Positions 1-64,000 of a stretch of DNA of 64,000 nt are shown here, one piece after another (positions within the stretch are counted from its first letter, which is position 1; each line of letters opens with the position of its first letter). Below the pieces are notes generated by a model that was not told the DNA's origin, ran no database searches, and saw only the letters and a program-made list of their open reading frames with translations. The position numbers were made by a program, and so were the translations under genes. The DNA is from Chitinophaga pinensis (GTDB taxonomy: Bacteria > Bacteroidota > Bacteroidia > Chitinophagales > Chitinophagaceae): the NCBI GenBank assembly GCA_945865645.1, contig CAMBEI010000003.1, positions 8,308 through 72,307 of the forward strand, given 5' to 3'.

Positions 1-977
1 GCCAAAAAATTTTTCAGCGGATCCTTATATTTTTCAGTTACATCTTTCGCAATTTTATATTCAGCATTTATTTTTTCGTCGCTGGTAGCTTTTGCTTCCA
101 ATACCAGAAAGTCGTTTGCGTTACGAACATCATCCTTTAACCTGCTGGCTTCAATTTCCTTCAGCCATCCACTATCATAGGCCTGTTTGGCAATATTTTT
201 TGCACCTAGTTTATCAAAATCATCAACAAATATCGTAATCTTATTATAATTGGGTAATGCCTTGTCCAGTTTTTCCTTTGCTGTATTATAAGCTTTTAGA
301 AGTGTTGTATCGTTGGGATTTTTTTCTTTTTTTGCAAGTGTTTCACTTACCTCTTTTTTATATTTATCAACTTTTAAAAACTTCTCCAGGTTTTCATTCA
401 TTTTACTGTTTTCAAAATTATCGAATAAAAAAACAGTTAAAATGGTACCCAATGCTATAATGCCTAACCTAAGCCATACATTCCGCATGATGGTTATTAC
501 AGTAATAAAAATAGATATTAGCATTCCAATAAGCGGTGCCATAAAAATAAAAATTACAGTTTTTATGATGATGTCTGATTCTACAATCTTTCCCCAGCTT
601 ATTCCAAAACCTTTAATGGAAATGGCGTGTGCTATGGCAGCTCCGGCAAATCCACCAATCAGCGTATGGGATGAGGATGATGGAATACCATACCACCAGG
701 TTAATAAATTCCAGAATATGGCGGCAATAAGGCCCGATAAGATAACAGGTAGTGTTATAAATTCTCTGTTAACCGTTTTACTAATGGTATTGGCAACTGC
801 ATGATCTTTAAAAATAAAATAAGCCACACAATTAAAAAAAGCTGCCCAAACCACCGCCTGAAAAGGCGTAAGCACTTTGGTAGAAACTACCGTGGCTATA
901 GAGTTGGCCGCATCGTGAAATCCGTTGATGTAGTCGAATATTAAAGCCAGTGCTATAATTACTATTACAAGAGTCAT
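1..977 (-). CDS. Inorganic phosphate transporter, PiT family (3' end runs off window; long hydrophilic insertion)
   Basis: Manual translation from ATG at 977: MTLVIVIIALALIFDYINGFHDAANSIATVVSTK (PiT signature GFHDAAN) and later GGIPSSSSHTLIGG. The frame was open in the segments I translated, down to base 1. Missing from the ORF track because there is no stop in the window. Confidence 0.93.
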   Translation of the reverse strand, partial: MTLVIVIIALALIFDYINGFHDAANSIATVVSTKVLTPFQAVVWAAFFNCVAYFIFKDHAVANTISKTVNREFITLPVILSGLIAAIFWNLLTWWYGIPSSSSHTLIGGFAGAAIAHAISIKGFGISWGKIVESDIIIKTVIFIFMAPLIGMLISIFITVITIMRNVWLRLGIIALGTILTVFLFDNFENSKMNENLEKFLKVDKYKKEVSETLAKKEKNPNDTTLLKAYNTAKEKLDKALPNYNKITIFVDDFDKLGAKNIAKQAYDSGWLKEIEASRLKDDVRNANDFLVLEAKATSDEKINAEYKIAKDVTEKYKDPLKNFL

Positions 978-1084
978 ATTTTTTTATAATGTGCTAAAGT
1001 GCTGATGTGTTAATAAACTGATTTTTCAAAATTTTGGATAATCGGCGTTAGTTATTAACTTATCAGCATATTGGCTAATTAGAG

Positions 1085-1735
1085 TTAAGCATATTTTACA
1101 ATTATACTTTCTATCACATTGGCTGCATCCTCACATTTATCCGTTACAATTTCCATTACCTGGTATATTTCTCTTTTTTTAATCACTTCTTTAGCATCTA
1201 GTTCTTCGGCAAAAAGCTTTTCAATACTCATATCAAAAATATCATCCCCCTGATTTTCTATACTATTAATTGCCACCAAAGCATCTGTGATTTTACGCAT
1301 GTCTTTCATATTGCGTAATTCGGTAACTGCATTATGCACGGCAACGCAACCACTAGAAATAATATCGGCCATTTTATGGATGCCGGTATCATTGGGATTA
1401 ACGCGATAAAAATTTATTTTTTTTGCAGAGGCATAAATATAATCAGCAATATCATCTAAGGCAGATGCGAGATAATGTATATCTTCTCTATCGAAGGGGG
1501 TGATAAAATTTTTACCTAATTCGGTAAAAATTTGGTGTGTGTAATCATCATTTTCGTGTTCCATATCTTCAAGCTCCTTGATCAATTTGGCCCGGTCATC
1601 AAAATCGGGTTCATGTACAACTTCTTTAAGTTTTTCTCCCATTTTTACCAACACGCCTACAACACTTTCAAATAGTTGAAAAAATACCCTGTCTTTGGGT
1701 AAGAAAATATTGAGAATTGAATTTAATCCTGACAT
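1085..1735 (-). CDS. DUF47 / PhoU-like phosphate transport regulator
   Basis: FITPFDREDIHYLASALDDIADY and CEDAANVIESIIVKYA motifs; directly upstream of PiT. Start moved to ATG of MSGLNS. Confidence 0.92.
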   Translation of the reverse strand: MSGLNSILNIFLPKDRVFFQLFESVVGVLVKMGEKLKEVVHEPDFDDRAKLIKELEDMEHENDDYTHQIFTELGKNFITPFDREDIHYLASALDDIADYIYASAKKINFYRVNPNDTGIHKMADIISSGCVAVHNAVTELRNMKDMRKITDALVAINSIENQGDDIFDMSIEKLFAEELDAKEVIKKREIYQVMEIVTDKCEDAANVIESIIVKYA

Positions 1736-1793
1736 AATTATAAATTTTGGCAAAGGTTACTTTTTAGTTCAAAAAGTTAAGCCCTTTTAAAAT

Positions 1794-1826
1794 GGTAACG
1801 ATTTATTAACACATAGGTAACATTAA
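1794..1826 (+). promoter_or_regulatory. Pho-box-like 11-bp direct repeat array (3 units)
   Basis: ggtaacgattt / attaacacata / ggtaacattaa; TAAC at 1796, 1807, 1818; upstream of the porin remnant in the same orientation. Confidence 0.65.
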
Positions 1827-1855
1827 ATTGTTATTTCTTTAATCCCAAATGGATT

Positions 1856-2125
1856 ATGCTTAAGAAAAATTACCATTACTGTCTATAATGCTGCTGTTTT
1901 GTCATTTGTTACATGCACAATATTTAAAGGATATGGTTGATACTAGTAAAGTAACAGGTCGTTGTTCACAGTACAATAGGTTTTGGCTATATATATTATT
2001 TAACAGAGAATGTAAAAATTGTTTTCTATTATAACAAAGTAACCAATGAAAAAGCACAACTCCAAGGTTTTACATCTGATGTTAAAGACGATGTACTTAC
2101 ATGCAGGTTGCAATTCAGGTTTTAA
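1856..2125 (+). pseudogene. Internally deleted outer-membrane porin (probably phosphate-selective OprO/OprP-like)
   Basis: ATG at 1856, then a frameshift in an A-run. Signal-peptide-like KLPLLSIMLLFCHLLHA|QYLKDMVDTSK is joined out of frame at about 1960 to STIGFGYIYYLTENVKIVFYYNKVTNEKAQLQGFTSDVKDDVLTCRLQFRF* (beta-barrel C-terminal Phe signal). Family call is from recollection of Chitinophagaceae porin termini. Confidence 0.75.
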
Positions 2126-2130
2126 TACAC

Positions 2131-2191
2131 TTAACAATTAAGTAATATACAGGTAACAATAGCGTAACTTTTAATTCATGTTGGTATAACA
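2131..2191 (+). promoter_or_regulatory. Pho-box-like 11-bp direct repeat array (5-6 units) upstream of TonB receptor
   Basis: TAAC 2132, TAAT 2143, TAAC 2154, TAAC 2165, TCAT 2176, TAAC 2187; TTTG at 2205. Confidence 0.75.
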
Positions 2192-2223
2192 TTCTTCTTG
2201 TTTTTTTGTGGAAATAATTTCTA

Positions 2224-5004
2224 ATGAAAACGCTACTACTAATTGTTACATTCTTGCTCACCATATCTGCATCATTTGCACAAAAAGGAAGAATTGAAGG
2301 AAAGATCACAGATTCAAAAACAGGAACCACAATTGCTGGTGTTACTATTCTAATTAAAGAAACCGCAAAAGGTATTGCCAGCAACTTAGACGGACGCTTT
2401 GTACTGAATGTTGAGCCGGGTAAAAAATATACCCTAATCATCAGCTCTACCAATTATCAAAGCAAAGAAGTAAACGAAATAGAAACCGGTGCCGATGGTA
2501 TTGCTTATGTTGATGTGGCGCTTGATGTAAAAGCAAAAACCGGCGATGAGGTTGTTGTACGCACCACATCTGCCAAAAATGAAAGTGTAAATGCGTTGAT
2601 CACTTTTCAAAGAACTACCAATACGGTAGCATCAGTTATATCTGCCGAAGCTATCAGAAGAAGCCCGGATAAAAATACAGGTGAAGTACTGAAACGTACG
2701 CCCGGAGCAAGTATACAGGAAGGTAAATTTATTGTGATAAGAGGATTAGCCGACCGTTACAACCAAGCAATGCTGAATGGTGTTTTGCTAACCAGCACCG
2801 AGCCCGACCGCAAAACATTTTCATTCGATCTGATTCCTGCATCAATGATTGATAATATTATCATCAATAAAGCATTTGTTCCGGAATTTCCAGGCGAGTG
2901 GGCAGGCGGACTTATTCAGGTTAACACAAAAGATATTCCTTCAAAAAACTTTTTCTCCATTCAGCTTGGTACCGGATTTAATGCGCAAACTATTGGCAAA
3001 CCTTTTTATAAAGACCCCTCCGCTGGAAAAACAGATTGGCTGGGTATTGATGATGGCACCAAGAACTTACCTGCCGGTTATACTAGGAAAGCCGAATTTG
3101 ATTCCACATCATCCGCAACTAAAACAGCCATTGGCAAACAAATGCGTAATGCATGGAGCCCAAAAGAAAGTTCGGCACCATTGAATATTTCCTTTCAGGC
3201 AAATGGAGGCTTTGCCGGTAAAATATTCGGCAAAAATATCGGCGGCATTTTTGCAATCAACTATAACAAAAGCAACAAGTACCTTAAACTTTTAAATAGG
3301 GCAAATGCGATCGATAACATCACCAATGTAGTAAGTGTTATTTCTGATTATAATGATGATAAGTATCAGCAAGATGTTTCTGTGGGCGCATTGGGCAGCC
3401 TAAGTATGCAGTTAAATGCACGCAACAGGGTTTCAGTAAAAGCAATCTTAAATGTAAACTCGCCTAATTCGGTTACACAACGCAACGGCGAAGATTTTTC
3501 AAGAGCAGAGCAGCTAAAAGGCAGTCAGTTTACCTTTAAAGAAAATACTTTTTTTACTGCTCAGCTTGCAGGTGATCACAGCGTCAGCAAGCCGCTAAAA
3601 TTTAAATGGTATGGTGCTTTTAATGTGCTGGATGGTTATACTCCTGATCAACGCCGTATTTTATATTCAAAAACAAGTAATACACAAAACCCTTATACAC
3701 TGCTTCTTTCCAACTCACTTTCGCAACAAAGTGGCAGCCGCATTTACCAAACTTTAAGCGATTATATTTATACAGCAGGCGGCGATCTTAATTATAATTT
3801 TAAATGGCTAAATAAAACGCAAGCTGTAAAAGGTGGTTACATGTTACAGATAAAAGACCGCCTGTATGATGCACAGCTTTTTGCCAATTACCTGCCGCTT
3901 GATAATCCTGCGTTAAGATTATTACCTGCCGGTAAAGTTTTTGCAGCAGAAAATTTTGGAACTGGTACTGATAATAAAATTGCCTTTGATGCCATTAAAG
4001 GAAATACATTTCGTTACATGGCCAATACAATTCTCAATGCCGGCTTCTTGCAACTTGATAACCAGTTTACCGATAAATTAAGAGTGGTGTGGGGCTTACG
4101 CGTTGAAAACTACGACCAGTTAATTGGCAGTGTAAAAAAATGGGACCCACGCCACACTTATTCTAAAGTAACAGATTTTTTACCAGGTGTAAATGCAACT
4201 TATAAATTAAATGATAAAACCAATATCAGGTTATCAGGTTCTCAAACGGTTATCCGTCCTGAGCTTCGTGAACTCTCATCTTTAAACCTGTATGATTTTG
4301 AATTGAATGCTTCTGTTCAGGGCAATCCACTTTTGAAGAGAACCAAGATCGCCAATTTTGATGCCCGTTATGAAATATATCCTAGAGCGGGTGAAGTTAT
4401 CAATGCCGGCATCTTTTACAAACATTTTATCAATCCGATAGAGCAGATATTTAATGGCCTGGGTGGTGGAGCCAGTACATTAAACTATGCCAATGCAAAA
4501 AAAGCATACTCATACGGAGTAGAAGTTGAGATGCGTAAAAAACTTGACTTCGTTAAACCGTTAAAGAATTTCACTTTCCAGGCAAATGCTGCCTACATAT
4601 ACAGTCGTGTAAAAGATCAGGCATTGCAGGTAGACAGGTCTTTACAGGGACAGTCGCCCTACATACTGAATTTAGGAATACTCTATGATCTCGAAAAGTA
4701 TGGCATCAATGCAACGCTTTTGTATAACCAGATTGGAGAAAGAATTTACCTGGTTGGCGATATTGTTGGTGGCGCACCGGACATTTATGAAGCACCCCGT
4801 CCTTTATTCGATCTGCAATTAGCAAAAAAATTACTGAATAGAAAAGCAGAACTGAGGTTGAATATTTCTGACCTGCTTAATCAAACCCAATATTTTTATC
4901 AGAACAGAAGAGGTAAAACAAGTTTTCAAAAAAGCGAAGATGCATATCGCTTTACCAGGAAATACGGAACCAATTTCAGCATAACATTTAATTACTCATT
5001 ATAA
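2224..5004 (+). CDS. TonB-dependent receptor with N-terminal carboxypeptidase-regulatory-like domain
   Basis: Signal peptide, GKITDSKTG..IAGVTI domain, plug motif (IRGLADRYNQAMLNG..FDLIP..MIDNIIINK), aromatic C-terminal beta strand (FSITFNYSL). Confidence 0.95.
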   Translation: MKTLLLIVTFLLTISASFAQKGRIEGKITDSKTGTTIAGVTILIKETAKGIASNLDGRFVLNVEPGKKYTLIISSTNYQSKEVNEIETGADGIAYVDVALDVKAKTGDEVVVRTTSAKNESVNALITFQRTTNTVASVISAEAIRRSPDKNTGEVLKRTPGASIQEGKFIVIRGLADRYNQAMLNGVLLTSTEPDRKTFSFDLIPASMIDNIIINKAFVPEFPGEWAGGLIQVNTKDIPSKNFFSIQLGTGFNAQTIGKPFYKDPSAGKTDWLGIDDGTKNLPAGYTRKAEFDSTSSATKTAIGKQMRNAWSPKESSAPLNISFQANGGFAGKIFGKNIGGIFAINYNKSNKYLKLLNRANAIDNITNVVSVISDYNDDKYQQDVSVGALGSLSMQLNARNRVSVKAILNVNSPNSVTQRNGEDFSRAEQLKGSQFTFKENTFFTAQLAGDHSVSKPLKFKWYGAFNVLDGYTPDQRRILYSKTSNTQNPYTLLLSNSLSQQSGSRIYQTLSDYIYTAGGDLNYNFKWLNKTQAVKGGYMLQIKDRLYDAQLFANYLPLDNPALRLLPAGKVFAAENFGTGTDNKIAFDAIKGNTFRYMANTILNAGFLQLDNQFTDKLRVVWGLRVENYDQLIGSVKKWDPRHTYSKVTDFLPGVNATYKLNDKTNIRLSGSQTVIRPELRELSSLNLYDFELNASVQGNPLLKRTKIANFDARYEIYPRAGEVINAGIFYKHFINPIEQIFNGLGGGASTLNYANAKKAYSYGVEVEMRKKLDFVKPLKNFTFQANAAYIYSRVKDQALQVDRSLQGQSPYILNLGILYDLEKYGINATLLYNQIGERIYLVGDIVGGAPDIYEAPRPLFDLQLAKKLLNRKAELRLNISDLLNQTQYFYQNRRGKTSFQKSEDAYRFTRKYGTNFSITFNYSL

Positions 5005-5028
5005 ACTTTTAAAAATAAAAAAACAGAA

Positions 5029-6483
5029 ATGAAAAAGTACATCTTATTCACAGCAGCTTTAATAACAATAACAGTTACCGGCTGCAGAAAAATTGAAACA
5101 GACGGAGAAATACAGGTTGTTGTTGTTAATGGTGGCGGTACCACAACCACCGGCCAAACCATTACCCTGCAGGGACGTATTAATGCGGATACGATTTTAC
5201 GTAAAGCAAACGCTTACATTTTAAAAGGATTGGTTTACATGGTTGGTAACCACACCATGACCATTGAAGCCGGAACTGTTATCAAAGGATCTTTCAGCGG
5301 CTCTGATGTAGCAGCGTTGGTAATAACCCGTGGTTCAAAAATTATTGCGCCAGGTACAGCTACCGATCCAATTATTTTCACATCACTTTCTCCTAATCCA
5401 CAATCAGGCGATTGGGGAGGAATTGTACTTTGCGGTAAAGCAGGTTACAATTTAAGTTATAATGGTACTGCCGGCCTTTACCAGGTAGAAGGTGGTATTG
5501 ATAATGCCAATGGCGACGGCCTTGCAGGCTCTGGCGATGCAGTAGCACCAACACCGGTACCCGACGATAACTCAGGCGTATTACAATATGTACGTATCGA
5601 ATATGCAGGCTATGCATATCAACCCGATAAAGAGATCAACAGCCTTACCATGGCTGCTGTTGGTCGTGGAACAACTATTGACCATATACAGGTTACTTAC
5701 GCAAAAGATGATGCTTATGAGTGGTTTGGCGGGAGTGTGAACTGCAAATTTTTGATAGCATACAAAACACAGGATGATGATTTTGATACCGATAATGGTT
5801 ACAACGGAAAAGTACAATTTGGTTTGGTAATACGTGATTCATTGATTGCTGATATTTCAACATCAGAAGCTTTTGAAAGCGATAACAATGCAACCGGCAC
5901 TACATCAACACCAAAAACAAATGCCATCTTCAGTAATATCACTGCAATAGGGCCAAGGGCTACTTTAAATAATTATGGTAACACCTTGTTTCGTGCCGGT
6001 GCACAAATCAGAAGAAATTCATCTATATCAATTTTCAATTCAATTATTATGGGATGGCCACAAGGCATTTTAATTGATGCTGCTACCGGAACATCTACTG
6101 CATTAAATATTGAGGACAGTAGTTTACGTTTACGTAATGTTACACTTGCAGGAAATACAGTTAATTTAAAATTTACAGGTACAGCAGGTATTACCATTAA
6201 ATCTGATTCTACATTAACATCGTGGTTTACAGGTGCATTTTATAATAATGATATTCTTGCAAATGCTTCTGATGCTAAGTTAATTCAACCGAATAATTAT
6301 TCAGCTCCCGATCCTACTCCATTTGCAGGTTCAAATGGTAACCAGAAAATTTTAACTGGTGGTGGATTTACCGATGCTAAATTTACCGGCGATACTTTCT
6401 TTGATAAAACAGTTACTTTCCGTGGTGCCATTGCACCTGCCGGACTGCTTACAAGCTGGTGGAAAGGCTGGACAAAGTTCTAA
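5029..6483 (+). CDS. Lipoprotein with right-handed beta-helix (non-SusD TBDR partner)
   Basis: Lipobox ITVTGC; repeats such as YVRIEYAG, EINSLTMAAVGRGTTIDHIQV, DDAYEWFGG, DDDFDTDNG. Confidence 0.8.
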   Translation: MKKYILFTAALITITVTGCRKIETDGEIQVVVVNGGGTTTTGQTITLQGRINADTILRKANAYILKGLVYMVGNHTMTIEAGTVIKGSFSGSDVAALVITRGSKIIAPGTATDPIIFTSLSPNPQSGDWGGIVLCGKAGYNLSYNGTAGLYQVEGGIDNANGDGLAGSGDAVAPTPVPDDNSGVLQYVRIEYAGYAYQPDKEINSLTMAAVGRGTTIDHIQVTYAKDDAYEWFGGSVNCKFLIAYKTQDDDFDTDNGYNGKVQFGLVIRDSLIADISTSEAFESDNNATGTTSTPKTNAIFSNITAIGPRATLNNYGNTLFRAGAQIRRNSSISIFNSIIMGWPQGILIDAATGTSTALNIEDSSLRLRNVTLAGNTVNLKFTGTAGITIKSDSTLTSWFTGAFYNNDILANASDAKLIQPNNYSAPDPTPFAGSNGNQKILTGGGFTDAKFTGDTFFDKTVTFRGAIAPAGLLTSWWKGWTKF

Positions 6484-6499
6484 TTAAAAAGTTCTTATT

Positions 6500-6535
6500 A
6501 AAAAAGCATCTGCCGGTTGGTGGATGCTTTTTTTT
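6500..6535 (+). terminator. Rho-independent terminator
   Basis: aaaaagcatc..gatgcttttt stem followed by a T-run. Confidence 0.85.
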
Positions 6536-6558
6536 AAATTTACATTTCAACCACCAAT

Positions 6559-7065
6559 ATGAAAATATTTTCCTTACTCACTATCATCTCTGTTTTATTC
6601 ATTACCGGCTGTAAACAACAAAACGTAAATAATAAAATATTAGCAACCCCCTTTATCGACTCTGTTATTAAAAAAAGCGACAGCAGTTATCAAAAAGCAT
6701 ATTACAGAAGTGATTTTGTAACCGCTCAATACTATGTAAATAAAAAAAATTCAACCGTATGCCAACTCATGAAAGATTCTGCAAGTAAGATCAGGCAGGT
6801 GGTTATCGTTAAAAATGATACTCGCATTTTTTTCGGCACGTATTATAAGAACGGCCAGCTGCAGGCCGATTTACCTCTAGATGAATTTGGACAATACCAT
6901 GGCACAGGTAATTTTTATTATGAGAACGGAAGCCTGCAAAGCAGCGGCAACTATACGCATGGTTTTAAAACAGGCTCCTGGACAGTCTATGATGTAACCG
7001 GTAAGCTAACCGCCACTGATAACTTCGACAATCATGGTAACCTGGTATCCCATACCCAATTCTAA
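6559..7065 (+). CDS. Lipoprotein with MORN-like (YwqK-type) repeats
   Basis: Lipobox FITGC; YYKNGQL / YYENGSL..G.Y..G.KTGSW..YD..GKL repeats. Confidence 0.75.
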   Translation: MKIFSLLTIISVLFITGCKQQNVNNKILATPFIDSVIKKSDSSYQKAYYRSDFVTAQYYVNKKNSTVCQLMKDSASKIRQVVIVKNDTRIFFGTYYKNGQLQADLPLDEFGQYHGTGNFYYENGSLQSSGNYTHGFKTGSWTVYDVTGKLTATDNFDNHGNLVSHTQF

Positions 7066-7068
7066 TGT

Positions 7069-7124
7069 ATAACATTTACATAATCATTCATTTAACTTAT
7101 GATAACACCGGCTGTGTACTTTAC
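7069..7124 (+). promoter_or_regulatory. Pho-box-like array plus -7-like element
   Basis: TAAC 7070, TAAT 7081, TAAC 7093 (1 nt off phase), TAAC 7103; TTTAC at 7120 (17 nt after the last unit, as at 7900). Confidence 0.5.
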
Positions 7125-7130
7125 AATCGA

Positions 7131-7225
7131 ATAGTTAGTTGCACATATTCAAAAAAATTCTTAGCAATTAGAGCAGGTTTATCATGCTTATCCCACCCGG
7201 TATTCTTATCAGGGTGGCTTTTTTT
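7131..7225 (+). ncRNA. Candidate ~95-nt small RNA
   Basis: Lies between the array/-7-like element and a clear terminator; no convincing ORF. Could instead be the 3' UTR of the upstream gene. Confidence 0.25.
7192..7225 (+). terminator. Rho-independent terminator
   Basis: ccaccc (7193-98) / gggtgg (7212-17) stem followed by T7. Confidence 0.75.
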
Positions 7226-7346
7226 AATATGAAATTAACGTTACGAAATTGTTACTACGCACATTTAAGTCACATTTTTTTTCACATGCCCGAAATAAGG
7301 AATTTTGAAATTATATTCACATTCACTTCACATAAAAACATAACAA

Positions 7347-7838
7347 ATGAAATGGGTTAGAGTACATAATAACGCTGCTTTGGAAAACTTTGAATTGTGG
7401 GATGATCAAATCAAATTAGCCGGGATAGCTTTTAGTAATCATACCAGATTCGCCAGGTTTGTATGTAAGATGAGTAAAAGAATTTTTTCTTTTGAAAAAA
7501 GAGGTTTCCTTTCTGTCAAGGAAATTATCCGAAACGAATATGGTATAAAGATGGGAGAAATGGAAGAAAAAATACCAGGAGGAAAAAGAGGATATATTGT
7601 TTTAGATGGAAAAAAATACAATTATGTGTTTACTAAAAATACATCAGGCGAGTTATTACTCTATGATGAACTAATGCAAAACTGCCTACTGAAATGCAGT
7701 TTCAAGGGTATTTGTAATGGGTTAACAAAAACAAATTCTTTATTAGAAACCAGATTTGCCAGTTTGCTACTGGTCCTTTGCTGGTATACCTTTCAAACAC
7801 ATAGTAATGCCATTACAAAAATGGTTAGCTCACACTGA
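7347..7838 (+). CDS. Hypothetical protein (163 aa)
   Basis: Long ORF with protein-like composition; no family recognised. Confidence 0.7.
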   Translation: MKWVRVHNNAALENFELWDDQIKLAGIAFSNHTRFARFVCKMSKRIFSFEKRGFLSVKEIIRNEYGIKMGEMEEKIPGGKRGYIVLDGKKYNYVFTKNTSGELLLYDELMQNCLLKCSFKGICNGLTKTNSLLETRFASLLLVLCWYTFQTHSNAITKMVSSH

Positions 7839-7865
7839 TTTTATATTTGTATTTACGTTAATTCA

Positions 7866-7921
7866 ATAATATTGACTTAATGCTAAGTTAATAATTTAGT
7901 AACTCCCAATTTTTAATTTGC
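7866..7921 (+). promoter_or_regulatory. Pho-box-like array (4 units) plus -7-like element for the PAP2 operon
   Basis: TAAT 7867, TAAT 7878, TAAT 7889, TAAC 7900; TTTGC at 7917. Confidence 0.7.
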
Positions 7922-7933
7922 ATAGCAAATAAT

Positions 7934-8632
7934 ATGCTGATGCAAAATAAAATTTCCCTCTTTACCCAAAACAAGGTCTACTTTGGCGGTCTTTTACTGA
8001 CCATATTATTTGGAATACTACTTTTACTTTTAAATGGCAAAGCTGCTGCTTTTATTGCACTTAACAGCTACCACCCCTTTTACCTAAATGTTTTTTTTAT
8101 CAACTACACATTTATAGGTGATGGCCTATTTGCATTATGCCTGATAGCCATTTATTTTTTTTACCTTAAAAAAAAACAACAGGGATTTGCTTTACTCTAC
8201 TCTTTTCTAATATCTGGTCTGGCAGCACAAATATTAAAAAACCTGGTTAATTCACCCCGGCCAAAACTTTATTTTGAGGCAGGAACGTATTTAAATTTTA
8301 TAGAAGGGGTGACATTGAGTGGCCGTTCTGGCTTTCCTTCCGGTCACACGGCTACTGCTTTTGCCATTGCTACAGTATTGGTATTAATGATGAAAAATAA
8401 AAATTGGCAGTTTCTTATTTTAAGTGCTGCGCTTTTAGTAGGTTATTCACGTATTTACTTAGCGCAGCACTTTTTGTTAGATGTAATAGTTGGTGCATTA
8501 CTTGGGTGTTTGTCTGGAATTTTAGCTTTTTATATTGCTCAGAATAGAATAAGTATTAAAAAAATACTTAGGAAATTACACCGAGTTCCAAATAAATCGG
8601 CTTCTTCAGCTTCTACTATACAAACGGCATGA
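7934..8632 (+). CDS. PAP2-family membrane phosphatase
   Basis: K..VNSPRP (C1), FPSGH (C2), SRIYLAQHFLLD (C3) motifs; hydrophobic. Confidence 0.93.
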   Translation: MLMQNKISLFTQNKVYFGGLLLTILFGILLLLLNGKAAAFIALNSYHPFYLNVFFINYTFIGDGLFALCLIAIYFFYLKKKQQGFALLYSFLISGLAAQILKNLVNSPRPKLYFEAGTYLNFIEGVTLSGRSGFPSGHTATAFAIATVLVLMMKNKNWQFLILSAALLVGYSRIYLAQHFLLDVIVGALLGCLSGILAFYIAQNRISIKKILRKLHRVPNKSASSASTIQTA

Positions 8633-9012
8633 ATAATGCCATAAATACACACATCGTAAAATACGGTCTTGTTGGTTTAAGTGGTATGGCCATAGATTTT
8701 ACCATAACCTGGCTTTGCAAAGAAAAACTTGGGATAAACAAATATTTGTCAAATGCTGTAGGCTTTTGCTTTGCAGTTACCAGCAACTTTATATTTAACA
8801 GGCATTGGACATTTGAAAGCCATATCCAAGAGTTTACAGGCCAGTTTGCCAGATTTATACTGGTTGCACTAACCGGCTTGTTGATTAATAATCTTTTGTT
8901 ATATCTGTTTGTAAAGAAATTTAAACTAAATTTTTATGTCTTAAAGCTAACCGTTATTGGCTTTGTGTTTTTATGGAACTATCTTTTGAATTTGCTTTTT
9001 ACTTTTAATTAA
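8629..9012 (+). CDS. GtrA family protein (polyprenyl-phosphate-sugar translocase)
   Basis: 127 aa, four TM segments, KYGLVG..G..ID, NFIFNRHWTF, WNYLLN; overlaps PAP2 stop (ATGA). Confidence 0.92.
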   Translation: MNNAINTHIVKYGLVGLSGMAIDFTITWLCKEKLGINKYLSNAVGFCFAVTSNFIFNRHWTFESHIQEFTGQFARFILVALTGLLINNLLLYLFVKKFKLNFYVLKLTVIGFVFLWNYLLNLLFTFN

Positions 9013-9017
9013 AAGTA

Positions 9018-10574
9018 TTGAATTATAAAAATAAAACATGGTTGCTGATTATCATTGCAACAGTTGTACGCTATATTACGGCCTGCAGTGTTGAACTGGG
9101 CAATGATGAAGTGTATTACAGGATGTATGCACAATATCTTCAGTGGAATTATTTTGATCATCCACCCATAGCAGGCTGGCTGATTCGTTTTACAACAGCC
9201 AACCTTTTTTTTGATCATGAATGTTTCATTCGCCTGGGTGCCATCATTTCGGCAGCTATTACAACCTGGTTTATTTTTTTAAGTGGCAAAAAACTGAATA
9301 ATGAATACACAGGTTTTTTGGCAGCGGTCATATATACCTGTAGTATCTACGGAAGTATCATTGCAGGTACTTTTATTTTGCCCGATTCGCCTCAAATGAT
9401 CTGCTGGTCAGCGGGATTGTATGTATTGATTGGACTGACCAGATACAGACATATTAACAGCACAAAAAAAAGAGACCTTTTACTATTTGGTTTTATTGCA
9501 GGCATTGGTATGCTGTGCAAAATACATACAGCATTTTTATGGCTGGGTTTACTATTGTATATCTTGGTGTATAACAGACAATGGCTTAAAGAACCTGCAC
9601 TATATATTTCAGCCATCATTTCCATAGCCTTATTTTACCCGGTAATAAAATGGAATATTGACACTCATTTTGTAACCTACCTGTACCATAGCAAAAGGGT
9701 TGCTGTAGCCAACAGCGGAATAGATATCAACTCCTTTTTAACTTTTAGCGGCGGACAAATATTTTATACCAATCCTGTTATTTTCTTCTTAATCATAGGC
9801 TCAACGATTGCTGCCTTTAAAAATAATTTACCAGTTTCGGTATTTCAAAAAAGATTATTGTTATTTACCAGTTTACCGCTTATTATACTTGCCACTTTTA
9901 TTTCACTATTTAAAAATGTACTTCCGCATTGGACCGGCCCTGCATACTGTGGCCTTATATTATTAACAGCTTGTTACCTCAGTAAGATAAGCTTGACAAC
10001 TGTCTTTGAAAAAACATGGATGCCAAAAATTTTGGTGATTGCCTGTATTTTTCAAATGGTTATCATTATTGCAGGAATTTTACTGATCAACTTTATACCC
10101 GGTACCTTAGGTAAAAAAGAAAAAATACATTTGGGTGAAGGTGATTTTACATTAGACATGTATGGTTGGGGAAATCTGAAAACGCAATTCAAAAAAATAG
10201 CTGAGGCTGATTTAAAAAGGGGTAGTATGAAAAAAGAGGCTGTTATCATTTGTAATAAATGGTTTCCGGCATCGCATATCGATTTTTATGCAGCCATGCC
10301 TTTAAATAAAGATCTGGTTGCCCTTGGTGATACCAATGATATACACCAGTATGCCTGGATAAACAATGAACGCAAAAAACTAAAATCCGGAGATGAGGCT
10401 TATTGTATAGTGCCGTCTAACTATTATGTGGATGTAAAAACAGTTTATGCAGGTTATTTTGAAACCATAGAGCTTCCGCAGATTATTGAACAGAAAAGGA
10501 ATGGCGAAATTTGTCGATATTTTTATATCTGGCGAATGAAAAAATTTATTGAAAAACAAAAGCCTCGTACTTAA
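9018..10574 (+). CDS. ArnT/PMT-like (GT39/GT83-type) membrane glycosyltransferase
   Basis: DEVYY, YFDHPP..GWLI, PDSP, KIH, HW motifs; multi-TM; TTG start. Confidence 0.9.
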   Translation: MNYKNKTWLLIIIATVVRYITACSVELGNDEVYYRMYAQYLQWNYFDHPPIAGWLIRFTTANLFFDHECFIRLGAIISAAITTWFIFLSGKKLNNEYTGFLAAVIYTCSIYGSIIAGTFILPDSPQMICWSAGLYVLIGLTRYRHINSTKKRDLLLFGFIAGIGMLCKIHTAFLWLGLLLYILVYNRQWLKEPALYISAIISIALFYPVIKWNIDTHFVTYLYHSKRVAVANSGIDINSFLTFSGGQIFYTNPVIFFLIIGSTIAAFKNNLPVSVFQKRLLLFTSLPLIILATFISLFKNVLPHWTGPAYCGLILLTACYLSKISLTTVFEKTWMPKILVIACIFQMVIIIAGILLINFIPGTLGKKEKIHLGEGDFTLDMYGWGNLKTQFKKIAEADLKRGSMKKEAVIICNKWFPASHIDFYAAMPLNKDLVALGDTNDIHQYAWINNERKKLKSGDEAYCIVPSNYYVDVKTVYAGYFETIELPQIIEQKRNGEICRYFYIWRMKKFIEKQKPRT

Positions 10575-10672
10575 TTAACGGAGGTTTTGATTTACTAACC
10601 TTTAACAACAGGAAAAGGAGCATCATAAAAATGAAACGATTTTTTGCCAGGCTTTTATACGCCATGATGCAG

Positions 10673-12067
10673 TTATAATATTATTTTTTCACTTTCTTCA
10701 TTCCGGCACTCTTTTGAAGCTGCCAATGCATTTTTTAGAAAACAGCTATACCAGCTTCCCGAATTTTTTACAGTTCTTTTTTGTGTCTTAAAATCTACGC
10801 TAACGAGTCCAAATTTTGGATAATACCCTTCTGCCCATTCAAAATTATCCATCAGGGTCCATACAAAATAACCGTTTACCTTTACCCCTTCTCTTTTTGC
10901 CAGTAAAACCTGCGCAATATAATCCTGCAAAAACCGTACCCTTTTAAAATCTTCAACCCGGTATTCTTCAAAACTATCATTAAATGCTGCACCATTTTCG
11001 GTAATTATTATTTCTTTTATCTCTTTGTAATTGTGCAGTCGTTTTAATGCATTGTATATACTGGGTGGATAAACTTCCCAATCCATCAATGTATGTTCTA
11101 CATTTCTTTTGCTGGCTTTAATAATCTTTGCTTTTACAAATGGCATCAGCGGGGCATAACTTACAAACTCTCGGGTGTAATTCTGCAGACCAATAAAATC
11201 CATTTCGAAGGCCAGTTTTTTTTCGTCGTTCGGATGCATGAAACGTTCAATTCGATCCAGTATTTTTAAATCAGCCGTTGGGTAACCAAGTCCCAGTAAG
11301 GGTTCAATAAACATACGGTTAATCAGTGCATCTACTTTTGCTGCAGCTTTTACATCCTTTTCATTATTATACCGGTAAGGCTCTATATGTGAATATGAAA
11401 AAGTAGTTCCAACTTTACATTCTCCCCTTAGTGATTTTATAATTCTTCCGCCCTCGGCCTGGCATATAGCAGCATGATGGGCTGCAGCCAAAAAACTGCT
11501 TAACCCTTTTTTGCCTGGTGCATGTACGCCCAAAAAATACCCGGCACCGGTAAATACCATTGGCTCGTTAAGTACCATCCAGTACTTTACGCGGTCGCCA
11601 AAATACTTAATACAGCAATCCACAAAATAGCTGAACCAGTGTATTACTTCCCGGTTGACCCAGCCCCCTTTTTGCTGCAGGGCTTCTGGCAAATCCCAGT
11701 GGTACAGGGTTATCCAGGGCTCAATACCAAGCTCTAAACAAAAATCAATTACCCGGTTGTAAAAATCAATGCCCTTGTGATTTACAGCACCAATGCCATT
11801 TGGTAAAATACGGCTCCATGAAATTGAAAACCGGTGATTGGGAATGTTAAGTTTGTATATGAGTGCAATATCCTCTGCATAGTGTTTGTAATAATCACAG
11901 GCGATATTACCGTTATCATTATTGAAAATTTTTTTCTTCTTCCCGGTAAAACTGTCCCAAATAGAAGGGCCTTTCCCATCGGCATTATGACCACCTTCTA
12001 TCTGGTATGCTGCAGTTGAAACACCCCATTTAAAATCCTCTCCAAAATCATTTCTTGTAAAAAGCAT
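10673..12067 (-). CDS. GH1 beta-glucosidase
   Basis: WGVSTAAYQIEG, RFSISWSRI, TLYHWDLP, NEP acid/base, ITENG nucleophile, DNFEWAEG. Confidence 0.95.
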   Translation of the reverse strand: MLFTRNDFGEDFKWGVSTAAYQIEGGHNADGKGPSIWDSFTGKKKKIFNNDNGNIACDYYKHYAEDIALIYKLNIPNHRFSISWSRILPNGIGAVNHKGIDFYNRVIDFCLELGIEPWITLYHWDLPEALQQKGGWVNREVIHWFSYFVDCCIKYFGDRVKYWMVLNEPMVFTGAGYFLGVHAPGKKGLSSFLAAAHHAAICQAEGGRIIKSLRGECKVGTTFSYSHIEPYRYNNEKDVKAAAKVDALINRMFIEPLLGLGYPTADLKILDRIERFMHPNDEKKLAFEMDFIGLQNYTREFVSYAPLMPFVKAKIIKASKRNVEHTLMDWEVYPPSIYNALKRLHNYKEIKEIIITENGAAFNDSFEEYRVEDFKRVRFLQDYIAQVLLAKREGVKVNGYFVWTLMDNFEWAEGYYPKFGLVSVDFKTQKRTVKNSGSWYSCFLKNALAASKECRNEESEKIIL

Positions 12068-12071
12068 AAAC

Positions 12072-13160
12072 TTATTCCCCCAGTTGATTTAATATTTTCC
12101 CTAGGCTTTTTTCTTTTAATTTTTTAATTGAATAAACTCCATCTCCTAATTCTACAGATTTTTTATTATCCGTATTATGATGTTTTTTTATGATCATGTT
12201 AATGATCCGTTGCGTAGTATCCGGGTAGTTCACAATGATTTGCTGATCTGATGCTACCCAATCTTTAATAGTATCCAGGTATTTTTTCTTAAGACTTTTT
12301 ATAACCGGAACGCTCATTGTTTTTAATGCCGCCGCATTGCATTGCTGCTCGTACTGCCCTTTCATGGGTATTACTATCAGTTTCTTTTTTAAAAAGAGGG
12401 CTTCTGCGGGTGTTTCAAAACCGGCGCCACATAACACACCTGTGCAGTTAATAAAGCTTTCGATAAATGCTTCATTATTGATAGGTCTGATATGGATTTT
12501 TTTTACAGAGTATTCTTTTTTTGTATGCTTACTGAACACCTGCCAGTTTATATTTTTTATTTCACCCAGCACTTTAATAATTTTTTCATCGCTGTAGGCA
12601 GGCAAGTAAACAGTATAATGACTTTTATTTTCAGGTTTACTCTCTCGCATCTGGTTTCGAATTACAGGTGTAAAAATATTTTTATCATAAGCGCCAAAAT
12701 GAAAACCGTAGGCCGCCGTAACGGGTGCATAATTATTAAGCACTGCTTTGCCAACGATATCTTTCTTTTTGGGTTTGGGCGATTTTTTGTTGATCACTGC
12801 AGCCTGGTGGCTAAGTCCCACACATTCCTTATTTTGCATTTTACAGGCCCAGGCGCTTACCGGTTCAAAATCATTTATCACCAGGTCGTAATCTGCTATG
12901 GACAAGCTTTTTATTTCTTTGTACAGTTGTCTCAAATTACTTTTTCGGTAAGTGGCAATCAAATCGATGCCGCCGTTTTTTCCAAAAATAAAACTCAGCC
13001 CCTTAAACCTGTATTTTACAGGATAAGGCAAAACCACATCTGCCTGTATGCCACTCACTAAAATATCTAGCTCTCCTTTTTGCTGCAGTATAGGAATTAT
13101 ATCTCTGGCCCTGCTTAAATGTCCGTTACCAGTACCTTGTATAGCATAAAGTATCTTCAT
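12072..13160 (-). CDS. GT-B glycosyltransferase (MJ1255/VC2487-like)
   Basis: MKILYAIQGTGNGHLSRA, NDFEP, GAGFETPAEAL, GQYEQ..NA motifs; TAATG coupling to the upstream gene. Confidence 0.88.
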   Translation of the reverse strand: MKILYAIQGTGNGHLSRARDIIPILQQKGELDILVSGIQADVVLPYPVKYRFKGLSFIFGKNGGIDLIATYRKSNLRQLYKEIKSLSIADYDLVINDFEPVSAWACKMQNKECVGLSHQAAVINKKSPKPKKKDIVGKAVLNNYAPVTAAYGFHFGAYDKNIFTPVIRNQMRESKPENKSHYTVYLPAYSDEKIIKVLGEIKNINWQVFSKHTKKEYSVKKIHIRPINNEAFIESFINCTGVLCGAGFETPAEALFLKKKLIVIPMKGQYEQQCNAAALKTMSVPVIKSLKKKYLDTIKDWVASDQQIIVNYPDTTQRIINMIIKKHHNTDNKKSVELGDGVYSIKKLKEKSLGKILNQLGE

Positions 13161-14017
13161 TATTGTTTCATCAGGTTAAATTCTTCCACCATATTATCAA
13201 ATAGCTCAGCATTATTAAGCTCTTCTTCTTCGCAACTAAATTCAAACAATTGCTTCATTTCATTTTCATTGTATCGGTAAATCTTCCATTCACCATTACT
13301 GTGCTCAAGTGAAGTTAAATTTTCAATCCAATCACCACTATTTAGGTATATTATCTTTCCGTGTTCATTTTCAATTGTACGTATTTCGGGCTGATGTATA
13401 TGTCCGCAAACAACATAATCGTATTGATTGCTGATACCTATATCTGCAGCCGTTTGTTCAAAACTGTTAATGAATTTTACTGCGCCTTTCACACTGTTCT
13501 TTATTTTTTTAGATAAAGAAAGTTTACCTTTTTTAAATATTTTTTCAGAAATAAAATTAGCAAGGTGGTTAATGTGTATCAGGGTATCGTAACCAACAGC
13601 TCCTAGCTTTGCCAGCCATTTACTGTGCTGCATAGTTACATCAAACACATCGCCATGAAAAAACCAGGCTTTTTTCCCATCATCCAGTTCCAGTATTACT
13701 TTATTTACAATTTTAAGAGAGCCCATTTTAAAACCAACAAACTTGCGTAGCATTTCATCATGGTTGCCTGTAATGTAGTATATCTTAACCCCTTTACTCA
13801 TCCAATGCATTAATTGTTTTATAACCTTCATATGGCTCTTGGGCCAGTATCGTTTGCTGAACTGCCAGATATCAATAATATCGCCGTTAAGTATTACCGT
13901 TTTGGGCTTTATTGTTTTAAAATAGAGCAACAACTCTTTTGCATGGCATCCGTAAGTTCCCAAATGCACATCCGACAAAACAAGTATATCCAACTTCCGC
14001 TTTTTTATTTTATCCAT
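13160..14017 (-). CDS. Metallophosphoesterase, LpxH-like superfamily, most similar to PlcP-type intracellular phospholipase C
   Basis: SDVHLG, GDIIDIW, GNHDE, HGDVFD, CGHIH, NSGDWIE motifs; KRYWPKSH and WLAKLGAVGYD segments resemble PlcP; adjacent glycosyltransferase. Confidence 0.8.
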   Translation of the reverse strand: MDKIKKRKLDILVLSDVHLGTYGCHAKELLLYFKTIKPKTVILNGDIIDIWQFSKRYWPKSHMKVIKQLMHWMSKGVKIYYITGNHDEMLRKFVGFKMGSLKIVNKVILELDDGKKAWFFHGDVFDVTMQHSKWLAKLGAVGYDTLIHINHLANFISEKIFKKGKLSLSKKIKNSVKGAVKFINSFEQTAADIGISNQYDYVVCGHIHQPEIRTIENEHGKIIYLNSGDWIENLTSLEHSNGEWKIYRYNENEMKQLFEFSCEEEELNNAELFDNMVEEFNLMKQ

Positions 14018-14176
14018 TAATGGACTTTAAAAAATTTCAATGGCGAATAAAAAGCTGAAAGCATGGGCAGAAAAATTCTTACAGAAAGTTGCAGAAAAAA
14101 ATATTGAATATTTTTCATGACGTAAGATTATGGGTTACTAATTATTGTAAAGTGAAGCAATGTATGTAACCAAATG

Positions 14177-14203
14177 TTTATGCTAATGTTACGCGAGTGT
14201 TAA
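14177..14203 (-). promoter_or_regulatory. Pho-box-like array (proximal) for the phosphoesterase operon
   Basis: + strand TTTA 14177, GTTA 14188, GTTA 14199 (TAAH on - strand); TTTG on - strand 17 nt downstream of the 14188 unit. Confidence 0.55.
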
Positions 14204-14233
14204 GTTTGGATATTGTATAAAAAACAGGGCAGT

Positions 14234-14282
14234 TTTATCAAATTGTTATTTAATTGTTAGCATAACTTTATAAAAAAGTTAA
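14234..14282 (-). promoter_or_regulatory. Pho-box-like array (distal, 5 units)
   Basis: + strand TTTA 14234, GTTA 14245, GTTA 14256, TTTA 14267, GTTA 14278; exact 11-nt period. Confidence 0.65.
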
Positions 14283-14351
14283 CTATTTGTAATAGCAGTC
14301 TTTGTATTGTTTTGTCAACAATATTTGCAGTAATTATAAAAGATACTGTTT

Positions 14352-16772
14352 ATGTACAAATCCACCCGCATCTTCATAAGATTTTTTCTTTTGAATTTAT
14401 TTGTTATTTTGATGAGTAACCTAAGCTGGGCTCAATTGTATTGGAGAACTGACGGTACAGCTGGAACATGGACATCAACAAACTGGGGGTTATCTGCTTT
14501 GCCAACCGGTGGTACCGCCTGGACTTCGGAATCAAATACTATTTTTAATGCAAATTCGACTGTAACCTTTGCTACTGCAAGTATTGGGAATTTAACTGTT
14601 AATAATGGTTTTACTGTTACTATTTCGCCAGCAGGAACATTAGCAACAACAGCAGCAAGAACATTTGATATCGGAACAGGTAGTACTTTAACTTGGACTA
14701 CTCAAAATTGGTCAACTAGTGCAAGCAGTGCTGGTGTCATAAAAAGTGGAGCAGGAACTTGGAATACAGGTGCATCAGGTAATGCTTTCAACGCAACCAA
14801 CTTTGGATTTACTATAAACGCAGGAACTGTGATTGTTAGTGGGAATAATTCATTTGGGGGGTCAAATAGTGTTTTAACTTTAGCTGGTGGTACGATACAA
14901 TCTTCAAGTACAAGAGCTTTTCCAAATAACATAACATTAACTGGTAATCATACACATACTGGTACTGGTAACGCTACATTCTCAGGAACAGTTGGTTTAG
15001 GCGCAGCTACTAGAACAATTACCAATTCAACAACAAGTGGAAGTAGGATATTTTCAGGTATTATTTCTGGAACTTCTGGTTCAGGTTTAATCTTTGCTGG
15101 GGGTGGCGCAGGGCAAATTTATGTAGGCAATGCAAGTAATTCATTTACAGGTACAATAACAATAAATGGTGGCGAAGTTGGATTTGCAAGCGATGGTGCT
15201 TTTGGAAATGCTAACAATACCATTGTAATTGATGGAGGAAGATTAACTTCTTCTTCAACAGCCGGTGCGGCTATTACTTCAACTTGGTCAACTACTCATA
15301 GTATTCAATTAGGTCAAACAGCAGGTACCTCAATAAGCGTTCAATCTAGTACTGGTAATTTAACTTATAATGGTGTGTTATCAGACAAAACATCAAATAC
15401 AGGTATTTTGGTAAAACAAGGTTCAGGTACTTTAAGATTAGGAGGTGTTAGTACATATACTGGTGCAACTTCAATTAATAATGGTACTTTACAATTAATT
15501 ACTGGCAATGATAGATTACCTATAAGTACAGTTTTAAATTTAGGACAAGCTGCAAGTACAAATTTAGGGATATTTGATTTGAATGGGTTTAACCAAACAA
15601 TAGCTGGATTAAATACAACAACAGGTATTGCTATTACAGGTAATAATAGCATTACCTCTACTACAGCAGCTACTTTAACCATTAGTAGTTCTACAAGTAA
15701 TAGCTTTGGTAGCACACTTGCTGCTAATCCTGGAACAATTGGCGGAGCAATTTCAATTGTAAAATCTGGAATCGGAACTCAAACATTTGGAGGAGCAAAT
15801 ACCTATACAGGAAATACAACAATAACCGCGGGTGAATTAAGATTAAATCCTTCTGTTAATACCAGTTTACCCGGCTCGCTGATCATGAATGGCGGTATAC
15901 TGGGCACTTCAGACATTACTGCAACAAGAACGCTTACTTTCTCTTCTTTTGACCTGGCTGATAATTCAAATATTGACCTGAACCCATCAAGCGACCATAC
16001 TATTTCGTTTACGACTGCAGGCATAATTACAGCAGGTAAAATGTTAACCATTTACGGATGGCAAGGCACAGCCGGTGCATCCGGAACAAATGGAAAAATT
16101 ATATTTGGTTCATCTGCAGCAGCATTAACAGCAGGCCAGTTAGCGCAAATACAATTTAACAGTGGCAGCATCAGCAGCCCTGGTACAAATTCTCCTGCAA
16201 TCATACTTGCTACAGGAGAGATCGTACCATCAGCTATTGTATTGGCTGTTAACTTTGAAAATTTTACTGCAATCAGGCAGGATAATAAAACCGCATTATT
16301 AAACTGGAAAGTTGGACAATCTGATAACCTGCAGTCATTCAAAATCCTTCGCTCTGCCAATGGGCGTGATTTTGTTTCCATTGCTACTGTAAATGCAGTT
16401 AGAACACAAAATATCTATCCTTATACCGACAATAATGCTACAGCAGAAAAAATATATTACCGCATTAAAGCAATAGAGATAAGCACCCAAGAATATGTAT
16501 CTGAAATCCGGTTGGTGAATTTGCAAACAACAGGCATATCGGTACTGGTTTATCCAAACCCGGTTTACAATAATCAATTTACTGTTTCTGTTAATAAAGC
16601 CGGAAATAAAACAGTTCAGATATTTTCGGCTACCGGAGGTTTATTCAGGGAATTTTATTTTACTTACCAGGCAAAAGAAATAAGCACCAGCGAGTGGCCA
16701 AGAGGATATTATTTCATCCGGGTTATTACGGCCGATGGCAAAGCGACCGAAAAAAAAATAATAATTCAATAG
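14352..16772 (+). CDS. T9SS-secreted Thr/Gly/Ser-rich protein with autotransporter-associated beta-strand repeats
   Basis: Signal peptide; repeats KQGSGTLRLGGVSTYTGATSINNGTL and KSGIGTQTFGGANTYTGNTTITAGEL; C-terminal VYPNPV..GYYFIRV..KKIIIQ (type A CTD). Confidence 0.9.
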   Translation: MYKSTRIFIRFFLLNLFVILMSNLSWAQLYWRTDGTAGTWTSTNWGLSALPTGGTAWTSESNTIFNANSTVTFATASIGNLTVNNGFTVTISPAGTLATTAARTFDIGTGSTLTWTTQNWSTSASSAGVIKSGAGTWNTGASGNAFNATNFGFTINAGTVIVSGNNSFGGSNSVLTLAGGTIQSSSTRAFPNNITLTGNHTHTGTGNATFSGTVGLGAATRTITNSTTSGSRIFSGIISGTSGSGLIFAGGGAGQIYVGNASNSFTGTITINGGEVGFASDGAFGNANNTIVIDGGRLTSSSTAGAAITSTWSTTHSIQLGQTAGTSISVQSSTGNLTYNGVLSDKTSNTGILVKQGSGTLRLGGVSTYTGATSINNGTLQLITGNDRLPISTVLNLGQAASTNLGIFDLNGFNQTIAGLNTTTGIAITGNNSITSTTAATLTISSSTSNSFGSTLAANPGTIGGAISIVKSGIGTQTFGGANTYTGNTTITAGELRLNPSVNTSLPGSLIMNGGILGTSDITATRTLTFSSFDLADNSNIDLNPSSDHTISFTTAGIITAGKMLTIYGWQGTAGASGTNGKIIFGSSAAALTAGQLAQIQFNSGSISSPGTNSPAIILATGEIVPSAIVLAVNFENFTAIRQDNKTALLNWKVGQSDNLQSFKILRSANGRDFVSIATVNAVRTQNIYPYTDNNATAEKIYYRIKAIEISTQEYVSEIRLVNLQTTGISVLVYPNPVYNNQFTVSVNKAGNKTVQIFSATGGLFREFYFTYQAKEISTSEWPRGYYFIRVITADGKATEKKIIIQ

Positions 16773-16802
16773 GGATAAAAAGATATTGTAAGTATCAAAT
16801 AC

Positions 16803-16835
16803 TATAAAGAAGGATTTAATTAATCCTTCTTTATA
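16803..16835 (+). terminator. Hairpin terminator (14-bp perfect stem)
   Basis: tataaagaaggatt-taatt-aatccttctttata. Confidence 0.75.
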
Positions 16836-16850
16836 ATCTAGCAACAAATA

Positions 16851-16880
16851 AAAAATCAACACATGAAAAATCAACACATG
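16851..16880 (+). repeat. Exact 15-bp tandem duplication containing the start codon
   Basis: aaaaatcaacacatg twice. Confidence 0.95.
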
Positions 16881-18386
16881 AAAAAAACGGTAGTATTCCT
16901 ACTTTTAATTTCACTTTTCACCGCTTGCAAAAAATCTGGTGATGTTCCTGGTGATGTTATTGTAAACGAAGATCCCGCCACCTACAAAGAAATTGCTTCG
17001 TTAAACCTTGGAGGACTTGGTTCGGCAGAGATCACCACATTTGATCCGCTTACAAAAAGATTGTTTGCTGTGAATAATGGCACAGCTAATAAGATTGATG
17101 TGATTGATATTGCCAACCCTGCTGCTATAAGTCTGATCTATTCCATTAACCTCAGCGCCTATGGCGGCTATGTTAACAGTGTGGATGTAAACAATGGCAA
17201 ACTGGCTGCTGCAATCGAGTCGGCCACCAAACAAAATCCAGGAAAAATAGTTGTATTTAATACCAGTACGTATGCAGAAGAAAAAGTAATTACAGTAGGC
17301 GCTTTACCAGATATGGTTGTCTTCAGTCCGGACGGAAAATACATTCTTAGTGCAAATGAAGGAGAGCCCGATGCTACTTATACAAACGACCCTGAAGGAA
17401 CTGTTTCAATCATCAGCGTAGAAAATAATTATAGTGTTACTACCCTAAACTTTGCATCCTTTGCATCTCAGTTAACATCATTAAAAGCAAAAGGTTTCAG
17501 AGTATTTGGACCAGGTAATGATATTGCTAAAGATGTGGAACCGGAATATATTTCTGTTTCATCCGATTCGAAAACTGCCTGGGTTACTTTGCAGGAAAAC
17601 AATGGAATAGCTGTTATTGATATCGCAACCAAAACCATTACAAAGATATTACCGCTTGGTTTTAAAGATTATAATCTGGCTGCTAATGCTATTGATCCAA
17701 GCGACAAAGAAGGCGGAATAAATTTTAATCCCTGGAAAGTTTTTGGAACTTACATGCCTGATGCAATCTCGTCAATAAATTATAATGGCATTCCATACCT
17801 GTTTACGGCTAATGAAGGAGATGCCAGAGAATACACCGGTTTCAGCGAAATTAAGCGAGTTAAAGACATAGCACTGGATCTTACGGCATTTCCAAATGCA
17901 GCCATTTTGAAGCAGGATATTCAATTAGGAAGGTTGAATATTACCACTACAATGGGTGATACCGATTCGGATGGAGACTTTGATGCATTATACAGTTTTG
18001 GGGCAAGATCATTTAGTGTGTGGAATGGTAGCACAGGAGATTTAGTTTTTGACAGCAAGAATGAGCTGGATGTAAAAGCAAAAGACCTGGGAGTTTATGA
18101 TGATAACCGCAGTGATGACAAAGGAGCAGAACCCGAAACAATAATACTCGGCAAAGTAGGTACTAAAACCATTGCTTTTGTAGGTATGGAAAGAGCAGAT
18201 GCAGTTGCCGTTTATGATGTAACAAACCCAACCGCTCCTGTATTTATTAAAATATTTGCAACGGGCGATGCCCCTGAAGGAATGCTTTTTATACCGGCTT
18301 CAAAAAGCCCTATTCAACAAAGTTTATTAGTAGTTAGCAGCGAAAACGACGGAGTAATTAAAATATATAAAGCAGATAAGTTGTAG
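16863..18386 (+). CDS. Choice-of-anchor I family lipoprotein (alkaline phosphatase/5'-nucleotidase-associated beta-propeller)
   Basis: Lipobox LFTAC; GALPDMVVFSPDG..ANEGEP, EPEY, LQENN, YMPD, ANEGDAR, GARSFS, DNRSDDKGAEPE motifs. Start is 16863 or 16878. Confidence 0.85.
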   Translation: MKNQHMKKTVVFLLLISLFTACKKSGDVPGDVIVNEDPATYKEIASLNLGGLGSAEITTFDPLTKRLFAVNNGTANKIDVIDIANPAAISLIYSINLSAYGGYVNSVDVNNGKLAAAIESATKQNPGKIVVFNTSTYAEEKVITVGALPDMVVFSPDGKYILSANEGEPDATYTNDPEGTVSIISVENNYSVTTLNFASFASQLTSLKAKGFRVFGPGNDIAKDVEPEYISVSSDSKTAWVTLQENNGIAVIDIATKTITKILPLGFKDYNLAANAIDPSDKEGGINFNPWKVFGTYMPDAISSINYNGIPYLFTANEGDAREYTGFSEIKRVKDIALDLTAFPNAAILKQDIQLGRLNITTTMGDTDSDGDFDALYSFGARSFSVWNGSTGDLVFDSKNELDVKAKDLGVYDDNRSDDKGAEPETIILGKVGTKTIAFVGMERADAVAVYDVTNPTAPVFIKIFATGDAPEGMLFIPASKSPIQQSLLVVSSENDGVIKIYKADKL

Positions 18387-18415
18387 TTGTTCAACATAAA
18401 ACGTACCATATATAA

Positions 18416-18460
18416 TTTTAATAGTAAAAGAGAAGCGATGCTTCTCTTTTACTATTAAAA
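18416..18460. terminator. Perfect 21-bp inverted repeat, bidirectional terminator
   Basis: ttttaatagtaaaagagaagc-gat-gcttctcttttactattaaaa. Confidence 0.9.
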
Positions 18461-18552
18461 TCAATACTTTTTACGCTGCAATACAATTAATAAAAATTTT
18501 TTATACCTGTCAATCTTTTATTAAATTTGTGTTATCATTTAATAAAACAACG

Positions 18553-18813
18553 ATGGCAACAAAAAAAATAATAATAAAGAACCCTATTCCTCCTGCTGAT
18601 AACATACTGAAAAGAGTAACAGAACAGTTAAACACTTCTCTAACTTCTCTGAAAGTACAGCTTGGTGAAAAGAAATTCAAAAAAAGAATTAAGAAAGCAG
18701 CAAAGAAGTTGGTAGCAGGTATTAAAAAAATACCTCTTAAAAAGGCCGTCACAAAATCTAAAAAGACAATCCCTGTAAAGAAAAAAGCTGCAAAGCCTAC
18801 CTTAAAGAAATAA
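18553..18813 (+). CDS. Small Lys/Ala-rich histone H1-like basic protein
   Basis: MATKK..KKFKKRIKKAAKKLVAG..KKAVTKSKK..KKKAAKPTLKK; start at second ATG. Confidence 0.65.
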   Translation: MATKKIIIKNPIPPADNILKRVTEQLNTSLTSLKVQLGEKKFKKRIKKAAKKLVAGIKKIPLKKAVTKSKKTIPVKKKAAKPTLKK

Positions 18814-18932
18814 TGCCAGCAATTCATTACGATTTCTCATTAGATTAGATATTATCATCTTAACAGTTTCTGATTTCGGCTATATAATCGAAAAAATGGC
18901 TTCAATAGACATGAGCAATTAAAGTGTTTAAT

Positions 18933-18965
18933 AAAAAAGTGGTGGATATCCCCTTTTTATCCACT
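18933..18965 (-). terminator. Terminator of the two-component operon
   Basis: gtggata / tatccac stem with an A6 run on + (U-tract on -). Confidence 0.6.
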
Positions 18966-18975
18966 GTAATATATT

Positions 18976-20025
18976 TTAATCTTTTTTACTCTGCAGCGTA
19001 AACCCAAAGGTACTGCCCACATCAATCTTACTACGCACATGTATGGTTTGATCATGCGCTTCAATAATATGTTTGCAAATGGCTAACCCTAAACCACTTC
19101 CACCTACTTTGCGGCTTCGGGCAAGGTCAGTGCGGTAAAAGCGCTCAAATATCCGCAGCAAATGTTCTTCGGCAATACCAGAACCATCGTCGCTTATTTC
19201 TATTAAAACCCTGGCACCATCCACTTTATAAAAACTGGCTTCAATAGTGCCATTTTGTTTACCGTATTTGATGGCATTATCAAACAGGTTAATAAAAATC
19301 TGTCTTATTTTTTCTTTGTCCGCATAAACAGATAAAGACAATTCGCAGCCTTTTTTAATACTGTATCTTATTTGTTTTTCATCGGCTACAAAAGACAATG
19401 ATTCATTCACCTCTTTTACCAAATCCTGAATAATAAAATTATTTTTTAATAACAGTTGTTGGCCACTTTCCAGTTTTGATATCGAATCCAGATCATCAAC
19501 CAGGTTTACCAACCTGTCGATATTGCGGGAAGTGCTTTGCAGAAATTTTTTATTTACTTCGGGATTTTCCAAAGCTCCGTTCAATAATGTATCTATATAA
19601 CCCTGAATAGCAAAAATGGGGGTTTTCAATTCATGGCTCAGGTTTTGTAAAAATTCTTTCCGGTAGGCTTCATTTTGCTGCAGCAGTTCAATTTCCTCTT
19701 TATGTTGTTCTGCCCAGGCTTCTACATCCTCCCTTACTTTATCAATGCTTTTTTGAGGTAATATATTTTTATAATAAAACTCTTCTCTTTTACTGGCCTT
19801 GGTGTGATAAATGAATTTATAAATGAGTTTTATTTTGCGGTAGATAAAGGTTTGCAGGGTGTAAACAATTAAACCGTAAGCCCCCAGAAAGATTATGATG
19901 CATGACAATAAAGCGATCCACCATACAGGCTTAAAAACAAAAATTCCTATGGATATTGGTATGGATAACCCAAGTGCCGTTAATGCAGATAATTGCTGTG
20001 GCGAAAAATTTTTTGATGTAGGCAT
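18976..20025 (-). CDS. phoR: Sensor histidine kinase, PhoR-like
   Basis: Two N-terminal TMs, no large sensor domain; SHELKTP H-box, N-box (NLFDNAIKY), DDGSGI, FERFYR, GSGLGLAI. Confidence 0.75.
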   Translation of the reverse strand: MPTSKNFSPQQLSALTALGLSIPISIGIFVFKPVWWIALLSCIIIFLGAYGLIVYTLQTFIYRKIKLIYKFIYHTKASKREEFYYKNILPQKSIDKVREDVEAWAEQHKEEIELLQQNEAYRKEFLQNLSHELKTPIFAIQGYIDTLLNGALENPEVNKKFLQSTSRNIDRLVNLVDDLDSISKLESGQQLLLKNNFIIQDLVKEVNESLSFVADEKQIRYSIKKGCELSLSVYADKEKIRQIFINLFDNAIKYGKQNGTIEASFYKVDGARVLIEISDDGSGIAEEHLLRIFERFYRTDLARSRKVGGSGLGLAICKHIIEAHDQTIHVRSKIDVGSTFGFTLQSKKD

Positions 20026-20099
20026 AGTAAATAAGCTGCAAGCTACAAGCTACAAGGGAAAGTATTTGATTTTAATTCAGTTTTCTTCCTGCCAACTGC

Positions 20100-20792
20100 T
20101 TACTGCTCTAACAAATCAAATTTATAACCAACACCTTTTACAGTGGTAATACAATCTAGGTTTAGTTTCTGACGCACTTTGCGAATATGCACATCAATGG
20201 TGCGGTCTCCAACAATAACTTCGGTTCCCCATATCTGATTTAAAATTTCATTGCGCAAAAAAACCTTACCAGGCTTGCTAGCTAATAAAGCTAGTAATTC
20301 GAACTCTTTACGAGCAAGTATAATATTTTTCCCCTGGTAATTAACAATGTATTTTTCTCGATCTATTTTTAAATCGCCTATTTGTAGAACTCCGGTATCT
20401 TCTTTATTTAATCTTCTAAACAAAGCATTTACTTTACTCACCAATACTTTTGGACTAATAGGTTTGTTAATAAAATCATCGGCACCGATTTCTAATCCTT
20501 TTATTTCGGTTCCTTCGTCACTTAAAGCTGTTAAAAATATAATGAGGGCATCATTAAATGCCGGTTGCATTCGAAGTATATTACAAACTTCAATACCATT
20601 TTTTCCGGGCATCATAATATCTAGTATAATCAAATTGGGGTTAAAGCGTTTTGCTTGTTCAATGGCTTCATTTCCATTTTTAGCTGTTGCCACTTCATAC
20701 CCTTCATTTTGTAAATTATACTGGATAATTTCCAAAATGTCTGGCTCGTCATCAGCAATCAGTATTTTTTTAATTGTGTTAGGTATGTTCAT
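20100..20792 (-). CDS. phoP: OmpR/PhoB-family response regulator, PhoP-like
   Basis: ADDE, LDIMMP, KP receiver motifs; winged-helix IWGTEVIVGDRTIDVHIRKVRQKL..TVKGVGY. Start moved to ATG 20792 because a -7 element overlaps the longer start. Confidence 0.78.
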   Translation of the reverse strand: MNIPNTIKKILIADDEPDILEIIQYNLQNEGYEVATAKNGNEAIEQAKRFNPNLIILDIMMPGKNGIEVCNILRMQPAFNDALIIFLTALSDEGTEIKGLEIGADDFINKPISPKVLVSKVNALFRRLNKEDTGVLQIGDLKIDREKYIVNYQGKNIILARKEFELLALLASKPGKVFLRNEILNQIWGTEVIVGDRTIDVHIRKVRQKLNLDCITTVKGVGYKFDLLEQ

Positions 20793-20798
20793 GCAGTG

Positions 20799-20806
20799 CA
20801 AAAATA
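20799..20806 (-). promoter_or_regulatory. Bacteroidota sigma70 -7 element
   Basis: TATTTTTG matches TAnnTTTG. Confidence 0.7.
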
Positions 20807-20959
20807 GTATTTACTAACTATCCCGAACGTTGTTTGCATATTGTTTTGTATTATCAAATTGTTAAGTGAAAACAGTGCATTAACAATAAATTTAGCCCCT
20901 CATGCGATATATGTGCGTCCACAAACGTAATTTTATAATAAGAATTGCAGTATTTAATT

Positions 20960-23173
20960 ATGAAAAAATGTTTACTTAGCTGTTTCCTGTTTATCATTTT
21001 AACGCCTGTTTTTGCTGCAGCAGATTCGGTTATTGTACCCATTTACCGGCAGCTTTTTCATGACAAGATCAATGAAGAACAAATACAACTTGACCAGCTG
21101 GATGGAAAGCCTGACAGGCAGAATAACCTGACTAATAAACCGGAAATTAACCTGGTAATCACCGATGCCATGAACAGGAAGATTGATGAGTTGGAGGATT
21201 TCGTAGAACTAAATGATAAACTGGTTACCAATAATCAGAAAATAAGATATCTGGGCTATATTGAAAGTCTGCTAAAGGGTTTAAAATACGGTTACCGATC
21301 TAAAAATTTTAATCCTGTTTATGCTCCGCAGCTGGTTGAAACTTTTAAAAAGATAATGACAGATAATATTGTCAGCATCAGCATGATTGCTGAAATTGAA
21401 AAGGTTCCCTATCCTGTTGGCAAAATACTTACAGAAATTTTTACAGATAACCCCGGCTATGAACAAAGTAAAAAATTGCTGTACTTAAAATACGCCACCC
21501 TTAATCCGGAAAAGATTCTGCAAACCATTGAGCCTTATATAAATGAAAACTTTGCCGATTCATTGGTTACATTAAGTTGCGAATATAATCCTACGGCTGT
21601 TTATAATATTGCGCAGGCTCCCGACTCAAAATTGGGTATGCTCATACACCGGAACAGCAATCCTTTGATAAAAACAATTGCAGCGCTAAGCAAAACACCC
21701 AATGCACTCCTTTACTTTCCTTTTTTAGATGATCTAATTAAAGGAAGGAAAACAGTAGAAAATATAAAACAATACATAAGTTATGGGGAGGCAGGTTACG
21801 ACAGTATCGGATATTTTAAACTGCTGGTACAAACAGAAATAGCATATTTCAAAAGAATGACCTCCCCGGCAAAAGATACACCCCTGGCTATGTTTGGGCC
21901 CAATGGCCTGCGTGAGAAATTAAAGGAAAAAGCTATACAGCACTTTATTACCCCAATAAACGAACTGCATGATTTACCCAATATTAATGTACGTATGCGG
22001 GCAACAGATTCCCTATCAGCTGTTGACTTATATTATATGATGGTCATGAGTGAAAATGATATTTATACTTCCAGTTACAAACACAGTTACCAGCGTTTTA
22101 TACAAAGGCTTGGCAAAGATCCAAGAACTGACTCTTTACTGCTTACAGTTTATTTCGATTACTTTAAAAAATTTATTAAAATGTTAGCAAATTTTAATAA
22201 ACTCGATAATTTTTTAAGCTTCATGCCCCAGCGAAACTCTGAAACTTTAATGCGTGGCTTTATTGCCAACTTGGATAATACAGGAAACTTGGAAGATGCA
22301 ATTGATGTAGCAGATTCTTACAGCAGCATTACCGATAAAAAATTGCAAAGCACCATTTTGAGTTATGTAATAAAAAATGAAAAAGACTGTATTCAAAAAA
22401 ATAATAAGCGAGGAGAAACAATTTATAGATTACTAAAAACAATTTTTTTATCCGCCGATACTTCTCGTAAAATTGACCTCACTAGTGTACTTGGCATAGC
22501 ATCTATTTATGAAATTGAAAATAAAGATTTACGAGATGATAAGGGTAGAATTATACAGCAGGTTTATTGGTATGGCGATAAGGACGGAAAGTCATTTTTC
22601 CCTTCATTTATTAATTCTTTTTCGTCAAAGGAATGGATAATTACATCAAATAGCGAGTGGTATGAAATAAGATCTAAAAAAGGAAATGTGTTTATTTTTG
22701 CCAACCGACCGCTTGATAATGATGCCAACCTAGACGACAGCGCTCAAATACACTTAAACAATTATCTTGACTACAATAACATACATCCTTCGGTGATAGT
22801 GCACCGTGGACATAGTTACTGGCTTCCACGTACTATCAAACGTATGGCGGGCAATGCAAAGATTGTTATGCTGGGTTCTTGTGGTGGTTTTAAAAATTTA
22901 AATGATATTATTAGGGCAAATCCAGACGCGCACATTATATCTACCAAAGAAATAGGCGCTGGTGATATAAATCGACCAATACTAAATTATTTAAACCAAA
23001 GTTTTGAATCGGGCAGCAAACTGGTTTGGAAAAATATGTGGGCATCCCTTACAAAATTATTTACAGAAGATCCTATTAATGCTATTCGAGAAAGTTGGGA
23101 TGATTACATACCGCCCTACAAAAATTTGGGCGCTATTTTTTTAAAGGGGTACAACAATCTGTTGCAAGAGTGA
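20960..23173 (+). CDS. Large exported hypothetical protein; C-terminal His/Cys motif resembling clan CD peptidases
   Basis: Signal peptide MKKCLLSC..VFAA; helical middle; C-terminal VIVHRGHSY..IVMLGSCGG. Confidence 0.8.
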   Translation: MKKCLLSCFLFIILTPVFAAADSVIVPIYRQLFHDKINEEQIQLDQLDGKPDRQNNLTNKPEINLVITDAMNRKIDELEDFVELNDKLVTNNQKIRYLGYIESLLKGLKYGYRSKNFNPVYAPQLVETFKKIMTDNIVSISMIAEIEKVPYPVGKILTEIFTDNPGYEQSKKLLYLKYATLNPEKILQTIEPYINENFADSLVTLSCEYNPTAVYNIAQAPDSKLGMLIHRNSNPLIKTIAALSKTPNALLYFPFLDDLIKGRKTVENIKQYISYGEAGYDSIGYFKLLVQTEIAYFKRMTSPAKDTPLAMFGPNGLREKLKEKAIQHFITPINELHDLPNINVRMRATDSLSAVDLYYMMVMSENDIYTSSYKHSYQRFIQRLGKDPRTDSLLLTVYFDYFKKFIKMLANFNKLDNFLSFMPQRNSETLMRGFIANLDNTGNLEDAIDVADSYSSITDKKLQSTILSYVIKNEKDCIQKNNKRGETIYRLLKTIFLSADTSRKIDLTSVLGIASIYEIENKDLRDDKGRIIQQVYWYGDKDGKSFFPSFINSFSSKEWIITSNSEWYEIRSKKGNVFIFANRPLDNDANLDDSAQIHLNNYLDYNNIHPSVIVHRGHSYWLPRTIKRMAGNAKIVMLGSCGGFKNLNDIIRANPDAHIISTKEIGAGDINRPILNYLNQSFESGSKLVWKNMWASLTKLFTEDPINAIRESWDDYIPPYKNLGAIFLKGYNNLLQE

Positions 23174-23264
23174 GCAATAGACAGTAACCAGTGAAAGCAT
23201 GGTTAATAAATAATTTATTAAGACGTTTTTAGTACCAAAACTTCTAATCATTTACCTTTACCTT

Positions 23265-25055
23265 ATGGGTGATCATTCAAAAGCGAAAAAAAATATATTT
23301 GATTTTTCATTACTGCGCAGGGTATTCCAATTTGCCACCCCTTATAAAAATAAATTTTATGGTTCGTTGGTTTTAGCGATTTTACTTGCTGCAATTGCTC
23401 CTGTTAGACCATTGCTAATTCAACTGACCATTAATGATGGCATTACAGGAAAAACAGCAGCTCATTTTATAAATAGCCCTGGTGGTTTTATTATAGAAAT
23501 AACAATTTTTCAAATTGTATTGTTATTATTAGAAACTGTCTTTCGGTTTGTTTTCACTTTTGTTACTGCCTCATTGGGACAGTCTGTAGTAAGAGATATG
23601 CGGGTAAGCACATACAACAAAATTCTTCACCTCAATTTATCGCAATACGATAAAACACCTATAGGCACACTTACCACCAGAACAATTAATGATATTGAAT
23701 CTATAAATGATATTTTTAGTGACGGGTTAATTCCAATTATTGCCGATTTACTTTCTATTTTTTCGGTATTGAGTTATCTATTTTATGTTGACTGGCAGTT
23801 AACACTTATTTGTCTTTCGCCTTTTCCTATTTTAATTATAGCTACTTATTTTTTTAAAGAGAGTGTAAATAAATCTTTTATAGAGGTGCGTAATGCAGTG
23901 TCAAATCTTAATTCATTTGTACAGGAGCATATTACTGGTATGTCGGTTATTCAGGCATTTGCAGCAGAAAATAGAGAGCTTAATAAATTCAAGGATATTA
24001 ATAAAGCGCATCGAAATGCCAACATTAGGGCTATTTTTTCATACTCTATATTTTTTCCGATGGTTGAATTGATTATGGCTTTATCCATCGGCTTATTGGT
24101 ATGGTGGGCTGCAAAGGATGTGATTAAGACAGAGCAGGCCGAAAAAATTGCAGGTGTAATAACTTCTTTTATTCTTTGTCTTAATTTGTTATTTAGGCCT
24201 TTAAGGGTTATCGCCGATAAGTTTAATGTGTTGCAAATGGGCATGATTGCCAGCGAGCGTGTTTTTAAAATTTTGGATAATATAGATAGCGCACCTAACG
24301 AAGGGAATGTTACTACTGATCAATTAAAAGGCAAGGTAGAATTTGAAAAGGTTTGGTTTGCTTATATAGGCGATCAATATGTTTTAAAAGATATTAGTTT
24401 TAAGGTTAATGCTGGTGAAACATTAGCTATTGTTGGGCATACGGGCAGTGGTAAAACTTCCATCATTAGTTTATTAAACAGACTATACCAAATAAACAAA
24501 GGGATAATTAAAATTGATGACACCCATATAGCAGAATTTCATTTAGATGATTTAAGATCAAAAATTGCTGTGGTATTGCAAGATGTTTTTTTATTTAGTG
24601 GATCTATAAAAGACAATGTAACCTTGCTTAATAGCGCAATAAAAATGGAGGAGGTAATAAGTGCTGCCAAGTTGATTGGGATACATGATTTTATTATGCA
24701 ATTACCTGGCAATTACGATTACCATGTTATGGAGAGAGGTGCTACGCTTTCCTTAGGTCAGCGGCAATTACTTTCTTTTGTACGTGCTTTATTATACAAC
24801 CCTGCTATTTTAATTCTTGATGAAGCCACCTCATCGGTTGATACAGAAAGTGAAACTTTAATACAATATGCTATAGAAAAATTAATAGCAAACCGAACCT
24901 CTATTATTATTGCGCATCGTTTATCTACTATTCGCAAGGCAGATAAAATAATTGTATTGGATAAGGGCGAAATAAAAGAAATGGGCAGTCACGACGAATT
25001 ACTTAAAAAGGAAGGATTTTATTACCAATTGCATAATATGCAGTTTGAAAAGTAG
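23265..25055 (+). CDS. ABC exporter, fused permease/ATPase (MsbA/MdlB-like)
   Basis: TM domain; Walker A GHTGSGKT, LSLGQRQ signature, ILDEATS, IAHRLST. Confidence 0.95.
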   Translation: MGDHSKAKKNIFDFSLLRRVFQFATPYKNKFYGSLVLAILLAAIAPVRPLLIQLTINDGITGKTAAHFINSPGGFIIEITIFQIVLLLLETVFRFVFTFVTASLGQSVVRDMRVSTYNKILHLNLSQYDKTPIGTLTTRTINDIESINDIFSDGLIPIIADLLSIFSVLSYLFYVDWQLTLICLSPFPILIIATYFFKESVNKSFIEVRNAVSNLNSFVQEHITGMSVIQAFAAENRELNKFKDINKAHRNANIRAIFSYSIFFPMVELIMALSIGLLVWWAAKDVIKTEQAEKIAGVITSFILCLNLLFRPLRVIADKFNVLQMGMIASERVFKILDNIDSAPNEGNVTTDQLKGKVEFEKVWFAYIGDQYVLKDISFKVNAGETLAIVGHTGSGKTSIISLLNRLYQINKGIIKIDDTHIAEFHLDDLRSKIAVVLQDVFLFSGSIKDNVTLLNSAIKMEEVISAAKLIGIHDFIMQLPGNYDYHVMERGATLSLGQRQLLSFVRALLYNPAILILDEATSSVDTESETLIQYAIEKLIANRTSIIIAHRLSTIRKADKIIVLDKGEIKEMGSHDELLKKEGFYYQLHNMQFEK

Positions 25056-25136
25056 GGTCATTTGCTATAATATCATCCTATAAGCTAATTTATATGCATT
25101 TTTCTATCTCAATTTTTAATTTTCCTTCTTCATCCT

Positions 25137-25144
25137 TATCTTTG
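25137..25144 (+). promoter_or_regulatory. -7 element of atp operon
   Basis: TATCTTTG 20 nt upstream of atpB. Confidence 0.75.
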
Positions 25145-25164
25145 CGCCAAATTAGAGGTATATT

Positions 25165-26612
<1,448 letters not shown>

Positions 26613-26617
26613 AATGC

Positions 26618-26654
26618 TTACTGCATCCAAAGTACAGGACGGAGGATGCAGTAA
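26618..26654. repeat. Intergenic hairpin atpE-atpF
   Basis: ttactgcatcc / ggatgcagtaa 11-bp stem. Confidence 0.75.
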
Positions 26655-26697
26655 TTTTTATTATTAATCTCAATTATTTATTTTATAAAAAAATAAA

Positions 26698-27192
26698 ATG
26701 CAATTATTAACTCCGGCCTTTGGCCTTGTTATCTGGACGCTACTTGCCTTTTTGATCGTATTTTTTCTGTTGAAAAAATTTGCTTGGCCATTAATTCTAG
26801 CTGGATTAGCAGAGAGGGAAAAAAACATAACCGATTCTTTGGCTACTGCCGAAAAAATAAAGTTAGAAATGGCACAAATGAAGAGCGACAATGAAACCAT
26901 TCTTACCCAAGCACGGGAAGAAAGGGCCATTATGATTAAAGAAGCTAAGGCAACTAAAGACAAAATCATTTCCGAAGCTAAAGAAGAAGCTAAAGTACAA
27001 GCAAATAAAATTATTACTGATGCCCATGCTGCCATCAACATTCAAAAAATGGCAGCACTTACCGAAATTAAAAATCAAGTAGGCAGTTTAGTATTAGAAG
27101 TAAGTGAAAAAGTTTTACGTAAAGAATTAAGCAATAAAGCAGAGCAAGAGAATTATATTAAAACGCTGGCTGAAGAAGTGAAACTTAATTAA
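26698..27192 (+). CDS. atpF: F0 ATP synthase subunit b
   Basis: N-terminal TM, KFAW..I...L.ERE, coiled coil. Confidence 0.96.
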   Translation: MQLLTPAFGLVIWTLLAFLIVFFLLKKFAWPLILAGLAEREKNITDSLATAEKIKLEMAQMKSDNETILTQAREERAIMIKEAKATKDKIISEAKEEAKVQANKIITDAHAAINIQKMAALTEIKNQVGSLVLEVSEKVLRKELSNKAEQENYIKTLAEEVKLN

Positions 27193-27193
27193 T

Positions 27194-27223
27194 CATTTAG
27201 TCAATTAGTTAATTGACTAAATG
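27194..27223. repeat. Intergenic hairpin atpF-atpH
   Basis: catttagtcaatt / aattgactaaatg 13-bp stem. Confidence 0.75.
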
Positions 27224-27270
27224 TGTCAGGAGCTTTATTAAACAAATAATCACATTATTGAATTAGTTAT

Positions 27271-27837
27271 ATGAACAATCCACGTTTAGCCGGGCGATAC
27301 GCAAAAAGTTTAATTGATTTGGCAACAGAGCAAAAGCAAGTTGATGCTGTATATGCTGATATGAAATGGTTACACAAGATTTGCAAAAGTAATCCCGATT
27401 TTGTTAATATGTTGCGTAGTCCAGTTATTAAGCCGGCGGCAAAAGGGAATATTATTGAATCTATTACTAAAGAAAGGGTAAGTGCACTTTCAAGTGCATT
27501 TATACAGTTATTGGTACGTAAAAATAGGGAACCCAATTTGCCAGAAATTGCCACCAATTATATTGATCAATTTAATACACTTCGTAATATTCATAAAGTA
27601 AAAATAACTACAGCCGAGCCTATCACAGAGGCATTAAAAGATGCAATCATGGCAAATGTAACAGCCACAGCAAAAGTTGGGCAAACATTTGAAATTGAAA
27701 CCCAGGTAAATAACGAATTAATTGGTGGTTTTTTACTAGAAACTTCTGGCACTTTAGTTGATGCTAGTATTTTAAGAGATCTTAAGGATATTCAAAAACA
27801 GTTTAATAATAATGATTATTTGCACCGTTTAAGATAA
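27271..27837 (+). CDS. atpH: F1 ATP synthase subunit delta
   Basis: LAGRYAKSL, LIGGF, VDASI motifs. Confidence 0.96.
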   Translation: MNNPRLAGRYAKSLIDLATEQKQVDAVYADMKWLHKICKSNPDFVNMLRSPVIKPAAKGNIIESITKERVSALSSAFIQLLVRKNREPNLPEIATNYIDQFNTLRNIHKVKITTAEPITEALKDAIMANVTATAKVGQTFEIETQVNNELIGGFLLETSGTLVDASILRDLKDIQKQFNNNDYLHRLR

Positions 27838-27844
27838 ACTTTGT

Positions 27845-28594
27845 TTAAATATAAAAGCTAAAGATTGGAGTTTTTATATCATGATAAAATAAAAATGTCC
27901 ATTTTTCCTTCTCTCCCTGTTGCCACCATTGTTGCCTTAACTCCATACATTTGCGACCATCAAAGTCGTATTTGGCAATAAATTTATTTTTCATTTGATG
28001 TAATTGTGGTGCCACATCGGCCCCAAAAAATATTTTATGGCCATCTTCTTCAATCCAAAATACCTGGTGAAAAGGACAGTGAGCCCCGCTAAGTTGGTAG
28101 CTGATATAATCATCAATAGTACCATCGCCATCCAAAAAAATAATTTGATCCGTATTTTGCAGATCATCAAAGTTGGTTATTATGTAGGAAGGGGGGCCTT
28201 TTTGCAAAGCAGCAGACATTTCATTTTTTTGAACGTAATAGGTAGCATTGGGAAAGCTTAAAAAAAAATTCTTTAGAATGTCATCATACTTGAAAACACC
28301 TCCAGCATGATCTTTATGTAAATGACTAAGAAGTACTTTCGTTACTTCCATATGACCAATACCGTTATTTAATAAATTTTGGTGAATTTGTGATGTACCA
28401 TCGGGCATATTAAAACCCATGCCCGTATCAATAATAATAATATCTTTTGAGGTAATAATAGCAAATGGTTGTATTTCTACCAATAAACTACCAGCAGCAC
28501 GGTGCTGTAAATTATCTATATCCGTATTAAATGGAACAAAATTTTTGGTAGCATCAATAGTAAAAGCACCCTCGCTTAGTGGTATTATTTTCAT
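27845..28594 (-). CDS. Metallo-beta-lactamase-fold hydrolase
   Basis: IDTG, SHLHKDHAGG, H..FHQ, GAD, FYHD. Confidence 0.92.
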   Translation of the reverse strand: MKIIPLSEGAFTIDATKNFVPFNTDIDNLQHRAAGSLLVEIQPFAIITSKDIIIIDTGMGFNMPDGTSQIHQNLLNNGIGHMEVTKVLLSHLHKDHAGGVFKYDDILKNFFLSFPNATYYVQKNEMSAALQKGPPSYIITNFDDLQNTDQIIFLDGDGTIDDYISYQLSGAHCPFHQVFWIEEDGHKIFFGADVAPQLHQMKNKFIAKYDFDGRKCMELRQQWWQQGEKEKWTFLFYHDIKTPIFSFYI

Positions 28595-28602
28595 GGCATT
28601 TA

Positions 28603-29436
28603 TTAATAATCGCCCAATGTTTCGGGTAACTGCGCCAAAGCTTTTTGTAATTGTTCATCATTAGGTGCAATACCATGCCATTCATGACTTCCTTCCATAA
28701 AATCAATACCCTTACCCATTTCAGTTTTCATTAAAATAACAATGGGTTTTCCTTTACCAATAAATGTTTTAGCGTTATTTAAACCCGCAACCACAGCATC
28801 CATATCGTTACCATCCATTTCAAATACCTGCCAATTAAAGGCTTCAAATTTGGTTTTTAAACTATCTAGTGCCATAACAGATTTTGTGGGCCCGTCAATT
28901 TGCTGACCATTCCAATCTATGGTAGCTATCAGGTTGTCAACATTTTTATGCGCTGCAAACATAATAGCTTCCCAGTTTTGGCCTTCATCAAGTTCACCAT
29001 CGCCATGAAGTGAGTAAACAATATTATTATCGTTATTCAATTTTTTTGCTAATGCGGCTCCAATAGCCACGCTCATCCCTTGGCCTAACGAACCACTTGC
29101 AATACGTACACCTGGTAAATGCTCATGGGTAGTTGGGTGCCCTTGTAGTCGAGTATTTAATTTTCTAAATGTATTTAATTCTTCTATTTTAAAATAGCCA
29201 CTTCGTGCAAGTGCGCTATAATAAATAGGCGAAATATGTCCATTACTTAAAAAGAAAAGGTCTTCACCTACCCCATCCATATTAAACTGTGGATTATGTT
29301 TCATTACGTCAAAATATAGTGCAGCAAAATAGTCGGCACAGCCCAAGGAACCGCCCGGATGACCACTTTGTACTGCATGCACCATTCTTACAATATCTCT
29401 GCGCATTTGTGTTGCGATATTTTTTAAATTAGTCAT
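28603..29436 (-). CDS. Transketolase, N-terminal (TPP-binding) subunit
   Basis: SGHPGGSLG, LSNGH, LQGHP, GSLGQG, GDGELDEGQNWE. Confidence 0.95.
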   Translation of the reverse strand: MTNLKNIATQMRRDIVRMVHAVQSGHPGGSLGCADYFAALYFDVMKHNPQFNMDGVGEDLFFLSNGHISPIYYSALARSGYFKIEELNTFRKLNTRLQGHPTTHEHLPGVRIASGSLGQGMSVAIGAALAKKLNNDNNIVYSLHGDGELDEGQNWEAIMFAAHKNVDNLIATIDWNGQQIDGPTKSVMALDSLKTKFEAFNWQVFEMDGNDMDAVVAGLNNAKTFIGKGKPIVILMKTEMGKGIDFMEGSHEWHGIAPNDEQLQKALAQLPETLGDY

Positions 29437-29783
29437 TTATATGTAATATTTTTTTATATAATAGAATTAAGGCATCTTGTTGCAAACCTACTTTAAAATT
29501 TTAAATTCAAGTAAATATAATGAAAAATAAAACCTGCTATTAATGATTACTAAAAAATAAAGCATAGATTAAACAAATTATTAATCTGCAATTCAATACT
29601 TTTACAGAATAATATCTTATTAAAAAAGTTAAAGAAGAATATATTTTTAACTCAAATAAAATTATTAAAATTGCCAATGAGTAAGTATAAGAGGAGTAAT
29701 TATTTTTGTTATTTTTTATCTTATGATTTTCTTTTATAACTATCATAGTTTAAAGCTAATCTGCTTTTAACAATAGTTTTTTA

Positions 29784-29791
29784 TAGCTTTG
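29784..29791 (+). promoter_or_regulatory. -7 element of frr
   Basis: TAGCTTTG. Confidence 0.7.
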
Positions 29792-29814
29792 AATTCAATT
29801 AATATTATTAAAAT

Positions 29815-30378
29815 ATGTCAACAGAAATAAATACTATTATTAGTGCTACAGAAGGATTAATGCAAAAAGCATTAAATCACTTAGAAGCAGAATTAGTTAA
29901 AATTCGTGCGGGTAAAGCAAATCCTACCATGTTAGATGGCATTATGGCTGATTATTATGGCAACCCAACGGCTATCGGTCAAATTGCCAATATATCAGTT
30001 TTAGATGCTAGAACTATTTCGGTACAACCTTGGGAAAAGAATATGCTTCAGCCGATTGAAAGAGCAATAACCATGGCAAATATTGGCATTAATCCACAAA
30101 ATGATGGAAGTATCATTCGTTTATTTTTACCGCCATTAACAGAAGAGCGGAGAAAAGAGTTAGTAAAAAGGTGTTATGCAGAAGGTGAGCATGCAAAAGT
30201 GTCGGTAAGAAATATACGTCGGGAGGGGATTGAAGGAATCAAGAAATTACAGAAAGATGGTTTAAGTGAAGACTTATGTAAAGATGGCGAAAAAAATGCG
30301 CAGGATTTAACCGATAAATATATTTCACTGGTAGAGAAACATTTAGAGTCGAAGGAAAAAGAAATCATGATTGTTTAA
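29815..30378 (+). CDS. frr: Ribosome recycling factor
   Basis: IRAGKANP, DYYG.PT, PPLTEERRKELVK, VRNIRR. Confidence 0.98.
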   Translation: MSTEINTIISATEGLMQKALNHLEAELVKIRAGKANPTMLDGIMADYYGNPTAIGQIANISVLDARTISVQPWEKNMLQPIERAITMANIGINPQNDGSIIRLFLPPLTEERRKELVKRCYAEGEHAKVSVRNIRREGIEGIKKLQKDGLSEDLCKDGEKNAQDLTDKYISLVEKHLESKEKEIMIV

Positions 30379-30400
30379 TAATACCAAATAAACATTATTC

Positions 30401-31291
30401 ATGTTTCAACAGGCTATAGAAAAAGTTTTACAGTTTACTCGACCCTTGCATACGATATCAAGAACCTACGGAGGAATGGTATTGCCTGGTAGTTCTACTT
30501 TCTTTTTTGTAAATGATAACGGTGTAGCAATAACTTGTAAACATGTAATGGATATGATTCCTGCAGCCGAAAGTATTAATCAACAATATTTAAAATATAA
30601 ATTAGAGCGTGATAATATTCTCAATGATTCTAAATATAAACGCAATATTCAAGGCCTTCAATTAAAATATAAGTATTTACCAGAAACCACTGTACAATTA
30701 AAAAATAACTTTTTAAACTGTTTTGATACCATTAGTGAAATTACTTGCCATGCTCATCCCACACTTGATTTGGCTATTATAGAATTTAAAGGTTTTAATA
30801 AAGTTTTTTACAATGGGCATGCCAGTTTTATTAAAGACAGCAGCACAATAAAACAGGGTAAAAGTTTAGCTCGTATTGGTTTTCCATTTCCAGAATTTAA
30901 TAATTTTAGGTACAATGCTGATACAGATGATATAGAATGGACCAACGCGGGGAATCCCAATTCTCCTTCTTTTCCTATTGATGGTATTGTTACCCGTTTT
31001 GTAGCTACACAAGCCGATAGTGGAATTACCGGTATTGAAATGAGTACGCCGGGCTTACGTGGACAAAGCGGCGGACCTCTTTTTGATACAGCGGGGAAAA
31101 TTTATGGTATGCAGTTTGCAACCAATCATTTGCATTTGGGCTTTGATATGAAAGATTTTGAGATTATTGATAATGGCAAGAAAAATAAAATTTCAAATAA
31201 CCCTTTTTTACACGTAGGTATTTGTGTGCATGTAGATAGGATAAAAGATTTTTTAAGAGAGAAGAATATCACTTTTACTGAAGCTGATTAA
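30401..31291 (+). CDS. Trypsin-like serine protease (no signal peptide, no PDZ)
   Basis: Triad: TCKHV (His), DLAII (Asp), GQSGGP (Ser). Confidence 0.88.
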   Translation: MFQQAIEKVLQFTRPLHTISRTYGGMVLPGSSTFFFVNDNGVAITCKHVMDMIPAAESINQQYLKYKLERDNILNDSKYKRNIQGLQLKYKYLPETTVQLKNNFLNCFDTISEITCHAHPTLDLAIIEFKGFNKVFYNGHASFIKDSSTIKQGKSLARIGFPFPEFNNFRYNADTDDIEWTNAGNPNSPSFPIDGIVTRFVATQADSGITGIEMSTPGLRGQSGGPLFDTAGKIYGMQFATNHLHLGFDMKDFEIIDNGKKNKISNNPFLHVGICVHVDRIKDFLREKNITFTEAD

Positions 31292-31297
31292 ACTTAT

Positions 31298-32179
31298 TTA
31301 ACTAGCCACTTTACGATTGACTAAATAAACCCCAAATAAAATCAACAACAGGCAACTAAATTCTTTCCAGCCTACTTCTTCGCCGTAGATTAAGCCCCAA
31401 ATATTTGCAATAATAGGTATGCCATAGGTTACCATAGAAGCAAATACAGCTCCTGCCCTTTTTACAAGTACATAAAAAATTATAGAAGCAATTGCAGTAG
31501 CCAAAATACCTAATAAAGCTGCATGTCCGGTTGAATATAAAATATGGGGATCGCTCAAGTTTAGATTAAAATAACCAGTAAAATACAATACAATTAAAGC
31601 AGGAATGGCATTTAATGTTAGTGCAATAGATGCGATCTGCAATGATCCTATATTTTGTAAATGCTTATAGACCATATTTACATTAAAGCCATAAAAAATT
31701 GTTGCTAATATTACAAAGGAAATATAGCGCAAGTTTTCATTTTCTAATATATGTTCTTTACTAATTAGTAATAAAATACTTCCTGCAAATGCAATAAAAA
31801 TACCTACTATTTTTTTTCCTGCAGTTTTGCTTTTAAAAAAAAGTGCTCCTGTAAGGATAACAAAAATGGGTGTTAATGAATTTAGGGAGCCGGCCAATGC
31901 CCCGTCGATACCTAATTCTGCAACACAAAATAAATAAGCTGGTAATAAGCTTCCAAAAAAACCAGATACAAAAATTATAATTAATTTATTTTTAGGAATT
32001 CTTTTAAAATGAATAATAGCTGATGGCAGTAATACGATACCAGAAAAAACAATACGAAGCGATGCTAGCTGAAAAGCAGTTAAGTACTGCAGTCCTTCTT
32101 TCATCATAATGAAGCTACTGCCCCAAATAACAGCTAGTAGTATAAAAATTGACCAGTTTAAAATCCCTTTATTGCCCAT
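31298..32179 (-). CDS. DMT/EamA-family transporter
   Basis: IWGSSF, ~10 TM segments in two repeats. Confidence 0.92.
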   Translation of the reverse strand: MGNKGILNWSIFILLAVIWGSSFIMMKEGLQYLTAFQLASLRIVFSGIVLLPSAIIHFKRIPKNKLIIIFVSGFFGSLLPAYLFCVAELGIDGALAGSLNSLTPIFVILTGALFFKSKTAGKKIVGIFIAFAGSILLLISKEHILENENLRYISFVILATIFYGFNVNMVYKHLQNIGSLQIASIALTLNAIPALIVLYFTGYFNLNLSDPHILYSTGHAALLGILATAIASIIFYVLVKRAGAVFASMVTYGIPIIANIWGLIYGEEVGWKEFSCLLLILFGVYLVNRKVAS

Positions 32180-32511
32180 TTTAAAATTTGTGGCAAAGTT
32201 GCTATTTTTATAGGTATAAAAATAAATTTGTTTTTAAAAGATTTGTTAAGTTTTAAACTTATAATTTACAGCAGTAAATAAAATAAGTATATTTGTTATT
32301 ACTCACTTCATCAACCAATACATTGTTAATGGAGATAAGAGATTCACTGAAAAAATAATTATAATACCTTTAAATTTATATGCCCCATCTGCTATTGCTT
32401 ATTATTTGATGTAGGTTTTAGTAGAAAAGATAAAAGTTTTTGCTTTCATACTTTTTTTTCACATATGCCAATACCTTAATTTATTAATGCAAAACTTTCT
32501 TAACTTATTAA

Positions 32512-32519
32512 TACATTTG
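32512..32519 (+). promoter_or_regulatory. -7 element of scpA
   Basis: TACATTTG. Confidence 0.65.
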
Positions 32520-32563
32520 CCACAATAAGTGAAACTATTTATACATTACAATTTTTTTTATAC

Positions 32564-33361
32564 GTGAATATAACCTCTTACCAGATTAAATTAGAACAAT
32601 TTGAAGGTCCATTTGATTTACTTTTATTTTTTATAGAAAGAGATGAGTTGGATATTTATAATATTCCTATTACAAAAATCACGAATGATTTTTTAGATTT
32701 TATTCATACCGGAGAAAAGTTAAATATAGAGTTAAGCAGTGAGTTTATCTTGTTTATTAGTACGCTTATGCGTATTAAAGCAAAAATGTTATTACCCCGT
32801 AAAGAGATTGATGCTGATGGTAACGAAATTGATCCAAGGCAGGAACTTATAAATAAAATATTAGAGTATAAAAGGTTTAAGGAAGCTGCTAGTAAAATGG
32901 CAGAGATGGAAGCTTTGAGGTTATTGTTATTAAAGCGTGGCAATCTTCAAAAAGAGATTTCCCAAATTGGAGAAGAGGCCGGTGAGGGGACAGAGATCCA
33001 GACTGTAACTCTGTTTAAGCTAATGAAGGCTTTTGAAAAAGTTATTCTAAAATTGCAGGAAAGAAACCTTAACCCTGTTCACACTGTTGTTAGGTATAAG
33101 TATACAATGGAAGAAAGTAGGACTTACATGTTAGACGTGTGCAGTTTGGAAAAAACTGTTTCTTTTGAGAAGGTATTTGAAATTTGTGAAAATCGGATAC
33201 ATGCCATTTTTTTATTTCTTTCTCTTTTAGAATTGGTACAAGAACGGTTTATGAGTTTGTTAACTGGCGAAGGCAGGAATAATTTTATTATTGAATGGAA
33301 TGATAGCAGAGAAGAGGAGGAGGTTGGCTTATTGCCAGGCGAAGAAATGGCCAACAATTAA
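32564..33361 (+). CDS. scpA: Segregation and condensation protein A (SMC kleisin)
   Basis: FEGPFDLLLFFI, DPRQELI..ILEYKRFK, FLSLLEL; GTG start. Confidence 0.95.
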   Translation: MNITSYQIKLEQFEGPFDLLLFFIERDELDIYNIPITKITNDFLDFIHTGEKLNIELSSEFILFISTLMRIKAKMLLPRKEIDADGNEIDPRQELINKILEYKRFKEAASKMAEMEALRLLLLKRGNLQKEISQIGEEAGEGTEIQTVTLFKLMKAFEKVILKLQERNLNPVHTVVRYKYTMEESRTYMLDVCSLEKTVSFEKVFEICENRIHAIFLFLSLLELVQERFMSLLTGEGRNNFIIEWNDSREEEEVGLLPGEEMANN

Positions 33362-33454
33362 ACAAAATAAATTCATAAGGTATTTAAAAATAGATAATTT
33401 TACCATTTCGGCTTCTGAAAATTCGGAATTGCTGCCAATTGAGATAGCAATGTA

Positions 33455-35380
33455 TTAATTTAATATTGAAACCTTTGCATTAACCATAGCTCTTAATGTA
33501 TTTGCAATACCATTGGCATCAATACCAATTTCATCATATAATTGTTTAGGACTACCATGTTCAACTAATCTGTCGGGTATTCCCATAATTTTTATCATTG
33601 CTTTATAACCATGTGCATTCATAAATTCTAAAATTGCAGAACCAAATCCACCAACAATAGTTCCGTCTTCAACAGTAATCACTTTATTGTAATTACTAAA
33701 AACTTCATGTAGCATAGACTCGTCTAATGGTTTTACAAATCTCATATCATAATGAGCAGGATTAATTCCTTCGGACTTAACATCACGAATAGCTGCTGCG
33801 GCAAAATTACCGGGATGGCCAAATGATAAAACTGCAATATCTTTTCCATCTTTTAATTTTCTTCCTGTGCCAATTTTTATTTCCTGCATTTCGGTTTTCC
33901 ATTCGGACATAACGCCTTCTCCTCTAGGATAGCGAATAACAAAAGGCAATATAGTAGTGTCTAATTGAGCAGTAAACATAAGATTACGCAGTTCAGCTTC
34001 ATTCATTGGTGCACTTACAATCATATTTGGAATGCAACGCATGTAAGCAATATCATAACAACCGTGGTGTGTAGGTCCATCTTCGCCAACCAGGCCAGAT
34101 CTATCTAAACAAAAGATTACCGGTAATTTTTGAATGGCAACATCATGTATAACCATATCGTATGCTCGCTGCATAAAAGATGAATATATGTTACAGAACA
34201 CTTTCATACCCTGGGTAGCCATTCCTGCACTTAATGTAACAGCATGTTGTTCGCAAATACCCACATCAAATGCCCTATCGGGCATTTGGTCCATCATTAA
34301 TTTTAATGAGGAGCCGCTTGGCATTGCCGGTGTGATTCCAAATATTTTTTTGTTTTTTTGCGCCAACTCAATAATAGTATATCCAAAAACATCTTGATAT
34401 TTTGGAGCTTGGGGTATATTAAAAGTTTTCTGTTGTATTTCACCAGTTATTTTATCAAATAAGCCGGGTGCATGCCATTTTGTTTGGTCTTTTTCAGCTA
34501 GTCCGTACCCTTTACCTTTGACTGTTTTTATATGCAAAATTTTAGGTCCGGGTATATCTTTTAGGTCGTTTAAAGTATCTACTAGTTTGGTAATATTATG
34601 ACCATCTATTGGACCAAAGTAACGTAGCTGAAGCGCCTCAAATAAATTACTACTTTTACTTACCATGCCTTTCAAACTTGCTTCTAGTTTACTTGCCATA
34701 CCCTGAGTAAAATTTTTTCCAACTGGTAATTTGCCAAGTATCTTCCAAACACTATCTCTTAAGTCGTTGTAACTATGTGAGGTGGTAATATCAGTTAAGT
34801 ATTCTTTTAAAGCGCCCACATTAGCATCAATGCTCATGCAATTATCATTAAGGATGATTAGCACATTACTTTTTTCAATACCTGCATGATTCATGGCTTC
34901 AAATGCTAAGCCAGCCGTCATAGCGCCATCTCCAATAACAGCAATATGTTGTCTATCCTTTTCGCCTTTATAATGCGATGCCATTGCCATGCCTAAGGCG
35001 GCAGAAATAGAGGTAGAAGAATGTCCAACGCCAAAAGTATCATATTCACTCTCGCTTCGTTTTGGAAAACCGCTTAATCCATTATATTTTCGGTTTGAAG
35101 AAAAATTTTCTCTTCGGCCAGTAAGAATTTTATGGCCATAAGCTTGGTGACCCACATCCCATACCAATTGATCATATGGTGTATTAAATACATAGTGTAA
35201 AGCAACGCTTAATTCCACAACGCCTAAACTAGCGCCAAAATGTCCACCATAAACGCTAACCACATCAATAATATATTGACGTAATTCGTTACAAACTTGA
35301 TGTAATTGCTTCCTGCTTAACTTTTTTAAGTCGTCAGGATTATTAATCTCCTGTAATAAAGGACCTGCTTTAATATTCAT
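33455..35380 (-). CDS. dxs: 1-deoxy-D-xylulose-5-phosphate synthase
   Basis: GGHFGASLGVVEL, WDVGHQAYGHKILTGR, GDGAMTAG, DRSGLVGEDGPTH. Confidence 0.98.
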   Translation of the reverse strand: MNIKAGPLLQEINNPDDLKKLSRKQLHQVCNELRQYIIDVVSVYGGHFGASLGVVELSVALHYVFNTPYDQLVWDVGHQAYGHKILTGRRENFSSNRKYNGLSGFPKRSESEYDTFGVGHSSTSISAALGMAMASHYKGEKDRQHIAVIGDGAMTAGLAFEAMNHAGIEKSNVLIILNDNCMSIDANVGALKEYLTDITTSHSYNDLRDSVWKILGKLPVGKNFTQGMASKLEASLKGMVSKSSNLFEALQLRYFGPIDGHNITKLVDTLNDLKDIPGPKILHIKTVKGKGYGLAEKDQTKWHAPGLFDKITGEIQQKTFNIPQAPKYQDVFGYTIIELAQKNKKIFGITPAMPSGSSLKLMMDQMPDRAFDVGICEQHAVTLSAGMATQGMKVFCNIYSSFMQRAYDMVIHDVAIQKLPVIFCLDRSGLVGEDGPTHHGCYDIAYMRCIPNMIVSAPMNEAELRNLMFTAQLDTTILPFVIRYPRGEGVMSEWKTEMQEIKIGTGRKLKDGKDIAVLSFGHPGNFAAAAIRDVKSEGINPAHYDMRFVKPLDESMLHEVFSNYNKVITVEDGTIVGGFGSAILEFMNAHGYKAMIKIMGIPDRLVEHGSPKQLYDEIGIDANGIANTLRAMVNAKVSILN

Positions 35381-35461
35381 TTTTTTTATTTCCAAAGTAA
35401 AGTTAGCAATTTTAATAATTTTGAACTGCGTAAATAAACAATTATTATCATATAAAGTTCA

Positions 35462-36166
35462 TTATAATTCTTGTTTTAAAGTATACTGCATTAGGTTTAA
35501 TATTAAATCTGGGTTAGGGCTATTTGCTAAATACTTTTCGCATTCTGAAGGTTTACAAACTCCTGGGTAATCGCCTTTATTTTCATACATGTTATGAATG
35601 ATCTGAAAATGTAGATGAGGTGGCCAATTGCCATTTTCGGCAGGTTGGCCAAAATGACCAATCACTTCACCTCTGGTAATGTAAGCGCCTTCATGCAATT
35701 TAGATATATCAGTCAAACTTAAATGACCATAAATGGTGTAAAAAGCCACTGCATCTAATTGGTGTAATAAAACAATAGTTGCGCCATAATCACCAAAATT
35801 ATCGTTGTAAGCAAAACTATGCACCCTGCCTCCTAATGCGGCATACACGGGTGTTTCTACAGATCCCCAAACATCTATTCCTAAGTGTATGGACCGTGCT
35901 TCTTTGCCTGCAAATAAGTTACTTCTTTTGTAAAATGTTCGATTCTCGTTGTATCCGCCAATGCCATATTTTGAGCCATTTTTTTTTAATATACGATTTA
36001 TATAGTCAGCAAATAAATTGGTATTAGCAATGTCTACTGTATTCAGCTCTTTATTTGAATCTGTAAAATCAAAATGAAATAATTTTTCCTTATCCGAATC
36101 AAAATTTATCACTGGGTGAAAGTCGGACTTGTTTTTTATTAAAGCATTTTCTAGTTCAGTTATCAT
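35462..36166 (-). CDS. M23 family metallopeptidase
   Basis: HLGID (HxxxD), YGHL, PPHLHFQ (HxH). Confidence 0.9.
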   Translation of the reverse strand: MITELENALIKNKSDFHPVINFDSDKEKLFHFDFTDSNKELNTVDIANTNLFADYINRILKKNGSKYGIGGYNENRTFYKRSNLFAGKEARSIHLGIDVWGSVETPVYAALGGRVHSFAYNDNFGDYGATIVLLHQLDAVAFYTIYGHLSLTDISKLHEGAYITRGEVIGHFGQPAENGNWPPHLHFQIIHNMYENKGDYPGVCKPSECEKYLANSPNPDLILNLMQYTLKQEL

Positions 36167-36273
36167 TATATAAAGTTAAGATTATTCGGCTTCACTCCAA
36201 GAGCTATTGTCAGTTGCTTTGCATGTTGCTTTTAATAAGAGGCAAAGAGTGTACTTTAATAAAAGTTGAAGGT

Positions 36274-39200
36274 TTAAATCACCACATTAATCATCTTATT
36301 TTTTACAAAGATGATTTTTTTAGGCGGATTACCTTCTAGCCATTTTTGTATAATTTCATTTTGCAAAATGATTTCCTCAACCTGCTGTTGTTCTAAATCC
36401 AATGCCAGTAGAATATTGGTACGCAGTTTACCGTTGATAGATACCGGATATTCTTTAGTAGTTTCTGCTAGCAAGGATGAGTTGAAAGTGGGATAAGATG
36501 CATCGAATATTGATCCCCCCTGCAAATCTCCCTCAGAGAAGGAGATTTGGTCAAAATTTAATTGCTGAAAGAGTTCTTCACTAATATGGGGTGCATAAGG
36601 TGATAGTAAAATTAACAGTGGTTGAAGGATTTCTTTTTTATGGCATTTTAAATCAGTAAGTTCATTTACACAAATCATGAAAGTGCTTATTGCTGTATTA
36701 AAACTGAAGCGTTCGGTATCTTCTTCAATTTTTTTGATAGTGCGATGTAACACTTTTAATTCGGCGTCGGTGGCAGCTTCACCCCCCGACCTCTCTAAAG
36801 GAGCGGGAGTCGTAGTTGTCCAGATTGGGCCCTTAAAATCATCGTAAAACAACCTCCACAGTTTTCGTAAAAAACGATGTACGCCTTCAATACCCTTTGT
36901 ATCCCATGGTTTGCTAGTTTCTACTGGGCCAAGAAACATTTCATACATGCGGAAGGTATCTGCGCCGTATTTTTCACATAGTTCATCTGGATTAACTGTA
37001 TTGTATTTTGATTTAGACATTTTTTCAACTTCTGTACCGCATACATATATATCATTACTTAAAATAAATTCTGCATTTTCATATTCGGGTCGCCACTTTT
37101 TAAATGCTTCTATATTCAATTCAACTCCATTAACAATATTTACATCCACATGAATTTTATCAAATAATAATTCATCTAAAATTGTATCATATGAATAAAA
37201 TTTATTTGTATTTTTTTTTCTATATACAAATCTTGAGCTCCCCTGTATCATTCCTTGGTTTAATAATTTTTTAAATGGCTCATCAAATCCAATTAAATCC
37301 AGATCAAATAAAACTTTGGTCCACATACGACTATATAATAAATGTCCAACAGCATGTTCTGTACCACCAACATATAGATCTACTTGGTTCCAATAATTGC
37401 TTATTTTTCGGTCGCAAAAAATTTGGGTATTGTTTGGATCCATAAAGCGTAAAAAATACCAGCTACTTCCTGCATATCCCGGCATGGTGGAGGTTTCTCG
37501 TTTAACCTCAACCCCGGTCCCTCTCGTAAAGATAGGGTTGTTGGAGCCTGCATTTAAGGCAACTTTATCATTATTTAAGATTGCCTGTTCAATATCTTTT
37601 ATAACAATATCTAAGGCATTATTTACTTGATAATTTGTAAATCTTATCATATTAAAACCAGCTTCTTTCAGCCATTCTTCCCTGCCTTTATCAAATAGTT
37701 TTTGTTCTTCATTATTGTTATATTCACGATCAATTTCTATAATTATTTTTTTTTCAAGACAAACAAAATCAGGTATATAACCGGCAATAGGGTGTTGTCT
37801 TCTTAATTTACATCCGGCAATTTTTTTATCTCTTAGCTCTTGCCAGATAATATCTTCTTCAGCAGTTGTATCTTTTCTATTTTGCTTTGCAAATGAGATG
37901 GTATTTTTCCATTGATGTACCGAGCTGTTAATATATCCAGGGACTTCGTTATCCTTCTCCATTATAGAGTAATTAGGGGAGAGCTCCTTTTCTGTTCTCT
38001 CTTGAAGAGGGATTATGAGCGAGGACCATTCTTTTATATTTGCAAGTGGGCCTTCGCCATCGGGCCCTGGTCCATATGTATTCACATGTGGTAATTGCAA
38101 AGGCAGCTCCTTAGCATCCAGTGGTAGCGCTATTCCATCAGACCAGATTATTGGGAACGGCTCACCCCAATATCTTTGTCTACTAAATCCTGCATCCCGC
38201 ATACGATAATTTACTTTCTTTTCTCCGATACCTAGTGCTTCCATTTTATTGATTGCAATACCAATTGCGTCTTTCATCAACAGGCCATTTAAAAAATCCG
38301 AATTTTCTAATATAGCTTCTTTACTATTATTAGCATTTTCGCCAGTATAGTAACTGCCAATGATATTGGTGATGGGAATGTTAAAATGTTTAGCAAATAA
38401 AAAATCACGCTGATCAGCACAAGGCACTGCCATGATCGCACCTGTACCATATCCTGCTAAAACATATTCAGCAATCCATATAGGTATTTTTTTTTCGGTA
38501 AAAGAGTTAATAGCATACGCCCCGGTAAAGCACCCTGTAATTTGTTTAACTTCAGCTATGCGTTCCCTTTCGCTTCTACTTTTAACATAATGAATATACT
38601 TTGCTACTTCTTCTTGTTTTTCTGTAATTGTAATAGAGGAAATTAATTCATGCTCGGGTGCGAGTACCATAAAGTCGGCACCAAAAATAGTATCAGGCCT
38701 AGTGGTATAAATACTTATTTTTTGCGGGATGTCTTTAATTTCAAAGTTAATTTGCGCGCCTTCGCTTTTTCCTATCCAGTTGCGTTGCATTTCTTTCATG
38801 CTATCGCTAAAATCTACCGTTTGCAATCCCTCTAGTAATCTATCTGCATAATCCGTAATTCGCAAATACCACTGCCTCATTTTCTTTTTTTCTACAAGGT
38901 GTCCGCCACGTTCACTTACCCCATTCACCACTTCATCATTAGCTAAAACGGTTCCTAAAACTGCGCACCAATTTACTTCTCCATACTTGCTAAATGCTAG
39001 TCTTCGGTTCATTAAAATTTCCTCTTGTCGCTGTTTTGTAAACTCGTTCCATTCGCTTGCAGTAAAGTGTTTCCCTGGTATTATTTCGCCGGTTATTGGC
39101 ATAGCGCCCTTTGTTTCGTACTTTTTAATTAGTAAAGAAATAGGTAAGGCTTTTTTTTGTGTGTTGCAGAAATAGCTATTAAACAATTGAAGAAATATCC

Positions 39201-39609
39201 ACTGTGTCCATTTATAATAAAGGGGATCGCTGGTTTTTAGTTCTCTATCCCAATCATAACAAAAACCAATTTTATCCAACTGCGATTTAAAAGTAGTAAT
39301 ATTCTTTTCGGTGGTTGTAGCAGGGTGCTGCCCAGTTTCTAATGCATATTGCTCGGCAGGCAACCCAAAACTATCGAACCCCATAGGATGTAAAACATTA
39401 AAGCCTTTTAATCTTTTATAACGGCTATAAATATCGCTAGCAATATATCCTAATGGATGCCCCACATGTAACCCTATGCCACTTGGATAAGGAAACATAT
39501 CCAGTACATAAAATTTTGGCTTTAAGGAATTATTAGCTATTTTATAAGTTTCATTTTTTTTCCAAGCAGCCTGCCAAATGAGTTCAATCTTTCTAAAATC
39601 GTATTCCAT
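36274..39609 (-). CDS. leuS: Leucine--tRNA ligase with in-frame DUF559 and palindromic insertions
   Basis: MFPYPSG..LHVGH, editing domain YTTRPDT, GTGAIMAVP, KMSKS; 1111 aa, longer than typical. Confidence 0.97.
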   Translation of the reverse strand: MEYDFRKIELIWQAAWKKNETYKIANNSLKPKFYVLDMFPYPSGIGLHVGHPLGYIASDIYSRYKRLKGFNVLHPMGFDSFGLPAEQYALETGQHPATTTEKNITTFKSQLDKIGFCYDWDRELKTSDPLYYKWTQWIFLQLFNSYFCNTQKKALPISLLIKKYETKGAMPITGEIIPGKHFTASEWNEFTKQRQEEILMNRRLAFSKYGEVNWCAVLGTVLANDEVVNGVSERGGHLVEKKKMRQWYLRITDYADRLLEGLQTVDFSDSMKEMQRNWIGKSEGAQINFEIKDIPQKISIYTTRPDTIFGADFMVLAPEHELISSITITEKQEEVAKYIHYVKSRSERERIAEVKQITGCFTGAYAINSFTEKKIPIWIAEYVLAGYGTGAIMAVPCADQRDFLFAKHFNIPITNIIGSYYTGENANNSKEAILENSDFLNGLLMKDAIGIAINKMEALGIGEKKVNYRMRDAGFSRQRYWGEPFPIIWSDGIALPLDAKELPLQLPHVNTYGPGPDGEGPLANIKEWSSLIIPLQERTEKELSPNYSIMEKDNEVPGYINSSVHQWKNTISFAKQNRKDTTAEEDIIWQELRDKKIAGCKLRRQHPIAGYIPDFVCLEKKIIIEIDREYNNNEEQKLFDKGREEWLKEAGFNMIRFTNYQVNNALDIVIKDIEQAILNNDKVALNAGSNNPIFTRGTGVEVKRETSTMPGYAGSSWYFLRFMDPNNTQIFCDRKISNYWNQVDLYVGGTEHAVGHLLYSRMWTKVLFDLDLIGFDEPFKKLLNQGMIQGSSRFVYRKKNTNKFYSYDTILDELLFDKIHVDVNIVNGVELNIEAFKKWRPEYENAEFILSNDIYVCGTEVEKMSKSKYNTVNPDELCEKYGADTFRMYEMFLGPVETSKPWDTKGIEGVHRFLRKLWRLFYDDFKGPIWTTTTPAPLERSGGEAATDAELKVLHRTIKKIEEDTERFSFNTAISTFMICVNELTDLKCHKKEILQPLLILLSPYAPHISEELFQQLNFDQISFSEGDLQGGSIFDASYPTFNSSLLAETTKEYPVSINGKLRTNILLALDLEQQQVEEIILQNEIIQKWLEGNPPKKIIFVKNKMINVVI
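36513..36550 (-). repeat. REP-like palindromic insert inside leuS (in frame, encodes QISFSEGDLQGGS)
   Basis: C-rich tail plus 9-bp perfect stem caaatctcc (36523-31) / ggagatttg (36541-49). Confidence 0.75.
36777..36809 (-). repeat. REP-like palindromic insert inside leuS (encodes PAPLERSGGEA)
   Basis: cttcaccccccgacctctctaaaggagcgggag; same architecture as the ends of the DUF559 element. Confidence 0.75.
37506..38024 (-). mobile_element. 519-bp in-frame element in leuS: DUF559/Vsr-like endonuclease flanked by inverted REP-like ends
   Basis: Ends cctc-N8-tccctct-N5-hairpin in inverted orientation at 37506 and 38024; core FAKQNRK.T.AEE.IWQELR..K.RRQHPIAGYIPDFVC..IIEID..RF.N. Confidence 0.75.
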
Positions 39610-39759
39610 TTTTAACGCAATAATTTTAATCTTTTTATGATCTGTATTTTAATAAAAATCATCTAAACAAATGTGAAAGAAAAGTTATTTAATCCTTAAT
39701 TGCTAATCCTGCTATATATTTATAAAAATTAAATAGTTTAGCAATCGTTTTAAAGAGAG

Positions 39760-39797
39760 CAAAAATACGGCAAAGCAGGTAAAAACCTTTATTTTTG
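39760..39797. promoter_or_regulatory. Divergent -7 elements for leuS and ftsX
   Basis: TATTTTTG on - strand at 39760-67 and on + strand at 39790-97. Confidence 0.7.
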
Positions 39798-39845
39798 CCT
39801 GTGTTGAACCTATTAAACATACCAACTTATTAATAACAAGACATT

Positions 39846-40724
39846 ATGGCCCAATTTGGAAAGGCAAGTAGTAAAAGAGGTAAACCCACTTATGCATACG
39901 CTATTATAGGGGTGTCGTTGGTTTTATTTTTATTTGGTATTGTGGGCTGGTTTTTTTTAAACCTTCGTAAAACGGGCGATTATGTAAAAGAAAATATCCA
40001 AGTGCATGCTTGGTTAAACCCAAATGCTTCAAAAAAGAAAATTGACAGCCTTCAAAATTATATTAAGTCTATTCCATACGCAAAAGAAGTACAATACGTA
40101 ACCACAGAAATGGCCATACAAAAATGGAATAATAGTAATGATACTATTTGGAAAAAGTTTATTGACGAAAACCCTTTGCCCGAAAGTATTGATTTTTATA
40201 TAAAAGCAAATTATGTACAAAAAGATAGTTTGGATATACTTTCGCTGAATTTATTAACCCGATATCCAGGAATTATAAAAGAATTTCAGTTTCCTACAGA
40301 AACCATTTCACAGGTAAGTAAATTTGTAAAAACTGCAGCTTATGTATTTTTAATAGCGGCCATTTTGTTAACCGTATTAGTTATTTTTTCAATTGATAAT
40401 ACTATTAGGCTAGCCATGTACAGTAATAGGTTTTTAATAAAAACTATGCAAATGGTAGGTGCCACACGCTGGTTTATTGCAAAACCTATAAATATAAGAG
40501 CGGTTATTAATGGTTTAACAGCCTCGGGCATAGCTATTATTTCAGTTTGGTTTACTGTATTATTAATAGAAACAACTGTGCCAAGTTTTAAAGTTTTACA
40601 TGATAATACCACTATGTGTTTGTTATTTTTAGTAATTACTATTTTAGGTATTAGTATATCTTTATTTAGCACCCATCGTTCGGTAATTAAATACCTACGT
40701 ATGAAATTGGATGATTTATATTAA
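39846..40724 (+). CDS. ftsX: Cell division permease FtsX
   Basis: ENPLPESI, IDNTIRLAMYSNRFLIKTMQMVGATRWFI.KP. Confidence 0.93.
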   Translation: MAQFGKASSKRGKPTYAYAIIGVSLVLFLFGIVGWFFLNLRKTGDYVKENIQVHAWLNPNASKKKIDSLQNYIKSIPYAKEVQYVTTEMAIQKWNNSNDTIWKKFIDENPLPESIDFYIKANYVQKDSLDILSLNLLTRYPGIIKEFQFPTETISQVSKFVKTAAYVFLIAAILLTVLVIFSIDNTIRLAMYSNRFLIKTMQMVGATRWFIAKPINIRAVINGLTASGIAIISVWFTVLLIETTVPSFKVLHDNTTMCLLFLVITILGISISLFSTHRSVIKYLRMKLDDLY

Positions 40725-40747
40725 TTTACAAATTCAATTAAAATAAA

Positions 40748-41008
40748 ATGAGTACAGAAAAAAAACAAATAAATTTAATCAAACCTTCTAATCAACTATT
40801 TGGAAAGGATAATTATATCTGGATGCTCGTTGGCCTAGGGGTTTTAGCATTAGGCTTTTTTTTAATGGCAGGAGGCAAGAGTAGCGACCCAAAAGTATTT
40901 AATGCAGAAGAGGTTTACAGCAGTACAAGAATTACGATTGCGCCCATGTTAATTATTGCTGGTTTCATTATTGAAATTTTTGCAATAATGAAAAAATCAA
41001 AAAGCTAA
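40748..41008 (+). CDS. DUF3098 family small membrane protein
   Basis: FGKDNY.WML.G..GF.LMAGG..DP..F..E.YS.TRI.IAP; typical ftsX-DUF3098-uppP context. Confidence 0.85.
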   Translation: MSTEKKQINLIKPSNQLFGKDNYIWMLVGLGVLALGFFLMAGGKSSDPKVFNAEEVYSSTRITIAPMLIIAGFIIEIFAIMKKSKS

Positions 41009-41114
41009 TACCTTTTTTTATAAAGCATTTTCCGGCTTGTTAATTTGAAAAAGATACTCAGGTTTACAAACCTGTTTCTATTTACCAGCTAGTAACGCAA
41101 TTAACAACAAATAA

Positions 41115-41909
41115 ATGGATACCATACAAAGCATCATTATTGGCATAGTGGAGGGATTAACAGAGTTTTTGCCCGTCTCCTCTACGGGTCATATGATTAT
41201 TACAGAAAAACTTTTACATATTACAGAAAATGACTTTAGCAAAGTATTTACCATTGCTATTCAGCTGGGTGCCATATTAGCTGTAGTTGTTTTATACTGG
41301 AAAAAATTTTTTAATTTTAAAAACTGGCAGTTTTATGCAAAAATTACTGCTGGTGTTTTGCCTGCTTTGATATTTGGTTTTTTATTTTCAAAAAAAATAG
41401 ATGCCCTACTAGAGAGTTCTACAACTATTGCTGTTTCGCTTTTAGTGGGTGGAATTATACTTTTGTTTATTGATCATGTTTTTAAAAATGAGGAAATAGA
41501 TAAGGAAGAAGATATCTCCTTTTTAAAAGCCATCCTTATCGGGGTTTGGCAATGTGTTGCTATGATACCCGGTGTTAGTCGTAGTGCCGCTAGCATTATT
41601 GGAGGTATGCAGCAAAAATTAAGCCGAAGTGCTGCCGCAGAATTTTCTTTCTTTTTAGCCGTGCCAACCATGCTAGCTGCAACAAGTTATAAGCTGTTAA
41701 CATATTATCAAGATTATGGCGGATTTACATCAAACGAAATAAAGCAACTGGCCATTGGTAATGCAGTAGCTTTTATTGTAGGGTTAATTGCCATTAGGTT
41801 TTTTATTAGGTTTTTAAAAAAACATGGCTTTAAAGTTTGGGGATATTATAGAATCATTGTGGGAATTACATTACTTATATTAATATATACTGGAAATATA
41901 AAATTTTAG
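41115..41909 (+). CDS. uppP: Undecaprenyl-diphosphate phosphatase
   Basis: VEGLTEFLPVSSTGH, IQLGAILAV, PGVSRS, AAEFSFFLAVP. Confidence 0.97.
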   Translation: MDTIQSIIIGIVEGLTEFLPVSSTGHMIITEKLLHITENDFSKVFTIAIQLGAILAVVVLYWKKFFNFKNWQFYAKITAGVLPALIFGFLFSKKIDALLESSTTIAVSLLVGGIILLFIDHVFKNEEIDKEEDISFLKAILIGVWQCVAMIPGVSRSAASIIGGMQQKLSRSAAAEFSFFLAVPTMLAATSYKLLTYYQDYGGFTSNEIKQLAIGNAVAFIVGLIAIRFFIRFLKKHGFKVWGYYRIIVGITLLILIYTGNIKF

Positions 41910-41947
41910 TAAAAAAACAGTACCTTTAAAATAAATAGATAAAATCT

Positions 41948-43834
41948 ATGACTCGCTTTAGATTAATTCGTCTACTTTCTCATACATTTTTACCTCGTTG
42001 GATAATTTTTTTTCTAGATATAATTTGGCTAATTACAGTAAGTTTAATATCATACTTAGTTACTATAAAAGGGAATATTAATAATTCTGACATTGCCTGG
42101 CTTGTTAATTACACCTTGTATAGTGTAATTATTTACTCCATTTTTTTTATACTTTTTAAGTCTTATGCTGGCGTGGTGCGTCTAAGTGGCTCAACAGATT
42201 TTTTTAAGCTAGCCAAGGTTACTATTTTTAGCCTAATAATAATTTTATTAATCCCCTATTTTTTAAATTTTAAAAGAACAATATTTATAAATGCTGATTT
42301 AAATATGTCTGTGTTGCAAGCTTTATTTTTTTTATCTGGGACGGTATTTTGGCGTTTGACAATAAAAGAATTGTTTTTATTTATATCATTATATCGTGAA
42401 AAAAAAGTAGGCGGTATTTTAATATATGGATGTGGAAGTCTTGGTCTTAACGCACAGATAGCCTTGCTAGAAAAAAATAATACTAGAAAAAAAATAATAG
42501 GTTTTATTGATGATAATAAAAGTAAAATAGGAAAAATTATAAATGGAATTCCTGTTTATAGTATGTATACTATAGATGAGTTATTTGTGGAAGATCATAA
42601 AATAGATGAGATATTTGTAGCTATTAGTAAGCTAAATGATTCTAAGCTCAATGATTTAAGTACCCTTGCTTTAAATTTGAGAGTTGAAATACGTCGTGTG
42701 CCAGAAATTAGTACGTGGATAAATGGAGATTTAACTTACAAGCAAATACGACAAATATCTATAGAGGATTTGTTGGGCCGCAATCCCATTGAAATTTCTT
42801 ATACTTCTCTAAATGGGTTTATAAAAGATAAGGTTATTTTGATAACTGGCGCTGCAGGGTCCATTGGATCTGAATTGGTACGTCAAGTAATAATGCAATC
42901 ACCAAAATATGTAATTGCGTTAGATAATGCCGAAACCCCCTTATATAATTTGGAGCAAGAAATGATATTAGATTTTAATCATCTGAATTTTATAACAATT
43001 ATCGCCTCCATTTCCGATTACGAACGAATGCAGTTTGTATTTGAAGAATATAAGCCCGATATCATTTTCCACGCTGCCGCTTATAAGCATGTGCCATTAA
43101 TGGAAAAAAATATTACAGAAGCTTATAAAACAAACTGTTTAGGGACAGAAATTTTAGTTAGATTAGCCTACGAACATAAGACACCTAAATTTATAATGAT
43201 TTCTTCTGATAAGGCCGTGAATCCAACTAATATAATGGGAGCTACTAAACGCATAGCAGAGCAAATAGTATTATTTTACGGTGATAAAGCAGACAACAAA
43301 ACTTGCTTTGTGACCACAAGATTTGGTAATGTTTTAGGCAGTAATGGCAGTGTTGTTCCACTTTTTAAAGAGCAAATTAAGAAAGGGGGTCCTATAACCA
43401 TTACCGACTTTAGAATTACAAGATATTTTATGACCATACCCGAAGCTGTTCGGTTGGTATTAGAGGCTGGATATATGGGTACCATAAATCAGCTTTATGT
43501 ATTTGATATGGGAAAGCCTGTACTAATTTACGAATTAGCGAAAAATATGATCAAGCTTAGCGGCTTAATTCTTAATAAAGATATTGAAATAAAAGAAGTT
43601 GGTCTTCGCCCTGGAGAAAAGCTGTATGAAGAGCTTTTCTCCAGTAGCGATGTGATGCAAAAAACCCATCATCCCAAAATTTTTATCACCATGCAAACAG
43701 AAGAAAAAATAAATTTATTTGAAAAAGGAATCAAAAAAATAATTACAACAGATCCTAATAATAAAGAAGATTTATTAATATTGATTAAAGATCTGGTACC
43801 AGAATATAATTATGGGAGTATGGTATGGCCCTAG
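41948..43834 (+). CDS. Membrane-bound UDP-GlcNAc 4,6-dehydratase (WbpM/PglF/CapD family)
   Basis: N-terminal TMs, IEDLLGR, ITGAAGSIGSEL, FHAAAYKHVPLME, SSDKAVNP, RFGNVLGSNGSV. Confidence 0.95.
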   Translation: MTRFRLIRLLSHTFLPRWIIFFLDIIWLITVSLISYLVTIKGNINNSDIAWLVNYTLYSVIIYSIFFILFKSYAGVVRLSGSTDFFKLAKVTIFSLIIILLIPYFLNFKRTIFINADLNMSVLQALFFLSGTVFWRLTIKELFLFISLYREKKVGGILIYGCGSLGLNAQIALLEKNNTRKKIIGFIDDNKSKIGKIINGIPVYSMYTIDELFVEDHKIDEIFVAISKLNDSKLNDLSTLALNLRVEIRRVPEISTWINGDLTYKQIRQISIEDLLGRNPIEISYTSLNGFIKDKVILITGAAGSIGSELVRQVIMQSPKYVIALDNAETPLYNLEQEMILDFNHLNFITIIASISDYERMQFVFEEYKPDIIFHAAAYKHVPLMEKNITEAYKTNCLGTEILVRLAYEHKTPKFIMISSDKAVNPTNIMGATKRIAEQIVLFYGDKADNKTCFVTTRFGNVLGSNGSVVPLFKEQIKKGGPITITDFRITRYFMTIPEAVRLVLEAGYMGTINQLYVFDMGKPVLIYELAKNMIKLSGLILNKDIEIKEVGLRPGEKLYEELFSSSDVMQKTHHPKIFITMQTEEKINLFEKGIKKIITTDPNNKEDLLILIKDLVPEYNYGSMVWP

Positions 43835-44020
43835 CTACCTGAACAGCTTGAGGATGCCATAGGGGAATTTGTTGAGTATTATAATCACCAACACCGCCAT
43901 GAGTCACTACAAAATGTCATGCCTGCAGACATGTATTATGGTATAAAAGAACAAATCCTTGAACAAAGGGAATTTATCAAAAAAAGTCCTGAAAAATTAA
44001 ATTCTGTGTTAAATGATTAA
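43835..44020 (+). pseudogene. IS3/IS481-like transposase C-terminal remnant
   Basis: LPEQLEDAIGEFVEYYNHQHRHESLQNVMPADMYYG..QILEQRE.IK resembles the integrase-core C-terminus; no start, no TIRs seen. Confidence 0.8.
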
Positions 44021-44048
44021 TTTTAACAGAGAAAAATGACAAAGAAAT

Positions 44049-45188
44049 ATGGCCCAAATATTAAATAAAAATAAAATTATTATTTTTGGTGTTGTACAAG
44101 ATACGATTATCAACTTTAGATATGATTTGATACTAAAATTACAAGAATGTAATTATTTAGTTGAAATTATTGTGACAAATCCAACATTACATTTTATTGA
44201 AAAAATGTTAGAGAAAGGGATAATTGTACATTCGCTAAATTTAAAGAGAAGAAGTTATAATTTATTAAACCTTTTTCAAGAGTATTTAAAATTTAAAAAA
44301 ATAATATTTAATAGCCAACCCGATTTAATTTTTTCGTATACGATTAAGCCTATTTTAATTTCTTCATGCTTACGAAAAAGAAATAATTATTTTAAATTGA
44401 TTTTACTATTTGAAGGATTAGGAAGTATGTTTGATAGTAACAATATAGTAAAAAAAATTAAAAAAAATATATTTACTAAAATATATAAAAAATATATACC
44501 ATACGCAGACACTGCTATTTTTTTAAATAAAGAAGACAAAAATTGTTTTGAATCATTAAAAATATGTGATACTAGTAAAGCATTTTGTATTAATGGTATT
44601 GGAATAAACCTAACTAAATTTAAATATCATCCTTTAAAGATTAATAAGGAAATAATATTTCTTTTCATTGGAAGATTAATTAAGGAGAAGGGAATTTATG
44701 ATTTTATTGAAGCTGCAAAAATAATAAAAAAGAAATATTCAGAAGTTAAGTTCAGGGTGGTTGGGCAAATTGAAAATGACGGAATGAAGTTAGCTGAAAT
44801 TTTAAAATTCCAAAATGAAGGTACAATAGAGTATTTAGGTGTTTTGAATGATATTAGACAGGCGATAATTGAATCTTCAGTTTTTGTTTTGCCAACATAT
44901 TATAACGAAGGACTTCCTAAAAGTATTTTAGAGTCATTGGCAATAGGAAGAGCTATTGTTACAACCAATACTAAAGGATGTAATCAAACAGTTTTAAATG
45001 GAGAAAATGGCTTTTTCGTTCCTATCAAAAATCCAAGTGAACTATCCAATATTTTGATTAAATTCATCAAATCACCACATTTATTGTATGAAATGAGTCA
45101 AAAAAGTAGATTAATTGCCGAAAATATTTTTTCCGATAAAATAATTAATGAATCTCTTCTAACCATTTTAAATAGACTAAGAAAATAG
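44049..45188 (+). CDS. GT4 glycosyltransferase (PglA/CapM-like)
   Basis: FSYTIKP, GLGS, FIGRLIKEKG, EGLPKSILE, GENGF. Confidence 0.9.
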   Translation: MAQILNKNKIIIFGVVQDTIINFRYDLILKLQECNYLVEIIVTNPTLHFIEKMLEKGIIVHSLNLKRRSYNLLNLFQEYLKFKKIIFNSQPDLIFSYTIKPILISSCLRKRNNYFKLILLFEGLGSMFDSNNIVKKIKKNIFTKIYKKYIPYADTAIFLNKEDKNCFESLKICDTSKAFCINGIGINLTKFKYHPLKINKEIIFLFIGRLIKEKGIYDFIEAAKIIKKKYSEVKFRVVGQIENDGMKLAEILKFQNEGTIEYLGVLNDIRQAIIESSVFVLPTYYNEGLPKSILESLAIGRAIVTTNTKGCNQTVLNGENGFFVPIKNPSELSNILIKFIKSPHLLYEMSQKSRLIAENIFSDKIINESLLTILNRLRK

Positions 45189-45363
45189 ATTTTCCCAATA
45201 AATTATCTTAAAGTAAATTAATTTATAAAGCTTAGGGGAAAATAGTTGCCAATTGATTAATTATGCAACTGAAACTAGAAAGAACTTCTAGTTAATTAGA
45301 AAGAATCAAGTGTCGCAGGTGTCGACATTTCTGAAACTATACATTAGAGGTCGGGTCACCTTT

Positions 45364-45915
45364 TTATTTTCTCACCCTATCCCCAAACCCTTTACCAAAT
45401 ACGGTAAGGAATATGTACTTAAAGTAGTACCACACATTGAGGTGGTCAATCATCTTGGCGTCGGTTTCTGCCAAGAGTTGGGGGGTGGACATGTCAATTT
45501 TATTGATTTGTGCCAATCCCGTAATACCAGGACGAATCGAATACACCCCTTTTTTGCCTCGTTCTTCAATTAATTCTATTTGATTGAACAAATTGGGACG
45601 AGGCCCCACAAAACTCATATCACCCATCAGCACATTGAATAACTGAGGGAGTTCATCCAATTTAGATTTACGCAGGAAACTACCAAAGGGTGTTATGGAT
45701 GAAGAACTTGCCAAATGCGTCGCAACGGATTGTGTATTGACATGCATGGACCGAAACTTCATCAATCGGAATGGTTGTTTACCCTGCCCTAAACGTTCTT
45801 GACGAAAGATGGGAGAACCCGTATCAAAATACCCAATGATTATTAATACGATCAATATTGGACTTAGAAGGACTAAACCAAAGAAAGAAAGAAAAAAATC
45901 GAAAATACGAGTCAC
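45364..45915 (-). CDS. Initiating sugar-phosphate transferase (small Bac_transf/PglC-like)
   Basis: F.QERLG, KFRSM, LRKSKLDELPQLFNVLMGDMSFVGPRP, RPGITGLAQ. Confidence 0.93.
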   Translation of the reverse strand: MTRIFDFFLSFFGLVLLSPILIVLIIIGYFDTGSPIFRQERLGQGKQPFRLMKFRSMHVNTQSVATHLASSSSITPFGSFLRKSKLDELPQLFNVLMGDMSFVGPRPNLFNQIELIEERGKKGVYSIRPGITGLAQINKIDMSTPQLLAETDAKMIDHLNVWYYFKYIFLTVFGKGFGDRVRK

Positions 45916-46793
45916 TAGTTATTGAATGATTTAAATGTTTTTAATAATCCTTCTCTACTGGACACAGGTAAGGGTTTACCGATTGCCGCTTTAATTTTGG
46001 CATTACTCACCACATAGGATGAAGTCAATTTTTGTAACCGCTCTTTGTTGAGTGGAAAACGCAGTTTATCTCCTATGGAAGCAACCCCTTCTATAAACTT
46101 CTTTGAAATATTCCAAAGCTTCGGGTTTCTATTTTGTGATTGCGCAATTAACCCAATCAAATCATTGGTAGAAAGCGGTTCATCGTCTGAAACATTATAA
46201 ATACCTGATGGAATATCCTCCCTCTCAATGAGCTCTTTTAAAATGAACATTAAGTTATCAATACTACAGAAAGAACGCTTGTTTTCAAAAGCCCCAAGTG
46301 GCCAAGGAATATTCTTTGAAACGAGTTTATACAATAAATTCAAATTCCCTTTATTGCCCGGGCCATGAATCATGCAAGGCCTTAATACATACACTCGTTT
46401 ACCCTCAGGAATTTCTTTTGAGAAAATATATTGTTCGGCCAATAATTTGCTTTTACCGTAGTGAGTTATTGGAATTAGGCCGTGGTCTTCTGTTAATATA
46501 CCTTCCACATCATCTGCAACCGCTTTTACAGAACTCAGCGTGATAAATACATTTGCTTCAGAAGCAAGAAAGGCATCGTAAACTTTTTTTGTAAGCTCAG
46601 TATTGACATCATAGTATTCTTGTGAAGAAGATGTATTTTTTAAGTCGTGGGCTTTACCGGCAAGGTGGATAACGACTTCAGCACCATCAATATTCGATTC
46701 TTTACCTCTTGAAGAAACATGAGTAATTTCATTTTTAAAATGATTTAAAAATGAACTACCAACAAAACCTGATGAACCTGTTAGATAAATCAT
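45915..46793 (-). CDS. NAD-dependent epimerase/reductase (WbpV-like)
   Basis: TGSSGFVG, HLAGKAH, YGKSK, RP.MIHGPGNKGNL. Confidence 0.9.
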   Translation of the reverse strand: MIYLTGSSGFVGSSFLNHFKNEITHVSSRGKESNIDGAEVVIHLAGKAHDLKNTSSSQEYYDVNTELTKKVYDAFLASEANVFITLSSVKAVADDVEGILTEDHGLIPITHYGKSKLLAEQYIFSKEIPEGKRVYVLRPCMIHGPGNKGNLNLLYKLVSKNIPWPLGAFENKRSFCSIDNLMFILKELIEREDIPSGIYNVSDDEPLSTNDLIGLIAQSQNRNPKLWNISKKFIEGVASIGDKLRFPLNKERLQKLTSSYVVSNAKIKAAIGKPLPVSSREGLLKTFKSFNN

Positions 46794-47269
46794 CTTCCAA
46801 AATCATCTTGTAATCGAACAATATCATTTTCATCTGAAGGATTATCTGTATCGGTATGTTGCCAAATCTCTGCCACGACCGCATAATCTTCTAAACCGAC
46901 AAGACGGTGAGGCTCACTTTGAAGTATTGTGATCGTTGCGCCCACATTTAATATTTCTAATTCATTTTCCGAATCGGTATTGCTTCTTACTAACCCTGCC
47001 TGACCTTGAATAACCCGCCAAATTTCCGCCCTTCTGTGATGGTATTGCCACGATAACCTCTTATTAGGTGCTACTATCAGTATTTTGGGACTCAACTTGC
47101 CTGATATTTTCAAACTTGAAACATCCAAACCATCAAAATATACATCCGCAAAACGTTGAGCTTGTTCTTCTGCAATTACAAAAAAACCACCCCAAGGACG
47201 GTTATGATCTTTATCAACAATTCTAAAATGTTGTTCTTCTAACGCGCTTTGAACTGAACTAAATATCAT
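46790..47269 (-). CDS. Cupin, mannose-6-phosphate isomerase type II C-terminal-like
   Basis: RPWGGF, RLSWQYHHRRAEIW, SDENDIVRLQDDFGR. Confidence 0.85.
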   Translation of the reverse strand: MIFSSVQSALEEQHFRIVDKDHNRPWGGFFVIAEEQAQRFADVYFDGLDVSSLKISGKLSPKILIVAPNKRLSWQYHHRRAEIWRVIQGQAGLVRSNTDSENELEILNVGATITILQSEPHRLVGLEDYAVVAEIWQHTDTDNPSDENDIVRLQDDFGR

Positions 47270-47274
47270 AGAAA

Positions 47275-48207
47275 TTAAGACCAATTATACTCTTTCACTT
47301 CATTGTATACTTTCCCAATACCTTCTTCCAGAGTAGTACTAGAACGCCAACCTAGGTCAGCTAACTTAGAGACATCCATTAACTTCCGTGGAGTACCATC
47401 TGGCTTAGTAGTATCAGTCAGAATCTCGCCCTCAAATCCTACAATTTTCTTGACTAATCGCGCTAGATCAATAATTGAAATATCCTCACCTACACCAATA
47501 TTAACCAAACCACTATCATTATAATTTTCCATCAAATACAAACATGCTGAAGCAAGATCATCCGAATGTAAAAATTCTCTTTTCGGAGCACCAGTACCCC
47601 AAATTTTTACTGATGATTCACCGTTACGCTTAGCGGTTATGAACTTTCTGAGAAGAGCTGGCAATACGTGTGAGTTGTTTAGGTCGTAATTGTCGTTAGG
47701 GCCATACAAATTTGTTGGCATTACCGAGATAAAATTACAACCATACTGTGCACGATATGCATCGCACATCTTTATTCCAGCAATTTTAGCAATGGCATAG
47801 GGTTCATTGGTATCTTCCAGTAAACCAGTCAATAAATATTCTTCTTTTAAAGGTTGTGATGCTAATTTGGGATAAATACAAGAAGACCCTAAAAACAATA
47901 ATTTTTTAACTCCATTTAAATAAGAATGATGAATCACATTCGACTGAATCATAATGTTCTCGTAAATGAAATCCGCTCTATAAGTGTTATTAGCAACAAT
48001 ACCTCCGACTTTGGCTGCAGCTAAAAAAACATACTCCGGTTTTTCAACAGATAAGAAATCAGCAACATCTTGTTGATTTCTTAAATCCAATTCAGAAGAA
48101 GCTCTTAATACAAAATTAGTGTAGCCTCTTGACTGCAAAGCACGTAAGATGGACGAACCTACCATTCCGCGATGCCCAGCAATATAAACTTTAGATGATT
48201 TATCCAT
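47275..48207 (-). CDS. fcl: GDP-L-fucose synthase
   Basis: AGHRGMVGS, AAAKVGGI.AN, GSSCIYP, YAIAKIAG, TNLYGPNDN, KPDGTPRK. Confidence 0.97.
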   Translation of the reverse strand: MDKSSKVYIAGHRGMVGSSILRALQSRGYTNFVLRASSELDLRNQQDVADFLSVEKPEYVFLAAAKVGGIVANNTYRADFIYENIMIQSNVIHHSYLNGVKKLLFLGSSCIYPKLASQPLKEEYLLTGLLEDTNEPYAIAKIAGIKMCDAYRAQYGCNFISVMPTNLYGPNDNYDLNNSHVLPALLRKFITAKRNGESSVKIWGTGAPKREFLHSDDLASACLYLMENYNDSGLVNIGVGEDISIIDLARLVKKIVGFEGEILTDTTKPDGTPRKLMDVSKLADLGWRSSTTLEEGIGKVYNEVKEYNWS

Positions 48208-48224
48208 GGTATTGATATGAGAAT

Positions 48225-49340
48225 TTAAGAAGCTCTAAAGCCAGCTTTTTTAAGCATCATGTCCTTTTTCACTCGATCTACATCCATTGCTACCATTTCT
48301 TGAACCAATCCAGATAAATCATATTGTGGTGCCCAACCCAATTGCGTTTTTGATTTAGTCGGATCTCCAATGAGTAAATCGACCTCGGTAGGTCGAAAAT
48401 ACTTTGGATCAACGGCAATAACTTGTTTACCTATTTCTATTTGATATAATGAATTTGTACATGCTTTAACATAACCTTTCTCATTTACACCTTCTCCCTT
48501 GAACTCAATTTCAATACCTAATTCTGCAAATGACATACGAACGAAATCACGCACATAAGTTGTCTCTCCCATTGCAATTACATAATCTTCAGGAACATCT
48601 TGTTGTAAGATGCGCCACATCGCCTCCACATAATCTTTAGCATGGCCCCAATCTCTTTGCGCATCTAGGTTTCCTAAGTACAAACAATCTTGATGTCCTA
48701 AAGCTATAGCTGCGGTAGCCATAGTTATCTTTCTAGTTACAAAAGTTTCTCCCCTGCGAGGTGATTCATGATTGAACAATATTCCATTACATGCGAACAT
48801 ATCATATGCCTCTCTGTAATTTTTAGTTATCCAAAAACCATAAATTTTTGCAGCTCCATATGGGGAACGGGGATAAAACGGAGAGTTTTCATCATACATA
48901 CCCTTCTCATTTTTATTTTCAGCTAAACCACCATAGAGTTCAGAAGTGGACGCTTGATAAATTCGCGTTTTGTTTATAAGACCTAAAATACGTACCGCTT
49001 CTAAGATACGTAACGTTCCTAAACCATCAACGTTAGCGACATACTCTGGAGAATCAAAAGAGACCTTTACATGACTCATTGCCCCCAAATTATATATTTC
49101 ATCAGGTTGGACTTCTTGAATAATACGAATAACATTAGTTGAATCTGTTAAATCACCATAATGCAATTTAAAATTAACAGGAGTCTGGTGTTGATCTTGA
49201 TAAATGTGATCAATTCTTTGAGTATTGAAAGAGGAAGCTCTTCTTTTTACTCCATGGACAACATATCCTTTATCTAATAATAATTCTGCTAAGTAAGAAC
49301 CATCTTGAACTGTGATTCCAGAAATTAATGCTATTTTCAC
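48225..49340 (-). CDS. gmd: GDP-mannose 4,6-dehydratase (Gly->Val in nucleotide-binding motif)
   Basis: [54 protein letters not shown]; GTG start. Confidence 0.95.
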
Positions 49341-49369
49341 TTTATAAAAAAATTTAAATTAAACAATAT

Positions 49370-50671
49370 CAGTGCTGTCCCGTTGTAATTAGAAAAGAAT
49401 CAATTGGTTAGAAAAATCGGAATCTTTAAAGTGCGAATCACTATTGCTAACTAATTGATTTACAGACTCTTTCTCAAAAATCGAAATGCTAATTATCTGT
49501 AAAAAACTGTAGAGAGATTGGCCGATTTTCAGCTTTTTCTTCGCTATGGCTACCAAAAGATAGGTGCAAATGGCAATCCAAATCTGGCAATGAATAGCGT
49601 TCTCAGATGTGCCATAAAACGATTTGATTTTCAGATGTTGTTTGATCCAACGAAAAAAGAGTTCGATTTTCCAGCGTTCCTTGTAGAGACCGGCGATTGT
49701 AGTAGCGTCTATCTCAAAGTGGTTGGTCAGAAATATAAAGGTCTTGTCTTTTTCTCGATCGTAGAACTTGATTCTCCGCAGGTGTGCCGGGTATTTTAGC
49801 TGTGATTGTTGATGTGTAAATTTTATCGTTTGATCAACTTGAATGCCTAGTTCTTTATGAACGGAATGACTGTAAACCCGATCAAAGGCCATGTTTTCTT
49901 TGGCCCTAATGACGAAAAAGCCACCGGATTGTTGAATGCGATACAGGCGATGATAATCGATGTAACCCATGTCCATTATGTAAAAAGCGCCTGCTTCTAT
50001 TGGCATTTGATCCAATATGTTGACGTCATGAACAGATCCAGGTGTGATTTTGATAAAAGTGGGTATAGATCCCTGCAAGTCAAGTAGAGTATGCATCTTA
50101 ACAGCGCCTTTATTTTGACGGAATTTTGCCCAGGGAAATATCTGCAAACAAAGGTCAATTGTCGTACTATCGAGCGCATACGCCATGTGGTTAATATCGT
50201 TTAGAAAGGTATTTTCATGAGCGTAAAGTTTGCGCGCTTCGGCAATCATAACCTGAGCAAAATCGGCATAGATTCGCCAATTTCTGCGCTCGTTGGCTTT
50301 GGCGAGTGTGTTTCTAGCCACCGGTTTTTTTATGCCGCTATGATACAGTTTTTTACTCATGGCCTGAAGGCACGATTCTATGTCTCGCAAGCTATCTCGA
50401 TATGTTAACTGGGCAAACGACATTACCAGAAAATGCTCCTTACAAGTAAATTCCTTGATTCGATAGTCGCCGTTATACCGAGCTACACATTTGTTGAATT
50501 CATAATCAGGCAACAAGGACATCAATTGCGAAAACACCGTTTTTCCCAGGTTCATAACTAGTCTATGAACAATTTTTGGGAAATTCAAATCAAAAAAACT
50601 TATTTTCGCTGTCAAAGCCTGTTTTTATTGGGTACTACGAGGATTGAAAAAAAGTTAACGGGACACTACTG
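49370..50671 (-). mobile_element. IS4-family insertion sequence
   Basis: 15-bp TIRs cagtgctgtcccgtt (49370-84) / aacgggacactactg (50657-71), 13/15 match; visibly higher GC than flanks; flanks ttaaacaatat vs ttacttaatat (8/11). Confidence 0.92.
49389..50555 (-). CDS. IS4-family DDE transposase (DUF4372 N-terminus)
   Basis: MNLGKTVFSQLM, DSTTIDL, AVKMHTLLD, MDMGY, YKERWKIELFFRWIKQHLKIK (YREK). Confidence 0.95.
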   Translation of the reverse strand: MNLGKTVFSQLMSLLPDYEFNKCVARYNGDYRIKEFTCKEHFLVMSFAQLTYRDSLRDIESCLQAMSKKLYHSGIKKPVARNTLAKANERRNWRIYADFAQVMIAEARKLYAHENTFLNDINHMAYALDSTTIDLCLQIFPWAKFRQNKGAVKMHTLLDLQGSIPTFIKITPGSVHDVNILDQMPIEAGAFYIMDMGYIDYHRLYRIQQSGGFFVIRAKENMAFDRVYSHSVHKELGIQVDQTIKFTHQQSQLKYPAHLRRIKFYDREKDKTFIFLTNHFEIDATTIAGLYKERWKIELFFRWIKQHLKIKSFYGTSENAIHCQIWIAICTYLLVAIAKKKLKIGQSLYSFLQIISISIFEKESVNQLVSNSDSHFKDSDFSNQLILF

Positions 50672-51433
50672 TTACTTAATATGTGTGGAAATCAATTTTA
50701 ATTCTTTTAATTTAAGTAATTTAAAAAACAAATACTTAATTATGTTAAAGCCCCTCTTGTTCTCTTGGTATGACTTTTTCATTTCTCTTGTTATAATTAT
50801 TGTACTTTTAAACCCCTGATTACTTACACCTCCAATTAACATTTTTACTAAATACTCATTTAAATGAAAACTTCTGTACCCTTTAACTTCCAATGCTCTA
50901 AACATAAAATCAACATCAGCGGCTATCTTATAATCCGACTTATAATTACCTAATTCCTCATAAACAATTCTTCTACAATAAAAAGTTGGATGAGCCGGTG
51001 TCCAACTTTTATCAAACAAACCAGGAGAAAAATCAATTGAATGCCAAACTCTTCTAACTTTACCATAATGGTCAATAAAGATCAAATTACCATAAACACA
51101 ATTTATTTCCTGCATACTCTGAAATACATCAACTATTTTTTCTATGACATGAGAATCAAAAAAAAAGTCGTCAGAATTTAACACTCCAATTAATTCTCCA
51201 CTAGAAGATCTAACCCCTTTATTAATAGCATCATAGATGCCTCTATCTTTCTCGTGGATTAGTGTTTTGAATTCCGTTCTTCGGGCATTCAAAAGCTCAT
51301 ATGTGCCATCTGAGGATCCGCCATCAACAATAACATGCTCTATGTTACTATAGGTCTGTGATTTCACACTGTCAATCGTCAAACCAATGGTATTGACAGA
51401 ATTGAAAGAAGGCGTTATTATTGAAACTTTCAA
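50672..51433 (-). CDS. GT2 glycosyltransferase (WcaE-like)
   Basis: SIITPSFN, VDGGSSDGT, GIYDAINKG, LNSDD, AHPTFY; TTG start. Confidence 0.92.
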   Translation of the reverse strand: MKVSIITPSFNSVNTIGLTIDSVKSQTYSNIEHVIVDGGSSDGTYELLNARRTEFKTLIHEKDRGIYDAINKGVRSSSGELIGVLNSDDFFFDSHVIEKIVDVFQSMQEINCVYGNLIFIDHYGKVRRVWHSIDFSPGLFDKSWTPAHPTFYCRRIVYEELGNYKSDYKIAADVDFMFRALEVKGYRSFHLNEYLVKMLIGGVSNQGFKSTIIITREMKKSYQENKRGFNIIKYLFFKLLKLKELKLISTHIK

Positions 51434-51521
51434 GGATTATTTAGTTAACAAGTAATTTCCAATAATCAAAATGTCAAGGTTTGAAGTGGTCGGGTTTGGT
51501 TGGACTAAATTAGTATAATTC

Positions 51522-52499
51522 TTAGATTTTGTTATTATTTTTAATCCAATTTAAAGTTATTGATATCTCTTGATCAATATTTTTATCTGGAATATAATTG
51601 GTGAATTTAATCGTTCGTTTTATATCCTCAATAATATTATTAGTCGTCATATTTTTATACCTAAACGAATTCATTGGAAATTTATGAATTTGAAATTTAA
51701 GCTTTAATATATCACCCACCTTCGCCGCTAATTTTAGCAACCATTTAGGCATAGTTATTGGTTTAGATTGATTATTCAACCTTCTTATTCTAATCGCCCA
51801 ATCAGCAATATTGATCGGTTCTATGTCACCCAAATAGAAGTAATTATGCTTGACAGATAAATCCTCAGTTATTAACAAATTAAATATTTGAATACAGGTG
51901 TTCTCAACATAACCATATGTCTTTGTCGAAGCATACTTTACGGGTATGTTAAAGTAAAGTCCCTTGATCACTAAATCAAAGAAATTCTTATAAGGTTCAC
52001 CAAACCAAGGGCCCCAAATTGATGTAGGCCTTACTATTATCCAATCAAAACTATATTCCTTTACAATTTTCTCTGTGTGGACTTTACTTTCACCATATAA
52101 ACTATTCGGTGCATAATCATCAAATCCCGAAGGTGTATATCCTAATTGACAAACGAGCATAGACGAAGCGACAATAATGCGCTTCAATTCAATCAGACTT
52201 CCTGCTGAGTCCATTATATTTCTCACTCCATCAATATTAGCCTTATACCCGTCCAAATTACTTTTTTCATTCAAATCTGTTCGAGCCGCAAGATGAATAA
52301 TATAATCAGGATTGTCTTTTTCGATTGAGATTGCAATTTTGGATTTGTCACAAATATCCACTTCAAACCAAAATTTTAAATGTGAATCAAGCGTAGGTTT
52401 TCTGATATCGTAGTTAACTACATCGAACCCCTGCTCGACTAATAACGAAATCATGTTAGTGCCTATAAAACCCGAACCACCTGTTACTAAAACCTTCAT
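51522..52499 (-). CDS. NAD-dependent epimerase/dehydratase
   Basis: TGGSGFIG, HLAARTD, YGESK, RPTSIWGP. Confidence 0.92.
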   Translation of the reverse strand: MKVLVTGGSGFIGTNMISLLVEQGFDVVNYDIRKPTLDSHLKFWFEVDICDKSKIAISIEKDNPDYIIHLAARTDLNEKSNLDGYKANIDGVRNIMDSAGSLIELKRIIVASSMLVCQLGYTPSGFDDYAPNSLYGESKVHTEKIVKEYSFDWIIVRPTSIWGPWFGEPYKNFFDLVIKGLYFNIPVKYASTKTYGYVENTCIQIFNLLITEDLSVKHNYFYLGDIEPINIADWAIRIRRLNNQSKPITMPKWLLKLAAKVGDILKLKFQIHKFPMNSFRYKNMTTNNIIEDIKRTIKFTNYIPDKNIDQEISITLNWIKNNNKI

Positions 52500-52505
52500 A
52501 TTAAA

Positions 52506-54242
52506 TTATCTTCTGGTAATTAAGCAATTTTCTAGAACAAGTACATCCATACTTGTTCTTAAATAACAATCTAAAGCATGAGCGGGTATATTTACAATAG
52601 GTTCATTTTCATTAAACGATGTATTTAATAAAATTGGTACATTCGTTAGTTTGTAAAACTCATTTATTAAATGATAGTACTTCGGAGAATGAATTTTATC
52701 TACAGTTTGTAATCGACCCGTACCGTCGATATGTGTTACAGCTGGAATTATGGAATGTTTTTCTGGTCTTACAGGAAACACTTTCTCCATGAATGGCACT
52801 GAATCATTTACTTCAAAATATTCATTTACAAATTCCTTTAAAATTGAGGGTGCAAATGGACGAAAGCTTTCTCTTCGTTTAATTTTCGCATTTAATAAAT
52901 CCTTAGCATCTTTTCTTCTCGGATCTACAATAATGGATCGTCCACCTAAAGCACGAGGACCAAATTCAGCTTTACCTTGAAACCATCCTACAACATTTCC
53001 ATCAACTAATAATTTCGCTACTTTTTTACATAATTCATTATCCTCTAAATAATCAAAATTTATACCCCGTTTAATTAGTAGTTCTTTAATTATTTCATTA
53101 CTAACAGAAGTTCCTAAATAGGGATTGTACATTGCTTCACTGCGCGCTTCAGACAACACATGATTATAAAAATATAATGCAGATCCAATACTGGTCCCAG
53201 CATCATGACCAGCTGGAGGAATATATACATTTTTAAACTTAGTATTTCTAGTTATTTTTCCGTTTGCAACTGAATTTTGAGCAACACCACCTGCAATACA
53301 TAAGTTGTCTGTTTGACAAATTGAGTATAAAATATTTAAAATATGGAGAATGGTATTCTCACAATGTCTTTGTACCGATGAGGCTATATCAAAATGCTTT
53401 TGTGTTAGTTCCTCAACTGGTTTTCTTGCTGGTCCAAATAACTTTTCAAACTTCTTAGAAAACGTAATACTTGGTGTTGGATCATTAGTTTCATTTATCT
53501 TGGTTTGAACACCCTTAGTGTGGTGTATAAAATAATTTAGGTTCAACTTGAAAAGTTCTAGTTCATTATCACTCAATTTCAATATTTCCTCCATTTCATT
53601 CATATAAACTGGAGAGCCATATGGGGCTAAACCCATAACCTTGTATTCGTCACCATAATGATGAAAACCCAAATATTGTGTAAACGCAGTGTAAAATTGA
53701 CCAACACTATGAGGAAAATTAACTTCTCCCAATCTTGTAATTTTATTTCCTTCCCCAATAGCAACTACTGTTGACGAGAAATCACCAAACGCATCAATTG
53801 ATAATAAAGCCGACTTTTGAAATGGCGAAGCAAAAAATGCACTAGCTAAATGAGAGGAATGGTGCTCAACAAACTTCAACTTTGAGTCGAAATATTCTTT
53901 TCCTAAATGAAAATGTTTGAAAAAATCTGAAGATAAATCATTTAGTAATGATCTATTTTTAACTCTATTTGAAAAATTTAAAATAGAGAGAGGATTTGAA
54001 AGTAAGAATTTAATTTTCTTAACAAGATTAAATTTCGGATCTCTACTAACTGTTATGTAATTTATATCAGAAAAATCAATAGAGCATTCATCTAAACAAG
54101 CTTGAATAGAATTTTTAGGGAATCCCGCCCAGTGTTTTTGCCTAGTAAATCTCTCCTCCTCAAAAGCACAAATTATTTTACCATCTTTTAACAAGCACGC
54201 AGAAGAATCTCCGTGATAAACATTTAAACCTAAAATATACAT
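52506..54242 (-). CDS. Carbamoyltransferase (NodU/CmcH family)
   Basis: YHGDSSA, EEERFTR.KH, HH.SHLASAF, GEYKVMGLAPYG, EFGPRALG.RS, KRRESFRPFAPS, LNTSFN. Confidence 0.96.
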   Translation of the reverse strand: MYILGLNVYHGDSSACLLKDGKIICAFEEERFTRQKHWAGFPKNSIQACLDECSIDFSDINYITVSRDPKFNLVKKIKFLLSNPLSILNFSNRVKNRSLLNDLSSDFFKHFHLGKEYFDSKLKFVEHHSSHLASAFFASPFQKSALLSIDAFGDFSSTVVAIGEGNKITRLGEVNFPHSVGQFYTAFTQYLGFHHYGDEYKVMGLAPYGSPVYMNEMEEILKLSDNELELFKLNLNYFIHHTKGVQTKINETNDPTPSITFSKKFEKLFGPARKPVEELTQKHFDIASSVQRHCENTILHILNILYSICQTDNLCIAGGVAQNSVANGKITRNTKFKNVYIPPAGHDAGTSIGSALYFYNHVLSEARSEAMYNPYLGTSVSNEIIKELLIKRGINFDYLEDNELCKKVAKLLVDGNVVGWFQGKAEFGPRALGGRSIIVDPRRKDAKDLLNAKIKRRESFRPFAPSILKEFVNEYFEVNDSVPFMEKVFPVRPEKHSIIPAVTHIDGTGRLQTVDKIHSPKYYHLINEFYKLTNVPILLNTSFNENEPIVNIPAHALDCYLRTSMDVLVLENCLITRR

Positions 54243-54280
54243 ATTATCTATTTTTATTAATTACACACTTATTTAAAAAA

Positions 54281-55447
54281 TCATATTTTCCTTGAGTCGG
54301 CTACAAAAGAAAGATAAGAAAAAGTTTTGTTACAACATTTATCCCAACTATATTGTTGAGCATAATATTTTGATTTTCGAGAGAACTCTTGTCTCTTAAC
54401 AGGATTAATTAGCAATTCTTCTATTGCATTAGTCGTGCTTTTTACTTCTTTGGGATCGTAATATATGGCTGAATCTTTTAAAAACTCAACCATGGGGCCC
54501 ATATTCGAAGAAGCAATTGGAAGGCCCGAAGTCATAGCTTCTACAAGTATATTTGGCATATTCTCACAACTAGAAGAATAAACAAACATGTCAGCTTCTT
54601 TATATAGATTATGAATTTCATTATGAGCAACTGTTCCTAAATATTTAATTAAATTAGGTGAATCTCTTACCTTTTCTAAAGTAATATTAAGGATTTTTTC
54701 TGCCTTTTTATCAATAGGTTTACCAACTATGATTAATTGAATACTATAACCTTTTTTAAAAAGTGCAGATATTGCTTCTACAAGTATCCATTGGTGTTTA
54801 TAAATGGCAATATTAGATATATATAATATCTTATATGGGTTTGACTGACTGTAACTTGTAATTTCTTTTTGAACCTTTATTTCGCCTATAAATCTTTTGG
54901 ATATACCATGATGAATAATGGGCGAATTATTTATATCAAAATCTAAAAAAGATTGAACTTTAGTTTTTGCATATTTTGAAATAAAAATAATACCTTTTGC
55001 CCTCTTAAAGGTCTTTATTTGAAGCCACCTTAATATTCTATTTTTTATATATTCCTTAGACAAATAACCATATTGACTTATTTCTTCTTCTTCATAATAA
55101 AGCATATTACGGCACATAGCTACATAATTGATAGATTGGCTCAAAAAATACCCTGTTGGACAATATACAATATCGCTTTTTTTCGCTAAAACAGGAAGTT
55201 TCCTTATTTTCCAATAAGTTTCTAGAAATAAATTACCCCCTAATTCGTTTTGTATATCAATAATTAGCCAAGGTTGGGGTGTAATTTTATGAGATAATGA
55301 AACCGAACACCATAATATAACTTTTGAAATATTATAAATTAATGGATTAAGGCATTTTAAGATTTCAGTTAAATGCGTTATATTACCCCCTTGCTTAATA
55401 CTTGAGCAATCAATTCCTATAATAATTCCTTTAGTTTGTTTTATCAT
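54281..55447 (-). CDS. GT4 glycosyltransferase
   Basis: YKHQW.LVEA, FVYSSSCENMPNILVEAM.SGLPI. Confidence 0.9.
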   Translation of the reverse strand: MIKQTKGIIIGIDCSSIKQGGNITHLTEILKCLNPLIYNISKVILWCSVSLSHKITPQPWLIIDIQNELGGNLFLETYWKIRKLPVLAKKSDIVYCPTGYFLSQSINYVAMCRNMLYYEEEEISQYGYLSKEYIKNRILRWLQIKTFKRAKGIIFISKYAKTKVQSFLDFDINNSPIIHHGISKRFIGEIKVQKEITSYSQSNPYKILYISNIAIYKHQWILVEAISALFKKGYSIQLIIVGKPIDKKAEKILNITLEKVRDSPNLIKYLGTVAHNEIHNLYKEADMFVYSSSCENMPNILVEAMTSGLPIASSNMGPMVEFLKDSAIYYDPKEVKSTTNAIEELLINPVKRQEFSRKSKYYAQQYSWDKCCNKTFSYLSFVADSRKI

Positions 55448-56549
55448 TTATGATATAAGAATCAAAAATTTGCTCATATTTTTGAATAATTGATTCAAAT
55501 TTATATTTTTGTTGGGTTAAAGAAGCAATATTATTACGTTTAAAATTATAACTTAAAGCATATTTTATTTTATTCGAAAATTCAATCTCATTTGCTTCAT
55601 TATCTACTAAAAAACCATTTATTCCTTCCTGTATAATTTCATTTGTACCACCTGGGCAATTATAGGCTACTATAGGAATACCACAAGCACCTGCTTCTAA
55701 CAGTGAATTTGGAAAGCCTTCAAAAAATGATCCTTGAAGAAATAAATCAGATTGGTATAAGTAAGGGAAAGGGTTTATTTTAGTTCCTAAAAATTTTACC
55801 TTTGAAAATAGTCCAAGTTGTTCAGAAAGCATTTTTAATTTTTCATGTTCTTCTCCATCTCCAATGATTAGATATTGGAAGTTGGTATCTATATGCTTTA
55901 ATGCTTCTAATATACGAGAATGCCCTTTAAAAGACGTTAGGTTCGCAACTGTAATTAAAATTTTACTATTACCGTTACCTTTAAAATCTAAAGTTTGCTC
56001 AATCTTCCCTTGCTCAATTTTTTCAAACTCTAAGGGATTGTTTATTATAACTAACTTTTCTTCTTTAATTCTATAATTTTGAAGCAAGTCTTTTTTAATT
56101 TTTTGACATTGACATATTATTAAATCATATCTTTTGTATAGGAAAGGTTGTAAAAATATTATCCACTTTTGTTTTTTTCTATAATTACTTGCCACACTGG
56201 GTATTGTAGATTCCCGTAGGATGAATTTAACGTTTTTTCTATAAAAAAAAGTACATAGAGATATTATAATAGATATATTAGTCGTACATGTAAAAATAGT
56301 ATCAGGTTTTTCAAAAAAAAATATTTTTAATAGGTTGAAAAAAGAAAAATAGAGCTTTTTTTTGTTTAAACGAATATATCTTATGTTATTGTTTAATACA
56401 AATTCATCTTTAGATTTATTTGTAGTTATGAAAATTATATTGTATTTCTTAACATCAAGGCTATTGGCTACTGTAGATAAAACTCGTTCACTTCCTCCTC
56501 TGTTTAGTGTTGGCAGAATAAATATTATTTTTTTTTTTATTTCATCCAT
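55431..56549 (-). CDS. GT4 glycosyltransferase (PglJ-like)
   Basis: LPTLNRGGSERV, RESTIPS, EGFPNSLLEAGACGIP; start at MDEIKKK overlapping the asnB stop. Confidence 0.9.
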   Translation of the reverse strand: MDEIKKKIIFILPTLNRGGSERVLSTVANSLDVKKYNIIFITTNKSKDEFVLNNNIRYIRLNKKKLYFSFFNLLKIFFFEKPDTIFTCTTNISIIISLCTFFYRKNVKFILRESTIPSVASNYRKKQKWIIFLQPFLYKRYDLIICQCQKIKKDLLQNYRIKEEKLVIINNPLEFEKIEQGKIEQTLDFKGNGNSKILITVANLTSFKGHSRILEALKHIDTNFQYLIIGDGEEHEKLKMLSEQLGLFSKVKFLGTKINPFPYLYQSDLFLQGSFFEGFPNSLLEAGACGIPIVAYNCPGGTNEIIQEGINGFLVDNEANEIEFSNKIKYALSYNFKRNNIASLTQQKYKFESIIQKYEQIFDSYIINDKTN

Positions 56550-58471
56550 CTTTGATACCACATTTGAAACGTTAGTATATTCCATATTTTATTCACATTT
56601 ACTTGAAATCCATTGTAAAATTGTTTCTTTAAATCTAACACATCTTCAGTATTGAATATACCGTGATGTTCTAATTCAGTCCGATTGATGTGAGTATCTA
56701 CAAAATCCTTTAAATCCGATTTCAACCATTTTTCAAGAGGAATCGAAAATCCCATTTTAGGTCTATTCATTAATTTTTTTGGAATAAGAGTATGTTGTAT
56801 TTCTCTTAAAATATATTTTAAAGTATTGTTTTTAAATTTCTCAACACCACTGATTTGCCCCAACCATTCAATTAAACGATGATCTAATAGTGGTTCTCGA
56901 CCCTCTAAAGAAACACTCATTGTTGCTCTATCCACTTTCACTAAAATATCATCAACCATATAGGTTGCGTAATCCATCGCCAGCATATTATTGATTTCAT
57001 CGCCACCGAAATCCGAGAAATTGAAAAAATTCTCTTGTGTAGGAATATTTTTTTGACTTAGTATGCCATTTTTGTATTCATCATTTGTTACAACTTGACT
57101 AAAATAACGCATTGAATCAGCTAAACTATTAGACTGAACTAAGTATTTTAATTTATAGTATCGGGTACTAAAATTGAACTTATTTTTATAGTAGGGTATG
57201 TTTTGAGGATTTATATTGCTTAGAGCCCACAATAATGTTTTTTTGCTGAATCCATTTAGCTTATTTATCTTTTGCCAGTAGGTTATGGCATTTAAATACT
57301 TAGGGTAACCACCAAATAATTCATCACCTGCATCTGCTGAAAGTGCAACTGTAACATGTTCTCTTGCAATTCGACTAACTAAAATAGTAGGAACAGCGGA
57401 GCTATCTCCGAATGGTTCGTCGTAATAATCCGCTAAAGTTGGGATAATTGAAAGGGCATCATCTATTGAACAATAGTATTCCTCATGATTTGTACCCAAG
57501 TATTCAGCTATTTTCTTAGCATATTTCGCCTCGTTAAATTGATCTTCATGAAAACCAATACTGAATGTATTTATTTTTTCTGTCCGCTCATTTTGAAGAA
57601 TGGCTGTAACTAAAGAACTATCATAACCACCGCTTAGGAAAACCCCTACGGGTACATCTGCAACCATTCTATATTCACAAGCCGATTTTAATAAAGTAGT
57701 CGTTTCTTTAATGATTTCTTGTTCAGAGATGTCGAGAATAGGTTGTTGATATTGCTTAAAAACATTCCAATATTCATTTTCTGAAAAAGCATTTGTATTT
57801 AAGTCGTATTCAATATAACATCCTTGTCTAAGTTTGTACGTATTTTGAAAAATAGTGTGTGGTGATAATATATAGCCATATTGTAGAAAAGTAGCGACAC
57901 TATTTGTATCTATGGTTTTATGCTTTTGGAATTCTGGATGTGCATGAAATGACTTTAACTCTGATGAAAATAAGAAAAGTCCATTTTCGTGATAGTAGTA
58001 GAGTGGCTTAACACCCGCCCTATCTCTAACCAAAAATATTTTATTTTTCCTATTATCCAATAAGGTAAATGCAAACATACCAATGAAACGATGAAGACAA
58101 TCTATTCCCCAATATTCATAAGCTGCGAGGATTACTTCTGTATCACTATTTGATTTAAAAGGATAAGCACTACACAGTTCAATTAATTCTTTTTTTATTT
58201 CAGCATAATTATATATTTCGCCATTGAAGGTTATTGTTAGGTTTTTATCATAATTAAACATAGGTTGATGACCCAATGGGCTTAAATCAATAATAGCTAA
58301 TCGTCTATGCCCTAAACCTATTGTTTGTTTTGTCGGAACGGGAATTATTTCGTAACCACTACTATCAGGTCCTCTATGTAAAAGAGTATCAGTCATTTTG
58401 ACCAATACTTCTTTCTGTCGTTCAGAATTTAAATGATTTTTACAATCTATTATACCTGTTATTCCACACAT
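56537..58471 (-). CDS. asnB: Asparagine synthase (glutamine-hydrolysing)-like amidotransferase of polysaccharide locus
   Basis: MCGITG, HRGPD, NGEIYN, RDRAGVKP, LSGGYDSS, KVDRATM, RPKMGF. Confidence 0.93.
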   Translation of the reverse strand: MCGITGIIDCKNHLNSERQKEVLVKMTDTLLHRGPDSSGYEIIPVPTKQTIGLGHRRLAIIDLSPLGHQPMFNYDKNLTITFNGEIYNYAEIKKELIELCSAYPFKSNSDTEVILAAYEYWGIDCLHRFIGMFAFTLLDNRKNKIFLVRDRAGVKPLYYYHENGLFLFSSELKSFHAHPEFQKHKTIDTNSVATFLQYGYILSPHTIFQNTYKLRQGCYIEYDLNTNAFSENEYWNVFKQYQQPILDISEQEIIKETTTLLKSACEYRMVADVPVGVFLSGGYDSSLVTAILQNERTEKINTFSIGFHEDQFNEAKYAKKIAEYLGTNHEEYYCSIDDALSIIPTLADYYDEPFGDSSAVPTILVSRIAREHVTVALSADAGDELFGGYPKYLNAITYWQKINKLNGFSKKTLLWALSNINPQNIPYYKNKFNFSTRYYKLKYLVQSNSLADSMRYFSQVVTNDEYKNGILSQKNIPTQENFFNFSDFGGDEINNMLAMDYATYMVDDILVKVDRATMSVSLEGREPLLDHRLIEWLGQISGVEKFKNNTLKYILREIQHTLIPKKLMNRPKMGFSIPLEKWLKSDLKDFVDTHINRTELEHHGIFNTEDVLDLKKQFYNGFQVNVNKIWNILTFQMWYQRWMK

Positions 58472-58496
58472 TAAATTAAATTATTTTAATGTAAAA

Positions 58497-59348
58497 TCAT
58501 TTTTTCCTCCCCAAACCTACATAACCATTATCGCCTTTCCCACAATAGATAATGTCTAAATCAGCCTCTTCCATCCAATTTTTAAGTGTTGGTAAATTCT
58601 GCCTCTGATCATATTCAGGTGATAACATGTCAAATGTATCCAATATCGCCCACTCAATCAGTTGTGGTTTAGACATATAGGGATATTGCAATGAATAATT
58701 ACAAATAGGTATTATTTGAGCTAAAAACTTGCCTATATAAGGAATCCTTAGCAATAAAGAAGATACTGGAAACCAAATTGGAATGTATGATTGTATCAGC
58801 AATAAAAGAGTTTCCTTTTTCATCCTTTTTGTTACGGGGCGGACCCAATACTTTGAATAAAAATAAGATTTCCAATTTTTAGAATAGACATCCACCGCTA
58901 TTTCACCGCCTTTTTTCAAAAAAGGCAGTAAGGCGTTGAATGATTGCTTAACATCAGGTGTATGTTGTAAAACGCCTAAGCAGAAGATTTTATCAAAAGA
59001 TTCTTTCTCAAAGGGCATTTCATACAGTGATGCTTGATAAAGCTGTAGATTCGGATAATGCCCATTATTTTTGTAATTAGCATCCACAGCACCAGAGTAT
59101 TCCACAGAATGTAATTCAGCTCCTGTTTGTACCACTACCTCTGTAAATCGGCCTGCACCACTTCCTACTTCTAAGATTTTAGAACCTTTAAGGTCTTCTT
59201 TACGCCATTTTGTAACTCTATAAAATCTATCACTTGTGATGGAAAAACCAGAGTAACTGTCGAGTTGAGTTTTAGCAAATTTATTCCATTGAAATCCGAA
59301 TGATTCGGAATAATTGTCATTGGGGACTATTCTTATAATAGAAGGCAT
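58497..59348 (-). CDS. Class I SAM-dependent methyltransferase
   Basis: SFGFQWN, ILEVGSGAGRF, GVLQHTPD, DTFDMLSP. Confidence 0.9.
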   Translation of the reverse strand: MPSIIRIVPNDNYSESFGFQWNKFAKTQLDSYSGFSITSDRFYRVTKWRKEDLKGSKILEVGSGAGRFTEVVVQTGAELHSVEYSGAVDANYKNNGHYPNLQLYQASLYEMPFEKESFDKIFCLGVLQHTPDVKQSFNALLPFLKKGGEIAVDVYSKNWKSYFYSKYWVRPVTKRMKKETLLLLIQSYIPIWFPVSSLLLRIPYIGKFLAQIIPICNYSLQYPYMSKPQLIEWAILDTFDMLSPEYDQRQNLPTLKNWMEEADLDIIYCGKGDNGYVGLGRKK

Positions 59349-59625
59349 ATATCTTTATGTTTTTTAATTGTTTTACTGTTCCATTTTATGTTATTCAAAG
59401 ATTAGTGAATCAAAAGCAGAAATATAAAGGGCTACAAAATGCAATAGTTATTTTCGACGAATTTCAAATTGCTCAATTTTATTGTGTTAAATGTGAAGAG
59501 AAAATTCATCAACTTATACTGAGGGGTATTAATATTTATAGATTGAGAAAGTTATTAATAAGGAAGAATTAATAGCAGCAAATTCCCTTTTTAAAATTGC
59601 AGTTTAGTTGTAAATTTATAAAAAT

Positions 59626-61062
59626 TCAATTTGTATTATTAAGTAGAAAAGAAAATGCGTATGCTTGTACTGGAAATATTAAAGATTTTGAAATTCCTGG
59701 TTGTTGAGAAAACATCATAATTGCCCATAATGTAAACGTCAAAAATAAAAATAAAGGAATAAGTTGATATGATTTTCCTATTTTCTTGATTTCTACTAAG
59801 TTTATTCTACAAACACTTATGATAGCATTAACTATTAAAAGTAAAATGAATATTCCATAGTTTAATAGTATATAAATGTACCCACTATCAGCTGCTTGTT
59901 CCCTATTACCTTCATTGTTAATAAAAATGGAATTAAATATAGGCAAATCAAGTTTTCGTATTGAGATGTCTGGCCCTAACCCTAAAGTTAAAGTTTTAAT
60001 ATCGCTAAATACATAACCCATTATATGTTTCCAAACCCCTATTCTGGCATCTAATGTTGAGTTGTTTGATAATCTCTCCGTCATTAGATATAATTGTTCT
60101 ATAGGTATAATATTATCAATATAGAAGGCTATCGTATAGATTAATAATGTCAATATAAGTATCCCGAAGGATGTTCTTTTAAGAATTTTTCTACTTTTTA
60201 TATTTATAAAAAGGGTTATTAAGAATGTTAGTAAAAGTGAGAAAAAAACGGTTTTGTTATTTAATATAATTAGAGTAAGACAATTTATTAAAAATAATAT
60301 TAAATAGATAAAATAGTTTAAATAATTATTTTCTTTTATTAAAAGAAACAAAAATAAAAGTAAAATAACAGGTGCAAATGCATAAATAAAACCTGAAACA
60401 AAAAAATTAGGTCTCACCAAACTAATCCCGCTTTCAAGTGAATTTTTAAAGTATTCTTGATAATCATCTGTTAATCCTATTATTAAAGTTTTTCCCATGA
60501 AATATGCAATTAAAACGGTTATACTGCATAGTGAAACTGTGAAAATCCACGTCTTTAAAAAGAAAATGATTTCTTCTTTATCTTTAATATAGTTAATAGT
60601 AAATAGATATACTACAAATAATTGAACGAATGATATCATTGTAACTAAAGAAGCGATAAAGTCTAACGAAAAAATCCAACAAATCGAAAGAAGAAAAAAT
60701 AAAATATAAATTTTACTTTTAAAGCCAAAGGTTATGATTTTATGATTTTTAAATATTCTCGATAAAAGTATTGATAATAATATGAAAATGTACAAATCTC
60801 CGATATACAAAGAAGCAGAACTATTTGAGCTTACAGGTAGTGAATAACCGAGCATTAATACTGGGAAACTTAATGAAAAAGCTAACAATGGCTTTCTTAT
60901 CCCAAGAAATACCCCTATTAAAAGTATAACTACTCCTAAAAACATCCTTTGTCCAAAAGAATAATCTAAAAGAAATAAAAGAACTAAAAGAAAACTTAAT
61001 ACCCATCCTAAATAATAAAATAAGTAGTAGATAGATTGCTTTGTCATTTTAATCTTATTCAT
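59626..61062 (-). CDS. wzy: O-antigen/polysaccharide polymerase (Wzy / O-antigen ligase-like)
   Basis: Many TM segments, periplasmic loop with ARIGVW and LGLG..DSGYIYILLNYG; position in a wzx-containing cluster. Confidence 0.75.
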   Translation of the reverse strand: MNKIKMTKQSIYYLFYYLGWVLSFLLVLLFLLDYSFGQRMFLGVVILLIGVFLGIRKPLLAFSLSFPVLMLGYSLPVSSNSSASLYIGDLYIFILLSILLSRIFKNHKIITFGFKSKIYILFFLLSICWIFSLDFIASLVTMISFVQLFVVYLFTINYIKDKEEIIFFLKTWIFTVSLCSITVLIAYFMGKTLIIGLTDDYQEYFKNSLESGISLVRPNFFVSGFIYAFAPVILLLFLFLLIKENNYLNYFIYLILFLINCLTLIILNNKTVFFSLLLTFLITLFINIKSRKILKRTSFGILILTLLIYTIAFYIDNIIPIEQLYLMTERLSNNSTLDARIGVWKHIMGYVFSDIKTLTLGLGPDISIRKLDLPIFNSIFINNEGNREQAADSGYIYILLNYGIFILLLIVNAIISVCRINLVEIKKIGKSYQLIPLFLFLTFTLWAIMMFSQQPGISKSLIFPVQAYAFSFLLNNTN

Positions 61063-61065
61063 ATT

Positions 61066-62244
61066 TTACTTCAAATAAAGCCTTATATTGTCTTTAAATC
61101 TCAGTAATCTATTGTAAATTCCTTTTGTTGCCCTTTTTATAAATTTACCTCCTTCTATTATAGGATAAAGTGATTGATACTTTAATTGCTCTTTCTTCGT
61201 ATTTTCTTTATGCTCTTCTATAAATTGAACAACATTATGGTTTTTTTTCAAAGTTTTGTTATTTAAAAAATCTTGTACAGCATCAGTTATTAATTTAAAA
61301 CATGCTTGTTCATTGTATAAGCTAATCACCTTGTCATAAGCTTTTTGAGCGATTTTTATTCGCTCATCTTCATGTGCAAGATAATACTTAGTTTTTTCAA
61401 TTGCTTCTTCGATAGTATCAAACCCAATTACTTCTTCTCCTAATTTAAATATTTTTCCTAAATGTGACTTATTATCGCAAATTTGAAGAACCCCATTAGC
61501 GGGTAGATAAAATGTTCTAAAATTAATTGGTCCTGTACTATTGTGTATGTTTATTCCAATCTTAGTCCTTTGCAAAAGTGGAACTCTATCCTTTTCAGGT
61601 AAAAAACCTTCAGGCCATCCTTTACCTCGATATATACCTTGTGGAAAACTAATTGCATATTTATCCACTTTCGCTCTTCGAAAGTGAGTTATTCTTTCAC
61701 AAAGAAGTGTAATGTCTATATCTCTTAATTGAGTAAATAGCTTTTCTTTTGTTTTATTTGGTTCAAAATCGTCATGTCTAAATCCCGTTGGTGCCCAAAT
61801 TACATTTTTACAGCCCCATGATTTGTAAGTATCCAACTCAGCTATATTACCTACAGCAGATATATCATATGCTGCAGCCATTTCGCGAGAAAAACCTTTT
61901 GATGATTCTGGATCATCATAAAAGTTCCATACAGTTACCATATTGAGCAGAGAAATAAAATCAGGATGTAAATTTACTCCGCCAAAATTAATAAGAACAT
62001 CATAGTTCTCACTTTTAATAGCTATGTCTTCATACATTTTCATTAATATCCTATCTCCTCTTTTCCAACGTGCATTTAACTCATTCCAAGGCAAACGTCG
62101 ACCAGGATAATTTAAACCTGTAACAAAGGACTGAATGTCAGAACCCGAAAGTCTTAATCTCTGCAACCAATTCTCAACCCAATTTTTCATATAGGCATCC
62201 TTTGGGGAATTTTCAGAAAAAGCATGGCAAAAAAAAATTTTCAT
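61066..62244 (-). CDS. Glycosyltransferase (CgeB / Glyco_trans_1_2-like)
   Basis: DDPE, TKIGINIHN, NFRTFYLPANG..QICD, YYL.HEDER..IA. Confidence 0.85.
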   Translation of the reverse strand: MKIFFCHAFSENSPKDAYMKNWVENWLQRLRLSGSDIQSFVTGLNYPGRRLPWNELNARWKRGDRILMKMYEDIAIKSENYDVLINFGGVNLHPDFISLLNMVTVWNFYDDPESSKGFSREMAAAYDISAVGNIAELDTYKSWGCKNVIWAPTGFRHDDFEPNKTKEKLFTQLRDIDITLLCERITHFRRAKVDKYAISFPQGIYRGKGWPEGFLPEKDRVPLLQRTKIGINIHNSTGPINFRTFYLPANGVLQICDNKSHLGKIFKLGEEVIGFDTIEEAIEKTKYYLAHEDERIKIAQKAYDKVISLYNEQACFKLITDAVQDFLNNKTLKKNHNVVQFIEEHKENTKKEQLKYQSLYPIIEGGKFIKRATKGIYNRLLRFKDNIRLYLK

Positions 62245-63515
62245 ATAGTTTTAAATTGAATTTTTCTGTATCCCCAATAAGCACCTAAAAAACCTATAAA
62301 TTTACCTATAAAATAAGCTATGGCAGCACCTATAGCACCATAGAATGGAATCAAAATAATAGATGAAATCACCATTGGAAAGTCTCTAAAAATATTAATA
62401 AGTTTAAAAGAAAGCCACATTTGATTGTGAGAATAAAAATATTGAGATAATGCAATTGAGGCTGCATCAGGGATAGTTGATATAACAAGAATTAAAAATA
62501 TAGGATAAGCAACTATATATTGCTGACCATAAATACTTAATAACTGATGTCCAAATAAAATACAAAATAATACTATCAGGGCTATAGGAATTAAATTTGT
62601 TAATAGATTTAATTGAAATGCTTTAGTATATTTATCTTTATCAATCCCAATAATTTCATTTAAAAAATTGGTACTAACTGCATTTACTAAACTCGGGAAT
62701 AATAATATTACAGATACAAAACTAAATGAGACATTAAAGAGAGCTGTATCTGCAAATTTTCCATTTGATAGTTTTGTCAATAAGAATTGAATTATCCAAA
62801 TAGCTGGCATAGTAGTCAGCCCACTTAAAACACTTGGTAAAATCCAATCTTTTATTAATCCAATTTCTTGAATTAGTGGTAAGTTTAATACTTTGATATT
62901 ATGTAACTTTAGTTCTTTTTGAATTACAAAAAAGAATATTGTAAATTGAATGATAGCGCTTAATAAAATCCCCCCCAGCGTCGCTAAAATCCCTCCAAAG
63001 TGCGCAAAAAATAAACAAATAGTAATATAAAATATGCCTACTATAATATTGGTTGTAGCCATTTTAGAAAATATACCTAAACTTGAAGCCACGCCTAATG
63101 AAAAGACATTTAATGACATTAAAAAAATAATAAGCCCGCTGATAATGAAATATAAAGTAAAGTATTGAGATCCAATTAATATAAAAGACAAGAAAGGAGA
63201 TATTGTTACAACTAAAATAGAAAAAATCAAACTTGATAAAAATATCAATTTTATACAAAAACTTAAAATTTCAGAAGCTCTTTGTAGATTGGAATATTTA
63301 TACTCAGATATGAAACGATTGGCAAAATTAGATAATCCTAAACCTGAAATAGATACAATTGTATTTATGGTTATCAAAAACAAAGCATATTGACCATAAA
63401 TTTCTTTTTCAAACCATCTTGCTAAAAATATATTTACAAGTAGAGTGCTGCCTTGGGAAAAAAAAACATTCACTAAATTATAACTTATTTTATTGAAATA
63501 AGATTTTATATTCAT
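62241..63515 (-). CDS. wzx: Polysaccharide flippase
   Basis: About 12 TM segments, LAR..EKE.YGQY, IPFYGAIGAAIA. Confidence 0.88.
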   Translation of the reverse strand: MNIKSYFNKISYNLVNVFFSQGSTLLVNIFLARWFEKEIYGQYALFLITINTIVSISGLGLSNFANRFISEYKYSNLQRASEILSFCIKLIFLSSLIFSILVVTISPFLSFILIGSQYFTLYFIISGLIIFLMSLNVFSLGVASSLGIFSKMATTNIIVGIFYITICLFFAHFGGILATLGGILLSAIIQFTIFFFVIQKELKLHNIKVLNLPLIQEIGLIKDWILPSVLSGLTTMPAIWIIQFLLTKLSNGKFADTALFNVSFSFVSVILLFPSLVNAVSTNFLNEIIGIDKDKYTKAFQLNLLTNLIPIALIVLFCILFGHQLLSIYGQQYIVAYPIFLILVISTIPDAASIALSQYFYSHNQMWLSFKLINIFRDFPMVISSIILIPFYGAIGAAIAYFIGKFIGFLGAYWGYRKIQFKTI

Positions 63516-63518
63516 TGC

Positions 63519-64000
63519 TTATATAAGTGGAACTGCTAAAAAATCTGCAATTAAGTCATCGGTTTTTTTATCACCATCTAATATTCTATAACCTTTTTCT
63601 TTTAAGAAATTAAGGCAATTATCCTTTACTCCTTTCAAGTGATAATCATGAGTAGCTAAAATTATAAAAGGTTTATATTTTGTTATGGTTTTTTCGGATC
63701 CAAGTAAAGCGTCATATTCAGCACCCTCAATATCAATTTTCATTAAATTTGGTGGTTTAATTAAGCCACTTTCAACCATATTATCAATTGAGTTGGTTTT
63801 AACTATTATTTTTTTTAGTCTTTTAGATTCATAATTTGGCGTATCTTGAACATATGTATTTCCTGATTCACCTTCTAAATTTGAAAACTCAATAGTTCCT
63901 TCACCTTTTGAAACAGCTAAAGAGAATACATTAATATTTTTGACATTATTTATTGCAATATTACTTTTAATGACATCAACATATTTCGGAATTGCTTCAA
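63519..64000 (-). CDS. FkbM-family methyltransferase (5' end outside window)
   Basis: Frame open to window edge: EAIPKYVDVIKSNIAINN..AVS..KIDIEGAEYDAL.G. Confidence 0.9.
   Translation of the reverse strand, partial: EAIPKYVDVIKSNIAINNVKNINVFSLAVSKGEGTIEFSNLEGESGNTYVQDTPNYESKRLKKIIVKTNSIDNMVESGLIKPPNLMKIDIEGAEYDALLGSEKTITKYKPFIILATHDYHLKGVKDNCLNFLKEKGYRILDGDKKTDDLIADFLAVPLI

Follow-up and report, generated by a model that had tools for sequence, protein, structure and literature searches.

A putative decayed TIR-DUF559-TIR cassette retained in frame within the leucyl-tRNA synthetase gene of a freshwater Chitinophagaceae lineage

In the window, that is, the whole 64-kb stretch of DNA analysed here, leucyl-tRNA synthetase (LeuRS) is encoded by leuS, which lies in the gene order ftsX, leuS, M23 peptidase, dxs, also found in relatives by synteny comparison. 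The enzyme carries an in-frame insert flanked by GPLANIKEW on one side and KRETSTMPG on the other, at a variable loop (site A) where the LeuRSs of Thermus and Neisseria have a CxxC knuckle. The features of the locus are listed below (TIR, terminal inverted repeat).

36274..39609, minus strand: leuS, leucyl-tRNA synthetase, the host gene, 1111 aa (ORF; Pfam matches to tRNA-synt_1, the LeuRS editing domain and Anticodon_1)
36511..36546, minus strand: second, more divergent candidate solo palindromic remnant, ~11-12 codons in frame (ISFSEGDLQGGS)
36775..36810, minus strand: putative solo TIR remnant in the C-terminal part of leuS, 12 codons in frame (TPAPLERSGGEA); 36789-36807, best profile match of the window at 36779-36803
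37504..38025, minus strand: whole in-frame insert at LeuRS site A, a putative decayed TIR-DUF559-TIR cassette, aa 529-702, 174 codons, delimited against the filled relative L010 and the empty relative L008
37504..37542, minus strand: gene-distal (3') putative TIR remnant, encoding NNPIFTRGTGVEV; 37519-37537, profile match 37505-37536 (+), pLDDT <50 over aa 682-699
37570..37914, minus strand: DUF559/Vsr-like PD-(D/E)xK nuclease core, aa 566-680, from Pfam, PDB sequence search and an AF2 model
37717..37740, minus strand: mutated catalytic motif IEIDREYN (G628R, H631N), against the family consensus IEIDG(G/E)YH
37915..37989, minus strand: extra N-side linker (KELSPNYSIMEKDNEVPGYINSSV), predicted to be disordered (AF2 pLDDT <50, aa 534-568)
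37990..38025, minus strand: gene-proximal (5') putative TIR remnant, encoding SSLIIPLQERTE; profile match 38014-37996, 6/7-bp imperfect stem

The first-pass annotation had placed the insert at 37506-38024 (519 bp, CCTC to GAGG), which stands to within 2 nt of the present boundaries; it counts 174 codons where 173 had been given. The insert is transcribed contiguously with leuS and is not removed from the mRNA, as metatranscriptome contigs are contiguous over 37347-37548, 37469-37710, 37925-38059 and 37924-38072 and cross both insert junctions. These contigs contain no joints and no skipped part of the insert, though rare spliced forms could escape contigs, and their continuity over the junctions speaks against the domain being spliced out, a possibility raised earlier. 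We infer that the insert also stays in the LeuRS protein.

The earlier assignment of the encoded domain to DUF559/Vsr-like nucleases is borne out. Residues 570-677 match PF04480 (DUF559) in Pfam with E=1.3e-26 (93 bits against a 20.6-bit cutoff), and PDB sequence searches with the insert core retrieve 3hrl (E=1.7e-25), the structure of the DUF559 family protein NGO0050 of N. gonorrhoeae, and 3r3p (I-Bth0305I, E=2.7e-5). In the AF2 model of the insert the core has a pLDDT of 92-97 and a restriction-endonuclease-like alpha/beta core fold, for which Foldseek returns 3hrl (TM 0.87), 3r3p (TM 0.80-0.81) and Vsr 1cw0 (probability 0.96). Sequence and predicted fold together place the window domain firmly in the DUF559 family.

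Its catalytic set (D of PDF, E-x-D-G, H) is incomplete, reading DEDRN in the window against DEDGH in 112 of 116 site-A copies; the D-E-D-G-H pentad is intact in ~95% of embedded cassette copies. Each replacement is, as first noted, a matter of one base, since R is written CGT and N AAC, one base away from Gly and His codons, respectively. The motif His of the DUF559 family is presumably the equivalent of Vsr His69. Judged from its residues, the window nuclease domain is a structural member of the family that is probably catalytically dead, and the earlier word 'disarmed' fits both this altered set and the erosion of the hairpins (see below). Despite loss of the catalytic His, 32 of the 36 conserved positions are retained in the core. 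Every population variant of the window LeuRS keeps IIEIDREYN, and the sequence is invariant across lake populations. Omega amounts to ~0.14-0.27 in the core and to ~0.5-0.8, that is near-neutral, in the linkers. Extra relaxation of the window core was not found, its rate relative to the rest of LeuRS being 1.9 compared with 1.7 in relatives; the core is thus not detectably faster than its relatives, which leaves room for a retained function.

The ends of the insert share the motif CCTC-N8-TCCCTCT, which occurs exactly twice in the 64-kb window, at 37506-37524 (+) and 38006-38024 (-), for an expected count of 0.03 and with at least two matches in 0 of 100 shuffles. The claim of inverted ends is thereby upheld, the motif being confined to the two insert ends in inverted orientation. 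With a profile of the TIRs of intact relatives, the top three window matches are both insert ends (inverted) and the solo copy at 36779-36803, at marginal E-values of 0.08-1.8. Hairpins had also been reported at the insert ends: stems are indeed present, but they are imperfect (6/7 bp) and fold no better than shuffles. The 5' remnant is homologous to GACCTCACCCCNAACCCCTCTCCAAAGGAGAGGGG (DLTPNPSPKERG) of intact copies and the 3' remnant to TCCCCTCTCCNNNGGAGAGGGGTTGGGGGTGAGGTC (SPLPGRGVGGEV). A generic repeat finder, run on the region and on the whole window, missed the inverted ends and reported no REP family, and Rfam holds no family matching the hairpins. In agreement with the first description, no target-site duplication (TSD) is seen at the window insert or at the sites of relatives. 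The window ends are recognisable as TIRs through relatives alone.

Comparison with these relatives identifies the window ends, at the sequence level, as eroded copies of ~36-bp TIRs. The consensus TIR of relatives reads GACCTCACCCC-N-AACCCCTCTCC-AAA-GGAGAGGGG, and each TIR combines a conserved outer box (ACCTCACCCC) with a GC-rich hairpin of 7-10 bp. Hairpin TIRs of 33-50 bp are found at ~70 of 80 related DUF559 loci, in TIR-DUF559-TIR cassettes of 440-620 bp that lack target duplication. Of 78 unique TIRs, 70 form a perfect hairpin of at least 7 bp, as against 0.5% of shuffles, and covariation is seen in the stems. L010, the closest relative, has intact TIRs that match in inverted orientation at 33 of 36 positions. 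With AAA in the left loop and TTT in the right one, the TIRs are true inverted repeats. A duplicated palindromic target, that is a disguised TSD, was considered and rejected on the same grounds, the loops being inverted and not direct. DUF559 is the sole ORF of the cassette and lacks its own stop codon, and every TIR translates as a Pro/Ser/Gly linker that is predicted to be disordered. Selection for stop-free TIRs is unsupported beyond composition (4.8 of 6 frames open against 4.6 in shuffles). The same box-plus-hairpin flanks surround free DUF559 genes in Patescibacteria (three distant loci) and on a cyanobacterial plasmid. A search for phage and plasmid vectors gave distant DUF559 genes alone. 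As for the hallmarks of TIR transposons and insertion sequences, the cassette has TIRs, and neither a TSD nor a DDE, HUH, serine or tyrosine enzyme. The first-pass annotation had asked whether DUF559 genes carry the same inverted palindromes, and had allowed that the two might be unassociated; these loci show a tight association. They and the multiplicity of hosts also lend support to its notion of a class of selfish elements made of a DUF559 nuclease and palindromic inverted ends, landing in frame in housekeeping genes.

In-frame cassettes are hosted by LeuRS (three sites), chorismate synthase (AroC), guanylate kinase (Gmk), IspF, Rpe and an Lhr helicase. AroC accounts for 34 copies, Gmk for 16 (with 8 more at the same site), LeuRS site A for 15 and LeuRS site B for 3, with further cassettes in Lhr and IspF and likewise in Rpe and the third LeuRS site. 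The same sites are filled across hundreds of related bacteria. In the 120 closest LeuRSs PF04480 is always present, site A being filled in 117 and empty in 3, and site B filled in 20. Empty, full and ORF-less alleles coexist; for instance, the rumen gmk site exists as empty, full and TIR-13 nt-TIR forms. Insertion has cost the target some of its own sequence, namely 14 nt at gmk and codons of the loop at LeuRS site A. Three traits expected of a homing endonuclease gene are seen in the locus family: conserved genes are occupied at specific sites, alleles come both filled and empty, and the flanks are co-converted.

Insert and host identities are weakly correlated (Spearman 0.20). One pair of leuS genes encodes proteins that are 95% identical and has DNA ~99-100% identical outside a tract, with cassettes that are 51% identical; in L091/L092 a 1.7-kb divergent recombination tract with a graded flank brings a different cassette lineage, the junction being offset by 3-6 nt. 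Vertical inheritance of one fusion, which had been set against the first reading, does not account for near-identical leuS genes with such divergent cassettes and offset junctions. Identity among cassettes is 0.61 within a site and 0.55-0.59 between sites, and identical TIR variants recur at different sites; nucleotide identity across sites does not exceed ~80%, which gives no record of a recent jump from one host gene to another. Two contigs, L006 (a foreign gene end, a cassette and the C-terminal half of aroC) and L053 (a fold-back), were treated as probable assembly chimeras at the repeat. More generally, metagenome contigs may be chimeric at repeats. Separately, P0001 and P0007 were considered as a split leuS and rejected, because L004 is a noisy long-read contig with all of its genes broken up.

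Two further solo remnants are found, both in frame, towards the 3' end of leuS. The one at 36775..36810 contains the GC-richest 30-mer of the window, falls in a region predicted to be disordered (aa 933-943) and corresponds to an insert that is present in ~47 and absent in 46 of 93 relatives. The one at 36511..36546, also predicted to be disordered (aa 1023-1030), has a counterpart in 7 of 78 relatives, as inserts of the VPSPGGDLGEA type; it is missed by the soil-type TIR profile, which makes its assignment as a TIR weaker. The suggestion that the element seeds solo REPs holds in part: leuS does contain in-frame solo TIRs, which some relatives have and others lack, but none is found elsewhere in the 64 kb, where there is one DUF559 copy and no dispersed TIR beyond leuS.

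Altogether, we read the window insert as an old, decaying copy of a compact selfish TIR-DUF559-TIR cassette that lives in housekeeping genes, with a probability of roughly 0.7. Such a cassette would be expressed together with its host gene, as one transcript and one protein, and the disordered linkers encoded by its TIRs would tether the folded nuclease to a permissive loop or terminus at the surface; with a folded nuclease tolerated in this way, neither an intron nor an intein would be needed. The nuclease would make a break, and repair would copy the cassette from a filled copy by homing-like gene conversion, the TIRs acting as the recognition and homology module. That spread and persistence rely on such breaks and recombinational copying is a more tentative proposal, to which we give slightly less than an even chance. 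Two cassette lineages only 42-50% identical at the same site are awkward for target recognition by the nuclease alone, and to our knowledge homing elements normally have no need of TIRs. The L091/L092 tract is the product of homologous recombination, not necessarily nuclease-driven, and a benefit to the host, instead of selfish activity, could lie behind an active site conserved in 95% of copies. In the window copy, which belongs to a low-GC freshwater Chitinophagaceae lineage, the eroded hairpins and the change of Gly and His into Arg and Asn suggest that mobility is lost. Because leuS is essential, a frameshift, a stop, an imprecise deletion or misfolding would be lethal, which would keep the insert in frame and folded; LeuRS would consequently be made with a 174-aa passenger. 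Lethality of imprecise loss from an essential gene explains retention equally well as domestication does. The two 12-codon solo repeats in leuS may be further remnants of the same cassette family.

A broader proposal, which we consider tentative and somewhat more doubtful than true, makes DUF559 the mobility enzyme of an unrecognised, phylum-spanning class of mini-elements composed of hairpin TIRs and a Vsr-like nuclease of ~110 aa. In its Bacteroidota branch, the nuclease would be translated as an active domain of essential host enzymes on TIR-encoded linkers, a third way besides introns and inteins, and would spread by attacking TIR landing pads (solo or doublet repeats, empty sites), the ORF being copied from any full copy. 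This would account for the conservation of the TIRs, for the missing TSDs, for cassette lineages being mixed across sites and for the doublet allele without an ORF.

Other explanations have to be weighed against the decaying selfish cassette. The same unit could move as a transposon, a DUF559 dimer recognising the hairpin TIRs in a RAYT-like manner, cutting the ends and leading to insertion elsewhere, with solo TIRs and TIR-TIR doublets as non-autonomous MITE/REPIN-like derivatives. True TIRs with a box-plus-hairpin design conserved across phyla and covarying stems, the existence of the ORF-less TIR-13 nt-TIR allele, solo TIRs at other in-frame positions, and cassettes that do not cluster cleanly by host site and share identical TIR variants between sites are all in line with transposition. 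It is nonetheless rather unlikely in view of the missing TSDs and the loss of target nucleotides (14 nt at gmk, loop codons at LeuRS site A), of the absence of near-identical copies at different sites, and of an occupancy limited to a handful of conserved-gene sites instead of being scattered; moreover, we know of no strand-transfer chemistry for a nuclease domain of ~110 aa. Exaptation of the nuclease-dead domain for LeuRS under positive selection, for example as an extra RNA- or DNA-binding module, is less probable still. It would suit the low core omega (~0.14-0.27), not relaxed compared with relatives, the 32 of 36 conserved positions kept after loss of the catalytic His, the invariance across lake populations, and the fact that Vsr/DUF559-like folds act as RNA-binding proteins in apicomplexan mitoribosomes. 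However, with the same cassette in the unrelated AroC, Gmk, IspF and Lhr a host-specific role is not needed, three close LeuRSs work with site A empty, the conservation was measured over branches that include active copies, and essentiality of leuS alone enforces frame and foldability.

A single ancient vertical fusion in Chitinophagaceae LeuRS, with inverted ends that are incidental low-complexity linkers, could be advocated from the presence of PF04480 in 120 of 120 closest LeuRSs, 117 of them at the same site. This explanation is largely refuted and very improbable: insert and host divergence are weakly coupled, near-identical hosts carry 51% identical cassettes with offset junctions, relatives with an empty site exist, and the linkers are mutually reverse complementary as DNA and recur around DUF559 in other genes and phyla. 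Least probable of all is that mature LeuRS lacks the insert because it is removed as an intein, intact or degenerate, or as an intervening sequence at the RNA level, even though an in-frame nuclease-bearing insertion in a conserved essential gene recalls such elements and Vsr-like nucleases are known to occur together with inteins and introns (PMC2677866, PMC3424549). As stated in the first-pass annotation, intein features are missing: no Hint or intein match appears in Pfam, and the insert ends in GVEV followed by Lys, with no C-terminal His-Asn and no His-Asn/Cys-Ser-Thr junction. An intervening sequence is contradicted by RNA contigs that are contiguous at both junctions and by window TIRs too eroded to pair.

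The searchable literature on DUF559 (in-frame, homing, TIR) contains no description of an in-frame TIR-DUF559-TIR arrangement, and the searchable literature mentioning DUF559 does not cover a mobile-element role. If the family reading is true, a large orphan nuclease family would receive a biological role, and a nuclease-encoding selfish element would persist in essential genes without splicing machinery, as a tolerated domain on disordered linkers. It would also account for LeuRSs annotated as 'DUF559 domain-containing protein' and for assemblies broken or chimeric at these loci, point to places in LeuRS, AroC, Gmk and IspF where insertions and their linkers are naturally tolerated, and possibly provide a new family of small structure- or site-specific nucleases. 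For such an element the window would illustrate the final stage, in which an abundant freshwater bacterium is left with a dead passenger that its essential enzyme cannot shed.

Among known systems, inteins with homing endonucleases resemble the cassette as selfish nuclease DNA located in frame at conserved sites of essential genes, using host-gene expression signals, with presence/absence polymorphism and recombination tracts around the element. Unlike them, the cassette lacks a Hint domain and the residues of a splice junction, is kept in the mature mRNA and presumably in the protein, has the hairpin TIRs that inteins lack, and encodes a DUF559/Vsr-like nuclease instead of LAGLIDADG or HNH enzymes. 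Closer by superfamily and fold are the Vsr-like (EDxHD) homing endonucleases, I-Bth0305I and the 'fractured gene' type, which are likewise associated with conserved housekeeping or replication genes. These enzymes (Dassa et al. 2009, PMC2677866; Taylor et al. 2011, cited in PMC3424549) are encoded by free-standing ORFs that sit within group I introns or between the two halves of a split intein, and they have an additional DNA-binding region. In the cassette, by contrast, the nuclease forms part of the host protein and lies between TIRs, with no intron or intein involved, and its sequence is much closer to DUF559 (3hrl, E=1.7e-25) than to I-Bth0305I (3r3p, E=2.7e-5).

REP/REPIN-RAYT systems share with the cassette a small nuclease gene between inverted GC-rich hairpin repeats and the occurrence of ORF-less singlets and doublets. 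RAYT is an HUH/Y1 transposase, and REPs are extragenic and number in the hundreds (Nunvar 2010; Bertels and Rainey 2011, PMC3116915). The cassette differs by its PD-(D/E)xK enzyme (PF04480), its few copies, and the in-frame location of both cassette and solos inside coding sequence; its REP/REPIN-like features are flanking hairpins, solos and one doublet, with few copies and none beyond leuS in the 64-kb window. The Rickettsia palindromic elements (RPE), reportedly described by Ogata et al. in 2000, are said to measure 100-150 bp and to have no enzyme ORF, whereas the cassette family has solos of 36 bp and full elements that carry the ORF of a folded nuclease domain. As with RPE, palindromic repeats have entered coding sequence in frame: the two putative solo TIRs (36775-36810 and 36511-36546) keep the reading frame, vary in presence between relatives and are predicted to be disordered. 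Finally, typical DUF559 members are free proteins of 110-300 aa with no known role, and Vsr is a T:G mismatch nicking enzyme; the window domain departs from both in being embedded in LeuRS and in having its Gly and His replaced.

The gene for leucyl-tRNA synthetase (LeuRS) in the window contains an in-frame insert that encodes a DUF559 nuclease domain. Below, 'cassette' refers to such a nuclease ORF lying between terminal inverted repeats (TIRs), and 'solo' to a lone TIR copy without the ORF.

Features of leuS in the window
36274-39609, minus strand: leuS, leucyl-tRNA synthetase, 1111 aa (ORF)
37504-38025, minus strand: in-frame insert of 174 codons between GPLANIKEW and KRETSTMPG (sequence comparison)
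37717-37740, minus strand: catalytic stretch IEIDREYN, inside the DUF559 domain
36775-36810, minus strand: in-frame solo TIR TPAPLERSGGEA, 36 bp, in the C-terminal part of leuS (TIR profile)
36511-36546, minus strand: second, divergent in-frame solo ISFSEGDLQGGS, likewise in the C-terminal part, present in 7/78 relatives

Pfam places PF04480 (DUF559) at LeuRS aa 570-677 (E=1.3e-26), beside the usual LeuRS domains, in a variable loop that carries a CxxC knuckle in Thermus and Neisseria LeuRS. No second DUF559 or TIR copy is found outside leuS within the 64-kb window. The first-pass annotation had set the insert at 37506-38024, which corresponds to its CCTC...GAGG ends and differs by at most 2 nt from the bounds given here; it had also seen no intein, and intein identity is indeed ruled out, as the insert has neither a Hint domain (Pfam) nor His-Asn and is followed by Lys.

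The end motif CCTC-N8-TCCCTCT, previously described at both boundaries, has exactly two copies in 64 kb, at 37506 (+) and 38024 (-), against a chance expectation of 0.03 and two hits in 0/100 shuffles; a generic repeat finder run on the window sequence did not detect the insert ends. The hairpins at these ends are reduced to imperfect stems (6/7 bp), and shuffled sequences fold just as well. Typical flanks of the same site (site A) in relatives are VDLTPNPSPKERGT on the N-side and NSPLPGRGVGGEVK on the C-side, and their DNAs are mutual reverse complements. L010, the closest relative with DNA, has the left end TGACCTCACCCCTAACCCCTCTCCAAAGGAGAGGGGA and the right end TCCCCTCTCCCTGGGAGAGGGGTTGGGGGTGAGGTCA, which match as inverted repeats at 33/36 positions, each with a 9-bp hairpin (-10 kcal/mol). 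SSLIIPLQERTE and NNPIFTRGTGVEV in the window are eroded forms of the relatives' TIR flanks, and erosion of GC-rich ends fits a genome of 33.5% GC. The three best matches of a TIR profile made from relatives, at 37505-37536 (+), 38014-37996 (-) and 36779-36803 (+), are marginal (E=0.08-1.8), the next being no better than E=17.

PF04480 is present in all 120 closest LeuRSs (59-77% identical; Ferruginibacter/Chitinophagaceae MAGs). Site A is filled in 117 of them and site B, after window aa ~291, in 20 (17 with site A too, 3 with B alone and site A empty); cluster representatives reveal a third site after aa ~413. LeuRSs of other lineages (P0161-P0310) display many unrelated inserts of 50-330 aa, NUDIX-like, alpha/beta-hydrolase-like or acetyltransferase-like by motif, in two hot-spot regions around the editing domain, which map to window LeuRS aa ~264-299 and ~413-460; LeuRS seems to tolerate inserted domains unusually well.

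Scanning metagenomes with an alignment of the DUF559 subfamily gave 80 loci, those most similar to the LeuRS cassette. The ORF is flanked by 33-50-bp TIRs in about 70/80, the whole element measuring 440-620 bp, and a perfect hairpin of at least 7 bp occurs in 70/78 unique TIRs versus 0.5% of shuffles. Stems covary (CCCCTCTCC/GGAGAGGGG, CCCTTCTCC/GGAGAAGGG, CCCCTCC/GGAGGGG, CCTCCCC/GGGGAGG). Left loops read AAA and right loops TTT; the TIRs are therefore true inverted repeats, and a duplicated palindromic target as their source is ruled out. Target-site duplications (TSDs), reported absent from the window copy, are indeed lacking there and also at cassette loci among relatives. In-frame embedding, judged from stop-to-stop ORFs and confirmed by Pfam, concerns several host genes.

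Host genes of the cassette at metagenome loci
chorismate synthase (AroC): 34 loci
guanylate kinase (Gmk), N-terminus: 16 loci, and a further 8 at this site called as 'stand-alone'
LeuRS site A: 15 loci
LeuRS site B: 3 loci
Lhr helicase: 1 locus
IspF, N-terminus: 1 locus (L088)

IspF (at an internal position), Rpe and AroC fragments had already emerged as hosts in the initial protein search. The D-E-D-G-H pentad is complete in 112/116 copies at LeuRS site A, 18/20 at site B, 33/34 in AroC and 16/16 in Gmk, and in 36/39 of the closest DUF559 homologues, most of which are free-standing. Free DUF559 genes of Patescibacteria have the same box-plus-hairpin inverted ends. On a Pseudanabaena sp. ABRG5-3 plasmid (NZ_AP017561; L093 404-1130), a DUF559 gene annotated 'endonuclease domain-containing protein' lies inside perfect nested 40- and 35-nt inverted repeats, each a box plus hairpin with further copies downstream, resembling the Bacteroidota TIRs in architecture but not in sequence. 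Viral contigs (IMG/VR, L095-L110) hold only distant DUF559 genes (33-40% identity), many of them lying close to the end of a UViG about 6-7 kb long. Two contigs, a fold-back that repeats 125 nt of the aroC flank in inverted orientation (L053 2331-2984) and one in which the end of a foreign gene is joined to the cassette (L006 1-330), were counted as metagenome chimeras at the repeat, and one aroC (L021) has an internal duplication of 40 aa; hairpin repeats probably mislead short-read assemblers.

Insert identity correlates weakly with that of the host LeuRS (Spearman 0.20). Two LeuRSs that are 95% identical (P0059, P0090) have cassettes only 51% identical, and at the DNA level (L091, L092) they share about 99-100% identity outside leuS nt 1600-3300, a 1.7-kb recombination tract with graded flanks that brings in another site-A cassette lineage. 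The TIRs of the swapped cassette are read in another frame (TSSPSLLHKMEKG... / ...FSHPSPRSGEGMGV), with junctions shifted by 3-6 nt. Within the tract the leucine-specific variable domain is exchanged too, with 40-58% mismatches over nt 2800-3300. Recombination has made leuS a mosaic gene. Host site does not sort the cassettes into clean clusters, and sites A and B hold identical TIR variants; nucleotide identity between sites peaks at about 80%, so that no recent gene-to-gene jump is documented. Three alleles of the gmk 5' end (rumen metagenome locus L083, 2376-2889) coexist in bovine rumen metatranscriptome contigs: a full allele, with its own ATG within the left leader and no stop, that reads through into Gmk; an empty one starting MRGKLIIFSA, with the gmk start codon among the 14 nt that the element replaces; and an ORF-less doublet, TIR-13 nt-TIR.

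Cassette architecture, in-frame residence in several housekeeping genes and transcription through the insert are established, as are active-site conservation in embedded copies, allele polymorphism and recombinational cassette exchange. Cleavage and mobility, which we infer throughout, would proceed in a homing-like manner: the nuclease would break empty or ORF-less alleles, repair would copy the cassette in, and the TIRs would provide the module for recognition and homology and, after translation, the linkers. The rival reading, REPIN-RAYT-like transposition acting on the hairpin ends, is favoured by the TIRs and by the ORF-less doublet; it agrees poorly with insertions that lack TSDs and cost target bases, with the restricted set of sites and with a PD-(D/E)xK domain of ~110 aa without strand-transfer chemistry.

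As to the window copy, metatranscriptome contigs span both insert junctions unbroken and without joints, although spliced forms, if rare, or carry-over of DNA would be compatible with such contigs. The AF2 model of whole LeuRS (pLDDT 83.5) has a folded DUF559 core, with pLDDT <50 only at the TIR-derived linkers 534-568 and 682-699 and at short inserts 933-943 and 1023-1030. The isolated insert model matches 3hrl, a DUF559 structure (TM 0.87), the catalytic domain of the homing endonuclease I-Bth0305I (TM 0.80) and Vsr, in agreement with sequence searches. By the fold search, the insert model also resembles several Toxoplasma and Tetrahymena mitoribosomal proteins, a precedent for nuclease-dead Vsr-like folds as RNA-binding modules.

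The window core departs at 4/36 highly conserved positions (F602L, L622I, G628R, H631N), making it the second-most deviant among site-A carriers at such positions, and IIEIDREYN is kept in all population variants. In comparison with relatives, the DUF559 core has still evolved with purifying selection acting on it (omega about 0.14-0.27); omega is about 0.5-0.8 for linkers and <0.08 for the enzyme body, where dS is saturated. Private changes exceed those of the body 1.9-fold in the window core, the same as in relatives (1.7-fold). The window copy is thus probably catalytically dead, and immobile because its hairpins are gone, yet not free-falling; its reading frame is preserved because leuS is essential, and the domain may have a retained role. 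The window, like the genome 33.5% GC, recurs with unchanged sequence in many lake/freshwater metagenomes across many studies and years; this, together with the Ferruginibacter/Chitinophagaceae LeuRS relatives, suggests as source a Chitinophagaceae lineage of fresh water that is abundant and possibly streamlined. L014, a JGI contig of 196.8 kb, probably comes from the same organism.

Both leuS solos comprise 11-12 codons, are GC-rich, polymorphic among relatives and predicted disordered. The TPAPLERSGGEA solo is the GC-richest 30-mer of the window, and about half of the relatives have it. In the large Lhr-type helicase (L086 2324-3200), the in-frame cassette is followed by 4-5 tandem 54-nt units (LTPSPSPVERGAKTENDL), a TIR in each; the repeats can thus amplify in tandem within coding sequence.

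The Vsr/DUF559/DUF2726 clade contains Vsr as well as I-Bth0305I, an endonuclease of a group I intron (PMC3424549), and Vsr-like endonucleases are also found in 'fractured genes', where they lie between the two halves of a split intein (PMC2677866). In the literature searched, which includes few subscription journals, no paper describes DUF559 cassettes that are bounded by TIRs, lack an intein and lie in frame. The cassette combines three known kinds of system, namely homing endonuclease genes, REPIN-RAYT-like repeat-nuclease pairs and RPE-like in-frame palindromes.
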